Made by a program: the position numbers and the translations under genes. The notes beneath the pieces were generated by a model. That model was not told the DNA's origin. It made no database searches and worked only from the letters and a program-made list of their open reading frames with translations. 64,000 nucleotides of DNA. Source: Promethearchaeota archaeon (GTDB taxonomy: Archaea; Asgardarchaeota; Lokiarchaeia; Sigyniarchaeales; SOKP01). The stretch covers positions 59,632 through 123,631 of the forward strand of contig JAFGGO010000158.1 of NCBI GenBank assembly GCA_016930515.1. Direction: 5' to 3'. Numbering within the stretch: position 1 is the stretch's first letter; each line of letters starts with the position of its first letter. Of this stretch, positions 1 to 64,000 are shown one piece after another.

Positions 1-267
1 GATACTTGCCATATTTTTAACGCATTTGATTCTATCATCAAGAATGCTCTTGAAAACTTCAAAAAACTTGATTTGGTTAAATTCGCTCGCGTGAACTGCT
101 CGCTTTGCCAAAAAACAATCGTAGTTATCGTAAAAAAATCAATAATTGAAAACTCGAAAAAAACTACCATACCTTTTGTTTACGTGCATTCTGGGCACTC
201 AATTTTAATCTATTTCGACCGAAATTTTAAAATTCGTGGAAGCGAATTCGTGACGCTTTCTTATTGA
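1..267 (+). CDS. C-terminal part of a protein (open from the window start): probable longin-like tail plus an Asgard-type CxxC...H..H zinc-binding domain
   Basis: Frame 1 has no stop from base 1 (DTCHIFNAFDSIIKNALENFKKLDLVKF...), so the TTG at 73 is probably internal; motif CSLC...HSGH..YFDRNFKIRG. Confidence 0.7.
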   Translation, partial: DTCHIFNAFDSIIKNALENFKKLDLVKFARVNCSLCQKTIVVIVKKSIIENSKKTTIPFVYVHSGHSILIYFDRNFKIRGSEFVTLSY

Positions 268-359
268 ATTCTGTCATTTTCTCATCAGATCAAATGCAAA
301 AATTTTAATGATCGAAGCTTTACCTTTAGTCTAAGACGATAGAGGTAAACCAACAACAA

Positions 360-1235
360 ATGACTATTTTCGAATTAAGCATTATAAGCACGACGGGACA
401 TCCGTATTACAATGTAAAACTTAACGACATTCCAGAAGGAGTGATAGTTAGTCTTAGGTTCTTTGATTTTTCTCATGAACTTGACGAAGATGAGCTAATC
501 GATCCTGAATCTCGTGCTGAACTCACGGCAGGGTTAATATCTGCCTTGTTTGAATTTTCTCGAGCTATTGATAAAAAAATTCACGCATTGGAATTTCAAT
601 CTCGAAGTGTATCAAAAAATATCAACATCCCTCCTCCTGAGAACGCATCCGATACGCTCATCACGTGCATGTCTGAATCGTTCCTCAACAAGAATGCCAT
701 AAAAAAAAAAATAACACTATTATATCATGCTGTTATCGAACCTAAAATCCCTCTTATAACGGCTGACGAATTACTAACGCCGGAACAGGACTTGATCTGG
801 AATATATTAACTGACAATGACGCGAGAACTCATTTTAAAAATAAGGAAAAGATTTTTTCCAAGGTTGCTAACGAAATTATAATGGAATACAGGAACACTC
901 GTCTCGAAGGAATTTGCGTTTTTTCCTTTGATTATTCCATTTTAGGAATTTATGGTTCAAAATATTCCTTGGAAGCCATTACCACCATTTTAAGAGACCT
1001 TAAGGAATTACCCGAGGTAATTCCACGCCATTCAAAGGTTATTAGCTTTAATTTCCAAGAAGAAGATTCCTACTTGATTTTCATGCATTCGGGTATCGAA
1101 ATTACCATCGAAATTTTAACAGATAAATTGTTTGAACCCTTTTATTATTGTTATATATGCAATTCTAAGGTTATAGATGATGATGTTGTAAATAAAATAA
1201 CAAGACAATTGAACGATGTCTTGGAGGGAATATAA
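360..1235 (+). CDS. Hypothetical protein, probably tandem longin/roadblock-like domains
   Basis: 291 aa; N-terminal FELSIISTTGHPYY strand and ELTAGLISALFEFS helix typical of longin folds; second unit LEGICVFSFDYSILG. Confidence 0.55.
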   Translation: MTIFELSIISTTGHPYYNVKLNDIPEGVIVSLRFFDFSHELDEDELIDPESRAELTAGLISALFEFSRAIDKKIHALEFQSRSVSKNINIPPPENASDTLITCMSESFLNKNAIKKKITLLYHAVIEPKIPLITADELLTPEQDLIWNILTDNDARTHFKNKEKIFSKVANEIIMEYRNTRLEGICVFSFDYSILGIYGSKYSLEAITTILRDLKELPEVIPRHSKVISFNFQEEDSYLIFMHSGIEITIEILTDKLFEPFYYCYICNSKVIDDDVVNKITRQLNDVLEGI

Positions 1236-1240
1236 TCAGT

Positions 1241-2005
1241 TTAAATATTGGTTGCTGCTTTTATGATTTCGTGGAAGGAATCTGCTTGAAGTGATGCGCC
1301 TCCTACCAAGGCTCCGTCAATGTTCGCTTGTTTAAATAATTCCAAAGCGTTCGATGGATTTACCGAACCACCGTATTGAATTCTCACGGTGTCAGCAACT
1401 TCGTTGTTATAAATCCCGGCTATAGTATCTCTTATAAAAGCGTGAATCTCTTCTGCCTGTTCTGGTGTTGCCGTCTTACCCGTCCCAATAGCCCATATGG
1501 GCTCGTAAGCAATGACGGTTTTGACCATTTCTTCGGGGGATAGGCCTTGAAAAGAACCCATAATTTGCTTTTCAACGATTTCCTTGGTTTTACCCTCTTC
1601 CCGTTCTTCTAGATGTTCACCAATGCATGCTATGGGGTTTAAACCCGTTGAAAGCGCTTTTTTCAATTTTTTATTAACTAAATCGTCGTTTTCCTTGAAA
1701 ATATCTCTTCTTTCGCTATGACCGAGAATCACGTATTCGCAACCCAAAGCTTTCAGGAATCCAGGTGCTACTTCGCCCGTGAAGGCGCCTTTATCCTCGT
1801 AATACATGTTCTGGGCACCAATTTTTATAGAGGTGCCTTTTGTTACTTCGCACGCTTTATGGACGCTCGTATACGGGGGCGCAACCACGATGTCAATGTT
1901 ATTGTAATCGTTTACGAGAGGGATAAGCTTGACAAGCATCTCCTCCGCTTCTATGGGTAATCCCCTGTTCATCTTCCAATTTCCTCCAATTATTGGCTTT
2001 CTCAA
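1241..2005 (-). CDS. tpiA: Triosephosphate isomerase, bacterial/eukaryotic type
   Basis: GGNWKMN, ILGHSERR, AYEPIWAIGTG, YGGSV, LVGGASL motifs; 254 aa; TTG start with upstream GAGGAG. Confidence 0.98.
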   Translation of the reverse strand: MRKPIIGGNWKMNRGLPIEAEEMLVKLIPLVNDYNNIDIVVAPPYTSVHKACEVTKGTSIKIGAQNMYYEDKGAFTGEVAPGFLKALGCEYVILGHSERRDIFKENDDLVNKKLKKALSTGLNPIACIGEHLEEREEGKTKEIVEKQIMGSFQGLSPEEMVKTVIAYEPIWAIGTGKTATPEQAEEIHAFIRDTIAGIYNNEVADTVRIQYGGSVNPSNALELFKQANIDGALVGGASLQADSFHEIIKAATNI

Positions 2006-2107
2006 CTTTTTTTACAACTCCTCTGACTCAATTATTGGTGACCGATGAAATCTTATAATGAATCTACGATAATTTAAAGAAATGAGGAAAATACGCAATT
2101 TAAAGGA

Positions 2108-2611
2108 TTAGTCCTTCTTGGGTAATTTTTCAGGTAATTTTGTGGCTTCCAATATCTTCTTTATTTCCTCTAAATCGGGAGCCAAGATGCTCGGCAAGCC
2201 TAATTGCTGCCTTCTTTTTTCAATAGCGGGTTGCATGGGTATTGCCTTGCCGTTTTCTAAAATCGTAGCGGCTTGCGTCGTGTAATAATCGGGAGCTTCC
2301 CCTCTCTCAACGCTCATGTTCTTGAGAATGGTGAATATTTCCGTGAGCTCTACTTTCTGAGGGCACACCTCGTCGCATGTGTCGCACACCGTACAACCCC
2401 AAATGTTAAATGTATTTTCTGCACCAAAAATTTTCTCCTTAAGACCTAAAAGAGAATCCAAGATCAATCTCCGAGGATTGTACTTTCCTCCCGTAACCTG
2501 AGCCACGGGGCACGCACCGGAGCATGTCGCACATTGATAACAATAAGCTAGCGTGTTGCCAATGTCGTTTCCAAGAATTTGATTTCTGAACTTGAAATCT
2601 ATCGTAGCCAT
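2108..2611 (-). CDS. hdrC: Heterodisulfide reductase subunit C-like 2x[4Fe-4S] protein
   Basis: CYQCATCSGACP and WGCTVCDTCDEVCPQ motifs, NPRR, RRQQLGLP tail. Confidence 0.9.
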   Translation of the reverse strand: MATIDFKFRNQILGNDIGNTLAYCYQCATCSGACPVAQVTGGKYNPRRLILDSLLGLKEKIFGAENTFNIWGCTVCDTCDEVCPQKVELTEIFTILKNMSVERGEAPDYYTTQAATILENGKAIPMQPAIEKRRQQLGLPSILAPDLEEIKKILEATKLPEKLPKKD

Positions 2612-2870
2612 TTTTTCGTCACCATTAAATGCTTCTTAAGTAATTAATATCCTTAGTATAATTTAAGAATTTTTAACTATTAAGGTTTTGATAAGTTTTA
2701 TTCTAAAATTTTGACAAGAATCATTGTTAAAATTTATGGTCCAAAACACGAGAAAATAAATAAATTGTCATGTTCGGATAAAATAACAAAACATTTATTT
2801 TTTCCATGTTTTATAAAAATAGATCAAACCCATAAAGAAAAATATAACCTACTTGAGATGAAAAAAATCG

Positions 2871-3215
2871 TTGCATGTTGAAGATTTAAAAAAAGTTGGA
2901 ATTGATGGGCCTACGGAAGGGAAACTTATTATCGATGTTTATACCACGTGGTGCGGACCGTGTAAGGCCGTTGCACCAATTCTTCATAAACTCCAAGGCG
3001 AAGGGCTTTTTAAACTCGTTCAGGTGGATCTCGATCAGAATCGACCCTTGGGTGAGATCTTCGGAATCACGGCAATACCCACGCTTCTATTTTTCAAGGA
3101 CGGTCAATTATTAGAAAAAACCATAGAAGTTAATGGCCAAGTTTTAGTCAAGAGAGGAATGATGGTAGGGGCCGCAGGAGAGAGCATTCTCAGAGCCATT
3201 GTCGATCAGATGTAG
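2871..3215 (+). CDS. trxA: Thioredoxin
   Basis: WCGPC active site, cis-Pro motif AIPTLLFFKDG. Confidence 0.93.
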   Translation: MHVEDLKKVGIDGPTEGKLIIDVYTTWCGPCKAVAPILHKLQGEGLFKLVQVDLDQNRPLGEIFGITAIPTLLFFKDGQLLEKTIEVNGQVLVKRGMMVGAAGESILRAIVDQM

Positions 3216-3513
3216 TAATTTCGGTAAAATAAATAACAATTTCTTTCTTATCCAAACGACCCTTCCGTTTCTTTTTTTACTCTTCTCTATTAGTGATGGA
3301 TTTATCGATTACATTACATGCTGATTTTTTAAATGTCACACTATTCCTCTTGTGGAATCTCCTTTATGTGTGACTTAATGGGGTTTTTTAGAATTTTATT
3401 CAAAAGAATTTCGAATTAATTAAAAAATTGCAAATTTTAATACAAATCGTTGTTTTTCAATTATATCAAAGAGTTATTTAAATTAGTTGTTCGTGAAATA
3501 ATATCACGTGTAG

Positions 3514-4047
3514 ATGATAATGATGAATAAATCAAGTAACATGACTCGTGAAGAATTGGTAAATTTCGAAGCTGCAATGAATCAAAGCCGTAACATGATT
3601 TATCATTTAATTCGCTTCATGAAAAAAAATAAGACGGTAGATGTAAGGGAAAGGCTGCGAGGAATGGGTAAAAATATCGCCAGAACATTTTACAATTATT
3701 GGAAACCAATCGATGATGTAAATACTTTTAACCTCAAGGATGTTTTGACGACGATATATAAAAAAGTCTTGGGTAGCTCGATCGTCATTGATATTGATGA
3801 AGTTAAAAAAACTATTAAAATAAAAGATTCAAAATGCGCTTTATGTAAATATCATTACGAAGATATAGGCAATATTGCTGGATGCGAAGTATTGTTAGGC
3901 ATGTCGTCTGAATTTATCAAGTTAATTAACGAAAATTCAAAAAATCGATCCAAATTGACTTTAATTCCCATCGAAGTGAGTGAATCGTTGTCGTATGGCG
4001 ATGACGCTTGCGTGCAACTTTTTAACTACAAGGAGGGAGGAAAATAA
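3514..4047 (+). CDS. V4R / TRAPP Bet3-like domain protein
   Basis: RLRGMGKNIARTF helix, KCALC...GCEVLLGM...ESLSYGDDACVQ pattern of the V4R/H-NOX/Bet3 fold. Confidence 0.65.
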   Translation: MIMMNKSSNMTREELVNFEAAMNQSRNMIYHLIRFMKKNKTVDVRERLRGMGKNIARTFYNYWKPIDDVNTFNLKDVLTTIYKKVLGSSIVIDIDEVKKTIKIKDSKCALCKYHYEDIGNIAGCEVLLGMSSEFIKLINENSKNRSKLTLIPIEVSESLSYGDDACVQLFNYKEGGK

Positions 4048-4048
4048 A

Positions 4049-5521
4049 ATGGTATCTGCGTTTCAATGGATCATGAAAAAAGTCACGAAAGTTTTTTCTC
4101 GTACTACAAATTCCCTATTTTATACGCTTTTATATAGGGAAATATTAAAGGAAGTTCAAGAAATAACGAAAAACGAAGAAGATAGCGTTGTTATTTTCCG
4201 GGAATTTGGAAAACGATCTGCTTATGAATCTTGTGAGCGACATTCAAGCATTTTTAAATTCATGCCAGGAGATCCTAAAAAGGTATTGGATTACTTTTCA
4301 ATCCTGTGGTCAATCGTATTTGGGATGGAAATTGGCGAATTTTCCTACGAAACCATCCCAAAGAAAGGTAAATATAACGATTATGTCTTAACTGTAAATA
4401 GTAACCCGATTTGTGCTGGATACGGGAACGATCCCGAAGATACCTTTAATTTCAAGAAATTAGGCTCCGAATCTGAAGGATGTTCTGCAGGTTTGTCAGG
4501 GATGCTTGAAAGCGTGGCAAATTTCATTTTGAAAACGAAAAATGTTGAATATAGGATTTCGATTACTGAAAAAGAATGCATCGCAAAAGGTCAAGGAGCC
4601 TTAAAGCTCAATTGCTTCATATATGACTACGCAGAATGGCAAAAATTAAACGCATCAACGATTAGCGATCAAATATCGTCTAAAGTAAAACTCGAAGAAC
4701 CTAAGGATGAACCTGAATTTGTACAGCAAACAAAACTGGATTTCGTTGATAAGCTCCAAGACTCTTTATCTTTAGATAAAATTGAGGAAATTCTCAATGA
4801 ACCTTTAGAAAGAATAAAAGAAAAGATTTCGGAAATCATAAGAGACAAGTTGAACATGGACCCCGAGAATTTTTTCGATTACTTCAGGAACTACGAGGAT
4901 GACATGCTAAGAATTATTGGATTCCTAATCGTCCATGTTTTAAATGAGTTTGGTGGAATTGTCGAAAAAATTCTAAAAAATGATACTTTCGCAAAGGTCG
5001 TAGGTTACTTATTTAATCACTTTAAAGAAATGACTTTCCTGTTCATACCTTTAGATGTTGCTAACGATTATCACCAGTTGCTAATTGATTTCCTCGATGG
5101 AATGGCCCCTCCCGAGATGGTGGACAATGTAAGAAAATACGCTGGGAAGGACGATATTAATTTCCTCTTTGAAGGCGCTCAAACGGCCCTAGAAAACCTA
5201 GGAGTTAATTTTTCTGAATTAAGAGAAAATATCTGGGAAGAATTGAAAAAGGATGAAAGTAGTGGCTTGATGCCATCGGAAAAATTCGAGGTAGAAAACT
5301 CAAAAGATAAATTTCCAAAAATAATTAAAATAATTCAGGAAATGTTAATGCTTATTAGCGAAATACTCACATTACCAATTAGAATGCTGGTCTCTGAGGG
5401 ACATCACGGTGTAAAAACTGCCATTAATTCAGTTGTTTCAGAAGAAGAGGGCGGTTTATTTGAAAGGGTGAAAGATAGATTAGATGTAATTTTTGACGCC
5501 TTTCAAGAATTAAGGCAATAA
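4049..5521 (+). CDS. N-terminal V4R/Bet3-like domain plus long alpha-helical C-terminal region
   Basis: ATG at 4049 follows SD-like GGAGGGAGG (4032-4040), 1 nt after the upstream stop; FREFGKRSA, WSIVFG, NPIC, CSAGLSGMLE, EKECIAKG. Confidence 0.65.
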   Translation: MVSAFQWIMKKVTKVFSRTTNSLFYTLLYREILKEVQEITKNEEDSVVIFREFGKRSAYESCERHSSIFKFMPGDPKKVLDYFSILWSIVFGMEIGEFSYETIPKKGKYNDYVLTVNSNPICAGYGNDPEDTFNFKKLGSESEGCSAGLSGMLESVANFILKTKNVEYRISITEKECIAKGQGALKLNCFIYDYAEWQKLNASTISDQISSKVKLEEPKDEPEFVQQTKLDFVDKLQDSLSLDKIEEILNEPLERIKEKISEIIRDKLNMDPENFFDYFRNYEDDMLRIIGFLIVHVLNEFGGIVEKILKNDTFAKVVGYLFNHFKEMTFLFIPLDVANDYHQLLIDFLDGMAPPEMVDNVRKYAGKDDINFLFEGAQTALENLGVNFSELRENIWEELKKDESSGLMPSEKFEVENSKDKFPKIIKIIQEMLMLISEILTLPIRMLVSEGHHGVKTAINSVVSEEEGGLFERVKDRLDVIFDAFQELRQ

Positions 5522-5648
5522 ATTGCCAATCCTTTATTTTATTAATTTTTTTTGTTTTAGTATTAGTTCTTAATTTCTCTGCTTTTAAATAGGTGAGTGT
5601 AAATACTATTTCAGATTATTTTGAAAAAAGGAAATAAAGGATATAAAC

Positions 5649-8381
5649 TTGAAAAATTTAAAAAGAACAACGATTCGAAATTTCTTAGCTCCAGTATTTC
5701 TATCCATCGTTATCATGTCAATATTGACTATTCCGCTTACGAATGCGATTGCTCCATTGGGGGAAATCTTATTACCTGGTAATGGTTTGTGGAGAGTCCC
5801 AGGAGAAATACAAGAAAAGGAGTTTATCTGCGAAGCAACTCTGAACAATACGATAACAATATATAGAGATGAGTGGGGTATTCCGCACGTGTATGCAAGT
5901 ACTGAGAAAGACGCATCCTTCGCTTTTGGATACCTCCATGCCCAAGATAGGATGTTTCAGATGGATCTCATGAGGAGATTGGTTCGTGGAACGCTTTCTG
6001 AAATTATTGGAGAAGACGCTTTAGAACTCGATAAATTTAACTTGGCTACGGGTAAACTTTTTTGGGCGCAAAAAACGGTTGAAAATATGATAGAAAAGGC
6101 AGATAACGGAGAAATAAATTATTTAGAATCGTTAATTCGTTATTGCGATGGAGTAAATTATTTCATTAAAACTCACCTAGATGAATTACCAATAGAATAT
6201 GCTATATTGGGTTTCAAACCAACTCGTTGGACCTTGCTTGATATTGCTTGCTTGGTTAAATACATGGCTGAGATGCTTACTTGGAGTTATACAGATCTTT
6301 ATGAGACGATTGCGTGCTATAATCTTGGGTCATCCAACTTTCTGGAATTGTTTAGGTCAACATATGGACAAATTCCAGTCTGTCCAAATTATGGGTCCTT
6401 CAATTTATCTTTTCACCTCCCTTTTGAACAGGGTGCGCAAATCGCAACCAAATCGATAATCGACACGATAACTTATTTTTTATCGGATGTTAAAAAAGTC
6501 GAATCCCAGAATCTAATAGCTTCCGTTAAAAATCAAGAAGTTATAGGATCGAATAACTGGGTAGTGGATGGTTCCAAAACGAGAAGTGGAAGACCAATTC
6601 TCTGTAACGATATGCATTTGGCGTGGACGCTCCCCGGTATTTGGTACGAGGGACATGTAGTAATTACTAGTAAAAGCCTCAATCTTTATGGATTCACCTT
6701 GCCTGGTGCTCCAATGGTCATAGTTGGACACAACGAACGAATTGCGTGGGGTTTTACTAACACTGCTTACGATGTAATGGATTGGTATTACTATGAAAAA
6801 ATAGACGAAGATCAATATGTTTATAACAATTCAATTGAGCAATTTAAAATCCGTCCGTACTCCATAGCAGTTAAGAATGAAGAACCAGTGGCTTTCGAAG
6901 TAAAAGAAACCGTTCATGGTCCTGTTTTAAACGAATTTCTCGGAATTCAGGAAATTCCAACTAATTTAAACAATGCAAACATCATTTTAGCAACTAAATG
7001 GATAGCGCACGATGTATCAACCTTGATTCAAGCAATCTATGGATTTAATCACGCTAAAAATAGGGACGATTTTAACCAGGCTTCCAAATATTTCGATTGT
7101 CCTGCCCAAAACATCGTCTATGCCGACATAAATGGAAACATCGCAATGAGACCTACGGGAAAAATACCCATAAGAGATGGAAACGGCACTTTTATTTACA
7201 ACGGTTCCGCAGGGGAGGGTGAATGGATGGGTTTTATAGATTTTGAAGATTTGCCTCAAACAGAAAATCCAGCTCAAGGTTATTTGGTATCTGCAAACCA
7301 GATCGTTGCTGGGCCCGAGTATTCGAGATATTTATTGCAAAATGACTATTCAACAGGGTATCGATCAAGACGAATAAACGAACTAATTAACGCCACGGAC
7401 GATATTACATTGGAAAAAATGAAGGAGATCCAACTTGATGTAAAATCAACTCCAGCAAGAGCCCTCATACCATTTCTAATCGATTTAATCGAAAATATCC
7501 CCTCTTCGCACCAAACGGATGTGATATTAGACATTTATTCCCTTCTTATTCAATGGAACTACGATATGGATAAGGATTTATCTCAACCTTCCATCTATCG
7601 CGTCTGGAGAGAATTTTATTATTCTTATACCTTCGACGACGAATTTGACGCTTTTAATTCTGAAATTAAGCCTCGTTTGGATGTTTTAGAAAGATTAACG
7701 AGAGAAAATGACTCTTCAATCTGGTTTGACGATAGTACAACTAGCGATAGAAAAGAAAATCGTTCGGATATTATTTATAAGGCACTCAACGCGAGCATTA
7801 ATTTTTTAATAAAATACTACGGAACAAAGGATGTTGCAGCCTGGAAATATGGATTATTGCATCGCCTCGAGTTTCTTCATATTGCACCGGGTTTAGACGC
7901 TCTAGGAAAAGGTCCTTTCGAAGGCGATGGAGAACAATACACGGTGAATCCCTCTTATATTTCAATAAATTCCCTTGGATTGGTCTCAACGGCGCGATTT
8001 GGAGCATCTGAAAGAATGATTGTGGATTTGAACGATTTAGAGAATTCTATTAGCGTGATACCTTCGGGTCAAAGAGGAATTGTCAGCTCAAGACATTATT
8101 CCGATCAATTGATTGATCTGTTTTTGCATGGTAATTATCACCGACAATATTTTTACACTCAACCTGATGCATTTCCAAGTAACTTGATTGAATCTGGAAT
8201 TATCTTTATGGCCACTTCCGAAACTTCAGGCATATTATTTGTTCAATCATTCATTATTTGCTCATTTTGTGGAATCTGTGTTGCAATTTTTGGGTGGAAA
8301 ATAAAAAAAAACAGATCATTAATTCGGTTTAAAAAAAAATTTGAAAAAAAGAGTGATTGTGTTGAAAAACAGAACTCATAG
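5649..8381 (+). CDS. Penicillin acylase family (Ntn-hydrolase) protein, exported and membrane-anchored
   Basis: RDEWGIPHVYA, FGYLHAQDRMFQMD, beta-chain start GSNNWVV, NDMHL, QNIVYAD, SANQ, PSGQRG..HYSDQ; hydrophobic N- and C-terminal segments. Confidence 0.95.
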   Translation: MKNLKRTTIRNFLAPVFLSIVIMSILTIPLTNAIAPLGEILLPGNGLWRVPGEIQEKEFICEATLNNTITIYRDEWGIPHVYASTEKDASFAFGYLHAQDRMFQMDLMRRLVRGTLSEIIGEDALELDKFNLATGKLFWAQKTVENMIEKADNGEINYLESLIRYCDGVNYFIKTHLDELPIEYAILGFKPTRWTLLDIACLVKYMAEMLTWSYTDLYETIACYNLGSSNFLELFRSTYGQIPVCPNYGSFNLSFHLPFEQGAQIATKSIIDTITYFLSDVKKVESQNLIASVKNQEVIGSNNWVVDGSKTRSGRPILCNDMHLAWTLPGIWYEGHVVITSKSLNLYGFTLPGAPMVIVGHNERIAWGFTNTAYDVMDWYYYEKIDEDQYVYNNSIEQFKIRPYSIAVKNEEPVAFEVKETVHGPVLNEFLGIQEIPTNLNNANIILATKWIAHDVSTLIQAIYGFNHAKNRDDFNQASKYFDCPAQNIVYADINGNIAMRPTGKIPIRDGNGTFIYNGSAGEGEWMGFIDFEDLPQTENPAQGYLVSANQIVAGPEYSRYLLQNDYSTGYRSRRINELINATDDITLEKMKEIQLDVKSTPARALIPFLIDLIENIPSSHQTDVILDIYSLLIQWNYDMDKDLSQPSIYRVWREFYYSYTFDDEFDAFNSEIKPRLDVLERLTRENDSSIWFDDSTTSDRKENRSDIIYKALNASINFLIKYYGTKDVAAWKYGLLHRLEFLHIAPGLDALGKGPFEGDGEQYTVNPSYISINSLGLVSTARFGASERMIVDLNDLENSISVIPSGQRGIVSSRHYSDQLIDLFLHGNYHRQYFYTQPDAFPSNLIESGIIFMATSETSGILFVQSFIICSFCGICVAIFGWKIKKNRSLIRFKKKFEKKSDCVEKQNS

Positions 8382-8802
8382 CAAAATTTTAAGCGAAGAA
8401 AAAGTAATCGAGAAAAGATTATTTATAATTTCTATCGTCATTTCAATTTTGTTACAAATTTTAGGCTTATTTATCTATATTTGGCAATATAGTATTCTTC
8501 CCGGAATTATTGCGGGATTAATCAATAAAAAAGCGAGCCGAAGTATCATTGCAAGCGCAATTGGTGTTTTAAGCGTTTGGATTCCTTACATGTTATTTGC
8601 TTTTACGAGCAAAAACACATTTTTAACTCTGGATTATTTTGCGACTTTAATTTTTGGAGAGTTGGGGTATGGCCCCGTGCTTTTAATTGTTATTCTCTGC
8701 TTAGGAACAATACTTGGTGCCCTTGGGGGGGCTATAGGATATGGAACACACAATCTTTTATGTTTAAAACAATCTAATGAATCAAAAATCCAAATCCAAT
8801 AA
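8341..8802 (+). CDS. Small multi-pass membrane protein
   Basis: About 4 hydrophobic segments with a Gly-rich GALGGAIG; overlaps the end of the acylase gene; start uncertain. Confidence 0.7.
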   Translation: MKKRVIVLKNRTHSKILSEEKVIEKRLFIISIVISILLQILGLFIYIWQYSILPGIIAGLINKKASRSIIASAIGVLSVWIPYMLFAFTSKNTFLTLDYFATLIFGELGYGPVLLIVILCLGTILGALGGAIGYGTHNLLCLKQSNESKIQIQ

Positions 8803-8918
8803 ATTAAAGCTGATTTTAAATCTTTTAGAAGAATAAATTGCAAGTTAATTGAAAAAATAGGTCACGATTCTGGAATGGAATAAAGGAGACAATTTGAGAC
8901 AATATATGTCTTGGAAAT

Positions 8919-10298
8919 TTATTTCCAACTTTTTGCGTATTCTTTAAGAAATATCTTATAAAACCATTCTATTACATATTGGAAAAAAAAGCGCTCCCGA
9001 AGAACGTCATAGTGCGATTTTTCCCGAAGAGAAGTAAATTTTGCAATTTCTTCAGAAGTGAGTTTCTCTTGTTCAACCAATTTCATTCTTGCTTTAAATT
9101 GGTCTTCCATGCGAATCTCTCTAAAAATTAGATCTAGAGCTTTCGAAATTTTTTCCGTTAAATTGAGAATGTTATCTTCAGTAAGTATTGTTGATTGAAT
9201 GGATTCTTTTAAAAATATGGATATTCTTGTTAAAATTTGGTTCTTTCTGTATATGTTAATAACTTCGTCTTGTTTGATTTTTTTTTTCAAGTAGATTATT
9301 ATTTTTTTTCTCGTTTCTTTGTTAATGTGATACTCAGTTAATTGCCTGTCAAGCCTTTTTAAAAACTGTTGCTTGAAAAATTGTTTTTGTTTTACAATGA
9401 TAGCTTGATTTTCTGTTCGATCGCTACAGATCTCTATAACCTCTCCCTTAGGAGTTGAATATAAGAAACCGTGTCCTTGGGGACCGATTCCCTTGAATAA
9501 AACCATTGCGAGGCTGTAAAAATTGTAAATTCTTTTATCGAGTATCTTCTTGCGATTTCTTGAGATATTGGTGGGAGAAACTAAAATGGTTTTTTCATTA
9601 AATACATATTTTAAAAAGAGTTCAGAATTAGTTGATGTTTTTGAATTTGTGAAGCCTTGCTTCGCTTCTTCGTCAAAAGCGTTTAAAAAATGAGAAATAG
9701 GTCCCAAGTTCAAAACGCTCAAGCCATATGTAGAATAATGGTTAAAATACATTCGAATAAGATTCGCGCTGTCTAATTGGTTATATCGTAATAAATCAAA
9801 CCCGACATATGGCATTTCTTGAAAATACTCGTAAATTTCTTTAGGCATTTCAAATCTTATATAATATAAGAACGATGTGGAATACCCACCAAAGAGATCT
9901 TCCAAATTTTTAAGTAATAGGCGATCTTGTTTGATTTCTTCGATCAATTCCAAAGACTTAAGCGGAATTTCTTCCATTTCAAAAAGATTATATCGAAAAC
10001 AAAACCTCAAGAGGTTGATTATTTCACCTAAAAAGGTTTGATATTGATCGGTCATTGATGTTCTAAGCAGTTTTTTATGGAGTATTGAAATAATTTCAAG
10101 TCTTTTTGGAATGCGTTTAAGATCAAGGTGAATGTTAAAGGGTATTGATTTTTCTATCAAGGTTTTAAAACACTCAAGTTCTCCCTTTTCAAATAAGATC
10201 GATAGTTGTTGATGGAAATAATCTTCGAGTTCTTCTTGACTTTCTCCGATGTTGTTTTTTGACTTGATGATGTTGATAATATTATCCAAAGAAGTCAT
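8919..10298 (-). CDS. Hypothetical protein
   Basis: 459-aa ORF, largely helical, with a Gly-rich core GIGPQGHGFLYSTPKGEVIEICSD. Confidence 0.8.
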   Translation of the reverse strand: MTSLDNIINIIKSKNNIGESQEELEDYFHQQLSILFEKGELECFKTLIEKSIPFNIHLDLKRIPKRLEIISILHKKLLRTSMTDQYQTFLGEIINLLRFCFRYNLFEMEEIPLKSLELIEEIKQDRLLLKNLEDLFGGYSTSFLYYIRFEMPKEIYEYFQEMPYVGFDLLRYNQLDSANLIRMYFNHYSTYGLSVLNLGPISHFLNAFDEEAKQGFTNSKTSTNSELFLKYVFNEKTILVSPTNISRNRKKILDKRIYNFYSLAMVLFKGIGPQGHGFLYSTPKGEVIEICSDRTENQAIIVKQKQFFKQQFLKRLDRQLTEYHINKETRKKIIIYLKKKIKQDEVINIYRKNQILTRISIFLKESIQSTILTEDNILNLTEKISKALDLIFREIRMEDQFKARMKLVEQEKLTSEEIAKFTSLREKSHYDVLRERFFFQYVIEWFYKIFLKEYAKSWK

Positions 10299-10367
10299 TT
10301 ACAAGTAAGCACGATGATTTTCAATATAAATCATTATTAAAATCACATGTATGATAAAAAACTTGTT

Positions 10368-10739
10368 CTAATCTAATAGTTCTGCTATTTTTTTACTCAC
10401 GCTCTTGATATTAAGAAATACCATTCCCAAACTTGCCCCTGGTTTCGTTAGCGTGCATAAAATGGCGTTGTTTCCCGCTTTTGAAAGGATGATGTTTCCG
10501 TCTTCTCCTTCAATGAGAATCCTAGTTAATGTACCCCTCGATAGCTCTTCCACGGCTCGTTCAGAGACGCTTTGGATTGCAGCTGACATTGCGCTCACGA
10601 TCCCATCGTTAACATTTCTCGCTAGCGCAGAACAAATGGGAAGTCCTTGGACGCTTACGATGGAACTTCCTTGAACGTCTGAATTTACGCTTTCAAGCTT
10701 GCGTAAGAGTTCAGTCAATTGATCAATATTTTCGGACAG
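10368..10739 (-). CDS. Roadblock/LC7 domain protein (probable CTG start)
   Basis: SSIVSVQGLPICSAL, VSAMSAAIQSVSERAVEELSRG, ILIEGEDG, LGMVFL; SD GGAGGAG lies just upstream of an in-frame CTG at 10739. Confidence 0.92.
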   Translation of the reverse strand: MSENIDQLTELLRKLESVNSDVQGSSIVSVQGLPICSALARNVNDGIVSAMSAAIQSVSERAVEELSRGTLTRILIEGEDGNIILSKAGNNAILCTLTKPGASLGMVFLNIKSVSKKIAELLD

Positions 10740-10745
10740 TAATAT

Positions 10746-10753
10746 TCTCCTCC
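10746..10753 (-). promoter_or_regulatory. Shine-Dalgarno sequence of the roadblock gene
   Basis: GGAGGAGA on the minus strand, 6 nt before the in-frame CTG. Confidence 0.65.
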
Positions 10754-10942
10754 AATCGGTTGTACAGTATCGAGAGCGTGGATCGTTTCTATCTTCTTAG
10801 AATACTAGTAAGTAATTTATAACTTAATAATAGTTATGATATTAATATTTTATTCTTAATATAATTTAATATTAACATGTGTGACTAATAATAATTTATT
10901 AAATTAATAAATTAAAAATATTTTTATCTACTTTATAATCTA

Positions 10943-11923
10943 ATGACGGAGAATCAAAATTCAAAAAAAGCTTTGAAAGATAAAAAAAGCAACGAAGACC
11001 CTGAGAAAGAGGAAGAAGAAAAAAAATTAAAGCTAGATTCCCTTAAGAAAGCTGGAGAAATCGCAAAGGAAGTTAAAAAGATAATAAAACCAGAAATTAA
11101 GGTTGGTGCGAAAGTTCTAGATATAATAAACCTAACAGAATTAAAAATCAACGAATTAGGTGGTGGTATTGCCTTTCCTGCAAATGTGAGCGTAAATAAC
11201 ATTGCTGCTCATTATACATCTCCCTTAAGAGACGATAACTTGGTCATTGGTGATTCTGATCTTGTGAAACTAGATCTGGGAGTTCATGTGGAAGGATATA
11301 TAGTTGATACGGCTTACTCCGTAAATTTTAATGATGACGAGCTCCTTTCGAACATCGTCCAAGCTACTGAAGTTGCAGTTGACGCGGCTAAAATGATGGC
11401 AAAACCAGGCGTAAATACGAGAGAAATTGGAAAGAAAATCGAATCCATAGTAAAGGGTTTTAAATATAATCCAATTAAAGAATTAGGCGGACATCAAGTG
11501 GAACGATGGACCGTACACGGAAAAAAACAGCTACCCGAATTAGGCTCTCAGCGTGGAAGTACGATGGAAGAGGGAGATGTATTTGCAGTTGAAATATTTG
11601 CATCTACGGGTGAAGGATCCGTTCACGCCATGAATAATTCGTATATCTACGAAATTAACCCTTATTCTGGTAGGGTTCCGCTAAGAAGGAAAATCTCCAA
11701 ACAATTGTTAGGTTTTATCAGTAATAATTATAAGACGCTCCCTTTTGCAGAACGATGGTTATTAAAAGAGTTCAAGACAGGAGTAGCTTTTGGGCTTCAA
11801 GAACTAGTCCAACAGGGAAAACTACACGCTCACAATGTTCTTGCCGAAAAGAAGGGAGTATATGTGGCCCAAACAGAAGAAACAATTTTAATTACCGAAG
11901 ACGGATTCATACAACTAACATGA
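10943..11923 (+). CDS. map: Methionine aminopeptidase type II
   Basis: AFPANVSVNNIAAHY, KLDLGVHVEGYIVDTA, GGHQ, AVEIFAS, TLPF insertion domain. Confidence 0.96.
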   Translation: MTENQNSKKALKDKKSNEDPEKEEEEKKLKLDSLKKAGEIAKEVKKIIKPEIKVGAKVLDIINLTELKINELGGGIAFPANVSVNNIAAHYTSPLRDDNLVIGDSDLVKLDLGVHVEGYIVDTAYSVNFNDDELLSNIVQATEVAVDAAKMMAKPGVNTREIGKKIESIVKGFKYNPIKELGGHQVERWTVHGKKQLPELGSQRGSTMEEGDVFAVEIFASTGEGSVHAMNNSYIYEINPYSGRVPLRRKISKQLLGFISNNYKTLPFAERWLLKEFKTGVAFGLQELVQQGKLHAHNVLAEKKGVYVAQTEETILITEDGFIQLT

Positions 11924-11942
11924 TCAGATTTTAATATTATCA

Positions 11943-13055
11943 ATGAGACCATTGAATATTTGTTTAGTATCGCTTACGATTCCGCCTGATAGGCAGGATG
12001 GTGCGGCAAAATTCTTCAGGGGCATTTACGATTACCTCAAAAAACAAGGTCACAATGTCGTTTTGATTACTGGTAAGTGGGGAATGAGGCTAAACGATCC
12101 AAACATCTTTCAAATAAAGATAATAAAAAAAAGATTTATGTGGATGCCCCAATTCACGTTAGGCGCAATTAAATATCTTCGTTCTCACCGATTTGACATC
12201 GTTCACGGTAATGCACCAAAAGGGACATTGCCAATTATATTATCAAATACGAAAAATTTTATTACTACAATTCACGATTTAGGCCCCTTCGAAACAAGAT
12301 TTTCCCTATTTCCTATTGAAAAAAACCTCATTAAATATGTAGTAAGAAAAGCTAAGAATATAACTACTTGTTCAGAATCCATCAGAAGAGAAATTAAATA
12401 CTACAATCCGAGAATCGAGCTAGATAAAATCGTAAATTTATATTCCGCGATAGAGACGAAATTTAAACCCCTTCCCGAAAAAGCAAAAAACTTAAAAGAA
12501 AAACTGCGAATAAAGGGGCCTGTCCTGCTATATATTGGTCGTATTGCGCATTACAAGGGCATTGAAGATATCATTCGTGCTTACGAAATTGCTAAGGAAA
12601 AAATACCTGATCTTACTTTAGTAGTTGGTGGAAAACCAGATTTTATCATGAAATCTAAGTACGAAAGTTGGAAGCGAATTCATACAGAAATTAAGTTTGT
12701 TGGGTTCGTATCGGAGGAAGAAATTCCTGCTTATTATTCTATGGGGGATGTTTTCGTAACATATTCTCACGCGTCCGAAGGATTTGGTCTAACTCCTATT
12801 GAAGCCATAGCTTGTGGGACGCTTGTGATATGTTCTTCTTTACCCGCTTATAAGGAAGTACTCGAGGAAAATGGAGTTTTTGTTCCTCCAAAAAAACCCG
12901 ATTTGCTTGCCGAAAAAATTGTATATTGGATCAAAAATCCTGAAAAAAGGAACGAAATGGTAAAAAGAGCCCAACAATTCATTAAAAGGTACAGCTGGGA
13001 CGAAGTAGGAAGAAACCTTGAAAAACTTTATCTAAGATTTGTAGATGGACTTTAA
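11943..13055 (+). CDS. Glycosyltransferase family 4 (GT-B)
   Basis: TTIHD, GRIAHYKG, EGFGLTPIEAIACG, YSW motifs. Confidence 0.93.
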   Translation: MRPLNICLVSLTIPPDRQDGAAKFFRGIYDYLKKQGHNVVLITGKWGMRLNDPNIFQIKIIKKRFMWMPQFTLGAIKYLRSHRFDIVHGNAPKGTLPIILSNTKNFITTIHDLGPFETRFSLFPIEKNLIKYVVRKAKNITTCSESIRREIKYYNPRIELDKIVNLYSAIETKFKPLPEKAKNLKEKLRIKGPVLLYIGRIAHYKGIEDIIRAYEIAKEKIPDLTLVVGGKPDFIMKSKYESWKRIHTEIKFVGFVSEEEIPAYYSMGDVFVTYSHASEGFGLTPIEAIACGTLVICSSLPAYKEVLEENGVFVPPKKPDLLAEKIVYWIKNPEKRNEMVKRAQQFIKRYSWDEVGRNLEKLYLRFVDGL

Positions 13056-13067
13056 AAATCATGTGAT

Positions 13068-14174
13068 TTATTCCAGGAGTTTTTTTTTAACCTGTTCAAA
13101 ACATATTTTAATGGGATTTTCCAAATTCTTGATTTTTTCCTTAAACGAAAGGTCAAATCTCCCCGGCTTGGGGCCCTCTTCGAGAATTTTTTCCGCCTTT
13201 TGAACTAATTCATTAGTATTTTTTATGTGTTGCAGGGGAAATTCGTTTTGGATTAAAAATCTTTCCTGAGGCGCTGATTCTCCAGGAAAATATTCGAGAC
13301 TTGGTACGTTCAGAAGACTAGATTCTCTAACTATGGTCCCTCCGCCACTAATAACGAGTGCTGCAAAAAAGCACAGGTCAACAATGTTTGGCAAATATCG
13401 TGTTATGATTATATTTCCTTCTTTTTTATACGATTCTAACTTCTCTTTGAGGTAGTTTTCCTGCATTTCGTTGCGAACTAGAAGGAGATATTTATGGTTA
13501 GGAAATTTTTTAAATAGAGGCGGCAATATTTGGCTGATTTTTGTTTCTTCGGGGTTCATGCTATTTATTAAATAACAAGCAAGAGAGGGTTCGCTTCTTA
13601 TCACGATATACTTGCCTTTCTCGAGATCAAATTTTTTTAACACTTCTGGTTTTGGAACATAGTCTGAAATCCATGCTATTTCGTCAAGACCATTATAACG
13701 TATGATCTTTTCTTTATCAGCGTGGTATTTAATATAGGATTCAATAGGAATGCACATTGGTGTTATTAATTTATCTATAAAAGGAAATAAAAGCTTGCAC
13801 ACGGGCATGTTACGAGGTTCGTCATTTATACCTATCGAAGGTAAACCCAGTCCATAGGCGATTCGGGTTCCTTCAATCGAGGAAAATGTTACGAAATGGT
13901 CAGGTGAAAATTTGATGATGTGTGGTAAAAGATCGTTTAACCTATCGATGTATGTTTGAAGTTTCTCCTCCAAGAGCGCACCTCCGTGCTTCCCCACTTT
14001 GATATAGTCCACACCGTGGTCGTCTAAGATCTTATAGGTTGAATCGTAATCGCGAGCGGTGATTAAAAGTTCAGCACCCTCTTCTTTAAACATCCTAAAT
14101 ATGGAATTAAACATTATTCCTGTTTTAGGTTGTTCCACATCAATCCATACTTTTTTTCCTTTGAGGCTCATCAT
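13068..14174 (-). CDS. DUF354 family GT-B-like protein
   Basis: KVWID, ITARDY, VGKHGG, YNGLDE, IVIRSEP..ACY, SGGGTIVRE. Confidence 0.85.
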   Translation of the reverse strand: MMSLKGKKVWIDVEQPKTGIMFNSIFRMFKEEGAELLITARDYDSTYKILDDHGVDYIKVGKHGGALLEEKLQTYIDRLNDLLPHIIKFSPDHFVTFSSIEGTRIAYGLGLPSIGINDEPRNMPVCKLLFPFIDKLITPMCIPIESYIKYHADKEKIIRYNGLDEIAWISDYVPKPEVLKKFDLEKGKYIVIRSEPSLACYLINSMNPEETKISQILPPLFKKFPNHKYLLLVRNEMQENYLKEKLESYKKEGNIIITRYLPNIVDLCFFAALVISGGGTIVRESSLLNVPSLEYFPGESAPQERFLIQNEFPLQHIKNTNELVQKAEKILEEGPKPGRFDLSFKEKIKNLENPIKICFEQVKKKLLE

Positions 14175-14303
14175 TTTCCCTTGGGTATTTTTACTAAAAC
14201 AATAGCTAAAAATTTGTTACTCTTTTAATAATATTCGTTTTAGTTTAAAGGTGAAGAATAAGTAATAAAATGGAAAAATTAATCATTATAATTCGGGTAA
14301 ATT

Positions 14304-14612
14304 TTAGGTGTTTCTTGAGGAACATTTACATGGATTGTTATTACATTTTATACATTTCTTAGGATATTTTTCGAGTAAGGCGCTCTCTAAATCGATATTT
14401 AATAAATTTGCTAAAGAACTTGTCCAAGCCACGATATCTGCCATCTCATTTGAGATGTCCTTTAAGTTGAGGTTATGCGGTCCGTATTTTAGGAGATCGG
14501 CGAGTTCACCAATCTCTTCAACTAACCAGATGAAAGTTCTATCCACGCCTCGTTTAGAATCTTGATGATAGTAGAGGGTTTTCATTAATTCTTGAAAATC
14601 TGATATCTTCAT
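14304..14612 (-). CDS. MazG-like nucleotide pyrophosphohydrolase
   Basis: WLVEEIGELA...EMADIVAW..SLANLL; C-terminal CxxC..PCxC. Confidence 0.9.
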   Translation of the reverse strand: MKISDFQELMKTLYYHQDSKRGVDRTFIWLVEEIGELADLLKYGPHNLNLKDISNEMADIVAWTSSLANLLNIDLESALLEKYPKKCIKCNNNPCKCSSRNT

Positions 14613-14633
14613 TAGTTCAGGCTTTTTCTGGGT

Positions 14634-14843
14634 TTAAGCGAAAATCCAGTTAAATAATCCAATATGTGCTAAAATTACAAGTACTATCAATCCTGCAGAA
14701 ATTAACGCGGTGGAAATTGGGCCGATCTTGATTCCAATGGACGAGTCCTCGAAAAACCTCATCAAACCAGCACCTCCCATTGGCATGGGAGCGTTACTCG
14801 CTCTCCTCTTTTTTCGTCTTGATTGACTTTTTCTTACAGACAT
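14634..14843 (-). CDS. sec61B: Protein translocase subunit Sec61-beta
   Basis: Basic N-terminus, AGLMRFFED..GIKIGP, single C-terminal TM ending in LAH. Confidence 0.93.
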   Translation of the reverse strand: MSVRKSQSRRKKRRASNAPMPMGGAGLMRFFEDSSIGIKIGPISTALISAGLIVLVILAHIGLFNWIFA

Positions 14844-14986
14844 TTGCGTTGTTAAAGTCTTGTATTTATAAATACAATAAATTACTAAGAATAATAAATA
14901 TTGTTAAAAATTTAACCCTAATTTTAATAAATTTTTATTTATTGGATTAATTATTAATTGTTAATTTCAAGAAAAAGTATAAAATT
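14844..14986. promoter_or_regulatory. Divergent promoter region between Sec61-beta and ribophorin I
   Basis: 143-nt very AT-rich spacer containing the palindrome TTGTATTTATAAATACAA (14860-14877), which has a TATA-like core. Confidence 0.55.
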
Positions 14987-16849
14987 ATGTTCAAGTCAAA
15001 ACTATCTCGATTGGTAGCATTAGGGCTTTTATTCGTAATCGTGGGAATATCACTAATACCAAAAATTCCTAATGAATATTGTCCCGATAATCGTGCAGGT
15101 GAAGATATTAAATTAGCTGCAGATATTATGGGGATGGATGATATCTTATTTACAAATGTAACAAGAATTGCGAACTTAAGTGGCTATGGCATTGTATATA
15201 TTGAAGATTATCTTGAATTTCAAAATAATTATGAAAATTCTATTAACATCATATATATTGGGATTTCGCCCCATTTTTCAGATAATCTCATATATCATCG
15301 CGCATTTAAGGGAAACAATAGCGAATCTCTATTAATTGAGCGGACTTCGTACATATCTAACGGTTATGAGATGATTGCTATAACCCTTGATGCCCCGTTA
15401 TATCCTGGTCAAAAAGCGAATATAAAATATGTTCATTCATATAGGGATTTAATTGAATATGTTGATTTAGGTAAAACTGATGAACAACATCTTATATTTT
15501 CTGGAAATGTTTTTCCTCTGCTTCCATATAGGGCATTAGGGGAGATTAAATCTTGGTATTACACACCGACACAAGTAGAGCCAGATGATAGTACTTGGAG
15601 GCTGATGGATAATGTATATAACTTCACATTCTTTTCTTATGAGAATTATCTTATTGCGAATGATCTACCATCACAGTATCTCGAACCTTTTATGAAAAAT
15701 ATGGGTGCAGAAATGAATTCATCAATAAAGTTCTACGAAATGGCACTTTCTAAACTGGAAATATCTGATATGAATAGGGAAATATTAATTTCTCCTTGGG
15801 GGATGATAAAAGTAACAGAAAGATTTCAACTTCAAAATAACGGATTTATAACTATCGATAAGATTCCTTTACACATTCCAAAAACCGCGTATGAAATATC
15901 TTTAACGGATTATTTAGGCGAAATTTCAAAAACAAACAATGGTGACGGCAAAATCGTCATTAATTTAATAAGCTTTGGAAATCGGCCAAAACTTACGGCG
16001 GGAAGCAGCATGTCATTAATAATGAGCTATTATCTTCCGTTCGAACAATATTCCTCAATAAATTGGTTCCAAGAATCTATAGAATTGAATATGTTAACCT
16101 CAACATTTGATTTTCTCGTAAAAGGCCAAACGGTCAATATTCGTATAGATGGATGTCAAAAAATGGATTATTGTACCATTACTCCAGATAAAGTTCAAAA
16201 ATCTCAAGGAGCTATTATCAATTCTTATTACTCTGATTTTGTAAGTCCATTCGAAAGTAAAGAAATTTTGATTACATTTACAATCAATGTCTTGGATTTA
16301 TCCATAAGACCCATAATATTCATGATTTTAATAGTAATGTTATGTGCTTCTTTCGCGGTTCTCTCTAAAAGAATCAAGAAAAGGCAAGGTGAGGATAAAC
16401 TCGAGCTTATTGGTGCTGAGCGCTTGCCCGTGCGCGAGATCCGAGAATACTGCTCTTTATGTGAAGAAAAAAATGCATTGATTATTGAAATAAGAACAAT
16501 GGACGATTTTCTTCAAAGGAAGAAAATACCTAAGAAAAAATATACTAGCGTCGTTCAAACCAACACGAAGAAGATTGAAGAAATAAACAACGAAATAATT
16601 CCTTTCAAGAATGTTCTCATAGAAACTAGTCTGGCTTTTGAAAATATTATTCGGAAAATCGATGTTTTTGACGCTGAAAGAGTTTCTATTGACGATAGCG
16701 TTAACCTTCTCGATGCTAGATACAAGCAGGGGAAACTACCTTCTAGAGCGGCTTATCAAAAACTTGCAGATGGATTCTTAAAAAGGAGGAGAAAGATCGA
16801 TAGGAACTACGACAAGCTCATCCAACAATTAAGGAGCTATTTGCTTTAA
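14987..16849 (+). CDS. Ribophorin I (OST1/RPN1)-like oligosaccharyltransferase accessory subunit
   Basis: N-terminal signal/TM; two repeats of R.x.lS.wG.v.v.e (RIANLSGYGIVYIED; REILISPWGMIKVTE, cf. RPN1 IEVSHWGNIAVEE); TM starting RPIIF; helical cytoplasmic tail. Confidence 0.8.
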   Translation: MFKSKLSRLVALGLLFVIVGISLIPKIPNEYCPDNRAGEDIKLAADIMGMDDILFTNVTRIANLSGYGIVYIEDYLEFQNNYENSINIIYIGISPHFSDNLIYHRAFKGNNSESLLIERTSYISNGYEMIAITLDAPLYPGQKANIKYVHSYRDLIEYVDLGKTDEQHLIFSGNVFPLLPYRALGEIKSWYYTPTQVEPDDSTWRLMDNVYNFTFFSYENYLIANDLPSQYLEPFMKNMGAEMNSSIKFYEMALSKLEISDMNREILISPWGMIKVTERFQLQNNGFITIDKIPLHIPKTAYEISLTDYLGEISKTNNGDGKIVINLISFGNRPKLTAGSSMSLIMSYYLPFEQYSSINWFQESIELNMLTSTFDFLVKGQTVNIRIDGCQKMDYCTITPDKVQKSQGAIINSYYSDFVSPFESKEILITFTINVLDLSIRPIIFMILIVMLCASFAVLSKRIKKRQGEDKLELIGAERLPVREIREYCSLCEEKNALIIEIRTMDDFLQRKKIPKKKYTSVVQTNTKKIEEINNEIIPFKNVLIETSLAFENIIRKIDVFDAERVSIDDSVNLLDARYKQGKLPSRAAYQKLADGFLKRRRKIDRNYDKLIQQLRSYLL

Positions 16850-16883
16850 ATTATTTTTTTATTATTTTTCTAAGTTGATGTAT

Positions 16884-17516
16884 ATGAAACCTTGGCTTAA
16901 CGAAATTCTTGCATGTCCAATGGATAAACACTATCCTTTAAAATTATTTGTTTTTGAATACGAAACCAAATCAGAAGAATTCGATCGAATTATTAAAATC
17001 TATTCGGAAAGAAATATCGAAAAGATACAAGAAGAAAACTTAATTCTTATTAGTAAAAATGCATCAAATAATGTGGTACAGATCAAGGATAATATCGTTA
17101 TAAAACCAACACCCGTGCCTGAATACCTACATAGGATAATTCAAAGCATTGAGGAATTAAAAGATTTTTACGATAAAACTTCGGAATTAATTGGTAAAAA
17201 ATGTTTGGAAATCGTACAATCGACTGTAAAAAATAACATATCTCATTATTTGGATCACGGAACTTCTAAATCTTTTGATAATATCCTTCCAGAGCTCTAT
17301 ATCTTGAATAAATTAAAGCTAGATGTTGAGATCAGCTTGGGTTTGTTGTTTTGTGAAGAATGTTGCCGTTTTTATCCAATAGTAGATACCATACCAAAAA
17401 TGTTACCTGATGAATTTCGCAATGAGCAAGAAGACCTTGAGTTTCTTTCGCAAGCAGTGAAAAAGAATTACATCCAAGAGGATTTTTTAAAAGGTTTAAA
17501 ACCATTTACGCTCTGA
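16884..17516 (+). CDS. trm112: Trm112-family methyltransferase activator with a large central insertion
   Basis: MKPWLNEILACPMDKHYPLKL ... GLLFCEECCRFYPIVDTIPKMLPDE. Confidence 0.85.
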   Translation: MKPWLNEILACPMDKHYPLKLFVFEYETKSEEFDRIIKIYSERNIEKIQEENLILISKNASNNVVQIKDNIVIKPTPVPEYLHRIIQSIEELKDFYDKTSELIGKKCLEIVQSTVKNNISHYLDHGTSKSFDNILPELYILNKLKLDVEISLGLLFCEECCRFYPIVDTIPKMLPDEFRNEQEDLEFLSQAVKKNYIQEDFLKGLKPFTL

Positions 17517-17589
17517 TCTTACTTAAAAATCTTTTTTTAAGAAATACATTCGTTTTAAAAAAAATTAGTTTGTTATAAATTAATAAAAA

Positions 17590-17694
17590 TAGCCCAGAGC
17601 GGATTCGAACCGCTGTCGCGGGGTATCCTCGAAAGCATTTAAAAAAATTACATTCTTCAAAGCCCCAAATGCTTGGCCACTACACCACTGGGCT
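17590..17694 (-). tRNA. trnQ: tRNA-Gln(UUG) with a 32-nt intron at 37/38 (17625-17656)
   Basis: Acceptor stem AGCCCAG/CTGGGCT, T-arm AGCGG-TTCGAAT-CCGCT, anticodon TTG at 17660-17658, bulge-helix-bulge motif; CCA not encoded. Confidence 0.95.
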
Positions 17695-17895
17695 TTATTT
17701 TCTAAGTATCAATAAAATTGGGTACTTAAAAAATTTATATGATTATTTAGTTGATCAACATTAAAGTATTTTTCTCTTTCATATTGCTTTAAAGGATTAA
17801 TAGATCTTATATTGTAAATGTAAAAAAAGAAATAAAAGCAAGACACAATTACAATATCCATATCATCCTTAAAATAAGTCAAAAAAGTCTGAAAA

Positions 17896-19284
17896 ATGAT
17901 ACCTTTAACCAATCTATCGTGGGGATTTTTCGAAATTTTATCTTTGCTAATTGTTTTTGCCGTTGGGTTCGTTGTAACGGCTTTAATCCTTCCACATCTC
18001 ATAAAGTTTATGAAAAGAAAAGGTTTCGTTGGTCATGACATCCATAAGAATTCAAGACCTGCCGTTGCTGAATCGGGTGGTTTTAGCATGGTTTTTGGCA
18101 TCATTATTGCCCTGATTGTACTATTTGCTTTTTTTCCGGTGTTAACAAACGAGATTGTCGTGTTTATATTCACGGTAATTTCTGCTGGTATAATTGGATT
18201 TATTGACGATCGCTTGAGACTTCGTTCTCGAACAAAGATACTCCTTACAATTTTTTCTGGTGGCATCATATTTCTCGCCAATTTCTTTGGTTTCATTACA
18301 ATTAATTCTCCTACCATACCGTTTCTAGGTAGGCTAAGAATCTCTATTATATATCCTTTTGTTGTTCCAATTATCGTGGCTATTTTCGCTAATACTGTTA
18401 ATATGTTGGAGGGATATAACGGAGAGGGTTCGGGAACGTGCCTTATTGCCATGAGTTTCCTGTTTGTTTGTGGTTTTATCTTTAATTCGGCTCAGGGCGT
18501 TATTTTTTCCGTGCCGGTGATCGCCGTGTTAATTCCATTTTTCATTTATAACAAATTCCCAGCAAAAGTCTTTCCAGGAGATGTGGGTACTCTAAGTATG
18601 GGCGCAATGATTTCATGTGTTATGCTTTTCGGTTCTTTAGAGGTTGCCGCTCTTTCAGCTCTCTTAATACACATTTTTAATAGTTTTTATGTGATACGCT
18701 CGATGAAAGGATTTCTTGAAAGCGAAGATATTCACGGTTCAAGAAGCGATATCGTTTTACTTGAGGACGATAGGATCAAGGCTTCAGAAAAGAAAGACGC
18801 TGCCTTAACGCTTCCTCGCCTCATTCTCGCAAGAGGGCCGTTAACGGAACCACAATTGACTAAGAATTTTTACGCTATTACCTTTTTTTGTGGTTTTTTC
18901 TCTATTTTTATGACTTTATTGATGCTATTCACAAAAGGAGCATTATCTTTCGAGGAGATAATCGTTGCAGAACTGATCTTTTTCGTAATTATTAGCATGC
19001 CTTCTGCTGTCCTACTTTATTTTTTCCCGCGTATAAGGGGAATTATTGCTATAATGATTATTTTACTCCTCTTTGTATGTATCTTTTTGATTTTCATAGA
19101 TCATCTCATTTTACCTCTTCAAATACCTGATATTGATTTAGGATTTGTGCAAATTCCTGTAAATGTTTTGATCTCGCTTTTACTTACTATCCCTGGTATT
19201 GCTGCCTGGTATTATGTTTCAATCAAATACTTCTGGTATGAAATTAATAAAATGAAGCGCAATATAAAATCAACTAATAAATAA
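17896..19284 (+). CDS. aglH: UDP-GlcNAc:dolichyl-phosphate GlcNAc-1-P transferase (AglH/ALG7, MraY family)
   Basis: GHDIHK..P.VAESGG, GFIDD, ANTVNMLEGYNG, YNKFPAKVFPGDVG; multi-TM. Confidence 0.9.
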   Translation: MIPLTNLSWGFFEILSLLIVFAVGFVVTALILPHLIKFMKRKGFVGHDIHKNSRPAVAESGGFSMVFGIIIALIVLFAFFPVLTNEIVVFIFTVISAGIIGFIDDRLRLRSRTKILLTIFSGGIIFLANFFGFITINSPTIPFLGRLRISIIYPFVVPIIVAIFANTVNMLEGYNGEGSGTCLIAMSFLFVCGFIFNSAQGVIFSVPVIAVLIPFFIYNKFPAKVFPGDVGTLSMGAMISCVMLFGSLEVAALSALLIHIFNSFYVIRSMKGFLESEDIHGSRSDIVLLEDDRIKASEKKDAALTLPRLILARGPLTEPQLTKNFYAITFFCGFFSIFMTLLMLFTKGALSFEEIIVAELIFFVIISMPSAVLLYFFPRIRGIIAIMIILLLFVCIFLIFIDHLILPLQIPDIDLGFVQIPVNVLISLLLTIPGIAAWYYVSIKYFWYEINKMKRNIKSTNK

Positions 19285-19296
19285 GAATGAAGTTAC

Positions 19297-21828
19297 ATGA
19301 AATCTCATAATAGAAATTTTATTTTTTTTGGTTACTTGTTTATATCCTTTGTTTTTATCTACCTTTTCGGTTTCGTCATCCTTAGCCCTGATTGGATGTC
19401 TTTAATCATTGATTGGAGCTTTTGGTTAACTCTTGTCATGTTCGTGCTATCGATAGAAGAAACATATCATTGGACAAGGAATGGGAGGAGAAGCGAGATG
19501 AGCGATATAATAGCTATCATTTTCTTCTTTTCGCTAATCTTTTTCTTCACAAAGGACTTGCTAACAGCAATTATGGGTGCTTTCTCAATCTATCTATTAG
19601 TGGGTGTTTTTGAGCTTAAAGAATATCCAATACTCAACAAGATATTAATCATATCCTTGGTTACTTATAATGCCATATTTATTGCTGGAATTCTATCGTT
19701 TTATTTTGGAAATCCAATTTTTATTAATACGACTTTTTCCTTCAGCATATGGATCATATTGGGATTGGGACTGCTTTTATTTGGAAGGAAATATATTATC
19801 GTTTGGAGGTTTATGAGTCCTCAATATTTAATGCTATTTCTCTACATCATTGCTTGGTTAGCTATATCCCTTGTTGAACAATATAGTCCCATTGATTTTG
19901 TGTACGGTTCACCCATTAAATTCCCGTTAAACTTATTAGACTTCTTTCTAAATGTTTATTTTGTTTTGATGATCGTGAATTGGGTTGTATATTTCGTATC
20001 TGGTCCAATTTTGGACAAATTTCTCGGCATTAAGAAAGTAAAAAGCGAAGATTTGCTAGATTTAGTTGAAGAGGTTAAAATAAAACTTGGGATTAAAGGA
20101 AAGATCAAGATTGGTTTCGGAAAATATCCTATTCTGAATGCTATGGCATATGGTTCTGTGTTTGATAAAAGGATAGCTATTATTGCAGAAGATTTGGAAC
20201 AAATCCCTCAAGATGAACTAAAAGGCATAGTCGCTCACGAGCTAGGACATACCAAGGGTAAACATACTTTAATTTTAACGCTAATTACATGTGGGGATTT
20301 AGTTTTTCGAATGATATTAGGAATTCCCGCAACTTATTACGATTACACATTTGGAAATCCTGTAATGCCGATGATCGTTTTTATAATGTTAAATGTGCTT
20401 ATTTACGCCATAATTTATATTTTTGTTCGAATTCTCGAAGGAAAGGCAGATTTGAAGACAAAACAGGCGGGATACGCCACGCATCTTGTTAAAGCCCTTT
20501 ATAATTTAGAAAGCTTTTACGCCAGCGGTCGCGAGATAGGACTTAATACAATGCTTTTATGCGAAGAAAAAATAACACGAGACAATAAAATGTTAGATTA
20601 CATGGAAACCGCAGAATACTTAAATCGTTCGCTGGTGAAACCCTCGAGAACTTCTTTAATTGCAAATGTATTGAATTCTCATCCTCCCACTTATTTTCGC
20701 ATTGCGGCTGTTTTAGGCGAGAATCTCAAACCCGCAAAGGAAGCTTTCCTACCTTTTATTTGCTTAAAAAGATCTAAGCAAAAGAAATACGCACAATTAT
20801 TTGAATCTGCTCGGGAAGATTTCAAGGGTATTACCAACCAAAAATTCAAAGACTTGTTTGGTGTCGATAGCTTTTCCCACTTTTCTGAAAATCTTGATAG
20901 AAAAGAGGCTTATAAATTACAACTTAAAAAAGATTATCTATTTAAAAATATCGTTACTGGAGAAATTATTCTTGGAAGGTTAGAAGACGTTAAATTTGAA
21001 GACGATGTCAACGAATCTCTATCATATATCGTCCTTGATCTTAAAAATAAGGAAAAAATACTCTTAAATTCCGTGCTTTACAAAAAAAATCTTGTAGAAC
21101 CAGATGAGACCTATTTCTTTGAGAATAACGAATCGCTTGTTTTAAAAGAAATAAAAATTGATGAAAATAAAATGTCAGGAAATTATGTCTTTATAAGAGA
21201 TGATAGTGAAGTCGTTTTAAAGCCGATTCTGAAGACAAAACTCCCGTGGCCAGATTCCTTGGTAAAACAACTTAAAGGGAAGAATGTTTTCTTAAGATTA
21301 AAAGAAAGGATTAAAATATTCACGGTTATTAATGTCATCCCGGGATCCACTTTAGATGATTACAAGTTAGTTCTAAATGCATCTGAAATTCAAGAAAACC
21401 ACCAAATAGAATTAAAATTAAGCGATCTTATAATCGTACCACATAAAATAAGTATCACTATTAGAAAAAGTGAAACAAATCGAAAATCAGAAATTGAAGT
21501 AATAAATTGGTTAATTGATAATAATAGGAGATGCACGGTCTGGTTAAAAAAGCCCGTAAATAATTTTGAAATTGGTCATATTAATAAAGTCCTCAATGCA
21601 AGCTTGGAAAAAGATAATTTTGGAAAAAAAGAATTAAATAAGCAAAAAATCATACAGATGACAAATATCTTTAAAAAAAAGATAGAAATCCCATATAGTA
21701 AAATCGAACAAATATCGTTCGAAAGCGATTCGGTCTTGATTCAAAAAAAAAATGAGACTTCTTTCCTGAGCAAGTTTGGCTATAAGCTTTTAAAGAAGTT
21801 CAGGCCGAGAAATGTGCTAATTCCTTGA
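19297..21828 (+). CDS. M48 (HtpX/Ste24-like) membrane zinc metalloprotease with extra N-terminal TMs and a long soluble C-terminal region
   Basis: NAMAYG, ELKGIVAHELGH, EGKAD, SHPPTYFRI. Confidence 0.88.
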   Translation: MKSHNRNFIFFGYLFISFVFIYLFGFVILSPDWMSLIIDWSFWLTLVMFVLSIEETYHWTRNGRRSEMSDIIAIIFFFSLIFFFTKDLLTAIMGAFSIYLLVGVFELKEYPILNKILIISLVTYNAIFIAGILSFYFGNPIFINTTFSFSIWIILGLGLLLFGRKYIIVWRFMSPQYLMLFLYIIAWLAISLVEQYSPIDFVYGSPIKFPLNLLDFFLNVYFVLMIVNWVVYFVSGPILDKFLGIKKVKSEDLLDLVEEVKIKLGIKGKIKIGFGKYPILNAMAYGSVFDKRIAIIAEDLEQIPQDELKGIVAHELGHTKGKHTLILTLITCGDLVFRMILGIPATYYDYTFGNPVMPMIVFIMLNVLIYAIIYIFVRILEGKADLKTKQAGYATHLVKALYNLESFYASGREIGLNTMLLCEEKITRDNKMLDYMETAEYLNRSLVKPSRTSLIANVLNSHPPTYFRIAAVLGENLKPAKEAFLPFICLKRSKQKKYAQLFESAREDFKGITNQKFKDLFGVDSFSHFSENLDRKEAYKLQLKKDYLFKNIVTGEIILGRLEDVKFEDDVNESLSYIVLDLKNKEKILLNSVLYKKNLVEPDETYFFENNESLVLKEIKIDENKMSGNYVFIRDDSEVVLKPILKTKLPWPDSLVKQLKGKNVFLRLKERIKIFTVINVIPGSTLDDYKLVLNASEIQENHQIELKLSDLIIVPHKISITIRKSETNRKSEIEVINWLIDNNRRCTVWLKKPVNNFEIGHINKVLNASLEKDNFGKKELNKQKIIQMTNIFKKKIEIPYSKIEQISFESDSVLIQKKNETSFLSKFGYKLLKKFRPRNVLIP

Positions 21829-21862
21829 TAAACCTTAATTTACATGAGAAGTTAAAACCATT

Positions 21863-22804
21863 ATGACGAATAAAATTAAAAATATTTTCACTCTTTTACG
21901 AGTTCGACAATACTATAAAAATTTGTTAGTGTTTGTTGGGGCTTTTTTTAGCGTTAATATGCTTGATTTTTCCATTTATCCCTCTCTATTGGCAGGTTTG
22001 GTTGTTTTATGTTGCGTATCTTCAATTAATTACATAATCAACGATTTAAAAGATATTGAAGACGATAAGAAGCACCCCGAGAAGGTGAAAAAAAAGCCTC
22101 TAGCTTCTGGCGAAATTTCAAAATTCCTAGCTATATTGATCTTATGTTTACTTGTGTTAATAGCACTCTTTTTAATAATATTTTTTACCTTGAATATTGG
22201 ATATATAATAACCGTTGTACTTCTCTTGTTGACGGGACAATTATATAACCATTTACTGAAAAACTATGCTTTCGTGGATGTTTTGACCCTTTCCACGGGA
22301 TACTTGTGGAGGGCTCTCGCGGGAACTTTTTTGATAGAAGTGATCATATCGCCTTGGTTATTCTTGGCGATTTTTGAAATTGCTATGTTTTTAAGTCTCG
22401 CCAAACGAAAGGGAGATTTAATGATTTTAGGAGATAAAGAAAACGCAATTGGACACAAGAAAGTATACGAGATTTATTCTCAAAAAATACTCGACCAATC
22501 TTATATTATGATGGCTTCGTCTTTATTTCTTACATACGCCCTTTATCTCATATTTCATTTTAATTTAAACGAAATGAGTGAATTGTATAACATTAATGAA
22601 TATTTAGTTATTATATCAATCCCTGTTTTTCTCTATATCATAATGAAATACATGTATCTCACTTCCTCGAAGCCTGAGATCGCAAGAAATCCCGAAAAGG
22701 CTTTTTTTAACAAGGGGATGCTAATTGCAATGATTATACTCGGCGGAATTCTTACTTATGCTTATTATTTTGACGAGTTCCTTCTATTTATATCTAGTTT
22801 TTAG
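21863..22804 (+). CDS. UbiA-family prenyltransferase, decaprenyl-phosphate phosphoribosyltransferase-like
   Basis: LRVRQYYKNLLVF, YIINDLKDIEDDKKHPEKVKKKPLASG, LK..AFVDV, LRA-like WRALAG, SPWL, LAKRKGD. Confidence 0.88.
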   Translation: MTNKIKNIFTLLRVRQYYKNLLVFVGAFFSVNMLDFSIYPSLLAGLVVLCCVSSINYIINDLKDIEDDKKHPEKVKKKPLASGEISKFLAILILCLLVLIALFLIIFFTLNIGYIITVVLLLLTGQLYNHLLKNYAFVDVLTLSTGYLWRALAGTFLIEVIISPWLFLAIFEIAMFLSLAKRKGDLMILGDKENAIGHKKVYEIYSQKILDQSYIMMASSLFLTYALYLIFHFNLNEMSELYNINEYLVIISIPVFLYIIMKYMYLTSSKPEIARNPEKAFFNKGMLIAMIILGGILTYAYYFDEFLLFISSF

Positions 22805-22827
22805 TTATAATACTTAATGGTGGCGCC

Positions 22828-23517
22828 ATGAGTTCAGTAAGATTAGACTTGCACCTTCACACGTGGTATTCAGGAGATTCTTTAATAGCACCAGAGGCAC
22901 TTTTATCTCAAGCTAGAAAGGAAGGATTAAACGGGTTTGCGATCACGGATCACGGCTCGTTAAAGGCTTATAGGATGTTAAAACAAAAAGCTCGCTCAAA
23001 AAATATAATTTTAATTCCTGGGATGGAAATAGAGACGCATATAGGAGAAATTATAGCCCTTTTCGTTGATGATGATTTTGCAATATCTGATAATCGCTTT
23101 TTAGTTGTTTGTGATCACATAAAGGATGAGAATGGTTTGATTATTATACCCCATCCATTTGATTTTTTAAGGACTAATCATCTAAAAACGAAATTATTGA
23201 CAAATAATATCGTTAAGAAATACATCGATGGAATCGAAATAATTAATTCAAGAATAATTTTTAAAAATTGTGTGAAAAAAGCAAAAAAGTTCAATCAAAA
23301 ATATTGCTTATTCGAAACGGGAGGTTCAGATGCTCATACTTTAAAGGAAATTGGTGCTGGATATACAATTGTGAATGATATATCGAGTACTTCTCTTGAT
23401 GATCTTTACGAATCGATGGATTATAATAACACGATTAGTTGTGGGAAGCTTTCCTCTCCGTTAGTACACATAAAAACGATAATTAACAAGCTTCAAAAAG
23501 GATTGTATTTTAGGTAG
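22828..23517 (+). CDS. PHP-domain metal-dependent phosphoesterase
   Basis: DLHLHTWYSGDS, AITDH, GMEI, PHPF, GGSDAH. Confidence 0.92.
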   Translation: MSSVRLDLHLHTWYSGDSLIAPEALLSQARKEGLNGFAITDHGSLKAYRMLKQKARSKNIILIPGMEIETHIGEIIALFVDDDFAISDNRFLVVCDHIKDENGLIIIPHPFDFLRTNHLKTKLLTNNIVKKYIDGIEIINSRIIFKNCVKKAKKFNQKYCLFETGGSDAHTLKEIGAGYTIVNDISSTSLDDLYESMDYNNTISCGKLSSPLVHIKTIINKLQKGLYFR

Positions 23518-23522
23518 ATATA

Positions 23523-24722
23523 ATGAAAACAACAAGACCTCAAATATTCGTGCAAAAAACGTCGCCTGAGACAGTTATAGACGATTACGCAAACTTGATG
23601 CACTCTGCGAAATATCAAAATCGATTTCATAAAGATCAAAAAACGGTTGTTAAATTAAACTTGAGCTGGTCAAAATTTTTTCCAGCTTGTTCGAGTCCTC
23701 CTTGGCAGGTTGATGGAGTGCTAAAAACCATGATCAACGACGGCTACGACCCTAAAAAGATCTTCGCAGCTGAAAATAGGACAGTCGTCACGAATTTGTC
23801 TAAAGGAATTGAACAAAATCGGTGGTCGGGAATCATTAAAGATTACGGTGTTTGGTTTATTCCTTTAACTCGCGTGAAATTCGTTCCCTATGACTCCCTT
23901 CGACAAAAATTTGTAGATTTGAAAAACAAACCCCTTCATGTCTTGGATTCAAAGATTTTTCCAAAAGGATTTAATATTCCCCTCGCTTATCTTCATAAAA
24001 ATATGATTCACACGCCTACAATGAAAACTCATGGTCATACAGGAGCGGTGGGAGGAAAACTTAAAGATACTGATAATGAAATGAAAAACGGTGGCATAAC
24101 CGCTAGTATGAAAAATGCTTTTGGAGGATTATTAACGAAACGTCGTCACTTCAGTCACCAATTCATGTCGGAGGTGTTGGTCGACTTGCTAATCGTTCAA
24201 AAACAGATTCATCCCAACGTAATGGCAGTAGTAGATGGTACCGTGTGTGGAGATGGTGCCGGCCCGCGCACAATGATTCCAAGAATTAAAAACCATATAC
24301 TAGCGGGATACGATCAAGTTGCCGTGGACGCCGTGATCGCAAAAATGTTAGGTTTTGAGCCTTTAAAACTTCCCGCCATAAGAATGGCTCACGATGAAGG
24401 TCTAGGATGTGGTGATTTTGACCAAATCGAAATAATTGGGGAAGATGTTTCTAAAACAAATTGGAATTTCAAGGTCAAAAGAAGCGTGGTCATTTGGGGA
24501 GATCAAATGGTTCGAAAAGGATTCCTGTCTTTTTTACATCCCCTGTTTCACAATAGACTTTTTATGGTCTTGCCTATATTGGGTTCTTTAGTGTATCATG
24601 ATATGTTTTGGTATCCATTTATAGGAAAAAAGCGCGTGAAAACATTTATGGAATCCAAATGGGGAAATGTATTTAAAAAATATCCCCTCACAAAATCAAC
24701 TGCTTTAAATAAATTTAACTAA
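23523..24722 (+). CDS. DUF362 family (putative Fe-S) protein
   Basis: KLNLSW, PTMKTHGH, SMKNAFG, VVDGTVCGDGAGP, DQVAVDA. Confidence 0.85.
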   Translation: MKTTRPQIFVQKTSPETVIDDYANLMHSAKYQNRFHKDQKTVVKLNLSWSKFFPACSSPPWQVDGVLKTMINDGYDPKKIFAAENRTVVTNLSKGIEQNRWSGIIKDYGVWFIPLTRVKFVPYDSLRQKFVDLKNKPLHVLDSKIFPKGFNIPLAYLHKNMIHTPTMKTHGHTGAVGGKLKDTDNEMKNGGITASMKNAFGGLLTKRRHFSHQFMSEVLVDLLIVQKQIHPNVMAVVDGTVCGDGAGPRTMIPRIKNHILAGYDQVAVDAVIAKMLGFEPLKLPAIRMAHDEGLGCGDFDQIEIIGEDVSKTNWNFKVKRSVVIWGDQMVRKGFLSFLHPLFHNRLFMVLPILGSLVYHDMFWYPFIGKKRVKTFMESKWGNVFKKYPLTKSTALNKFN

Positions 24723-25498
24723 TCTAAGGTTTTTTTAACACTATTTATGAAGTTAATTGGCTGATTATCATTTTTTTTAAAAAATATAAAGAACTCAACA
24801 GCCCCTCCTGATCCTAGTATTGGAGATTTCATTAAATTTTGTGGATAAATATCATATTTCACACACCACTCCATTGTTTCTAAAAGAATGTTTTTTAACT
24901 GTTCTTTGTCTGATATAATATCAAATTTTGACTTTTCGTAGAAATTCGTTTCAAAAATTGGTTTTATTAAACTAATAATAATCCCCTCTTGCTTGAGAAA
25001 TGAAAACGCTTTTGGAAGAATTTCTTTTATCGAGGTGAAAGTAACATCAATTACGACAAGATCCATTAATTCATCTAAGCTGTTCATATTACGCATATCT
25101 ACACCTAAAATCGGTATTACCTTGTCACGCATTTTCTCACAACGCAAGGAAGGGTGGAGGAAATCCTTGGCAATATCGATGGCATACACCTTCTGAGCAC
25201 CACTTTTGATCAAACAATCAGTAAAACCTCCAATAGATGCCCCAATATCTGCGCAAACCAGTTTATGAACATTGATTGAAAAATATTTTAATGCGGCTTC
25301 TAACTTGAGCCCCCCTCTTCCAACATATGGATATTCCTTAATTAAACGGAGCGTGCTTGAATTATCGATTAACTTACCCGGTTTTATGATTTTTTTATCA
25401 TCTACTAACACGAGACCGTTCTTTATCAACCATTGAGCTTTTGTTCGACTTTCAACTAATCTTCGCTCTACAAGCACGATATCCAAGCGCTCTTTCAT
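24719..25498 (-). CDS. tlyA: TlyA-family rRNA (cytidine-2'-O)-methyltransferase
   Basis: S4 domain (ERLDIVLVERRLVESRTKAQ), YVGRGGLKL, DIGASIGGFTDCL, DVTFTS, LIKPIFE, SPILG..G.VEF. Confidence 0.92.
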   Translation of the reverse strand: MKERLDIVLVERRLVESRTKAQWLIKNGLVLVDDKKIIKPGKLIDNSSTLRLIKEYPYVGRGGLKLEAALKYFSINVHKLVCADIGASIGGFTDCLIKSGAQKVYAIDIAKDFLHPSLRCEKMRDKVIPILGVDMRNMNSLDELMDLVVIDVTFTSIKEILPKAFSFLKQEGIIISLIKPIFETNFYEKSKFDIISDKEQLKNILLETMEWCVKYDIYPQNLMKSPILGSGGAVEFFIFFKKNDNQPINFINSVKKTLD

Positions 25499-25523
25499 GA
25501 AATCGTCTAAATAATGTAATTAA

Positions 25524-26387
25524 TTATAATAAATTTGTTATTTTCCAATTATGAATTTTTTCTAATGAACTAGTAAGAGAAAGTTCCCCCTTTATTATTT
25601 TTAAAATTAAATCTTTTAAAAAAGATGTATATCCATTATTTTCTTTCTGAAAATTAGCAGAATATGAGATTAATTTTATTTTTTTTTTTTTAATGTTCGT
25701 GAAGATATTGATATAATTTTTTTTACTGATTTCAATTCCGTCTCTTAAAGCTAATATTAAGGCTGATACTTCGTGCTTGGGCATTCTCCTACCGTCAATA
25801 ACAACGCTTATTTTTGATGACTTAGATTCGTCAATGAGATAAAATCTCACGAGATCGTCGTTTTCAAAGAGACTATATAAATTACTAACGAGTTCTAATG
25901 TTAAAGATAAAATTCCCATGCCAAATTTGAATTCTAAATATAAATTTGATTGATTTTCTTCTAAAAATTCGATATAAGACTTAATCTTTTCAATGAGCGA
26001 ATCTAAGTTGTAGAAAGTATGAGAATTTAAGTAAAAATCCTCCAAAAAAACGACAAAACCGATATGTTTTACACCTGGATCGATCGCAAATTCCATTTTT
26101 GAATAGTTTTCCATGCATCCTATTCGATATGCGGCCAATACCTTCAGTAAATATTTTTCTAGGGGTTCTTCTGGATTTTTAGCTAAAATTTTTACAAGAT
26201 CTGGGTTAGGATTTGTAATTTGATCCAAATCATTAGAAGTTGTTAGAATTATGCAAGGCAAATTTGGTATCTTGTTATTAAAGTTAAGGATTTTAAATTT
26301 TATGCCATATTGCGCTAGTTCTTTATTTATTCTAAAAAAGAACTTAGAATTATCGCTTAGTAAAAAGATTTTTAACTTGTTCTGCAA
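25524..26387 (-). CDS. Hypothetical protein with an RNase H-fold (YqgF/RuvC-like) domain
   Basis: FAIDPGVKHIGFVVF, LIDESKSS, HEVSALILALR. Confidence 0.6.
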   Translation of the reverse strand: MQNKLKIFLLSDNSKFFFRINKELAQYGIKFKILNFNNKIPNLPCIILTTSNDLDQITNPNPDLVKILAKNPEEPLEKYLLKVLAAYRIGCMENYSKMEFAIDPGVKHIGFVVFLEDFYLNSHTFYNLDSLIEKIKSYIEFLEENQSNLYLEFKFGMGILSLTLELVSNLYSLFENDDLVRFYLIDESKSSKISVVIDGRRMPKHEVSALILALRDGIEISKKNYINIFTNIKKKKIKLISYSANFQKENNGYTSFLKDLILKIIKGELSLTSSLEKIHNWKITNLL

Positions 26388-26427
26388 ATTAAATCTAATA
26401 ATTAACTATAAATTATAAAATTTAATT

Positions 26428-27132
26428 TTGATATTCCCAACTAAACACCTTAATAAATTGCTTAATACATCTCGTTTCTCTCAAGTAAGAATGATTTCCG
26501 TCTATGGAGATACTGGAGTTGGGAAAACGACTTTCGCCCTCCAAACTGCAAGCAAGATGGTGGCATTAGGGAAAAAAAATTTGATAATTTATACGAAAAA
26601 CGAATTTCCGATCGAGCGACTTTTCGCCATTGAAAACAACGATAAGAATAGATTGGAAACTTTTCTCAATAATTCATTGATTCTGAAGCCTTTAAATTTT
26701 AAGGAATTAAGAACAATTTCCTTTTATCTAGAGCCTCTATTTGCGTATTTAATTCAAGAAGAAAATTTTTTACCAAATCTTATTATCTTGGATTCAATTA
26801 CCGACTTGTATAAATTAGAACTAAATACAGAAAAAAAAGAAAAAAATATCGAATTAAACTACGAACTTAATCAAGTCTTGGCAAATCTCCTAAAATTAAG
26901 TGAAAATCATGATCTTGAGATTCTTTTAGTAAACGACTCGAGTCGAAAAACGGTTGACGATCAAATTACGGAAGTTCAAGGCGGAGGTCAAGTAATGGAT
27001 TATTGGGTTTCAGTTTCGATAAAAATTGCTCGTACTATGAATTTAAACGAGAGATCGTTTGAACTGATAAAGTCGCCTGAAAAAATAAAAAAAAAGTTTG
27101 TTTCAAGGCTTACAGGGAATGGATTTCAATAA
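26428..27132 (+). CDS. RecA/Rad51-family paralog (RadB-like)
   Basis: Walker A GDTGVGKTT, Walker B LIILDS, LLVN, GGQVMDYW, C-terminal LTGNGF; lacks the N-terminal HhH domain. Confidence 0.8.
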   Translation: MIFPTKHLNKLLNTSRFSQVRMISVYGDTGVGKTTFALQTASKMVALGKKNLIIYTKNEFPIERLFAIENNDKNRLETFLNNSLILKPLNFKELRTISFYLEPLFAYLIQEENFLPNLIILDSITDLYKLELNTEKKEKNIELNYELNQVLANLLKLSENHDLEILLVNDSSRKTVDDQITEVQGGGQVMDYWVSVSIKIARTMNLNERSFELIKSPEKIKKKFVSRLTGNGFQ

Positions 27133-27219
27133 GTTAAAATTAAGCTTTTTTGAGGAAGATCTGAACCAAACGACAAAATAATTATCAATAAGGTTTCATT
27201 AAATTATGTTAGTGTTATT

Positions 27220-28203
27220 ATGAGCAAAATTTATGAAAAAATTAAGTTATCGCGCTGGTTAGACAAAAAACTCCCTAATTATTTTCCTAATAGAAGCGAT
27301 ATCATAGACATCATTGATAAGATAGCTGAAGCAACCATCCCAATTAGGGGTTTATTAGAAAAAGGGATAACTTCTCGAGAGATTGGGTATCGAATGGATA
27401 TTGCGGAGCCCAAACAAGGATCTAAAAATCTGTATGACGAGGAACAAATTCACGAAGACATTCTAACACATTCGATTATCCTCAAAGCCTTGGAGGAAGG
27501 TGAAACAGATTTCCTATTTATTGCGTCCGAGGAAGCAGAGCCCGTAATTGGGAACGGTAAATTTGGGATCACGACAGATCCTGTCGATGGCTCCTCAAAT
27601 GTGGCCGTTAATAGAACTGTAGGCACTATCGTAGGAATATTTGATGAACAAGGTGTAATTATTGCAGCGATGTATATCCTTTACGGGATTTTCACGAACT
27701 TGGTATTAGCTATAAATGGACAGGTTGCCGAATTCATATTAGACACTTCTCCTTATAGCATGACTTTTTATCACTATGTCTTTCATGAAAAGAAGACAAT
27801 GCCAGATAACGACACTGGCGGAATAAGATGTATGGGAGGAAATTCGAGATTTTGGTCGGATAAATGCAGGAATTACGAGAGATTGCTCATTGAGAGAGAT
27901 TTTAAAGACCGTTATAGCGGTAGTTTTGTAGGTGATTTTCACGCAATTGTTAACTACGGAGGAATTTATTCTTATTTCCTTCAAAACAATAAAGCAAAAA
28001 TACGGCTTTATTATGAATGGCTTCCTTTAGCGTTTATAGCAAGAACCTTAGGTGGAGAATTTCTTATCGTTGGAGAAAACGACGAAATTAAGATGATTGA
28101 GGATGTTTCACCTTTAAAAAAAGAATTAATACAAAATATTCACGCTGATATATGTGGCGGACTTTTAGGAAGTAAAAAAGCAGTAGATTTATTTTTAAAA
28201 TAA
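27220..28203 (+). CDS. fbp: Fructose-1,6-bisphosphatase class I
   Basis: IASEE, DPVDGSSN, VGTIVGI, RYSGSFVGDFH, GGIY, KIRLYYE..PLAFI. Confidence 0.88.
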   Translation: MSKIYEKIKLSRWLDKKLPNYFPNRSDIIDIIDKIAEATIPIRGLLEKGITSREIGYRMDIAEPKQGSKNLYDEEQIHEDILTHSIILKALEEGETDFLFIASEEAEPVIGNGKFGITTDPVDGSSNVAVNRTVGTIVGIFDEQGVIIAAMYILYGIFTNLVLAINGQVAEFILDTSPYSMTFYHYVFHEKKTMPDNDTGGIRCMGGNSRFWSDKCRNYERLLIERDFKDRYSGSFVGDFHAIVNYGGIYSYFLQNNKAKIRLYYEWLPLAFIARTLGGEFLIVGENDEIKMIEDVSPLKKELIQNIHADICGGLLGSKKAVDLFLK

Positions 28204-28219
28204 CAAGAAAAACAAATCA

Positions 28220-29479
28220 ATGATTGAAAAGGAAGGAAAGACTAACCACGACGAAGAATTAGCGATTAAAACCGAAGGAAAGGCAAAATTCTATATGTAC
28301 GAAGCAGACGAAAATCAGATTCCTTCAAAATCGATGAAAGTCTTCTATAACGAAAAGATGATCATCAATAGAGATATCACAACCCTCGCAATCAATGCAT
28401 ATAATAGAACATTTGCTAAGGAACTTGTAGTAGTGGATTCGATGGCTGCCTCTGGGATTGGATCAATGCGATTGATGCTTGAATGCCAAGGAATAAAAAG
28501 GATTTACATCAACGACATCAATCCGATAGCAGTTGAATTAATAAACAAGAATTTGGTCTTAAATCAATTGGATGGAACCGCCCATCAAGATATAATACTT
28601 AGCCGAAAGGATGCTAATTTTTTATTTTCCGAACTTGCACAGGAATCTTTATTAAGCGAAATAAATAATATATCGCGACCAAATGTCGTGTCAATAGATC
28701 CTTTTGGAGCCCCAAATCTTTACATCAATTCGGCTTTCAACGCTATTCAAAGAACAAACGGATTGATTTGCGTTACCGCAACGGATACTGCTGTTTTATT
28801 TGGTATAAAACCGCAAGCATGCGTGCGAAAATACATGTCAAAACCCCTTCATGTGGAATATTGCAAGGAAATAGGTGCGCGGATCTTGTTTCATTTTATT
28901 TCCAGAATGGCAAATATAAACAAAATGGGTGTTGTTCCCTTATTAACTTTTTATTCAAACCATTTTATAAGGATCTTTGCCTTGACTTTTAAGCATCAAA
29001 AAAAAGTTGCAGCGGATTTTAGTAATTATGGTTATATAATTCATTGTAAGGTGTGTAATAATCGAATAATTTTAGAAAACATTCTTGATTTGCCTAAAAA
29101 TTGCTCCTATTGCGGCGAAAAAGCTAAAATCGATTACGCAGGACCACTTTGGCTTGGAAAATTACACGACGAGATCTTTCTTAAACAAGTTTATGAATTA
29201 AACGAGGCGTGTTCTTTAAAAAATAAAAAAAGAATAAAAAAAATCCTCATATGCGCTCAAGGAGAGTTAAATATGCCAATATCTTATTACAATATTCACA
29301 AGCTCAGTCAAACATTAAACCTGCGTTGCGTTCCAAAGATGGAGGATTTAATATTAAAGATAACTGAATGCGGGTTCAAGGCTTCCAGAACGCATTTTGA
29401 CTTCACTTCTATAAAAACGGATTTAAAACTTGACGAACTTAAAAAACTGCTATTAAAGAACTATAACAACGGTGATTAA
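28220..29479 (+). CDS. trm1: tRNA (guanine26-N2,N2)-dimethyltransferase
   Basis: VFYN..M..NRD, ASGIGSMR, NDINP, IDPFG, VTATDTAVL, GPLWLG, SRTHF. Confidence 0.95.
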   Translation: MIEKEGKTNHDEELAIKTEGKAKFYMYEADENQIPSKSMKVFYNEKMIINRDITTLAINAYNRTFAKELVVVDSMAASGIGSMRLMLECQGIKRIYINDINPIAVELINKNLVLNQLDGTAHQDIILSRKDANFLFSELAQESLLSEINNISRPNVVSIDPFGAPNLYINSAFNAIQRTNGLICVTATDTAVLFGIKPQACVRKYMSKPLHVEYCKEIGARILFHFISRMANINKMGVVPLLTFYSNHFIRIFALTFKHQKKVAADFSNYGYIIHCKVCNNRIILENILDLPKNCSYCGEKAKIDYAGPLWLGKLHDEIFLKQVYELNEACSLKNKKRIKKILICAQGELNMPISYYNIHKLSQTLNLRCVPKMEDLILKITECGFKASRTHFDFTSIKTDLKLDELKKLLLKNYNNGD

Positions 29480-29482
29480 AGC

Positions 29483-30118
29483 GTGACAAAAAATCCTAAA
29501 GAACACAGGAAAGATCCTCACTATAAACAGGCAAAACGAGAAAATTATCGTGCTAGATCTGCTTATAAACTACTCGATATTAATAAGCGATTCAATGTAT
29601 TTAAACGAGCGTTTTATATCTTGGACATTGGAGCAACCCCGGGCTCTTGGCTTCAAGTTGCAAGAAAATTTGCAGAAGAAAACATTTCTCTCTATAAAGA
29701 CGGATTTTACCACAGAGATAATTTTAAAATAATGGGTGTGGACTTAAAATCTGTAACTCCTGTAGAGGACGTTAAAATAATTAAAATGGATGTGAGAAAT
29801 CCCGCTTTTTTAGAAGAAGTTAGGTCTTTTTTTGGTGGTAAGATCGATCTATTGTTGTCGGACGCCTCGATAAAAAAATCTGGGATCAAGTTCCAAGATG
29901 ATGTGAATCAAATTAAGTTATGTAACAAAATTCTTGAAATTGGAAATGAAATCATTCGAAATAAGGGAGCCATGGTAATTAAGGTATTTCAAGGTTCTGA
30001 TTTCGACGAATTTTACGCTTCGATGAAAAATAAATTTCGTTTGATGAAATCCTACAAACCTAAAGGATCTCGAAAGAATTCGAACGAAATTTACCTAATT
30101 GGAATGAAAAAAATATAA
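29483..30118 (+). CDS. rlmE: 23S rRNA Um2552 2'-O-methyltransferase (RlmE/FtsJ)
   Basis: YRARSAYKL, DIGATPGSWLQ, LSDA, KVFQG, KPKGSRKNSNEIY; GTG start. Confidence 0.95.
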   Translation: MTKNPKEHRKDPHYKQAKRENYRARSAYKLLDINKRFNVFKRAFYILDIGATPGSWLQVARKFAEENISLYKDGFYHRDNFKIMGVDLKSVTPVEDVKIIKMDVRNPAFLEEVRSFFGGKIDLLLSDASIKKSGIKFQDDVNQIKLCNKILEIGNEIIRNKGAMVIKVFQGSDFDEFYASMKNKFRLMKSYKPKGSRKNSNEIYLIGMKKI

Positions 30119-30730
30119 TTACGATTCTTCCATATATTCCTGAATCGTGTCAAAATCGATGATGTATTCTGTCCCTTGAATATTTGCCTGGATCCAATCT
30201 GTTAACCATTGGCAATAGTTGGGATTAAATTGGTCCAAGTTTGTATCGTTACATTTCTCTTCGTACGGACATACGAAGCAGGGAATGTATCCAAATTTTT
30301 CCCAGATGAACCTATCGTTGTTCATGTCAACTTCGGTCTCATCCACATCCATATCGATTTTTTCTATCGATTTAATTCGTTTCGTCCAAGAACTCTCCCT
30401 AAGTTCGCGTTCGATCGTTATTTTTGACTGAAGAGCAAGTTGTTCGAGTATGGGTTCCAAGTAGTCCCTGTTTTCTTGGGTCATTTCCAAGAGTTCATTA
30501 AAATAAATGTCCTTTTCTTTTTCAATTATGGATAATATGGCTTTTTCGTCCTTTCGAAGGTCACGACTATAATTTTTCTTTTTTTCCTCTATTCTTTCAA
30601 TTCTACGCTCCGAGTCTGATTTCTCGTCTGTCGTCCCTTCAACTCGCTCCTTGATCTTGCATTTGTGGCGACTTAAATAAGCGAAACTTTTTCCACAATA
30701 TGGACAGGTTTCTTTCTTTTTTTTAGCCAT
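30119..30730 (-). CDS. RPC34/C39-like (TFE-beta-like) winged-helix Fe-S protein with an N-terminal zinc finger
   Basis: N-terminal CPYCGKSFAYLSRHKC; central wHTH-like segment; C-terminal PCFVCPYEEKC..FNPNYCQWLTDW resembles the C34/C39 Fe-S motif. Confidence 0.78.
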   Translation of the reverse strand: MAKKKKETCPYCGKSFAYLSRHKCKIKERVEGTTDEKSDSERRIERIEEKKKNYSRDLRKDEKAILSIIEKEKDIYFNELLEMTQENRDYLEPILEQLALQSKITIERELRESSWTKRIKSIEKIDMDVDETEVDMNNDRFIWEKFGYIPCFVCPYEEKCNDTNLDQFNPNYCQWLTDWIQANIQGTEYIIDFDTIQEYMEES

Positions 30731-30900
30731 GTGATTCAATCCCAGATCCTTTTTAGCACCTATCGTAAAGATAGATTGTTATGGAAATATTGAGAATTAA
30801 TTTTAAGTATAAAATAAAGTTAATGTATAGTAAGAATTAAATTTTCGGTTTTTATAGTATTTCCATTACCAATACTATTTACCAAATTCATTCCTATAAA

Positions 30901-31704
30901 ATGATAAATAAAAAACGCTTGGAAAAGATCATTGGCATGAATACCGATCAAATAATCGAATCTAAAATACTTCTTGATTTGATTGATCAAAAAATAAATT
31001 TTAAAAACTTGTTACCTCTAAATTCTACTGGTTTCGACGATCTCCTTGGAGGAGGATTCTGTCCGGGTAAAATGTACCTCGTTTATGGTGCCAATAAAAC
31101 TGGAAAAACTCAATTATGCCATCAATTATGCCTCCAAGCTGTAAAAAACGGCAGAAAAGCTTATTATTTAGATACGGAAAACACTTTTCGAGCTGAAAGA
31201 ATGGTTGAATTAGCCCGGCTTCAATGTTTCAATCCCGATGATATTCTGAAGAACATTCATATATCAAAAATAAAAAGTAATTCAATGCTGTTGCTTGTAA
31301 TTTCGGACATCCAACACGCTTTAAACAATAAAAAAGATCAAGTCTTAGTAGTTGATTCTATTAACAATTATTTTCGATACGAACGAGATGCTCCGAACCT
31401 AACTTTTTCAAATGTAAAACAAGTATTTATGCGTGTTTTAAGCAAGCTTCAAGAAATCACATCTAAATTCAATACGGTAACGGTTGTAACTGCTCAAATC
31501 ACGCCTAATTTTGAGATCAAGCCAGTATTAAAGGAATTACCGGTTGGAAATCAATATCTAAATCATTTTTTTTCCGAATACATATATCTGAGAAGACTAG
31601 AACTAGGATTAAACCAAGCGCGTCTTATAAATTCTCAAGATCTTCCAGAGAGGATAATTAATTACAAAATCACACAGTCAGGTATCGATCCATTTACCCC
31701 TTAG
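30901..31704 (+). CDS. RadA/Rad51 paralog
   Basis: STGFDDLLGGG, GANKTGKTQLCHQLC, YLDTENTFRAERM, LVVDS, VVTAQ, PVGN, KITQSGI. Confidence 0.9.
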   Translation: MINKKRLEKIIGMNTDQIIESKILLDLIDQKINFKNLLPLNSTGFDDLLGGGFCPGKMYLVYGANKTGKTQLCHQLCLQAVKNGRKAYYLDTENTFRAERMVELARLQCFNPDDILKNIHISKIKSNSMLLLVISDIQHALNNKKDQVLVVDSINNYFRYERDAPNLTFSNVKQVFMRVLSKLQEITSKFNTVTVVTAQITPNFEIKPVLKELPVGNQYLNHFFSEYIYLRRLELGLNQARLINSQDLPERIINYKITQSGIDPFTP

Positions 31705-31720
31705 AACTTATCAAAGTATT

Positions 31721-32578
31721 CTATTTTAAAAGTAATATCTTATTTTTAGCTTCCTCTAAAGTCAAGGATTTGAATTTTTTCGATATTGATGGGGAATTTA
31801 CAAAATAAATATCGTTATCTATTGAACTCAAAACTAGTTCCATCAATTTAGCGGCGTGATTTAACTTTTTTTGCTTGAAAACGCTCGCCTTTTGGTTACT
31901 TTTTATGTACGGTTTGGAATACTTTCCAACAATATTATTAAAGTCCATTCCTATCAAAAATATTGAATGATTTGTAGTTAAAAATGGCCTTAAAAAATAT
32001 AAGATCCTATCACCATCCGTGAATCCTCCAGAATTAATGAGATTCTCCGTAGATTTTACTTGGGTCGTACCGATTAGATTTTTTGATCGAATTAACGCAT
32101 CGTGATATGTTTTTAATCTTTTGATATTATCTCCGTGACCAAGAATTATAAAAAAGCGAGAGGCGTTTATCTCTTCTTCGGTTACGCCGTCTAGATCTGA
32201 AAAGACCGCGTGCAAGGAGATTTCTTGCTCTCTTAAAAGTATTGATGCACCATCAGCTACCAGATTAACGATATTCTGGCAATGTTTTAGATCCATTTCT
32301 TTTACAAGATAGTTAACGGATTCTTCCAAAGATGGACCGCACCCATAAATAATAATGATGGATTTTGATTGAATCTCCCGTCTAAAAGAATGGAGCACCC
32401 TTTCTATGTCGTAATTAAGGACTCTTTTTTTTTCCTCTATGTATTGAGAAAGCAGGTCTCTCGCTTCATTATCCTTTTTCTCGCTTAAACATAAATCTTT
32501 TACGATTTTTAAATACAACCCTCTAAATTCAGCATACATATCAAGTTGTTTTTGTATTGGTTGATCGTTTTCTGACAT
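31721..32578 (-). CDS. mptE: 6-hydroxymethyl-7,8-dihydropterin pyrophosphokinase (DUF115/MptE)
   Basis: GCGPSL, VADGA, SDLDG, GHGDN, GTTQ, GGFTDGDR, GMDF..VGKYSKP; start may be 32578 or 32626. Confidence 0.88.
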   Translation of the reverse strand: MSENDQPIQKQLDMYAEFRGLYLKIVKDLCLSEKKDNEARDLLSQYIEEKKRVLNYDIERVLHSFRREIQSKSIIIIYGCGPSLEESVNYLVKEMDLKHCQNIVNLVADGASILLREQEISLHAVFSDLDGVTEEEINASRFFIILGHGDNIKRLKTYHDALIRSKNLIGTTQVKSTENLINSGGFTDGDRILYFLRPFLTTNHSIFLIGMDFNNIVGKYSKPYIKSNQKASVFKQKKLNHAAKLMELVLSSIDNDIYFVNSPSISKKFKSLTLEEAKNKILLLK

Positions 32579-32711
32579 GAAAAGGATGGACCTATTGCAC
32601 TGATACAAGTGCATTATTTTTTTCAATTTTTGTTGTAAAAATGCTTGGCAGTTATATTTTAAAAAAAAAACATATTTATTTAGATTTTTTCTTGATGATA
32701 TTTAGAGAAAG

Positions 32712-32966
32712 ATGTTTGAAACGGAAAACAAAGAGGAATGTTGTTTGCAGGGTGTTTGGAAAAGAATCGCCGACTCATCCAAAAAAACACTCGAAAATAG
32801 CATAGTGGTCAAGGGAAGAGAAATAAAAAGCATTATCGATAGGATCATGGAACTAACCTCTGATGAGGGTGTGATAGAGATCTATAAATTAAAGGACAAT
32901 ACACAGAAATCTTTACCCTTCAAAACTCTTAGGGTTTGTAACGATATAGACTTGTGTTTTTCTTAA
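32712..32966 (+). CDS. Small hypothetical protein
   Basis: 84-aa ORF with ATG start, AT-rich promoter upstream and T-rich tract downstream. Confidence 0.6.
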   Translation: MFETENKEECCLQGVWKRIADSSKKTLENSIVVKGREIKSIIDRIMELTSDEGVIEIYKLKDNTQKSLPFKTLRVCNDIDLCFS

Positions 32967-33086
32967 ACCTTGTTTTTCTTTTAGCTAATTTTTAATCTGA
33001 TGAATCTAATTTTATGTTCTGGTTGAATTAAGAGAAAAAATTAGAAAAAAAAAGAAAAAGAAAATATGATAATATATTTTCTTACC

Positions 33087-33470
33087 CTATAAAGAATCAC
33101 AGTAGGCCTTGTATGCAGCTTCGTCCATCAAGTTGGCTTTTTCTGCTCCAAAGTTGGAGGCATCAATCTTGAATAACCACGCTGCCATGGCGTTTTCGTT
33201 AATTTTTTCTGGTTCGTCCATCAAGTCCGTGTTCACGGCAGTGACCGTTCCAGAAACGGGACTGTAAATATCGCCAACCGCTTTGCTACTTTCAACGGTG
33301 CAATCGATTGGGTCAGAGTCTTCAGTACCTTGTTCTAAGGTAGCACCATCAATTCCTTCCACATCAACGAAACTAATTTCTCCTAATTGTTCGGCGGCGT
33401 AAGGAGTCAATCCAACTTCTCCGGTTGCGTCGTTGTACCATTGATGGGTTTTATTATACCAAATTGCCAT
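33087..33470 (-). CDS. gcvH: Glycine cleavage system H (lipoyl carrier) protein
   Basis: THQW, VGLTPYAAEQLGEISFV, VESSKAVGDIYSPVSG (lipoyl Lys), PEKIN, WLFKI; ATG at 33470 after GAGG. Confidence 0.93.
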   Translation of the reverse strand: MAIWYNKTHQWYNDATGEVGLTPYAAEQLGEISFVDVEGIDGATLEQGTEDSDPIDCTVESSKAVGDIYSPVSGTVTAVNTDLMDEPEKINENAMAAWLFKIDASNFGAEKANLMDEAAYKAYCDSL

Positions 33471-33641
33471 TTTTTTCAAACCTCTTTGAATTAATTTTAT
33501 GCGGATTAATTTATATACAATTTAATGATATGGTTTATTTAATTTTATAAATGATTTAAAATTTATTCATTAATATTTTTTTTCAAAAAAAAAAAAGCGA
33601 TCCCACTCGAATTTGGATGTAAAATCAAACTTAGATGAGGC

Positions 33642-34787
33642 ATGATGGATAATAGTAGACATTTGATTGGTTTGATAATTAATCCAATTTCCGGAATGGG
33701 CGGTGCCGTGGGACTAAAAGGAACTGACGGAGCCGAAACTTTACAAAAGGCAGTTGAATTGGGTGCAATACCTTTCGCTTTAAAGAGAGCTGAATATTTT
33801 CTTAAAGAATTAAACCCAATAAAATCAAAACTCATGGTTATTTCCTGCCCAGGAGAGATGGGGGAGAAAAAATTAAATTCTCTCGAATTCACTTATAAAT
33901 GCGTTTCTCACGCCTTATTTAACGACATTCAAGAGCTTTCCCAGACGAGCGCGGCGCATACAATTGCAGCCGCAAGAATAATGAGGGAGATGGAGGATCT
34001 CGAGTTGATCGTCTTTATCGGAGGGGACGGAACCGCTCGAGATATTTTATCGGCAATTAAATTGGATAAACCTTGTTTGGGAGTTCCGTCTGGGGTAAAA
34101 GTATACTCCTCGTGCTTTTCTCTCAATCCAAAGAACGCCGCAAACCTCGTCATGCAATACCTTTGGGGTGAGATCCCGCTTCAGAAATCCGAAGTGCTTG
34201 ACATTAACGAGGAAGAATATCGGAATGGCAGGCTAGTTTCAAAAATTTTTGGACACCTTCTTACTCCTTCCAATCCAAATTTTTCCCAAAATTCTAAAAT
34301 GGGAACGCCTCATTCTGACTTGAGCAATCAGCAACGAATAGCGCGCCGAATCGTTGAAATGATGGAAGAGGACACATATTACTTGATTGGGCCCGGTACT
34401 ACGACAAAAGCCATAACTGATGTTTTAGGTCAAGAAAAGACAGTATTAGGGGTCGACTTGGCTCTCAACGGAAAAATAATTGAATGCGATCTCAACGAAG
34501 AAAGAATAATTGAATCCATACGGGGTAAGAAGGCCAAAATAATAACTTCTTTAATAGGAAGGCAAGGTTTTTTATTTGGTAGGGGAAATTTACAGTTTTC
34601 TCCCAAAGTTTTAAAAACGATTGGTGTTAAAAACATTATTATTATTTCTACTGTTTTTAAAATGACAAATATCCCGAATCAAGTGTTGAGAATTGATACT
34701 CGGGATCCCGAATTAGACGAAGCAATGAAGGGTTTATATAAGATAGTCGTAGATTACGATCAAGAAATGATCTGCATGGTAAATTAA
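33642..34787 (+). CDS. ATP-NAD/AcoX kinase family protein
   Basis: INPISGMGGAVGLKGTDG, GGDGTARD, GVPSGVKVYS, GPGTT, TVLGVD, QGFLFGRGNLQ, DTRD. Confidence 0.9.
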   Translation: MMDNSRHLIGLIINPISGMGGAVGLKGTDGAETLQKAVELGAIPFALKRAEYFLKELNPIKSKLMVISCPGEMGEKKLNSLEFTYKCVSHALFNDIQELSQTSAAHTIAAARIMREMEDLELIVFIGGDGTARDILSAIKLDKPCLGVPSGVKVYSSCFSLNPKNAANLVMQYLWGEIPLQKSEVLDINEEEYRNGRLVSKIFGHLLTPSNPNFSQNSKMGTPHSDLSNQQRIARRIVEMMEEDTYYLIGPGTTTKAITDVLGQEKTVLGVDLALNGKIIECDLNEERIIESIRGKKAKIITSLIGRQGFLFGRGNLQFSPKVLKTIGVKNIIIISTVFKMTNIPNQVLRIDTRDPELDEAMKGLYKIVVDYDQEMICMVN

Positions 34788-34817
34788 TAATTTAAAATAA
34801 GAGATAATAAAGAATTC

Positions 34818-35348
34818 TTATATATTGAATAACTCGGCACCACTTTTAATCTGGATCATGGCTTGGAGCCCAAAAAAGGTTCCAAGAATGATTAAAAGTC
34901 CGATTATAATGTATCTCCTCGCCACTCGCTTGTCATATAGGTGTTGCGAGGCTTTATACAACATCAAAAATCCCGCCGAACTGAAAATCATCAAGATGGA
35001 AGCTACAATGCTCTCGTTAATGAAAGCTTCTTGAGTGCTCGGGTAAAGAAATAGCGCTTCTCCGTTTGAATCTTGGCCAACAGCTGGCGTTTCCCTATAT
35101 GCTAAATACACGACTCCCGTTTGAAGAACAAACAAAATGATGTAAATTGCTAAAACTACAATAGCCTTTGTTGACATTTTAGTTACTCGTTGGGCGACTC
35201 TACGACGTTTTACTGATGGAAATTTTATGTTGGGCTTTCTGGCCACGCTCCCCATTACCCATGGGGTTTTTCTCTTGATCATCTCCATTACCGTTTCAGA
35301 ACCAACAACATCTTCTTTCTTTTTCTCTTTCGGTTCGCTTTCTTCCAT
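34818..35348 (-). CDS. OSTC/DC2-like (OST3/OST6 TM-domain family) oligosaccharyltransferase subunit
   Basis: 3 TM; PNIKFP, TGVVYLAYRETPAVG, FINESIVASILMIFSSAGFLML, MIQIKSG align by eye with DC2 ([53 protein letters not shown]). Confidence 0.75.
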   Translation of the reverse strand: MEESEPKEKKKEDVVGSETVMEMIKRKTPWVMGSVARKPNIKFPSVKRRRVAQRVTKMSTKAIVVLAIYIILFVLQTGVVYLAYRETPAVGQDSNGEALFLYPSTQEAFINESIVASILMIFSSAGFLMLYKASQHLYDKRVARRYIIIGLLIILGTFFGLQAMIQIKSGAELFNI

Positions 35349-35526
35349 GACGATTTTCTTCTAATTCAATTTTTATATTTAATCTATCTAAATTAAAATG
35401 GTTCTTAAAATTTTCGCGAATGCTAAATTTTTCAAATATTTTTGAAGAATAATTGAGAAAAAATTCGCGCCGTTAGATTTATCATTAACCATTATTTATT
35501 GAATGAAAATAAACAATTTTATATAG

Positions 35527-36546
35527 ATGAAAGGGATAAAACAAAGAACTCTGGGAAAGACCGGAATCAGAACAAGTTCACTTGGAATGGGTTGTTGGGC
35601 TATAGGTGGTGTGCTCCTAGATTTGCAGGGTAAACAATCTGGGTATGGTACTGTAAACGACGAAGAATCTATCAAAGCAATTCATCGAGCTATTGATTTA
35701 GGTATTAATTTCTTTGATACAGCGGATGTGTATGGCGCAGGTCATGGTGAAAGAATTTTAGGAAAAGCAATTAAAGGACATAGGGATGATCTCGTCGTCT
35801 CAACGAAGTTTGGAAATGTGTTTAATGAGGAGAAAAAAGTCATAACTGGGGAAAATTACTCTTCAAAATACATTAGAACAGCCTGCGAAGCGTCATTAAA
35901 AAGGTTAAACACGGATTATATCGATTTGTACCACCTTCATTCTTGGAGCGTTCTAAAATCGAGTTTAAAACCCATAATAGCCACCTTGGATGATTTAAAG
36001 GAAGAAGGAATGATTAAAGCATATGGATGGAGCACTGATCTTCACGATCTAGCTAAATATTTCGTTGAAAACTCCAAGGCCGCATCGATCCAACACGAAC
36101 TTAATGTCCTACACGATACAAAGGAATTAATAGACATTTGCGAGGAATACGATGTATCCAGCATCAATAGGACCGTACTTGCTATGGGCTTACTTACAGG
36201 TAAATATACGGCGGGTTCCAGTATTCCTGAGAATGATGTACGGGGACCCCATTCTCCTGAATGGTTGAAATACTTTAAGCAAGGAAGACCTGACTTTGAA
36301 TGGTTAAAAAAGTTAGAAATGATTAAAGATATTCTCGCTAGCGACGGACGAACTATAGTCCAGGGGGCATTGGCTTGGGTCTGGGCGCGAAGCGATAAAA
36401 CCGTCCCCATTCCTGGATTTAAAACAGTCAAACAAGTAGAGGAAAATGTGGGTGCAATGGAATTTGGACCCATGTCTATGGATCAAATGAAACAAATAAA
36501 TGAGGTACTAGGTGACAGAAACTTTATCTATACTAGCGAAGACTAG
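35527..36546 (+). CDS. Aldo/keto reductase
   Basis: LGMGCWAIGG, FFDTADVYGAGHGE, STKFG, SLKRLNTDYIDLYHLH, PIPG. Confidence 0.95.
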   Translation: MKGIKQRTLGKTGIRTSSLGMGCWAIGGVLLDLQGKQSGYGTVNDEESIKAIHRAIDLGINFFDTADVYGAGHGERILGKAIKGHRDDLVVSTKFGNVFNEEKKVITGENYSSKYIRTACEASLKRLNTDYIDLYHLHSWSVLKSSLKPIIATLDDLKEEGMIKAYGWSTDLHDLAKYFVENSKAASIQHELNVLHDTKELIDICEEYDVSSINRTVLAMGLLTGKYTAGSSIPENDVRGPHSPEWLKYFKQGRPDFEWLKKLEMIKDILASDGRTIVQGALAWVWARSDKTVPIPGFKTVKQVEENVGAMEFGPMSMDQMKQINEVLGDRNFIYTSED

Positions 36547-36639
36547 GTTATCTGATAGCTTAATGCCAGAATAATTATTCCTAATAAATCACGCAATCTG
36601 GGAGCATTCAGGGCACTTCCAAGAATATAATTATCGTGG

Positions 36640-36703
36640 ATTCAAGAAAATAAAAGATCTTGAATGTTAACAATTGTTTTAATTGAAACAATTTAATATA
36701 AAT
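36640..36703 (+). promoter_or_regulatory. Two inverted repeats followed by a TATA-like box
   Basis: ATTCAAGA-n10-TCTTGAAT (36640-36665); AATTGTTT-n6-AAACAATT (36672-36693); TAATATAAAT (36694-36703). Confidence 0.4.
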
Positions 36704-36770
36704 AAGCTCGAAGCTATTATTATTATTAAAAAGAATGCAAATAAATAATGACTACTAAACCGGAGAAAAA

Positions 36771-37895
36771 ATGAGCTACAAAGACCTTTATTCTGAAGTG
36801 AAAAAGCGTAAGATGGAGGCACTGAACAAGAAAAATGTGGTTAAGGCAGTCGAAAAACACGGAAGAATTCTTGCCGTTGAGGGAAGGTTCGAGAAACCCA
36901 AACATGTCGTCAATAACATGTACGCTGCGGAAAAAACGATCATTAGCCCTGGCAAACTCGTGAAATATGACTTGGACTTGTACGATTTAGTGCTCATTGG
37001 ATGTCCTGGTGACCAAGTTTCTGAAAAATTACATCCGAGAATTAAAACATATGTAGAAAACGGCGGATGGTTGTTGTCAACGGACTGGTGCTTGGTAACC
37101 ATTGTCGAAAAGATATTTCCCGGATACATCCGGTGGAACCAGCAAAAAACCGCAGATTCCGTGGTAGCCTGCCAGATTGACGAGCCAAGTCACCCGTTTT
37201 TGGACGGCGTGACTCAAGAAATTCAGCGGTCTAAATGGTCCGCAAAAACCTCGAAGGACGTCCAGAGGAACGAGTTTAAGTGGTGGCTCGAAACAAAAAG
37301 CTACCCGGTTCAAATTATCGACCATCAAAAAGTGCGAGTCCTCATCTCCTCGAGGGATATTAAGTACAAGTGGGGCGAGGGCGCCGTGCTGTGCTATTTT
37401 GACTTCGGAACGAAAGGAGGGCGAGTGATCCATATCATCAGCCACACACACCTTCAAAAGGGGGGAGAAAAGGGAAAATACGCTTCCGCTTTGATCTTGA
37501 CAAACATGTTAGACGATAAAATTTCTCAAAAAATGGGCATTAGTCAAGAGCCACGAGTACCAATTTGGAATCAACCAACCCAAGCGTTTCAGGGAGTACC
37601 ACGTGAATCAGATGATTGGCTAAATCCCCCTTCTACGCAAGATAATTATTTCACGCCGAGCACTACGGAATTTCCTGGGAACGCAGAACTGACAGGAACC
37701 TCTCAAATAGTCGAACTTGAGAGATCGAATTTTTCTCTGGCTATCTCGTGTTCTTATTGTGGTTTTGATTTTACAAGCACCACTGGTAAAGTCTATAAGT
37801 GCCAAGAATGCGGCGCTCTGTACCACGAAGAATGCCTTAACCTGCAGATTAACGAAGGAGTCTGCAAGAGTTGCAACAGGATTCTTTTGTGGTAA
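36771..37895 (+). CDS. Class I glutamine-amidotransferase-like domain fused to a C-terminal C4HC3 RING/PHD-type zinc finger
   Basis: YDLVLIGCPG, IKTYVENGGWLLSTDW, HPFLDG, GGRVIH; tail CSYC..CQEC..HEEC..CKSC. Confidence 0.7.
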   Translation: MSYKDLYSEVKKRKMEALNKKNVVKAVEKHGRILAVEGRFEKPKHVVNNMYAAEKTIISPGKLVKYDLDLYDLVLIGCPGDQVSEKLHPRIKTYVENGGWLLSTDWCLVTIVEKIFPGYIRWNQQKTADSVVACQIDEPSHPFLDGVTQEIQRSKWSAKTSKDVQRNEFKWWLETKSYPVQIIDHQKVRVLISSRDIKYKWGEGAVLCYFDFGTKGGRVIHIISHTHLQKGGEKGKYASALILTNMLDDKISQKMGISQEPRVPIWNQPTQAFQGVPRESDDWLNPPSTQDNYFTPSTTEFPGNAELTGTSQIVELERSNFSLAISCSYCGFDFTSTTGKVYKCQECGALYHEECLNLQINEGVCKSCNRILLW

Positions 37896-38106
37896 TTTGT
37901 CTTTATTTTAATTAGGGGATATTTCTTATAAAATTCTCTATAAAGGTATGATTGAAAAATTCTCGTTCAAAAATAAAATTTCATATTAGATTGTTGAGAA
38001 AATGACGCTATTGGCAATTTTATTGGTTTTTTCGTTCTGTAAAATAAAAAAGGAAAATAGAAAAAAATATCAAAATTTATGAAATTTGTTTTAGGTTAGC
38101 AATTGC

Positions 38107-38301
38107 TTATTCTGTGATTTCGATTGCTTCTTCAGGACATTGAGTTTCGCACGCTCTACAGCCCACGCACTCTTCTCTGTTGTCCTCATTCACTTTAACC
38201 TTGCCACCTTCTGGTTCATCGAAGCATTCGCTGGGACAAACCTCAAAACATGTCCCGCATCCAGTACAGGCGTCCATGTCAATTTTAATTCCAAAGCTCA
38301 T
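38107..38301 (-). CDS. 2x[4Fe-4S] ferredoxin
   Basis: CTGCGTCFEVCP and CVGCRACETQCP; SD AGGTGA upstream. Confidence 0.95.
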   Translation of the reverse strand: MSFGIKIDMDACTGCGTCFEVCPSECFDEPEGGKVKVNEDNREECVGCRACETQCPEEAIEITE

Positions 38302-38614
38302 TTCAATTTTTCACCTATGCTTGTTTTCTTGATTGGTAATTGCACTTTTGTACATGCCAATACTAACTATTGTAATTATTGAAAAAATATAAATTTCGCT
38401 TTTATGGGAACGAGGTAAATGATCCGATCTCGCTTTTTAAACATCATATATGCTCTATTAATTTTTTAAAAATCGTTAATTTGCATTGTATTGGTGATTT
38501 TGATTCCAGATTATTTTATTTGGCACCATTAAGAAAGAGAATTTAATAGAATAGGGGCTAAAAGCAATAATTTGGTTTTATACATATACTTTTTTTAAGG
38601 TGAAAATCTTCTAT

Positions 38615-41600
38615 TTATGGTTTGCTCTCAGAATGTGTGTTGATTTCTTCGAATTTTTTCCTGTTTAATTGGTAAAATTTTGTCTTGAAAATGGATATTA
38701 AGTCGAATTCATCGAGCTTGTCAAGGTATTTCTTGACCGTGTTGTAATGCATGCCTAGTTCTTGGGAAATTTCCGTGAGTTGACAGCCTTCGGTGTTCTC
38801 TTGTAAGTATTTAATTATTCTTTTGCATTTTTCTCGCGATATGATATGAAGTACTTCAGCGTTATCGAGCGTTCTATATTGGTCGTAATAAGCAACGAGA
38901 TTCCCCACCTTTTTCCCTCGAATGAATTGAAACCTTTCCAAAACGTTTAAATGCCACCTGACCACTGCACTACTCAAGCTTGTTTTTTTCAAAAGCTGGC
39001 TCAAGTGTATTCCCGGATTTTTTTGAATGCTACTAAATACAGTATATCTATTGGTGTTTTTTAAAATCTCATTTTTCGTCAATATAGATCCTTCGACAAC
39101 GATGTTCTTCTCGATGAGAGATCTCATTATTTTTTTAATTCCATTTTGATTAATGTTAATGGACGCCCGAGAAAAGCGAGAACTAAGGTAAGAAACAATG
39201 TTGGTAGGATCAAATTTCTTGTGTTTTTCCACATATTCTTGAATTAATTCTATCACAAACCCTTCGTAGACCAAGATGTCCTCAAATTCTTCTCGTTTTT
39301 TCCATCTTGACACGGGTGAGATCTCATTTCCGCTTATAATGTCGTTGATCATTTGCGTTCTTTCATTAGGTGAGAACGATAAGATCTCTCTGATGAAATC
39401 TTCCTTGACACTTCCTGAAAATCCGATATTATCCGTGATCTTAAGAAAGTCCTCTGAAACGATAGTTAAGGGGTGTTCTCCTGCTTGTGCAATGTCTTGC
39501 ATTGACACGTCTTCTTTAAATAGCTCTAATAACTTTTCCTTGTTACTGAGCTTGTTTAAAATTTCTTTCGAAGATTTGGTTGGATTTTTAAACTTGTTGA
39601 TTTTGTCTTTTGAAATTTTTTTCTTTCTTAGCTTTTTTAGTTTTCTTTGAGTTAATTTCCTTGCAAGCTTGGTTGCTTTTCTTAAGCTATATAAGACATA
39701 TCCAGAGGCGGTTCCTACTCCAGCAACTGTACCTACAGTTGTTAACACGATAATTAAATTCGTTAACGAATCGTCCTTTTCTTGAGGGGTGATGGAACTG
39801 ATCAGATTTTTCTCCAAGATTAAATCGAAAGTCCCAGTATTTCCAACAGTGTCATTAAACATAAAATGCACGATAACTGTGCCGTTTCCCATTTGATCCC
39901 AAATTTTCTGCTCTATATAGCCGTTCCACGCGCACTCAAGAGTGTGATGTGCGCCATTTGTTCCGTTGATGAGAAGATAACATATTGAATCAATCCCACT
40001 AGGATCTGTTATTACGATGGTAAAATTGTTCGTGTTTGGTGCAATGGTACTAAATATAATTCCCCTAGATGGATTATTCACTGTAATACTTGGGCTTATT
40101 ATATCTTTTCGAAGTATTATCTGAGCCATGACGATGTGTCCGTAAGAATTATTGATAAAAAACTGGATCTCGACCGTTCCATTTCCCATTTGATCCCAAA
40201 TGGCCTGCTCAACGAACCCCAACCAGGTGTAATTTGAAGTATGATGGGCGATATTGGTCGAGTTAATTAACATGTAAGTTATTGAATTTACGGTTGGATC
40301 AACCGTAACGATATCGATTTCTGGACCCGTTCTTCCAATAATTTGGTTATCTAATTGTGTATTAAAATAAAACTTGCATAACGGTAATTGATCATTTATG
40401 TTGCCTGTAACATAGGCCGTGCTTCCAATACCATCTCCTCGATCTGTTCCTTCATAATCATCCCAATAATTTCCAACTATTGAATTGTTCCAGAAGTTAT
40501 TTATATTATTATCTAAAGCGTGTAAAGTGTTGTTAACAAAGAAATTATTGAAAAAAAAATTATCGTTTCCATTTGAAATGTTCACGCCAATCAAGAGACT
40601 ATCTTGCACGATATTATATGATACCTGACTACTATTACACTTAGAAAGAATGAATCCATAAGAATTACTGTGAAAGACATTTTCGGAAACATTATTTCGA
40701 TTTCCTTGTTTGATTACTGTGCCATAATTAGTATAACTAATATTATTTCCAACAATTTCATTATCGGAGCAATTTTCCATTGTTATGGCATTTTGAGTTC
40801 TTATAATAGATGCCCCTTCCCAACTTATCAATAGATTAGTGCAATCTTTGTTTACACCATTTTCCAAGATGGAGTTATTGTTACTCCCAATGAGATTGAT
40901 GCTATTATTTGTTTCGTATATAGAATTCCCTACAATGGTGCTGTGATTGTTTCGATATAAGTTAATACCATTTATGTGACTACTGATATTGTTGTTTAAT
41001 ACTATATTATACTCGCTTTCCGTCAGATTTATCCCGTGAGTCCCGTTCAGAACAATATTCCCTGTTATATTGTTAAAATTACCTCTTACAAAAATTCCGT
41101 GGATAGTATTGTTAACCACTTTATTTCCTGAAACGGTGTTCTTATTACCATTTATATATATGCCCATTAAATTGTTATTAGAAACATTGTTTCCTGAAAC
41201 TAGTGTATCTTCACCATAGATATTTATGCCCTGTTTATTATCTGTTAAATTATTATTTATTATATTATTATTTTCGCTGTAAAAAACCCTTATACCGCTA
41301 GTATTGTAAATATGGTTATCTGAAATAATTGAATCGTTTAAATAATTAATATTAATAGATTCCGCAATGTAATTGGATAATGTATTTTTAGATATGATAT
41401 AGTTGCTTGAACAATATACATAAATTCCACTTTGAAGATAATCAGTTCCAACAATATTGTTTTTTGAAATGTTAATATCATTGCATTGAGACGTCCATAT
41501 ATTATATGAACTTTGAACATAATTGGTAAAACTATTATTGAACACGATGCAATTCGAAACATTATCCAGACGAAGTCCAAATTTAACGAAATTGTTAAAA

Positions 41601-41938
41601 ACGCAATTTTGGATTCTTACATAAGCGTCAGAATTATTTATTACGAGATTATCCTGAATGGAAGATGTAAAGGTGTGCCCTTCAATGATGTACGGCCACT
41701 CTTGAGTTCCATTTCCCGTGCAGATTCCTTGACTCTTGGCCCATTCCCAATTGATGGTACTTCCAGGAAGATCGTCGATAACGATGTTATTAAATGTTCC
41801 TGATTGTTTTGGTTTGATAAATTCAATTTCCGTCATATCATGTTTATTCTCCCCTAAAAGAGGAGAGAAAGCAACTAAAGACATTAAGATTATTGTGATA
41901 AACACTAATAGACGCAGTCCTTTTTTATTAGAATCCAA
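38615..41938 (-). CDS. Single-pass membrane protein: NosD/right-handed beta-helix plus 2 Ig-like repeats (outside), TM, helical linker and winged-helix DNA-binding domains (inside)
   Basis: Signal peptide; CTGNGTQEWPYIIEG; many xxGIxLxxSxxNxIxxN repeats; GNYWDDY..DGIG cap; TM LIIVLTTVGTVAGVGTASGYVLYSL plus basic cluster; NRYTVFSSIQKNPGIHLSQL..VRWHL..LE and LTEISQELGMHYNTVKKYLDKL; SD AGGAGG before the TTG. Confidence 0.88.
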   Translation of the reverse strand: MDSNKKGLRLLVFITIILMSLVAFSPLLGENKHDMTEIEFIKPKQSGTFNNIVIDDLPGSTINWEWAKSQGICTGNGTQEWPYIIEGHTFTSSIQDNLVINNSDAYVRIQNCVFNNFVKFGLRLDNVSNCIVFNNSFTNYVQSSYNIWTSQCNDINISKNNIVGTDYLQSGIYVYCSSNYIISKNTLSNYIAESININYLNDSIISDNHIYNTSGIRVFYSENNNIINNNLTDNKQGINIYGEDTLVSGNNVSNNNLMGIYINGNKNTVSGNKVVNNTIHGIFVRGNFNNITGNIVLNGTHGINLTESEYNIVLNNNISSHINGINLYRNNHSTIVGNSIYETNNSINLIGSNNNSILENGVNKDCTNLLISWEGASIIRTQNAITMENCSDNEIVGNNISYTNYGTVIKQGNRNNVSENVFHSNSYGFILSKCNSSQVSYNIVQDSLLIGVNISNGNDNFFFNNFFVNNTLHALDNNINNFWNNSIVGNYWDDYEGTDRGDGIGSTAYVTGNINDQLPLCKFYFNTQLDNQIIGRTGPEIDIVTVDPTVNSITYMLINSTNIAHHTSNYTWLGFVEQAIWDQMGNGTVEIQFFINNSYGHIVMAQIILRKDIISPSITVNNPSRGIIFSTIAPNTNNFTIVITDPSGIDSICYLLINGTNGAHHTLECAWNGYIEQKIWDQMGNGTVIVHFMFNDTVGNTGTFDLILEKNLISSITPQEKDDSLTNLIIVLTTVGTVAGVGTASGYVLYSLRKATKLARKLTQRKLKKLRKKKISKDKINKFKNPTKSSKEILNKLSNKEKLLELFKEDVSMQDIAQAGEHPLTIVSEDFLKITDNIGFSGSVKEDFIREILSFSPNERTQMINDIISGNEISPVSRWKKREEFEDILVYEGFVIELIQEYVEKHKKFDPTNIVSYLSSRFSRASININQNGIKKIMRSLIEKNIVVEGSILTKNEILKNTNRYTVFSSIQKNPGIHLSQLLKKTSLSSAVVRWHLNVLERFQFIRGKKVGNLVAYYDQYRTLDNAEVLHIISREKCKRIIKYLQENTEGCQLTEISQELGMHYNTVKKYLDKLDEFDLISIFKTKFYQLNRKKFEEINTHSESKP
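39885..40201 (-). repeat. Intragenic tandem duplication of a 99-aa Ig-like unit
   Basis: Identical 20-mer TTTCCCATTTGATCCCAAAT at 39885-39904 and 40182-40201 (297 nt apart); peptides YxLINxTNxAHHT..W.G..EQ.IWDQMGNGTV. Confidence 0.8.
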
Positions 41939-42456
41939 ATAGTTCGCCTCCTAGTCCCAAGTTATGAGTATTAAAAATGCTAATTTGAAAAAGTTTTTTA
42001 TCGCTCCTATTTGACTTGTTTATAATCTTTCCTTTATTATGATGTGTCATAATTTTGCTCTTTGTTTTTGTATAAAGGATAATTAATTAGATATTTAAGA
42101 GGATATAGCAGGATATTGAAAAACGAATTGCTTAATTTTATCGTATTATAGCGATTCTTCGCACGTTTTGATAAAATTTCTTCAATTTCAAATATCCAAC
42201 AAAATTGGTTCTTTTTTCTTGTTTAACTCTCCCTTAGATTCTTTAAATTTACTAATTTTAAGTTCTCTTAACATAAATGGAACTTATTTCAATAAATCTT
42301 TACAACTTAGAGTTACCATTATAGGTACTTGATAATCTTTATTTTATAGTCATCGAATCGTATTTATTTAAAAATTCACTTTCCGATACTACTATTAAGC
42401 AAGTAAACTGTATTAAAATAAGGATATTTGATAAGTAATGTTTTTTAATTGAAATC

Positions 42457-43593
42457 ATGAAGACGGAAGAAAATCCGCTGATTTTTAAAGATTCTTGGAT
42501 TTACGAGCATCAAGAATCCATTTTGTGTCTTGAATTCGGTGACATTAATGGAAATGGAAGAATCGAGATCATTGCTGCCACGAATAAAGGTAGGATCTTG
42601 ATAATCTCTTCGGATGGGACTTTATTACGAGATACCGTCGTTTGCAATAATTCTGCTATATTCCACATGCTAGCTATCAACTTAAACGAAAACGGGAAGA
42701 TTAAGTTAATAGTTGGAGGCATTGACGGGCTTTTAAGAGCGTTCATGGTTGCGAATTCCTACGAACTCGAACCAGATTGGGTCCATCAATTTGGCGGCTC
42801 GATAAGCGGAATCCTTTTCAATGACGTGAATTCGGACGGCGTGAAGGAAATAATTGGATACTCGCTCGATAAAACCATTCGAGTATTAAATCCTAGCGAT
42901 GGTTCGCTTGTTTGGGGGCAAGTATTCGAGGAGGGTGTTAGCGAAGCTATCGTGTTAAAAAAAAAACCTACAGAAAGTGGCTTACAAGTGCTTGCGTGCG
43001 GAAACGACGGGACGCTTCGATGTTTTTCGGGAATTAAAGGAGAGATGCTTTGGTTTAAACATTTCTCTGACAAATTAAGATGTATTTCCATCTTATCTAC
43101 TAGTGCTGATGTCATCATTGCCTGTGGTGGGGACGATAAAAGGTTACATTTCTTACGAGAAAGCGATAGGGAAGATATTGGTCATGTGGAATTCGAGGAT
43201 TACGCGTGGAAATGCTTTTCTTTAGGTAAAGATAAAATCGTCGCAAGCAGCTATTCGTTTGCGTTTTTTAACGACAACGCAGTTCTGGAACGCCTCGATT
43301 TTAGCTCTAAGATCTGTTGCGTTGATAATAATCTCCATGTATTATGGGAGATAAATGGTTTTAATGTTGAAGCGCTTGAACTCGTGGTATTAAAGACTCG
43401 TACCTCGATCGTTGCTGGTACTACGAAAGGTGAAATTGTGATGATCGATCCGATAAATGGAAATTACGAAAAATTACTAAAGGCAGGGTCGTGCGTGAAC
43501 GACATCATGCATGTGCCCAAATTGGGGATGATGCTCAGTTGTCACGACGATGGTCAAGTTAAGGCTTGGTATCTATCTGATGTTTCTAACTGA
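42457..43593 (+). CDS. Beta-propeller protein (FG-GAP/PQQ/WD40-like repeats)
   Basis: GDINGNGRIEII, DVNSDGVKEII, GGIDGLLRAF, SLDKTIRVL, GNDGTLRCF, GGDDKRLHFL, HDDGQVKAW. Confidence 0.82.
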   Translation: MKTEENPLIFKDSWIYEHQESILCLEFGDINGNGRIEIIAATNKGRILIISSDGTLLRDTVVCNNSAIFHMLAINLNENGKIKLIVGGIDGLLRAFMVANSYELEPDWVHQFGGSISGILFNDVNSDGVKEIIGYSLDKTIRVLNPSDGSLVWGQVFEEGVSEAIVLKKKPTESGLQVLACGNDGTLRCFSGIKGEMLWFKHFSDKLRCISILSTSADVIIACGGDDKRLHFLRESDREDIGHVEFEDYAWKCFSLGKDKIVASSYSFAFFNDNAVLERLDFSSKICCVDNNLHVLWEINGFNVEALELVVLKTRTSIVAGTTKGEIVMIDPINGNYEKLLKAGSCVNDIMHVPKLGMMLSCHDDGQVKAWYLSDVSN

Positions 43594-43705
43594 GATTTTT
43601 ACCATTTTATACTCGTGAGTAAAGGTGTTACCGAATGGTTTTTATTTAAATAAAATTTAAAAATTTATATCAAACCTATAACATTAAAAAAAAGGATTGA
43701 AAAAT

Positions 43706-44017
43706 ATGGCAAAAGATAAGATAATTGGTGCAATTGTCATGATCGTCGGAGTCCTAATTGCGGTGATTTACACGATGGGTTCTGTCGTGGACCTTTACAT
43801 GACCACGCTCGGAAACAATGTAAATTGGGACGCCGCGTTTAGACTATTTAACGTTGACCTCCTCGATTGGAGGTTGTTCGTGGTTGCTCCAATCTGGTTG
43901 ATCGTGATCTTGATCGCGATCATTGCAATTTGGATTGGTTACAGCATGCTCACGACGCCCGCTCCAGTTCCCTTGGAAGAGTTAGAAGAGGAACTCGCAG
44001 CGGAAGAAAACGCCTAA
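43706..44017 (+). CDS. Conserved archaeal 2-TM membrane protein
   Basis: MAKDKIIG..., WIGYSMLTTPAPVPLEELEEE tail. Confidence 0.75.
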   Translation: MAKDKIIGAIVMIVGVLIAVIYTMGSVVDLYMTTLGNNVNWDAAFRLFNVDLLDWRLFVVAPIWLIVILIAIIAIWIGYSMLTTPAPVPLEELEEELAAEENA

Positions 44018-44070
44018 ATTTCACATATTTTTTTATTTTTTTTCTCCTTTATTAAAATTAAAAAAAAGGA

Positions 44071-44916
44071 TTAGATCCCCTTGAAAAAATCCGCAGCGTC
44101 AATTATTTTAATGTCGTAGTAATGCCTGACAACCTCCACGAGAAAATCGATGTAGGAAGGCGAGATTTTAGCGTTGTGTATCTGAGAAAGGTACACATTT
44201 AGTTTGGAAGCGTCTAATGGGGCTCCTTTTTCCATGGTCTCTATGAAATCTAATGTTTCGTTAGTGAGCAAGTAAATTTTCAAGATTTCGTTTTTCAGCA
44301 CGATCAATCCCGTTTTAGAATCGTTCTCGTTGAAGAAATCTTGGATTATTTTGCTTTCAATCTTGAGATTTTTTTGTTTTAAAATCTTGTTTTTATCGTT
44401 AAACGCCTTTTCTCCGTCGAGAACGATGTAATTATTGAATAATTTCTTGTTTTCTCGAAATTCGGCGTGTGGAATGACCAAGAATTTCACATTGAAAGTA
44501 CCTTGAAAGGCGAATTCGAATAAGTTTACCAAGTGTCGATCAAGGAGGTCGAGATCGTTTATAATGACAAATTTAGCGTTGAAAAGACAGCATCGGATGA
44601 CGTTTGCGAAGAATTGGGCGTGAAAATTAAGCGTTAACAAGTACGTGTTGATCATACTCTCCGTCGGAATGAAGACTTCCTCTGGTTGCTGCTGTTCTAC
44701 CGTAATCTGTGGGAGTTCGATGGTAAAATCTGCGATGAAACAGTCTCTCACGCTCAGATTCTTATCAATATATGCAACGAAGGAATGTTGGCATATCGAG
44801 AGTTCTTCAATGTTAACTGCCGTGATACCACGAGAGCTTTTCAGCACGATATTGTCTTCGATATTTATGGTCCCCTTTTTTGCACATAAAGGACATTGGA
44901 TGTTAATTTTAGCCAT
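44071..44916 (-). CDS. Asgard-type protein with an N-terminal CxxC...CxH zinc-binding domain
   Basis: CPLC..G....CQHSFVAYIDKNLSVRD followed by an alpha/beta and a helical region. Confidence 0.75.
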   Translation of the reverse strand: MAKINIQCPLCAKKGTINIEDNIVLKSSRGITAVNIEELSICQHSFVAYIDKNLSVRDCFIADFTIELPQITVEQQQPEEVFIPTESMINTYLLTLNFHAQFFANVIRCCLFNAKFVIINDLDLLDRHLVNLFEFAFQGTFNVKFLVIPHAEFRENKKLFNNYIVLDGEKAFNDKNKILKQKNLKIESKIIQDFFNENDSKTGLIVLKNEILKIYLLTNETLDFIETMEKGAPLDASKLNVYLSQIHNAKISPSYIDFLVEVVRHYYDIKIIDAADFFKGI

Positions 44917-45087
44917 TTTCTTTTACCCCAAAAAAGTCATGACTGACAAATTTGTACTTTCCTGTATTTCATATTACTAATGGGAAAATGGCTTTTTAAA
45001 TATTGGTAATTCACTTGTTGTTCTTTGAAAAAGTACATCAAATGCCAAAGTTTTTTTCATTAAAAACGATTCAAGAGTGTGATATAG

Positions 45088-46056
45088 ATGAGATATGTTG
45101 TCGTGGTGGGGTCATCTAATGTTGACATGAACATTTATTCCGAACGACTCCCAAAACCAGGAGAAACGGTAACGGGAGGCACATTCAAGCGATTCCTGGG
45201 AGGAAAAGGCGCAAACCAAGCAGTTGCTGCTGCCAGAGCGGGCGCAAGCACTTTTTTTTTGGGAAAAGTCGGAACTGATTTGTTTGGGGACGAGATCCTC
45301 AAGCGTCTTGAGCAAGCACAAATCGATGTAAAACATGTGGCACGATCCCAAACAGAAGCAACTGGAATTGCTTTCATACTGGTTGATAAATTCGGAGAAA
45401 ATATGATATCCGTGGCTCCAGGGGCAAACGCTACGCTTTCAAAAGAACAAGTCTTAAAAAGCGCCGATTTGATCGAAAAAGCCAGAGTTGTCATGACGCA
45501 AATGGAAATACCTTTAGAGACCATCGAAAACATTTATGCAATCGCAGAAAAAGGGAACACGATAAAAATATTAAATCCTGCTCCCTTGCGTAACGTTTCG
45601 CGCGATATCTTGAAGCGAGTGGATATCATCATCCCTAACGAGGGCGAGTTGTTCAAACTTAATGCATTAATGGATTTCAGCGATGTAAATCTTGGAAATA
45701 TCGAACATGTAGTGCAAGCCTCTTCGAATATTGCGTCTATAGGAACCAAGTACATTATAACGACCTTAGGAAGCAAGGGAAGCGTTTTATACGAAAAGCG
45801 AACGGGTCATGCGCTTCATATCCCCGCGCTTAAGGCCAACGCTATCGACACTGTCGGAGCAGGAGATTGCTATAATGGGGTGCTAGCGAGCAAGCTATGC
45901 GAGGGTAAGGATGTGCTTACTGCCGTCAAGTACGCAACCGCTGCAGCTTCGATTGCTGTCACCCGGAAAGGAGCGCAGGAATCGATGCCCTATCAGGACG
46001 AAATAAAAATAAAATTTAAAGAAATTGAGAATATAGAACCAGAAAAGTTGAATTAA
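45088..46056 (+). CDS. rbsK: Ribokinase
   Basis: VGSSNVD, PKPGETV, GGKGANQAVAAAR, NPAP, PNEGE, DTVGAGDCY. Confidence 0.95.
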   Translation: MRYVVVVGSSNVDMNIYSERLPKPGETVTGGTFKRFLGGKGANQAVAAARAGASTFFLGKVGTDLFGDEILKRLEQAQIDVKHVARSQTEATGIAFILVDKFGENMISVAPGANATLSKEQVLKSADLIEKARVVMTQMEIPLETIENIYAIAEKGNTIKILNPAPLRNVSRDILKRVDIIIPNEGELFKLNALMDFSDVNLGNIEHVVQASSNIASIGTKYIITTLGSKGSVLYEKRTGHALHIPALKANAIDTVGAGDCYNGVLASKLCEGKDVLTAVKYATAAASIAVTRKGAQESMPYQDEIKIKFKEIENIEPEKLN

Positions 46057-46173
46057 AAAAGAAAATTTAACTTTTTTAATTAATTTTTAAAATTTTAATA
46101 TAAGGTAAGGCAATTACTAGCGGATTTTAAAAAACACGATACCAATAAAACAAATAAAGATGATTAAGATAAA

Positions 46174-46845
46174 TTGAATGTTGAAACTATTAAACCAAGA
46201 AAGAGCACGATTCTAAGAAGAAATTCCTCGAAAAACATGCGAATTTCAATTAGTGAAGAAAATTTAGATCTTGTTTATTTGATTAATGGAACAACATTAA
46301 AAACTGAAAAGATCTCCATGTCAGATCTTAATGTAAAACCAAGCGATTATTACATGATAATCAATGTTTCACGCGATAAGACTATTGAAGTTATCTATGA
46401 CGAAGACATCTCGCTTCACGAAATCGTATATGATCCATGTAAAGAAGAAAATGCTCCTAAAGAGTTGTTAAAGGAAGATTATTTTTTAAGAAATTATGAA
46501 ATACCTGATGGATACATTGACACGCTTCCCAAGTGGTATAGCTTTAAATTTACTTACGAGGATTTCAACTTGATCTTTATCAAGCCCGATATGGGTCTTT
46601 CATTTCAACGCCATAAACTTCGAACTGAGCATTGGAAGATCTTATCGGGAAAACCCATAATTATTTGCAATAAGAAAGTCAATTACTTTGTAGAGCCTGG
46701 TAGCGAATTCAACATGAAGAAAAACCAGCTCCACACGATCATTAATCCCCACCTGAACAACTACGTTCTGTTAAAAGAAAATTGGACAGGCGAGTTCGAC
46801 GAAAACGACATAGAAAGACTATTTAATCCAAATAATTACGTGTAA
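46174..46845 (+). CDS. Cupin-domain protein, mannose-6-phosphate isomerase type II C-terminal-like
   Basis: PKWY, LSFQRHKLRTEHWKILSG, HTIINP, GEFDENDIERL; start may be 46237. Confidence 0.75.
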   Translation: MNVETIKPRKSTILRRNSSKNMRISISEENLDLVYLINGTTLKTEKISMSDLNVKPSDYYMIINVSRDKTIEVIYDEDISLHEIVYDPCKEENAPKELLKEDYFLRNYEIPDGYIDTLPKWYSFKFTYEDFNLIFIKPDMGLSFQRHKLRTEHWKILSGKPIIICNKKVNYFVEPGSEFNMKKNQLHTIINPHLNNYVLLKENWTGEFDENDIERLFNPNNYV

Positions 46846-47122
46846 GCGCTTGAAAAACGCTGTATCACCTTAATTTGAAAAATTAGCGCTTTCAATCTTG
46901 GTCGAGAAATTTTAAAAATTTGAAAAATACATGTTTCTTCCAAGAGAATAGAATTATATCGATGCGATGTCTTGCCTTATAAGTTTTGTGTTTTTTATCG
47001 GTCGAAATCGTTCGTTTTGATAAAATTAAAATTCTATAGTCGATTATTTCTAATATTACGCGTTAAAAAAATTACGTGAACATATTTACAATAAATTATA
47101 GACATCTTAGATTGGTTTTAAT

Positions 47123-47680
47123 ATGACTCCGAACGAAGACCCTAACGAGGAAGACCGAGAAGATCTCGAAGAAGAAGAATTCGACGAAGAAGAATTCGAC
47201 GAGGAATCCGAAGAAGAATCTTCTGAAGACTCTGAGGAAGAAGAATCCGAAGAATTCGACGCCGAAGCAGAATTGGCCCAATTGCAGTTCAAATATCGTG
47301 GTTTCACGCTAGACGAACTCAAGAAAATGAACGCCGATCAATTCATCAAGATCTTACCTTCACGGGCTCGGCGCTCTCTTAAGAGGGGTCTTCCACCTCG
47401 ACAGAAAAAGCTCTTGGAACGCTTGAGAAGGGCGTATAGGGCAAAAAAGCGGGGTAAGGACCTGGTAACAAGAACTCATGTGCGAGACATGATCATTTTT
47501 CCAGAAATGGTTGGCTTAACCATTGGAATCTACAATGGCAAGCAATTCCAGAATGTCGAGATCAAACCCGAAATGATCGGACATTATCTTGGAGAATTTT
47601 CACTCACGCGCAAGCATGTACAGCACGGAAGCCCAGGAATAGGTGCAACAAGATCCTCAAAATATGTTCCATTGAAGTAA
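47123..47680 (+). CDS. rps19p: 30S ribosomal protein uS19 with an acidic N-terminal extension
   Basis: [54 protein letters not shown]. Confidence 0.97.
47171..47260 (+). repeat. Low-complexity GAA-rich coding repeat
   Basis: GAAGAAGAATTCGAC twice in tandem (47171-47200) plus a partial copy ending at 47260; encodes EEEFD. Confidence 0.7.
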
Positions 47681-47734
47681 TTAAGGAGTCGTACTATAAA
47701 TTATAAAATAAAAATAACGATTAAGTGATGACAA

Positions 47735-48214
47735 ATGCCTAACTGGGGATATAGTTTTACAGAACAAAAATACGATTCTGACAGGCTCGCAAAAGCCTCG
47801 GGAAGAGATCTCAGGATCAAACCCAAGCACGCAAGAGAAATTTGTGCGGCGATAAAGGGAATGAAAGTGGAAAGAGCAAAAAACTTTTTAGAAAAAGTTA
47901 TAAGATTAGAACAATCGGTTCCTTTTAGACGATATAAGAAACACCAAGCTCATAGGCACGATTTAAAAGAATTCAAGTGGTATGCGGGGAGATATCCTCA
48001 AAAAGCAGCCGCAGTAATTTATGAAATCTTGTCTTCTGTGGAATCAAACGCAGAATTTAAGGGATTAGATGTTGAAATGTGCCGCATCATTCACGCAGCA
48101 ACTCATCATGGTAGAATCATAAAAAGATATATCCAGAGAGCACACGGGCGATCCTCGGCGAGATATAAGCATTTATCACATGTGGAACTTGTCATCTACG
48201 AAATGCCAAATTAA
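47735..48214 (+). CDS. rpl22p: 50S ribosomal protein uL22
   Basis: KPKHAREIC, VPFRRY, GRYPQKAA, RAHGR. Confidence 0.97.
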   Translation: MPNWGYSFTEQKYDSDRLAKASGRDLRIKPKHAREICAAIKGMKVERAKNFLEKVIRLEQSVPFRRYKKHQAHRHDLKEFKWYAGRYPQKAAAVIYEILSSVESNAEFKGLDVEMCRIIHAATHHGRIIKRYIQRAHGRSSARYKHLSHVELVIYEMPN

Positions 48215-48248
48215 ATTAAAATCACGATAAAAAATAAGGAATTAAATA

Positions 48249-49040
48249 ATGCCGTTAGCAAAACATTTCATTGAGCAAGGAATAAAACTAATGCAAATAA
48301 ACGAATACCTGCGATCTGAGCTAGTAAGAGCTGGATTTGCGGGTGTTGACTTGCAAAAGACGCCATTAGGCGTAAGAATCACCCTAAGAACCTCTCGTCC
48401 TGGATTGGTTATTGGAAAGGGCGGTAAGAGAATTCAAGAAATAACAGATGTTCTAAAGGATGTATACAAGCTTGAAATGCCTCAAATCGAAGTGGAAGAA
48501 GTAAAGAATCCCGACCTCGACGCTCAAATAATGGCCGAACGATTAGCCTACAGTCTCGATCGAGGAAGGCACTATCGAAGGGCTGGTTATTACATTTTGA
48601 GGAAAGTAATGGATGCTGGAGCTCGAGGCGTTGAAATTCAAGTTTCAGGAAAAGTCACTTCTCAAAGAGCGAGAACTCAAATCTTCAGGGCAGGAACGAT
48701 GTCGAAAAGCGGACAACCTGCCCAAGAAGGTGTAGACAAGGGCGTTGCTCAATGCATTCAAAAATCGGGAACTTTGGGCGTAATAGTAAAAATTATGCGA
48801 GCAGATTACAGGCAAGGTGATGGAGTTACCCTTAATCACGAAGCCCTTGAATCTGCTCAAGCGAAAGCAAAAGCTGAAGCTGCAAAGACTAAAGTCGAAA
48901 AGAAATATAAGATTGAAGAAGAAGAAGTTCCAATAACAGAAGAAGCAAAAGAACTCCTCGACGATGTTGACGAGGACGACATAACCGAAATATCGGACAT
49001 TTCCTTGACACCAAACCAAGACGAGGAAAAAGATAAATAA
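48249..49040 (+). CDS. rps3p: 30S ribosomal protein uS3 with an acidic C-terminal tail
   Basis: RPGLVIGKGG, GARGVEIQVSGK, GTLGVIVKIM. Confidence 0.97.
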   Translation: MPLAKHFIEQGIKLMQINEYLRSELVRAGFAGVDLQKTPLGVRITLRTSRPGLVIGKGGKRIQEITDVLKDVYKLEMPQIEVEEVKNPDLDAQIMAERLAYSLDRGRHYRRAGYYILRKVMDAGARGVEIQVSGKVTSQRARTQIFRAGTMSKSGQPAQEGVDKGVAQCIQKSGTLGVIVKIMRADYRQGDGVTLNHEALESAQAKAKAEAAKTKVEKKYKIEEEEVPITEEAKELLDDVDEDDITEISDISLTPNQDEEKDK

Positions 49041-49062
49041 ATAACATATGGTGTAATGTCGC

Positions 49063-49260
49063 ATGAAACTAATAACAGCTAAAGAAATACGAGAAATGGA
49101 CGATCGAGAAAAGCAAAGAAAGTTAAAAGATCTAAGAGAAGAATTAATGATGTTATTTAGCATGCAAACTGGAGGAGGAATATCCGATAATCCAGCAAAA
49201 GCAAAACAAATAAGAAAGCAAATAGCGCGAATATTAACAGTAATGAACGAGAAAAAATGA
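49063..49260 (+). CDS. rpl29p: 50S ribosomal protein uL29
   Basis: EIREM, NPAKAKQIRKQIARILT; operon position. Confidence 0.95.
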   Translation: MKLITAKEIREMDDREKQRKLKDLREELMMLFSMQTGGGISDNPAKAKQIRKQIARILTVMNEKK

Positions 49261-49574
49261 GCGTTAGTCCAAAATTTTTAATATATCACGATTTAATTGG
49301 CTTCCTCGTTATGGTGAGGTCTAAGTCAAATCGTAATGTTGGAACTTTCTCTGATGCAGGTATTGTCATCGACGAGTCGAAAAATTTGCTTATAACAAAA
49401 AAAAATGGAATGATAAAGAAATACATTAAAAAAGACAATGTGTTTATGTTTAGCCCGCCAGAAGGATCTAGCGACGCAGGATTCAATCTGGAAGTAAACG
49501 GGGAAAAAATCGTGGGAATTCCCGAAAATAGGTTAAGAACGCTTAAAAAAAAGAAAAAATGGTTGAGAATTTAA
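49257..49574 (+). CDS. rnp1: Ribonuclease P protein component 1 (Rpp29)
   Basis: HDLIG, GIVIDESKN, VNGEKIVGIPENR; operon position. Confidence 0.9.
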   Translation: MSVSPKFLIYHDLIGFLVMVRSKSNRNVGTFSDAGIVIDESKNLLITKKNGMIKKYIKKDNVFMFSPPEGSSDAGFNLEVNGEKIVGIPENRLRTLKKKKKWLRI

Positions 49575-49928
49575 ATGAGTAGAAATATTGGAATACCTGG
49601 AGTAAATCCTCCAAAATCGAAGGAAGATTGCATGGATAAGTATTGTCCGTTTCATGGAAGTACGAAAATCAGGGGTAAAATTACGAAGGGTGTTATCGTT
49701 AACAAGAAGGCTCGTAATTCCGTTATCATAAGACAAGATTATGTTAAATTTGTTAAAAAATATCAAAGATACGAGCGTCGTAACTCGCGACTTGCGTGTC
49801 ACTTGCCAGAATGCTTGAGACAAGAAATGCAAGTGGGAGACCTCGTAATCGTAGGAGAATCCCGCAAGATTTCGAAAACAAAAGCATTCGTCGTCTTAGA
49901 CAAGATAAAAAGTCAGGAGGCAACTTAA
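49575..49928 (+). CDS. rps17p: 30S ribosomal protein uS17
   Basis: C.DKYCPFHG, KYQRYERR, ESRKISKTK. Confidence 0.97.
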   Translation: MSRNIGIPGVNPPKSKEDCMDKYCPFHGSTKIRGKITKGVIVNKKARNSVIIRQDYVKFVKKYQRYERRNSRLACHLPECLRQEMQVGDLVIVGESRKISKTKAFVVLDKIKSQEAT

Positions 49929-50354
49929 ATGGGATCTCGAAGAAAGTCAGGAAGGAAGAAAACCTCGCGCCCGAGATTAAGTTACGGAGTGCAAAATAAC
50001 ACGAGATTGGTAATAGCCGATAACTCTGGAGCTAAAATAGCCCAGATCATTGGCGTCGATCATTATAAAGGAAGACAGAGGCGATTACCAAAAGCAACTT
50101 TAGGGAGCGTAGTGACGGTTTCTATAAAAAAAGGAAAACCAGAATTAAAAGGAAATATTTTAAAATGCGTCATCGTGCGCCAAAAACAAATAGTTAGAAG
50201 ATTAGATGGATCGAGATTGTGCTTCGAGGACAACGCAGGCGTGATAATATCGAAAGAAGGAGACCCAAAAGGCACGGAAATTCGTGGACCAATCGCTCGA
50301 GAGGCGGCAGAAGCGTTTCCACGCTTGGCGTCAATATCGTCCTTAATAATATAA
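49929..50354 (+). CDS. rpl14p: 50S ribosomal protein uL14
   Basis: ADNSGAK, KKGKPEL, FEDNA, GTEIRGPIAREAA. Confidence 0.97.
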   Translation: MGSRRKSGRKKTSRPRLSYGVQNNTRLVIADNSGAKIAQIIGVDHYKGRQRRLPKATLGSVVTVSIKKGKPELKGNILKCVIVRQKQIVRRLDGSRLCFEDNAGVIISKEGDPKGTEIRGPIAREAAEAFPRLASISSLII

Positions 50355-50391
50355 TTTTAAATTAAAGATAAACACGAAAAAGGTTGAACTA

Positions 50392-50829
50392 ATGAAAGTA
50401 GCGTCAAAAAAGCCGGGTAAGCAGAGAAAAGCCCTCTATACGCATAAAAACCACCAGAGATCGAGGCTTAATTCGGTAAGGGTAGCTGATTTCTTGCGAG
50501 AAGAATATGGTGTCAAGAAACTACCCCTCCGGGTTGGTGATAATGTGAGGGTGTGTAGGGGTGAATTTAAAGATTTCGAAGGAGAAATCTTGGAAATCCT
50601 GAAAAATCACAGGGCAAAAATTAAAGAATGCACATTCGAAAGAACTGACGGAACTCAATTTTATCCCGGCATTCATGTTTCAAATCTCATCATAACAAAA
50701 TTTTATAAGGAAAAAAAGATGGATGCGTATCGCGCAAGAATGATCGAAAGAAAATCTGGATATAATCTTGAAGAGGAGATTACTGCTCCTAAAAAACAAA
50801 AGGGTAAAAACCCAGACGAGGTGGCTTAA
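50392..50829 (+). CDS. rpl24p: 50S ribosomal protein uL24
   Basis: PGKQRK, LPLRVGDNVRVCRGEFK, IHVSNLII. Confidence 0.96.
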   Translation: MKVASKKPGKQRKALYTHKNHQRSRLNSVRVADFLREEYGVKKLPLRVGDNVRVCRGEFKDFEGEILEILKNHRAKIKECTFERTDGTQFYPGIHVSNLIITKFYKEKKMDAYRARMIERKSGYNLEEEITAPKKQKGKNPDEVA

Positions 50830-51576
50830 ATGACTAGACACGGCGGAACTCGCTCGGTAAAAAGATTGAACACTCCTGCATACTTGCAAATTAAGAGAAA
50901 ACACGGTAAATTCTTCGTAAAACCTTCTCCAGGGCCTCATCCAAGTAATTTTTGTTTGCCTTTATTACATGTCGTGAGAGATCTTCTCAAGGTCGTGGAT
51001 ACACACAGAGAAGCAAAAAAATTGATTGGCCAAGGTTTGTTCAAAGTAGATCAGAAAGTTGTTCGAGATAAGACCTATCCAATCGGCTTGATGGATGTGA
51101 TTTCGATAGAAAAGGAGGGTAAAGATTATCGTGTATTTCCCGATTCTCATCACGGTTTAGTAGTGAAAGAGATCCCCAAAAAGAACAACGAATTTAAACT
51201 CTGTAGAATCGCTCAAAAAACGACCGTAAAAGGTGGACATGTCCAACTTAACTTGCACGACGGAAGAAACATACTCATCAATGTAAAGGATCCTAAAAAT
51301 CCAAAAGAAGCTAAAAATTTTTCCCGGATGGATGTGTTAAAAATTTCCCTTCCCACGCAAGAAATACAAAAAACATTTAAGTTCAAGGAGGGAAACATTG
51401 CAATGATCATGTCTGGAAAAAATATTGGACAAGTTGGAAAAGTGCATTCGATTACAAAACGATTTGGTCCAAAAGCAAGTACCGTAACAATTGAAGACGA
51501 GAACGGAGTGCTCACGGAAACCTTGTACGATTATACTTTCATCATTGGAGATGCCAAATCGGAAATAAATGTATAA
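50830..51576 (+). CDS. rps4e: 30S ribosomal protein eS4
   Basis: PSPGPH, YPIGLMDVI, QLNLHDGRNI, GKNIG. Confidence 0.97.
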   Translation: MTRHGGTRSVKRLNTPAYLQIKRKHGKFFVKPSPGPHPSNFCLPLLHVVRDLLKVVDTHREAKKLIGQGLFKVDQKVVRDKTYPIGLMDVISIEKEGKDYRVFPDSHHGLVVKEIPKKNNEFKLCRIAQKTTVKGGHVQLNLHDGRNILINVKDPKNPKEAKNFSRMDVLKISLPTQEIQKTFKFKEGNIAMIMSGKNIGQVGKVHSITKRFGPKASTVTIEDENGVLTETLYDYTFIIGDAKSEINV

Positions 51577-51595
51577 ATATCAGGTGGAATATAGC

Positions 51596-52198
51596 ATGTC
51601 AACAACTACCAAAAGGAAGGAAAGTAAACTCAAGGATCAAGAAGCAGAATTCGAAGAAAAATGGAGTAATCCAATGAAAAAACCTTTTCTCGAAAAAATT
51701 GTGCTAAATATAGGCGTTGGTTCGGGTGGTGAAGAACTTGAGCGAGCCTCAACGGTTTTAGAAACCATTTCGGGAATGAAGGCGGTCAAAACGATTTCAA
51801 AAACGAATGTGAAAGAATTTGATTTAAGAAAAGGACGACCTATAGGCACGAAAGTTACCATTCGAGGAGAAGAAGCAGAAAAGTTATTAAAAAGACTGCT
51901 CATCGTGAATAACAATCGCATGTTGAGAAAAAGCTTTGATAACTTTGGTAACTTTGGATTCGGTATTGTAGAACATATTACCATTCCAGGAATTGATTAC
52001 GACGCAGACATTGGAATTTGGGGCTTAGATGTTATCGGAAGGATTGTCAGACCAGGAATGAGAGTTAAGGTTAGAAAACAACCGAGACGTGCAAAAATTC
52101 CCAAACATCACTATGTATCCCGAGCTGAAGCTCATTACTTTTTAAAGAAGAATTTTAAAGCAAAAATAGTCGATAAATTAGATGTCGAGTTTATATAA
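51596..52198 (+). CDS. rpl5p: 50S ribosomal protein uL5
   Basis: NPMKKP, NIGVG, PIGTKVTIR, GNFGFGI.EHI, IGIWGLD; ATG at 51596 after AGGTGG. Confidence 0.96.
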   Translation: MSTTTKRKESKLKDQEAEFEEKWSNPMKKPFLEKIVLNIGVGSGGEELERASTVLETISGMKAVKTISKTNVKEFDLRKGRPIGTKVTIRGEEAEKLLKRLLIVNNNRMLRKSFDNFGNFGFGIVEHITIPGIDYDADIGIWGLDVIGRIVRPGMRVKVRKQPRRAKIPKHHYVSRAEAHYFLKKNFKAKIVDKLDVEFI

Positions 52199-52223
52199 AC
52201 TAATAATATTTGAGTGAAAAAAT

Positions 52224-52376
52224 ATGCCACAATCAAAAACAACCCAAGGAAAAGGAAAAAGAGAGTGCAGGCGTTGCCATACTCATAGAGGTATAATAAG
52301 AAGATATGGGTTAAATCTTTGCCGACGATGTTTTTACGAAATAGGAGACAACATCGGCTTTCATCGCTTTGATTAA
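52224..52376 (+). CDS. rps14p: 30S ribosomal protein uS14 (not in the ORF track, 50 aa)
   Basis: MPQSKTTQGKGKRECRRCHTHRGIIRRYGLNLCRRCFYEIGDNIGFHRFD; CxxC/CxxC zinc site; canonical position after uL5. Confidence 0.96.
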   Translation: MPQSKTTQGKGKRECRRCHTHRGIIRRYGLNLCRRCFYEIGDNIGFHRFD

Positions 52377-52460
52377 GCGAGCTTAGCTCTATTTCTTTTA
52401 ATTTTTATTAACAAAATATAATATCGTGCTCTTCTTTTCGTTCTCTTTCTTTTATTTTTG
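52377..52460 (+). terminator. Probable oligo-T terminator region after uS14
   Basis: T-rich tracts (TTTCTTTTAATTTTT, TTCTTTTATTTTTG) directly after the stop. Confidence 0.45.
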
Positions 52461-52696
52461 CTGGTTCTTCCTTCTGTTTGAATTGAATAATATTTTGGAA
52501 AAGAAATTAATCATATTGAGAAAAAATCAATTGTTTTTCTTCACCACTTTCCTTAAACGCGACAAAAAAAGCTGCAATATAAATTTTTTGGTTTTCTGCG
52601 GTTCCATTTTCACAAAATTAAAATTATATCATGTACTATTTCTAATATTGCGAGTAGAAAATATTTATAAAAAAAAAAACAAGGTGCTATGGTAAT

Positions 52697-53080
52697 ATGG
52701 TTAATACGCTGGCAGACGCGTGCAATGTACTGAAAAATGCCGAATTTGCGCGAAAGAAGCAGGTGATCGTATCCCCCGCCTCGAAGCTACTACAAAGAGT
52801 GCTCCGCATCTTTCAACAACACGCTTATATTGGTGAATTTGAGAGATATGACGATGGAAGGCAAGGAAAATTTAAGATCGCTCTCCTCGGTAAGATTAAC
52901 GAATGCAAGGCGTTAATGAGGCTCAATTATAAGTTCCACGATCTAGAAAAACTAGAGAGGAGGTTATTGCCAGCTCCAGGATTGGGTATCGTCATTATGA
53001 CGACCAACGAGGGAATAATGACGATGAAAGAAGCCGAAGAAAAAGGAATCGGCGGCATGGCTCTCTGTTATATATATTAG
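52697..53080 (+). CDS. rps8p: 30S ribosomal protein uS8
   Basis: TLADA...KNAE, YIGEFE..DDGR.G, GKINEC, LPA..G..IMTTNEG. Confidence 0.97.
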   Translation: MVNTLADACNVLKNAEFARKKQVIVSPASKLLQRVLRIFQQHAYIGEFERYDDGRQGKFKIALLGKINECKALMRLNYKFHDLEKLERRLLPAPGLGIVIMTTNEGIMTMKEAEEKGIGGMALCYIY

Positions 53081-53099
53081 ATTATGAGGTCGAGATAAA

Positions 53100-53675
53100 A
53101 TGGTAAAAACTACTTTTTTTAGGGAAGAACTTGAAGTACCCAAGGGCGTGAAGATCACGGTTTCTGAAGATCATAACATCACTGTTAAGGGCCCTAATGG
53201 AGAAGTAAAAAAGGATTTTTCTCACATCAGAGGTGTCAAGATTTCCCAAGAAAATGGCAAACTGATTTTTTCGGCTCATTTTCCGCAAAATAAAACACTT
53301 GCGTTAACTAAAACGATTATTCACATCATTCAAAATTTAATAACTGGCGTTCAAACGAATTACACGTATGTTTTAATGGTATGCTACTCCCACTTTCCCT
53401 GCAATGTCGAAATTAAAAACGACGAGATACAAGTTGTAAACTTTTTGGGGGAAAGAGCGCCACGAAAAACAAAATACGACAAAGAAAACGTAAAGATTGA
53501 AGTTAAAGGGGACGAAGTATTTTTAGAAGGTCCCGATAAGGAAAAACTCGGACAAATTGCGGCAAACATAAAAAAATGTTGTCGAATTCGAAAAAAAGAT
53601 CCTCGGGTTTTTCAAGACGGTGTATATTTATACAAAAAAATGCTTGGAGACGAGATCCTCTGGCAGATTAAATAG
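53100..53675 (+). CDS. rpl6p: 50S ribosomal protein uL6
   Basis: VKGPNG, YSHFP, NFLGE, KDPRVFQDGVY. Confidence 0.97.
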   Translation: MVKTTFFREELEVPKGVKITVSEDHNITVKGPNGEVKKDFSHIRGVKISQENGKLIFSAHFPQNKTLALTKTIIHIIQNLITGVQTNYTYVLMVCYSHFPCNVEIKNDEIQVVNFLGERAPRKTKYDKENVKIEVKGDEVFLEGPDKEKLGQIAANIKKCCRIRKKDPRVFQDGVYLYKKMLGDEILWQIK

Positions 53676-53684
53676 GTGATTTGA

Positions 53685-54122
53685 GTGGCAAAAAAAGATA
53701 AAAGGTTAATGGAACTCAGAAAATCCATGAAAAAGAAAAGACCCCCCTTCCGACGAGTTGAATCTTGGAGGTGGAATCGGGTAAAAGATTCTTGGCGAGC
53801 AGCGAGAGGTATAGACTCTAAAACTAGAAAAAAGAGTAAGGCCGGAATCACGTCTCCTGAGATTGGATATAGAGTACCCAAAAAAATAAGAGGATTGCAC
53901 CCTTCTGGATATCAAGAGGTAAGGGTTGAGACTTTAAAAGACATTGAAAACCTTAACAATAAGAAGCACGCAATAAAGATTGCAACCACATTGGGGGCAA
54001 AGAAAAGAATGACCCTGATAGAATATGCAAGAAGAAGAGGATTTAAAGTTTTAAACATTGGAACAACCCAAGCTGAAATGCAAAAACTTCAGGCATTATC
54101 GGGTACTTCCATTGAAGATTAA
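53685..54122 (+). CDS. rpl32e: 50S ribosomal protein eL32
   Basis: PPFRR, WRAARGIDSK, IGYRVPK.IRGLHPSG; GTG start with SD AGGTGA. Confidence 0.96.
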   Translation: MAKKDKRLMELRKSMKKKRPPFRRVESWRWNRVKDSWRAARGIDSKTRKKSKAGITSPEIGYRVPKKIRGLHPSGYQEVRVETLKDIENLNNKKHAIKIATTLGAKKRMTLIEYARRRGFKVLNIGTTQAEMQKLQALSGTSIED

Positions 54123-54149
54123 TATGATTGATGAGAATCGTGATGAATT

Positions 54150-54605
54150 ATGAATATTAGCGCTCAAAAAAGGATGGCAGCGGAAATCTTGAAATGTGGA
54201 GAAAATAGGGTGTTTCTAGACCCATATTTTATGGAAGACATCAAGATGGCGATCACTCGCGAAGATATACGCAACTTGATAAAGGAAGGGGCCATCCAAA
54301 AAAGATACAAAAAAGGTATTAGCAAGACCCGAAAAATTATAAGGCACGAAAGGAAGAAGAAAGGTCGTGCGCGCGGTCTAGGAAAACGAAAAGGTCCGAA
54401 AGGCGCTCGAACTCCGAAAAAGAAGGCTTGGATGAAAAGAATTCGACCTCAACGAAGGGAACTAAAAAAAATGCGAGATAGAAAGCAAATTACTGCTTCT
54501 ACCTATCGTCAATTATACAAGAACGCCAAAGGCGGCATGTTCAATAGCGTCGCACAGATGAACAGGTATATCAAAGAAAAAGAATTAATGAGAAGAGGTA
54601 GGTAA
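54150..54605 (+). CDS. rpl19e: 50S ribosomal protein eL19
   Basis: QKRMAAEILKCGENRV, AITREDIR, GKRKG..GAR, YRQLYKNAKGG.F. Confidence 0.97.
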   Translation: MNISAQKRMAAEILKCGENRVFLDPYFMEDIKMAITREDIRNLIKEGAIQKRYKKGISKTRKIIRHERKKKGRARGLGKRKGPKGARTPKKKAWMKRIRPQRRELKKMRDRKQITASTYRQLYKNAKGGMFNSVAQMNRYIKEKELMRRGR

Positions 54606-54607
54606 AT

Positions 54608-55198
54608 ATGGCAAAAGGACCAAGATATAAGAGACCCCTTCGAAGAAGAGTCGAAGGTAAGACTAATTATCACAGTAGACTTCGATTAATTAAGTCTAAG
54701 AAATTAAGGGCTGTAATTAGAGCTTCGACGAACCATATCACGGTTCAAATCGTAGAATCTTCAGTGGGAGGCGATAAAGTTTTAGTATCTGCGTTTTCAA
54801 AAGAATTGAAATCAAAATATGGATGGAACGCAAGCACGGGAAATATTCCTGCCGCATATTTAACGGGATATATGGCGGGATTGAGAGCGAAAAAGAAAAA
54901 TATTGGCGAAGCTATTCTCGATTTGGGCGTGTTTTATCATAGGAATAGAGTACTGGCAGCTTTTAAGGGATTATTATTGTCTGGACTTGAAATTCCTCAT
55001 AGCGACGAGTTCTTTCCCGAAGATATAGATAAAATAATAAAGGGCACCCATATTGAAAATTATGCAGGAATTATGAAAAAAGAAGACCCTGAAAAATTTG
55101 ACAAGCATTTTTCGGGCTACCTGAAAAACAAGGTAAATCCCTTGAAGATTAGTCAAGAAATTACAAATACACAAAAAAAGATTGAATCTAACGCATAA
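54608..55198 (+). CDS. rpl18p: 50S ribosomal protein uL18
   Basis: RRRVEGKTNY, NIPAAYLTG, AILDLG, GLEIPH. Confidence 0.97.
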   Translation: MAKGPRYKRPLRRRVEGKTNYHSRLRLIKSKKLRAVIRASTNHITVQIVESSVGGDKVLVSAFSKELKSKYGWNASTGNIPAAYLTGYMAGLRAKKKNIGEAILDLGVFYHRNRVLAAFKGLLLSGLEIPHSDEFFPEDIDKIIKGTHIENYAGIMKKEDPEKFDKHFSGYLKNKVNPLKISQEITNTQKKIESNA

Positions 55199-55218
55199 AT
55201 CAAATTTACGTGATAATA

Positions 55219-55833
55219 ATGAGTAGAAATAGAAAAGTAGAAAATATCTGGGTGCCTCGAACCAAGCTCGGAGAATTAGTCCAACAAGGCTTAATTACGC
55301 TCGATAAAATTTTTCAAAATAATTTAGTAGTTAAAGAAAAGGAAATTGTAGATTTATTGCTGCCTCAACTCGCAGAAGATGTGGTTACCATTAAGATGGT
55401 GCAACAAATGACTGCGAGTGGTCAGCGTTCGCGATTTAAAGCAGTAGTAATTGTGGGTTCTGATGGATTTTTAGGCGTGTCTGCCTCAAAAAGCCGAGAA
55501 GTTGGCCCCGCAATAAGAAAAGCAATAGACAAAGCAAAACTTTCGGTAATTCCCGTCCTTCGAGGATGTGGAAGTAAAGAATGTGGTTGTGGAGGGTCTC
55601 ACAGTATACCCTTTAGGGTGGAGGGAAAGTGCGGAAGCGTCAAGATTAGGCTCATCCCAGCACCAGCAGGAGTAGGATTAGCCTGCGCCGATAAAGTCAA
55701 GCAAGTGTTGAGATTAGCAGGTATAGAAGACGTGTGGAGCAAAACCTACGGTGATACTCGAACGAGTGAAAATCTCGTAAAAGCCACGTTTGACGCGTTG
55801 AAAAACGCTCATAAATATAATTTTAATGCATGA
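55219..55833 (+). CDS. rps5p: 30S ribosomal protein uS5
   Basis: WVPRTKLG, RGCGS.EC.CG..HSIP, LIPAPAGVG, LAGIEDVWS. Confidence 0.97.
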   Translation: MSRNRKVENIWVPRTKLGELVQQGLITLDKIFQNNLVVKEKEIVDLLLPQLAEDVVTIKMVQQMTASGQRSRFKAVVIVGSDGFLGVSASKSREVGPAIRKAIDKAKLSVIPVLRGCGSKECGCGGSHSIPFRVEGKCGSVKIRLIPAPAGVGLACADKVKQVLRLAGIEDVWSKTYGDTRTSENLVKATFDALKNAHKYNFNA

Positions 55834-55847
55834 AGAAAAGTGGTTAG

Positions 55848-56369
55848 ATGACGATGGTAAAAAATAAGGCTAAATTTGAGGAAGCACATTTACCCCAATT
55901 GTATTTTGCAGTGAGGATTAGGGGTGCTCCCGGAATGAATAGGAAAATCCTTGACACCCTAAAAATGCTCAGGATGCATAAGGTCAATCACGGTGTATTG
56001 GTTTGGGCAGAACCAAGTTTCCGAGGGATGCTAAATAAATGCAAGGATTTCATTGCGTTCGGAGAAATCGACGAAAAAACGTTATTGAGATTATTGCGAG
56101 CAAGAGGAAAAATTGAAGGCAATAAACCACTTACCGAAGAGCACATTAAGAACATGACGAATTACAAAACAATGAAAGATTTTGCTCAGGGATTATTAAA
56201 AGGAGAAGTTCAATACCGAGAAAAGGATGTGTACAAAATTAAACCCGTGTTTCGCTTGCATCCGCCTCGAAAGGGACATCGCGGAACTATTAAAAAGCAC
56301 TACGCTGAAGGCGGAGTATTGGGGAATGTGGGCGTTTATATTAACGAGATCATACATAAAATGATGTAA
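55848..56369 (+). CDS. rpl30p: 50S ribosomal protein uL30
   Basis: AVRIRG, TLKMLRMHKVN, FRLHPPRKG, GGVLG. Confidence 0.96.
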   Translation: MTMVKNKAKFEEAHLPQLYFAVRIRGAPGMNRKILDTLKMLRMHKVNHGVLVWAEPSFRGMLNKCKDFIAFGEIDEKTLLRLLRARGKIEGNKPLTEEHIKNMTNYKTMKDFAQGLLKGEVQYREKDVYKIKPVFRLHPPRKGHRGTIKKHYAEGGVLGNVGVYINEIIHKMM

Positions 56370-56392
56370 TAAATTAAAGGTGAAAAACCACA

Positions 56393-56869
56393 ATGAGAAA
56401 ATACCCTAAGAGTATCAGAAAATATAGAGGCACGCGACTTGTCGGTTACGGTACGCAGGGTCAGCACAGGAAAACTGGACAACGCGCTGGGCGAGGAAAG
56501 ACCACTCAATGGAATGCAAGCATGAAATCCTATTATTTTAAACAAAAAGAATTAGGTTTTCCAGATCCAGATTGGGACTTTGGCAAAAAGGGTTTTAAAA
56601 GACCTCAAGACATGGTTAGGATATATAAGGTAAACGCAATCAATGTGAAAGATTTGGACCTTAAACTCGATGATCTCGTTCAAGACAACAAGGCATCTAA
56701 ATCGGGCAACACTTACACCGTAAATCTCGAAGAACTTAACATTCAAAAAATCTTGGGTCGAGGAGACCTGAATAAAAAAATTAATGTCACCGTCAAAAGC
56801 GCTTCTCAAAAAGCGATTGATAAGGTACAATCTGCCGGTGGAAAAGTAACTCTTCTTTCTAAAAATTAA
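56393..56869 (+). CDS. rpl15p: 50S ribosomal protein uL15
   Basis: RKYRG...GYG..GQHRK.G..AGRG, FGKKGF, KILGRG, AGG. Confidence 0.96.
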   Translation: MRKYPKSIRKYRGTRLVGYGTQGQHRKTGQRAGRGKTTQWNASMKSYYFKQKELGFPDPDWDFGKKGFKRPQDMVRIYKVNAINVKDLDLKLDDLVQDNKASKSGNTYTVNLEELNIQKILGRGDLNKKINVTVKSASQKAIDKVQSAGGKVTLLSKN

Positions 56870-56910
56870 TTTTTATATCTTATTTACTTTAACTCTTTAT
56901 TTTGTCTTGT
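56870..56910 (+). terminator. Probable T-rich terminator of the ribosomal operon
   Basis: TTTTTATATCTTATTTACTTT...TTTATTTTG after the uL15 stop; the next gene is convergent. Confidence 0.45.
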
Positions 56911-56972
56911 CAAGTAAATCATTAAGATATTGACCATCAAATATGTATTTTTTTTAAAGGTTTTTGGTAATC

Positions 56973-57404
56973 TCAGTGCTGTAATAATCTATGTTTTTTT
57001 AATCTCCACATTTTAGCTTTTATGATATCCTCAACAATCTCAGAGAAGGATTTGAATATTGATATCTCTCCGTTAAAATTTTTGAGCTTATTCTTGAATA
57101 ATACTATAAAATTCTCTATCGTAATATCTGCTAACAAGTTTAGCAAGTCGATATCGATGCGATCGTTATTGCAAATAAACACGAGGTGCAAACCCGATTC
57201 GTGAGAAAAGAAAAAAACCATTTGATTTTCAAGGGTGAAAGATTTCAAGCTGGCATTCATCTCATTTTTTACGTATCGACATATCAAATCGAAATAACTG
57301 GCAATGAGTTGTATGTCAAGGCGATTTTTATCTCCTGAAAACCGATGGTGAAATAACGCTATTCCTGATTCGTTTAAAATCAATAATTCTTGAATCGTTC
57401 CCAT
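56973..57404 (-). CDS. Stand-alone longin-like domain protein
   Basis: IQELLILNESGIALF, DIQLIASYFDLI, F..LF..L..FNGEISIFKSFSEIVEDII, typical of Asgard longin/sedlin-like proteins. Confidence 0.75.
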   Translation of the reverse strand: MGTIQELLILNESGIALFHHRFSGDKNRLDIQLIASYFDLICRYVKNEMNASLKSFTLENQMVFFFSHESGLHLVFICNNDRIDIDLLNLLADITIENFIVLFKNKLKNFNGEISIFKSFSEIVEDIIKAKMWRLKKHRLLQH

Positions 57405-57634
57405 CTAAATCAAATTTCAATTTATTAATTATTTAACCCTAATTCCCTTAACTAACAATACTACAAAACTGTCACTATAGATAATGGTTATATACCTTTT
57501 TAAAATTTTATGTTATTTTTTATTTACGAGAAACGAGTAAAAATAGCGCCTTAAACCTAAATTTATTAAATTTTTTAGAACTATGTATATTTTAATGCAG
57601 TGGGCTTTTTATTAAAAAATTCTTGTGGGAAAAA

Positions 57635-58414
57635 ATGACATTTAATACCGTGACCGAAGTATCTCGTTCGTTTCAATACGATTACATATTTTTTGACGCC
57701 ATATTCTTGGCGATATGGCTTGCCGTACTTGTTAAATTCAAGAAATGGAAGGCAATAAAAGCTGGAATAATTACGGGAATAATTGTATATTTTATTGATG
57801 CTGTATGGTGGTGGAACGCCCCGTGGAACGATACATTCATACGAGAATATTGGATAGGGGGAGTTGCTATTCCTCGTCAATTAGGATCGTATTTTTTCTT
57901 AAAATTTGGAGCGGACTTTATGATGTGCATGTCCTATTCGTTATACGCCTTTGCTTGGTTGTGGATTGCTTTTGAAAACATTGAAAAAAAGAATAAAAAC
58001 GAGTTATTATTGTTCACTTTTCTTTATTTTGCATTTTGGATGATCGTGCCATTATTATCAACCATTGTTCCTTTATACGATGTTTCCGTATACACCATAC
58101 GTCACATGGACTCCCAAATCATCGTGTGGATCGTAAATGTGTTCGTTGGGTATCTCCTGCTTGCCATTATTTACGGAACCAAGTATTTCGGAAAAAAAGA
58201 TCTCAAAATTTTGTTATATGTGCTAATTATTGGTTGTACTGAATCTTTTTTCATGGAAGTACCTTTATTTATTTTTGGGATACGACCTAACAATGGATGG
58301 TTGTTGTTATACGAAATTTTCTTCCTTTTTAACCAAGGAGCACCTTATTTATATATCTTTTGGGATAAAATATTACCATTTCTTAAAAAGAAAAAAGAAC
58401 AATTCTTCAAGTAG
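57635..58414 (+). CDS. Multi-pass membrane protein of unknown function
   Basis: About 7 aromatic-rich hydrophobic segments; IRHMD and E..ME...GIR motifs. Confidence 0.75.
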   Translation: MTFNTVTEVSRSFQYDYIFFDAIFLAIWLAVLVKFKKWKAIKAGIITGIIVYFIDAVWWWNAPWNDTFIREYWIGGVAIPRQLGSYFFLKFGADFMMCMSYSLYAFAWLWIAFENIEKKNKNELLLFTFLYFAFWMIVPLLSTIVPLYDVSVYTIRHMDSQIIVWIVNVFVGYLLLAIIYGTKYFGKKDLKILLYVLIIGCTESFFMEVPLFIFGIRPNNGWLLLYEIFFLFNQGAPYLYIFWDKILPFLKKKKEQFFK

Positions 58415-58450
58415 AAAAATAAAACACAATAAAGGATTAAAAATCTATTT

Positions 58451-58885
58451 TTAGGTATAAGAACCGTTTGGAATGATTTTATCCAAGATGGGTCTCATTT
58501 CGTTAAAAGCTTTTCTAATTTTGTGAAAATAATAGCCTAATTTATATCCTTTTGAACAATTGGTAAAAAGCATGAAATTATCTTCATGGCCGGTTACTAA
58601 AATGATAGTGTAACCTTTCGTCCCGCGAATTACGATTTCTTTTAGCTCGCCTTGAGCCAGATCTTGACTAATTTTTTCGCCCAAGGAAATGAGTGTTGCG
58701 GGGCTTGCGGAGTAAATGTCAGCCACGACATCGGCGGTTTCAGAACTCGCAATTCTCAAGCCGGTCTTGGAAACGATGGCCGTGCCTTCCAAGTCCGTGC
58801 TGCTTTCGAGGTCTTCCAGGTTTCTCATAAGCTCGTCTAGAATTTCTTGGCTCACATTTATTTCTTTTAGGTGACTTTCAGACAT
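58451..58885 (-). CDS. Roadblock/LC7 domain protein
   Basis: GTAIVSKTGLRIAS, SASPATLISLGEKISQDLAQGEL.EIVIRGTKG, KLG. Confidence 0.9.
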   Translation of the reverse strand: MSESHLKEINVSQEILDELMRNLEDLESSTDLEGTAIVSKTGLRIASSETADVVADIYSASPATLISLGEKISQDLAQGELKEIVIRGTKGYTIILVTGHEDNFMLFTNCSKGYKLGYYFHKIRKAFNEMRPILDKIIPNGSYT

Positions 58886-58932
58886 TTGTTCACGCTCGTT
58901 TTGTAGTTAATATTATAATAGTTTTTGAAAAT

Positions 58933-60354
58933 TTAAATCTTTTTTAGGCGATATTGTCTTAATTCTTTTAAAATTACAGGATCATTTTCGTCGATCTTGG
59001 TATTTGGAGAGACTCCAACGATGACGGCGCCCTTGGTTCCGAATGTGGCCAATACCTTGGTGAACGGTGGTTCCAGCCTCTTTCCAACTTCTTTTTTAGC
59101 ACCAATTGCGCTCTGAGCCAGTCCAGTACAAATTATCCCTTGTGAATGATATGGATTTGTTATGCGACCTTCTTTGACCTTGAATTTATGCAATACGGGT
59201 GTCGTGCCCTCTTCTAAGGCGTTGAGTAAGGACGCCGAACCAAGAATTCGAAGGTTACTTGGAGGCAAGTCCAATCTACTCAACAAAATCGTGGTTTTTT
59301 GATTTCTTAACAAGATTTTCTCGTTGAGTAGTAGAAAAGCTTTAAATTCCTTGATGTTATTTGGTATAGAGGTTTGTATCTTCTTACCTTGGTCTTCGTA
59401 ATATGGATAAATGTTTCCAACAATGGTGTTCATTCCAATGGTTAAATGTACTTGGGTTCCATACCTGGTTTCGGGCTTGAACAAGGCGCTTTTCTTGACC
59501 TGCACTTCAATAATATCTGTATAAGTAAATGATTTTTCGTCGTCAGTCATGATACAACCTCTATATACTTTGTTCAATTCAAGGTTTTTCATGTTCACGC
59601 CCACTCGATCTCCTGCTTCGGCACTCTCGACTCCTTGGTGAAACACTTCAATGCTTTTAACTCTACCCGTTTCTTGAATCGGGAGCACGTGTATGGTCTG
59701 ACCGACTTTTATTCTTCCGCTTAACACGGTACCCGTCAAGATGGCACCCATCCCTTTGATTGGAAAGTGGTGATCGATTGGAATGACCAAGTTAGCTTCA
59801 ATTTCACGCTTGATTTCCAGCTTTTTTATAGTTTCGAGAATGCCGTTCTTTAATTCTTCCACACCTTCTTTTTTTTTTGCCGATATGGGGTAGATGGGAA
59901 CATTTGTACCAAAGTCCGTGGTTGCAAAAAAATTTCTTGCTTTTTTAATCTCCATTGCCACTTCTCCCTTGAATATATCGGTTTTGTTAAGCACCACTAT
60001 CAAGTTTTTAATATCGAGCGATTCTATCATGATAATGTGTTCTCCCGTTTGAACTTGGGGGCCCTTGTTTATGTCGATAACGATTATGGCACAATCAATT
60101 ATCTCCACGGATGAAGCACTGATCTTTATCAAATCAGCGTGCCCCGGTCCGTCTACAAGGGTCACAAGATAATCTCCCAGTACGAGGCTCGTAAATCCAA
60201 GATCTATCGTGATCCCTCGCTCTTTACTTTGCGGATGAGCGTCGATGCCCGCAGTTGAGATTACTTCACTAAGCGAGGATGCCAATTCGGTCTTTCCAGA
60301 GTCTATATGCCCGAATAAACCAATGTGTACGGGAGTTTTCTTCTTGTTTTCCAT
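58933..60354 (-). CDS. selB: Selenocysteine-specific elongation factor (archaeal SelB/EFSec)
   Basis: GHIDSGKT, ERGITIDLGF, DGPGH, NKTD, SAK; IDHHF.IKG.G..LTGT, GDRVG; domain IV with TFGTKG; 473 aa. Confidence 0.9.
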   Translation of the reverse strand: MENKKKTPVHIGLFGHIDSGKTELASSLSEVISTAGIDAHPQSKERGITIDLGFTSLVLGDYLVTLVDGPGHADLIKISASSVEIIDCAIIVIDINKGPQVQTGEHIIMIESLDIKNLIVVLNKTDIFKGEVAMEIKKARNFFATTDFGTNVPIYPISAKKKEGVEELKNGILETIKKLEIKREIEANLVIPIDHHFPIKGMGAILTGTVLSGRIKVGQTIHVLPIQETGRVKSIEVFHQGVESAEAGDRVGVNMKNLELNKVYRGCIMTDDEKSFTYTDIIEVQVKKSALFKPETRYGTQVHLTIGMNTIVGNIYPYYEDQGKKIQTSIPNNIKEFKAFLLLNEKILLRNQKTTILLSRLDLPPSNLRILGSASLLNALEEGTTPVLHKFKVKEGRITNPYHSQGIICTGLAQSAIGAKKEVGKRLEPPFTKVLATFGTKGAVIVGVSPNTKIDENDPVILKELRQYRLKKI

Positions 60355-60592
60355 TTATGATTTAAAAAGCGTTTCGTTTTCTGTAACAAGATAAAGCATT
60401 CTTTCTTCTAAAATATTGATTTTTTATTTGATTTGTGCCTCTTCGCATCGTCCTTATTGAGTATTTAATTAAGATAAATCAAATTAGAAAAATCAAAAAC
60501 CGAACTCCCAATATTTTTTATTAAATTGTTCTGATTATATAATTAATCCAAACATTTTCGTTTGGTAAAACATTTAAAATTTGAAATAAAAA

Positions 60593-61462
60593 ATGAAATT
60601 TTGTGTATATTGTGGTAATCCTGTCAAACCAAACGACAAGTATTGCATTGCCTGCGGAAAACCCTTGCTTACGAACTCCGCTTATAAAGAAGCGGCAACA
60701 GGTAAAAAAGAAAAGGAGAAAGTAGCCTCGAAACAAGTGGAAATATTACCTAAGGAAGAAGAAGAAATTAAACCAAAAAAGGAGGAAAAGGAAGTAGAGA
60801 AAGAGAATCTGGGAGAAGATGAGGAAAGCAAGCCCGAGAATTTTGTTGTTGAAGCCATCCCCCTTCCAGACGATGTGAAGCATCAAATCGATTTATATAT
60901 TCGATCCACGGAAATAGACTTCAACAAGCAAACACTCTCTCAAAAATTAACAGATATCCTTAATGAAACGAAATCAGCTCAATATGAAACAGATTTTGAC
61001 TTCAAGCAGAAAACAAATGTAAAATTGGAAGCCGTAAAACAATTGATTTCTGACCTAAAACAAGAAGAGTCCGAGATAAAAGGTGAAATGGACGATGTGT
61101 TCATAATCAAGAGGTTAAACAAGAACATCGATACCAAGGTTTTTCAACTCAAGAATCTAACCAGAGAATATCGTTTAAAAAAGATGAACAAGGAAACGTT
61201 TGAAAAGCTAAGAGAAAAATATAAGACCGAAAAGGATTCCGCAGATATGGAAAAAGCCGAATTGCTCATGGGAATCAAGCTCTGGATTCAAGAACTAAAA
61301 ACGGAAAAAACTGAACTCATGGGCGACAAAAAACTGAATAAAGGACGATTTTCTTCGAAAGAAATCACGCAGGAACAGTACAAAACTTCAGACGCGGACT
61401 ATAAAATCAAGATCGAAAAACTTACTAAGAAAATTGCAACACTAGAAGATCTTTCCAAATAA
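60593..61462 (+). CDS. Double zinc-ribbon plus coiled-coil protein
   Basis: FCVYCG....KYCIACGKPL; E/K-rich linker; long heptad-rich C-terminal part. Confidence 0.8.
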   Translation: MKFCVYCGNPVKPNDKYCIACGKPLLTNSAYKEAATGKKEKEKVASKQVEILPKEEEEIKPKKEEKEVEKENLGEDEESKPENFVVEAIPLPDDVKHQIDLYIRSTEIDFNKQTLSQKLTDILNETKSAQYETDFDFKQKTNVKLEAVKQLISDLKQEESEIKGEMDDVFIIKRLNKNIDTKVFQLKNLTREYRLKKMNKETFEKLREKYKTEKDSADMEKAELLMGIKLWIQELKTEKTELMGDKKLNKGRFSSKEITQEQYKTSDADYKIKIEKLTKKIATLEDLSK

Positions 61463-61521
61463 GAATGAAAATTTGCCAAAATGGAAATTTTATTTAACGG
61501 TAAAAAATTAAATTTCTTAAA

Positions 61522-61641
61522 ATGAGACGCTCACTAATTGCTACTATCATACTGTTGGTTGCTCTATCGTTATTAACTTTTGGGATCATCCAAGGTCAAT
61601 ACGAGTCGATAGCGTACTTTTACCAACAGATGGGTGCATAA
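61522..61641 (+). CDS. Putative 39-aa single-TM microprotein (not in the ORF track)
   Basis: MRRSLIATIILLVALSLLTFGIIQGQYESIAYFYQQMGA; ATG..TAA; fills the intergenic gap with higher GC than its flanks. Confidence 0.6.
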   Translation: MRRSLIATIILLVALSLLTFGIIQGQYESIAYFYQQMGA

Positions 61642-61670
61642 ACAAGAATATTTTTTTGAGAAAATCAAAT

Positions 61671-61970
61671 TCATTCTCCCAAGTACTGGCCTTTCTTGCC
61701 TGCTTTTAAGTCGTCTAAAAAACCCTTCTTCTGGTATAATTTCTCTTCTGATTTTCTGACCTTATTCGCTTCTTTATAGTGTGACTTACAAAGAAAGACC
61801 TTATGTTGCTTGTTTTCTTCAATGTTTAGCTTGGCCTTTTCCAAATACTTGTTCCACTTATTTTCCGAAAGCGAACGAATCGCTGGTTGCTTGCACTCCA
61901 CTACGGAGCAACTCTTCGATTTACTCACGCCTATTTCCTTTTTTTCTCTCATTTCCTTGGGAAGTTTCAT
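61671..61970 (-). CDS. Small basic zinc-binding protein
   Basis: CSVVEC...AIRSLS...FLCKSHYK (C2-CH ligands). Confidence 0.75.
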   Translation of the reverse strand: MKLPKEMREKKEIGVSKSKSCSVVECKQPAIRSLSENKWNKYLEKAKLNIEENKQHKVFLCKSHYKEANKVRKSEEKLYQKKGFLDDLKAGKKGQYLGE

Positions 61971-62050
61971 TTTTTCTCACGTGCTAAATTTAATTTTGAA
62001 TACAGAATTATGAAAAATAATAGTTAGTGTTTTATATTTTTTGTCATACG

Positions 62051-62782
62051 ATGAGTTCTCTAAATCTCTTGTTCAACGAGGAGCTAATTAAGGAAAAGAT
62101 ATATACCCTTAGTTCTCCCAATAGGATAACCCTGACGGACGATCACTTTACTAAGTCTGCGGTTTTGTTTACGATAATTCCTTGCGAGGAAAAACCATAC
62201 GAATTGGTTTTGATTCGACGCTCTGAAGAGGGAAGGCGCCATAGGGGAGAAATGGCCTTTCCTGGAGGAAAGTTTGATCCCAAGTTTGATAATTCTTTGA
62301 CCGATACGGTTTTAAGGGAAACTTGCGAGGAAATTGGCGTGCCAAGGAAAAAGGTGAAATTGTTAGGGTGCCTCCACGACTATCCTACCATGACTAATTT
62401 CATCATAACTCCCTTCGTAGGAGTGATCGATAAAGACCAGCAGCTTACAAAACAAGAAAGAGAAGTGCAACAAATCGTGAAAGTACCAATAGAATTTTTC
62501 GCTAATAAAATAAATTTTAGCGAGCGACCAATGTCATTTGGCAATAGTTATTTTCCCGTATATTATTTCAATTTCAAAACAAATAAAAAGAACTACATGA
62601 TATGGGGCGCAACGGCTTTCATGATAGTAAGTTTCATTAAGATAGTCTACGATTACGAGATCTCCGAGTTAGGCTCGCAAGAATTTCGAGTGAAGGAATT
62701 GAAAAACTTTAAGAATTTCATTCTCAGCGAAGATTACGCCAATTACCTCCGCCAATTCAAGGATTTTTCGCACAAATTCTAA
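62051..62782 (+). CDS. Nudix hydrolase, CoA pyrophosphatase (NudL/NUDT7-like)
   Basis: SAVL, RRS..RRHRGEMAFPGGK, LRETCEEIG, ITPFVG, IWGATA. Confidence 0.92.
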   Translation: MSSLNLLFNEELIKEKIYTLSSPNRITLTDDHFTKSAVLFTIIPCEEKPYELVLIRRSEEGRRHRGEMAFPGGKFDPKFDNSLTDTVLRETCEEIGVPRKKVKLLGCLHDYPTMTNFIITPFVGVIDKDQQLTKQEREVQQIVKVPIEFFANKINFSERPMSFGNSYFPVYYFNFKTNKKNYMIWGATAFMIVSFIKIVYDYEISELGSQEFRVKELKNFKNFILSEDYANYLRQFKDFSHKF

Positions 62783-62844
62783 TCCTTTAAATAGCGCATT
62801 TGAAAAGATCAAGTATTAATATATAAAAAGCGATTAATAATTAC

Positions 62845-63582
62845 ATGAAAAAAAAAACTATAGCAAAAAATAAAACCAATATATTTCTTATCATTTTTGC
62901 AGTAATCCTCGTTGTGATCACGATATTGTGTGTATTATATCCTGATGTTGGTCAGTATTTTGACTTGGGAAAGTGGTTCAACCCGAATGCATTAGGAGCG
63001 GTGAATTATTGGGTCGCCATCGGGTTCGTCTCCTTGCTGTGTTTTCTTGGTGCTCTCGTGCCCGTCCCCATACCTTACATGATACCTGTTGCCTTATTCA
63101 CTCAAGCTTGGATTGGTGTTTTTGATTACGCTTGGATTCTGATCGTGGGATTGGTCTTCTTTTCGGCGCTTTCGAACACGATAGGCGACCTCTTGGATTA
63201 TTACGTGGGTCGCGGTGCGGAACACGTGCTCAGTCAAGACGATCCGGAAATTCAGAATCGATGGTCCCAGATCATTTTAAAAAAACCCCAATTTATTCCG
63301 TTTATCATCTTGATATTTGGCATTACTCCACTTCCAGAATCGCTTTTAATGATTCCCCTTGGTATCGTAAAGTACGACTTGAAAAAGACATTCTTTTGGA
63401 TGTTTATGGGAAAGATACTCATGATGCTCTTGATGGTGCTTTTTGGAGTTTTTGCTTGGAATCTTGGAATTTTTTCAGGTGAAGGTGAAAGTGGGTGGAT
63501 TTTGGGAGTCGCTTCTTTATGGGCAATATGGGCAATCATGCTATTGATGGTAAAGTACAAACCAAAAAAGAACTCCGCTTGA
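62845..63582 (+). CDS. DedA/VTT (SNARE-associated-like) membrane protein
   Basis: PVPIPY, IGDLLDYYVGR, FGITPLPESLLMIPLG..Y..F...GK. Confidence 0.82.
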   Translation: MKKKTIAKNKTNIFLIIFAVILVVITILCVLYPDVGQYFDLGKWFNPNALGAVNYWVAIGFVSLLCFLGALVPVPIPYMIPVALFTQAWIGVFDYAWILIVGLVFFSALSNTIGDLLDYYVGRGAEHVLSQDDPEIQNRWSQIILKKPQFIPFIILIFGITPLPESLLMIPLGIVKYDLKKTFFWMFMGKILMMLLMVLFGVFAWNLGIFSGEGESGWILGVASLWAIWAIMLLMVKYKPKKNSA

Positions 63583-63602
63583 ATTTATTATTGGAAGTGA
63601 TA

Positions 63603-63821
63603 TTATTTTTTTATTTTAACCCCTATAGTAGTTGAAATGGGATAGAAGACACCACAATCAATGCATCGAAAAACAAACTTGTTGGATTTTTCCTCCCAAA
63701 AGCTTATTCTCTCGCTTCCACAATACTCGCATGTTTTTGGGAGGGCGTCTAGGACTCTTTTACTGATCTTGTTTAACATTCTTTTTTTCTCATCTTCTTC
63801 ATGTGAAACGAATCCATACAT
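63603..63821 (-). CDS. Small zinc-ribbon protein
   Basis: CEYCGS...FRCIDCG. Confidence 0.65.
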   Translation of the reverse strand: MYGFVSHEEDEKKRMLNKISKRVLDALPKTCEYCGSERISFWEEKSNKFVFRCIDCGVFYPISTTIGVKIKK

Positions 63822-63953
63822 TTTTGTAAAATTGCACTTTTAAAAATTTCGATTCTGAAAAATGTACTGAATTAAAAATCAAATTAAAAAAAAAATCCCG
63901 AATCGAAATATTCAATAAATTTCGCTCGTTTTATTATTTAAAAAAACTCACAT

Positions 63954-64000
63954 GGCCCTTGACGGTTAGAGTGGTCTCTGACGCTGGGCTTCAAACCCAG
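63954..64000 (+). tRNA. selC: tRNA-Sec(UCA), 5' half (truncated by the window end)
   Basis: GGCCCTTGA (9-nt acceptor strand)-CG-GTTAGAG/TGGT/CTCTGAC (7-bp D-stem, 4-nt loop)-GCTGGG-CT-TCA-AA-CCCAG; anticodon TCA at 63991-63993. Confidence 0.92.

Follow-up and report, generated by a model that had tools for sequence, protein, structure and literature searches.

A cell-surface receptor joined to a predicted triple winged-helix regulator in an Asgard archaeon, and its two-gene relatives

Introduction

Why does a single gene of an Asgard archaeon join a cell-surface receptor to a domain unit of the transcription-factor type? Of all known organisms, Asgard archaea are the most closely related to eukaryotes. 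Little is known of the ways in which they perceive their environment or partner cells. The window (the whole stretch of DNA that was analysed, 64,000 nucleotides of contig JAFGGO010000158.1 in assembly GCA_016930515.1) contains one such gene on its minus strand. An initial annotation, made from the letters alone, described a single-pass surface receptor fused to a winged-helix transcription factor and suspected a new architecture. I performed a bioinformatic analysis of this gene and its relatives. The results suggested that the gene is best read as the joined form of a two-gene cassette, in which a variable surface receptor may hold and mask a small regulator.

Results

As had been annotated, one uninterrupted ORF runs through 1107 codons from a TTG start, with a GGAGG motif 8 nt upstream. 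The automatic gene call starts at M35 (1073 aa, P0002), and thus the hydrophobic N-terminal segment is lost. The features of the locus are as follows, all on the minus strand.

38615..41938, minus strand: whole gene, 1107 codons and a stop codon, TTG start (uninterrupted ORF; fused homologs)
41947..41951, minus strand: GGAGG ribosome-binding-like motif, 8 nt 5′ of the TTG (sequence reading)
41849..41938, minus strand: residues 1-30, N-terminal signal peptide or signal anchor with a hydrophobic core at 7-28 (hydropathy 2.64; common to all 5 full-length homologs)
40379..41761, minus strand: residues ~60-520, right-handed parallel beta-helix of the NosD type, rich in Asn and bearing most sequons (Pfam matches; sequon test)
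39773..40321, minus strand: residues ~540-722, two tandem membrane-proximal repeats of ~95 aa, probably Ig-like (51% mutual identity, E 4e-25)
39689..39766, minus strand: residues 725-750, single small-residue-rich transmembrane (TM) helix, G736-x3-G-x-G-x3-G (hydropathy; G736 and Y750 invariant)
39584..39688, minus strand: residues 751-785, Lys/Arg cluster with a net charge of +16, a positive-inside signal
39314..39583, minus strand: residues 786-875, acidic "SKEIL" docking module, pI 4.7, without a known family (conservation; predicted binding to the triple winged-helix unit)
39278..39313, minus strand: residues 876-887, variable low-confidence linker (pLDDT below 50; the gene boundary of split relatives lies here)
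39077..39277, minus strand: residues 888-954, WH1, a degenerate winged helix with a wing, I-V-V-E-G-S, on which SKEIL is predicted mainly to dock
38882..39076, minus strand: residues 955-1019, WH2, ArsR/MarR-like wHTH, pI 10.3 (HTH_24, 5duk at 1.5e-9, Z ~11, contacts, conservation)
38627..38860, minus strand: residues 1027-1104, WH3, ArsR/IclR-like wHTH (HTH_IclR; ArsR 6j05_B match; conservation)

Is the fusion genuine? An assembly chimera, or two genes read through as one, might be suspected, since relatives usually have two genes at the corresponding place and the paralog C151 would be a fusion but for one in-frame TAA; its stop codon falls at the position of the 876-887 linker. However, the source genome has 4 fused paralogs, each on a different contig, and a search elsewhere for the same ectodomain-TM-wHTH fusion, as the initial annotation had proposed, found homologs in two independent public assemblies (NCBI GCA_016839425.1 and ENA ERZ27256988). 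The four fused forms constitute a single clade, and the tail identity among fused forms is 51-59%; the fusion is therefore old. An artefact is thus barely conceivable, and it was confirmed that the ORF and the receptor-regulator fusion are genuine. In their source records the relatives are named only "hypothetical protein" and come from Promethearchaeota and Hermodarchaeota MAGs. The genes flanking the fused locus (an aldo-keto reductase, a zinc-finger protein, and a beta-propeller protein) showed no functional link to it. On the ENA contig, glycoside hydrolase genes lie near the cassette.

Most of what had been annotated before the tail held up: the signal peptide, the beta-helix, the single TM helix at 725-750 rich in Gly/Thr/Ala/Ser (G, A, S, or T at 11 of the 23 residues 728-750), and the Lys/Arg cluster after it (+16 over 35 residues). 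The beta-helix matches Pfam NosD (8.1e-25, 87.9 bits) and Pfam Beta_helix (3.3e-22, 79.2 bits), while the model of full-length NosD, a nitrous oxide reductase maturation protein, scored below its cut-off (TIGR04247, 66.4 bits versus 300). Judging from these profiles, the kinship to NosD is that of the beta-helix repeat domain only. The richness in N-x-S/T sequons was also real. There are 32 of them, all within residues 76-695, versus 19.4 ± 3.6 in the shuffled ectodomain, and 32 or more were reached in 2 of 2000 shuffles. The tail has none, versus 3.3 expected. Since the N-terminal anchor, the +16 cluster that follows the TM helix, and the sequons, enriched on one side and absent on the other, all agree, a type-I topology is supported, with the ectodomain predicted to lie outside and, after one TM helix, the winged helices inside. 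A surface receptor that is N-glycosylated would be the best explanation.

The claim of two Ig-like repeats held in part. The two tandem repeats are clear, and repeats of this ~95-aa kind also occur in other SKEIL receptors; the Ig-like fold itself is a lead only, coming from a match to Big_13/Big_7 clusters in the atlas (0.88). In paralogs, PKD domains occupy the position of the repeats. The head domains are swapped among homologs, and the tail is much more strongly conserved than the ectodomain, with 66% mean column identity versus 44% over the whole protein.

The region between the Lys/Arg cluster and the winged helices had been annotated as a helical linker. This was not borne out. It is a conserved acidic domain of ~85 aa that is found across homologs and usually ends a separate receptor gene. 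I call it SKEIL; its motifs are SKEIL..L.NK, L-T-x-V-S..FL, and F..EML.LSP.ER. Neither Pfam nor NCBIfam has a family that matches SKEIL, a sequence search for solved relatives gave none at E below 0.1, and the atlas offered no usable match. Literature searches turned up no account of a SKEIL-type module or of HVO_0163-type proteins in such a role.

Behind the linker lies a basic, rigid unit (pI 9.4, versus 4.7 for SKEIL) which had been annotated as at least two winged-helix HTH domains. The domain-by-domain structure check agreed that the folds are wHTH folds of the transcription-factor type, while their number in the model is three rather than two. This triple winged-helix unit (3WH) was modelled from a 62-sequence alignment with a mean pLDDT of 93 and a pTM of 0.78; the model supersedes an earlier, poor tail model from a 6-sequence alignment (pLDDT 66, pTM 0.34), with which the fold search was uninformative. 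WH2 matches Rv0081, Phr, MecI, and MarR with Z ~11, and WH3 matches the ArsR protein 6j05_B with Z 14.2 (rmsd 2.4, 85 aa aligned). Pfam finds HTH_24 (37.2 bits, cut-off 21.9) and HTH_IclR (24.6 bits, cut-off 22) in the tail. The sequence profile of 3WH retrieves mostly wHTH transcription and chromatin proteins, with a few Z-DNA- or dsRNA-binding winged helices, and its top match is 5duk. Several recognition-helix residues are nearly invariant across the 62 family members: W995, H996, and L1000 are invariant in the WH2 recognition helix (989-1003), and H1064, T1067, K1070, and Y1071 are conserved in that of WH3. Positions 990, 991, 994, and 998 of WH2 vary. As far as profiles and models can indicate, 3WH resembles a DNA-binding transcription factor of the ArsR/MarR type. 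An operator search upstream of the 4 fused paralogs gave AT-rich 8-9-mers only, barely above shuffles.

How are SKEIL and 3WH arranged elsewhere? Among the 18 SKEIL matches in the source genome, 4 are fused to 3WH, 10 are directly followed by a 3WH gene, 2 are adjacent to one in the reversed order, and 2 are alone, so that 16 of the 18 are fused to or beside 3WH. In 7 related genomes, 10 of 13 SKEIL genes are beside a 3WH gene (8 directly followed by it and 2 reversed). The best reading is that the fused gene is the joined form of a two-gene cassette, in which one gene encodes a variable surface receptor with SKEIL at its end and the other a soluble 3WH protein of ~220 aa. The cassette appears to have expanded in the source Asgard family. 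Since relatives encode both parts as neighbouring genes, the fusion looks like a lineage-specific wiring from the surface to gene control. The exchangeable sensor heads of the cassettes are predicted to be of a glycan-binding type.

The SKEIL-3WH complex was predicted with a score of 0.80 (best of 3 controls, 0.01). This score expresses how confident the model itself is, for two domains taken from a single polypeptide, and it cannot separate a regulatory mask from permanent domain packing. Among solved complexes, 58 of 80 attained this mark, as did 2 of 110 mismatched pairs; the counts are rough because own alignments were used. Contact agreement between the runs was at least 86%, and the partner pLDDT was at least 78. 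In the predicted interface, an L-T-I-V strand of SKEIL (824-827) lies on the I-V-V-E-G wing (946-950) of WH1, and the invariant F848 contacts the invariant W995. The interface covers the recognition helix of WH2, and the recognition helix of WH3 is outside it. The conservation of the docking module and 3WH, mostly in adjacent genes in relatives, points to binding and masking of the regulator by the receptor.

Discussion

With somewhat better than even confidence, I propose that the fused protein is a receptor with a beta-helix and two Ig-like repeats outside and SKEIL and 3WH inside, a fused cassette form in which SKEIL holds and masks 3WH until an event at the ectodomain. SKEIL would bind 3WH by adding a strand to the wing of WH1, and the same predicted docking would hide the recognition helix of WH2. 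The receptor may thus keep the regulator masked at the membrane. An ectodomain event would loosen the grip of SKEIL, and 3WH could then engage DNA. In split cassettes the regulator would be released, while in the fused protein it may either lose its mask and stay at the membrane or be freed by a cut in the exposed linker.

The regulator might instead be tethered permanently, as in ToxR and CadC, with SKEIL as a structural adaptor, DNA bound at the membrane mainly via the free WH3, and the ectodomain controlling oligomerisation. The fusion is tolerated and kept in 4 paralogs and in other assemblies, the TM helix has a GxxxG-like pattern that fits helix packing, the WH3 recognition helix is free of the predicted interface, and membrane-bound regulators are common in archaea (PMC10269533). 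Moreover, in a set of 92 representative 3WH proteins, about 26 lack SKEIL and are attached to the membrane by 1 or 2 TM helices with a linker of only ~20-30 residues. Thus, masking by SKEIL cannot be the sole mode of control. However, the regulator is a separate soluble protein in most cassettes, which suggests reversible binding, and the WH2 recognition helix is covered in the predicted interface; I regard permanent tethering as rather unlikely for this protein. Regulated proteolysis of the Notch, SREBP, or RseA kind, in which a signal triggers cleavage of the tail or TM helix and frees the winged-helix fragment from the membrane, is a doubtful reading too. Helix-destabilising small residues are abundant in the TM helix, the source genome encodes one site-2 protease (S2P, M50), and the variable linker 876-887 is modelled with low confidence and may thus be accessible to a protease. 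On the other hand, split receptors have a similar small-residue TM helix while their regulator is not covalently attached. Thus, this feature is not specific to a need for release, and it fits a GxxxG-type helix-packing motif equally well. The source genome, which is 94% complete, yielded no rhomboid, and none of the cassettes inspected has a linked protease gene. The SKEIL/3WH arrangement lends no specific support to intramembrane cleavage.

Is 3WH a transcription factor at all? It might be a protein- or RNA-binding adaptor in the style of Rpc34, ESCRT-II, or SelB, which links surface proteins to RNA polymerase, sorting, or ubiquitin-like tagging. The near-invariance of the key recognition-helix residues is unusual for paralogous specific transcription factors and may reflect a shared protein or nucleic-acid partner. 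Some SKEIL receptors also bear a RING-like zinc finger, and one bears a ubiquitin-like domain. With the whole unit as the query, the top Foldseek matches are Rpc34, TFIIIC, and SelB, and ESCRT-II is also listed, but all of these score poorly (TM-score no higher than 0.30, E no lower than 5.8e-5; for example 6f40_P, 5.8e-5 and TM 0.27, and 3cuq_A, 1.2e-3 and TM 0.25). Taken domain by domain, WH2 and WH3 match ArsR/MarR repressors strongly (Z 11-14), the unit is basic, and the profile matches are mostly DNA-binding wHTH proteins, with ESCRT-II, Rpc34, and SelB absent at E up to 1. An adaptor role is accordingly improbable. Kinship with ESCRT-II was considered separately; it has no support in the sequence profile at E up to 1 and weak support in the fold.

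Taking masking by SKEIL as the preferred reading, how does the protein compare with known systems? Transmembrane transcription regulators (TTRs), which include ToxR, TcpP, and CadC, are reported to be widespread in archaea at about 4 per genome, in a census (Demey et al. 2023, PMC10269533) that makes no mention of Asgard archaea. The suspicion of a new architecture was thus too broad. The fused protein has the TM region that defines a TTR (725-750, besides the N-terminal anchor), together with an outside sensor part and a predicted cytoplasmic DNA-binding domain (HTH_24, HTH_IclR, and the ArsR-like fold with Z 14.2) in one protein. The general kind, a membrane-bound transcription regulator, is already known (Demey 2023), and the SKEIL/3WH build is a variant on it. 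ToxR and CadC are type II with an N-terminal OmpR-type domain, while the SKEIL-3WH fusion is type I with a C-terminal binding unit; Trans_reg_C, the OmpR-type domain, gave no match in it at E up to 1. It further differs from TTRs in that a triple ArsR/MarR-like winged helix stands behind a dedicated docking module, mostly as two genes elsewhere.

By analogy, the cassette is best read as following the logic of membrane anti-sigma/sigma pairs and of TTRs, though its components are different ones. RsgI/SigI of Clostridium thermocellum are membrane anti-sigma/sigma pairs with variable ectodomains. Shared with such pairs are the many paralogous cassettes per genome, the exchangeable heads of a carbohydrate-binding type, and the single TM helix; SKEIL is further predicted to act like their small cytoplasmic domain, which holds and masks a transcription protein encoded next door. 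However, the fused protein has no sigma factor or anti-sigma domain (Sigma70_r4_2, 13.4 bits versus a cut-off of 25.7; TIGR02937, 15.9 bits versus 42.9), the binding domain is C-terminal to the TM helix, and fused forms exist. In BlaR1/BlaI and MecR1/MecI, a membrane sensor is encoded beside a winged-helix repressor and passes a signal from its outer domain to the repressor; BlaR1 works via a cytoplasmic zinc protease domain. The adjoining sensor and winged-helix genes are alike, and MecI structurally matches WH2, but no protease domain was found in the fused protein by Pfam search. ArsR/SmtB and MarR repressors share the fold of WH2 and WH3 and the S/x-H-L..L recognition-helix signature. They are homodimers, whereas three units stand in one chain here, no metal site is evident, and the curated ArsR/SmtB models score below their cut-offs (HTH_5, 11.7 bits versus 22; NF033788, 30.9 bits versus 55). 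Notch, SREBP, and ATF6 resemble the fused protein as type-I or membrane-bound precursors with a cytoplasmic transcription regulator, which here is predicted from profiles and models. They are released by cleavage and have no sequence or domain relationship to it. Since an archaeal cell has no nuclear envelope, release is not required.

If masking holds, the cassette would offer a simple, testable path from the cell surface to gene control in Asgard archaea, and the SKEIL and 3WH pair could be used for finding targets and ligands. The fused forms beside the split forms are a natural experiment on whether such regulators must leave the membrane. A wider reading, to which I give a little less than an even chance, is that SKEIL/3WH constitutes a signalling system that has not been described before and is confined to one Asgard family and order, with more than 15 receptors per genome and exchangeable heads, each receptor holding a dedicated 3WH via a new docking domain that masks a recognition helix. 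If so, the fused gene would show that the regulator can also act or undergo processing when it is covalently anchored in the membrane. The source genome has about 16 receptor-regulator cassettes, compared with 18 receiver-domain matches.

Reading frame and topology of the fused receptor

The studied protein is encoded in a single open frame of 1107 codons.

38615-41938, minus strand: studied gene, receptor fused to the SKEIL and 3WH parts
41836-41938, minus strand: its 5' end, with the signal/anchor segment, left out by the public gene call

TTG is the sole start candidate ahead of the hydrophobic N-terminus, with GGAGG 8 nt upstream; the public gene call, P0002, starts at an internal ATG (M35) and loses the signal/anchor segment. 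Since the GGAGG and the hydrophobic N-termini of the full-length homologs (a comparable stretch in 5/5) favour the longer form, TTG was taken as the start. Hydropathy revealed two segments, residues 7-28 and 725-750, the latter followed by a net charge of +16 in 35 residues. Residues from about 169 to 497 match Pfam NosD (8.1e-25) and Beta_helix (3.3e-22). All 32 N-x-S/T sequons lie within residues 76-695, while shuffled ectodomains had 19.4 +/- 3.6 and reached 32 in 2 of 2000 cases; the tail has none, against 3.3 expected. Thus, the sequon distribution, the +16 cluster, and the two hydrophobic segments place the head outside and the winged helices inside. The uninterrupted 1107-aa ORF, signal peptide, beta-helix, sequon-rich ectodomain, and single TM helix followed by a Lys/Arg cluster in the initial annotation were all recovered. 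Its two Ig-like repeats are indeed repeats (residues 540-722, mutual identity 51%, E 4e-25); that they may be Ig-like is a lead only, from atlas leads at 0.88 and the PKD domains at the equivalent place in paralogs.

The source genome (4.0 Mb, 190 contigs, 94% complete) has four full-length fused paralogs on separate contigs (C27, the one in the window, C45, C172, and C98), forming one clade among its 3WH domains. Fused homologs were found in NCBI GCA_016839425.1 (tail 70% identical) and ENA ERZ27256988. The source names of the relatives are Promethearchaeota and Hermodarchaeota MAGs, both Asgard archaea. With paralogs on several contigs and homologs in two other assemblies, the fusion is real; an artefact, such as the assembly chimera considered at the outset, is very unlikely.

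Two conserved parts of the tail

The heads of the six fused proteins differ in beta-helix length and in the presence of PKD domains or 95-aa repeats, and their tails have a mean column identity of 66%. A variable, low-confidence linker (876-887) lies between two conserved tail parts. The first (786-875), named SKEIL here, is acidic (pI 4.7) and is what had been read as a helical linker. No SKEIL relative was found in Pfam, NCBIfam, PDB, or the atlas. One or two SKEIL copies are carried by other receptors that span the membrane once and have no winged helix (P0008-P0010, P0076, P0080, P0087, and P0100). Some receptors among these and P0104 have a tandem pair of SKEIL modules and no winged helix; P0104 lacks a TM segment and has a Cys/His-rich N-terminus instead.

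The second part, 3WH, consists of WH1 (888-954), WH2 (955-1019), and WH3 (1027-1104), one more winged helix than the minimum of two first noticed. Pfam HTH_24 (967-1002) and HTH_IclR (1040-1077) are both above cut-off, and the model of residues 886-1107 from a 62-sequence alignment has three winged-helix units (pLDDT 93, pTM 0.78). WH3 resembles ArsR repressors (6j05_B, Z 14.2, rmsd 2.4, 85 residues), and WH2 matches Rv0081, Phr, MecI, and MarR proteins at Z about 11. Among PDB entries, the hits of the 3WH family profile were mainly wHTH proteins of transcription or chromatin, including 5duk (1.5e-9), TFE, Sso10a, Lrs14, IclR, ArsR, and MarR, with a few winged helices that bind Z-DNA/dsRNA. 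The whole unit matched Rpc34, TFIIIC, SelB, and ESCRT-II weakly (TM-score at most 0.30). 3WH is basic, with a pI of 9.4 overall and 10.3 for WH2.

Fused and split genes

An exhaustive profile search gave 98 clusters of the 3WH family at E up to 1e-30, and 92 full-length representatives were classified. Soluble proteins of ~220 aa account for 53/92, and 26/92 have one or two N-terminal TM helices with a short outer loop and no SKEIL. SKEIL with N-terminal TM segments is found in 9/92 (eight single-pass with a large head, one with six TM helices); the other four, of 260-450 aa, have no predicted TM. Strong full-length matches occur only in the window's own family (25/25 genomes) and order (2/2), while the rest of the phylum has only generic two-wHTH matches near 1e-15. 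In the metagenomic relatives P0031, P0099, P0133, and P0134, 3WH either follows or precedes six TM helices, or it forms the N-terminal part of soluble proteins of ~720 aa. Thus, 3WH is a widely reused output module.

Among 18 SKEIL occurrences in the source genome, four are fused to 3WH (C27, C45, C172, and C98). Ten are followed directly by a ~220-aa 3WH gene with a gap or overlap of a few bases (C151, C47, C155, two on C173, C36, C174, C168, C186, and C32), two lie directly downstream of a 3WH gene (C157 and C26), and two are alone (C32 and C157). Beta-helices are among the split-receptor heads, as are an SBBP propeller and a Big_7 domain. In seven related genomes, the 3WH gene directly follows SKEIL in 8 of 13 matches and precedes it in 2. 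The ectodomain-TM-wHTH fusion, which was to be sought in Asgard genomes, occurs in the two other assemblies but in none of the 12 relatives sampled. Since the split order is common in relatives, the fused gene derives from a cassette of two genes. The sole difference of the C151 paralog (L015:1618-4365, minus strand) from the fusion is an in-frame TAA in the linker: a beta-helix receptor ends in SKEIL, followed by TAA and the 3WH gene. This pair may have split recently, may represent the state before fusion, or may be a candidate for read-through.

Predicted complex and possible mechanism

Because SKEIL and 3WH are fused in some genes and adjacent in others, binding between them was expected. 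The prediction of the complex, in which SKEIL was the partner, scored 0.80, against 0.01 for the best of three controls; this mark was reached by 58/80 solved complexes and 2/110 mismatched pairs, which are rough counts since the alignments were self-made. At least 86% of contacts agreed between runs, with a partner pLDDT of at least 78. A sequence search gave no solved relative of SKEIL at E below 0.1, and thus the predictor cannot have drawn by sequence on a similar complex. The conserved SKEIL strand L-T-I-V (824-827) is predicted to pair with the conserved WH1 wing I-V-V-E-G (946-950), and invariant F848 to contact invariant W995. On the WH2 recognition helix, SKEIL would cover the exposed face (990-999), leaving the WH3 recognition helix outside the interface. 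Among paralogs, contact positions 990, 991, 994, and 998 vary while W995, H996, and L1000 are fixed, which would fit pair-specific recognition. The modelling supports binding of SKEIL to 3WH, and it fits a regulatory mask and permanent packing alike.

The reading I find somewhat more probable than not is that acidic SKEIL on the receptor grips the basic, presumably DNA-binding 3WH regulator and thereby masks it, and that a signal at the head, perhaps a ligand, would lift the mask. The data show the architecture, topology indicators, gene linkage, and fold; the binding is a prediction, and DNA binding, a regulatory role of the mask, and a ligand are inferred. A regulator permanently tethered and acting at the membrane, a reading that TM-anchored 3WH relatives without SKEIL speak for, is unlikely. 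Release by proteolysis seems less likely again. The initial annotation likened the small-residue TM to typical intramembrane protease substrates and gave release by cleavage as one of two options, and the genome has one S2P; however, split receptors have this TM type too, it could also be a GxxxG motif for helix packing, and a search of the 94% complete genome gave no rhomboid. Still more doubtful is that 3WH, whose profile matches are described above, serves as a non-DNA adaptor.

With a predicted TM region and DNA-binding domain, the protein is a putative transmembrane transcription regulator as defined by Demey et al. (PMC10269533); such regulators are known to be widespread in archaea. Thus, the architecture first reported as unrecognized belongs to a known general class, but no description was found in the literature of SKEIL, a rigid unit of three winged helices, the equivalence of their fused and split forms, or the cassette expansion (about 16 per genome, against 18 receiver-domain matches). 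Tests of the protein placed it outside the ToxR/CadC, sigma/anti-sigma, ArsR, and NosD families.

Neighbouring and other genes

A zinc finger, C-x-V-H-[KR]-G-P...C-P-x-C...Y-C-x2-C...C-W-x-C, occurs about 27 times in the source genome, mostly C-terminal in long proteins, and is present in six SKEIL receptors.

36771-37895, plus strand: ORF tail-to-tail with the studied gene; looser zinc-finger variant, weak Pfam C1_1 and Rubicon-homology matches
C45:26136-29270 and C157:29209-31239: examples of about 26 other ORFs with the zinc finger
C26:5768-6613, plus strand (L014:2269-3114): 282-aa protein, two TM helices, weak SKEIL match, C-terminal ubiquitin-family domain PF00240 (3.9e-6)

The C26 gene directly follows a 3WH gene, and its product is a possible link between the cassettes and ubiquitin-like tagging. 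The ERZ27256988 fused homolog, P0007, directly follows a 312-aa 3WH-type gene and has GH3 and GH31 glycoside hydrolase genes on either side, a hint at control of glycan use by some of the cassettes.
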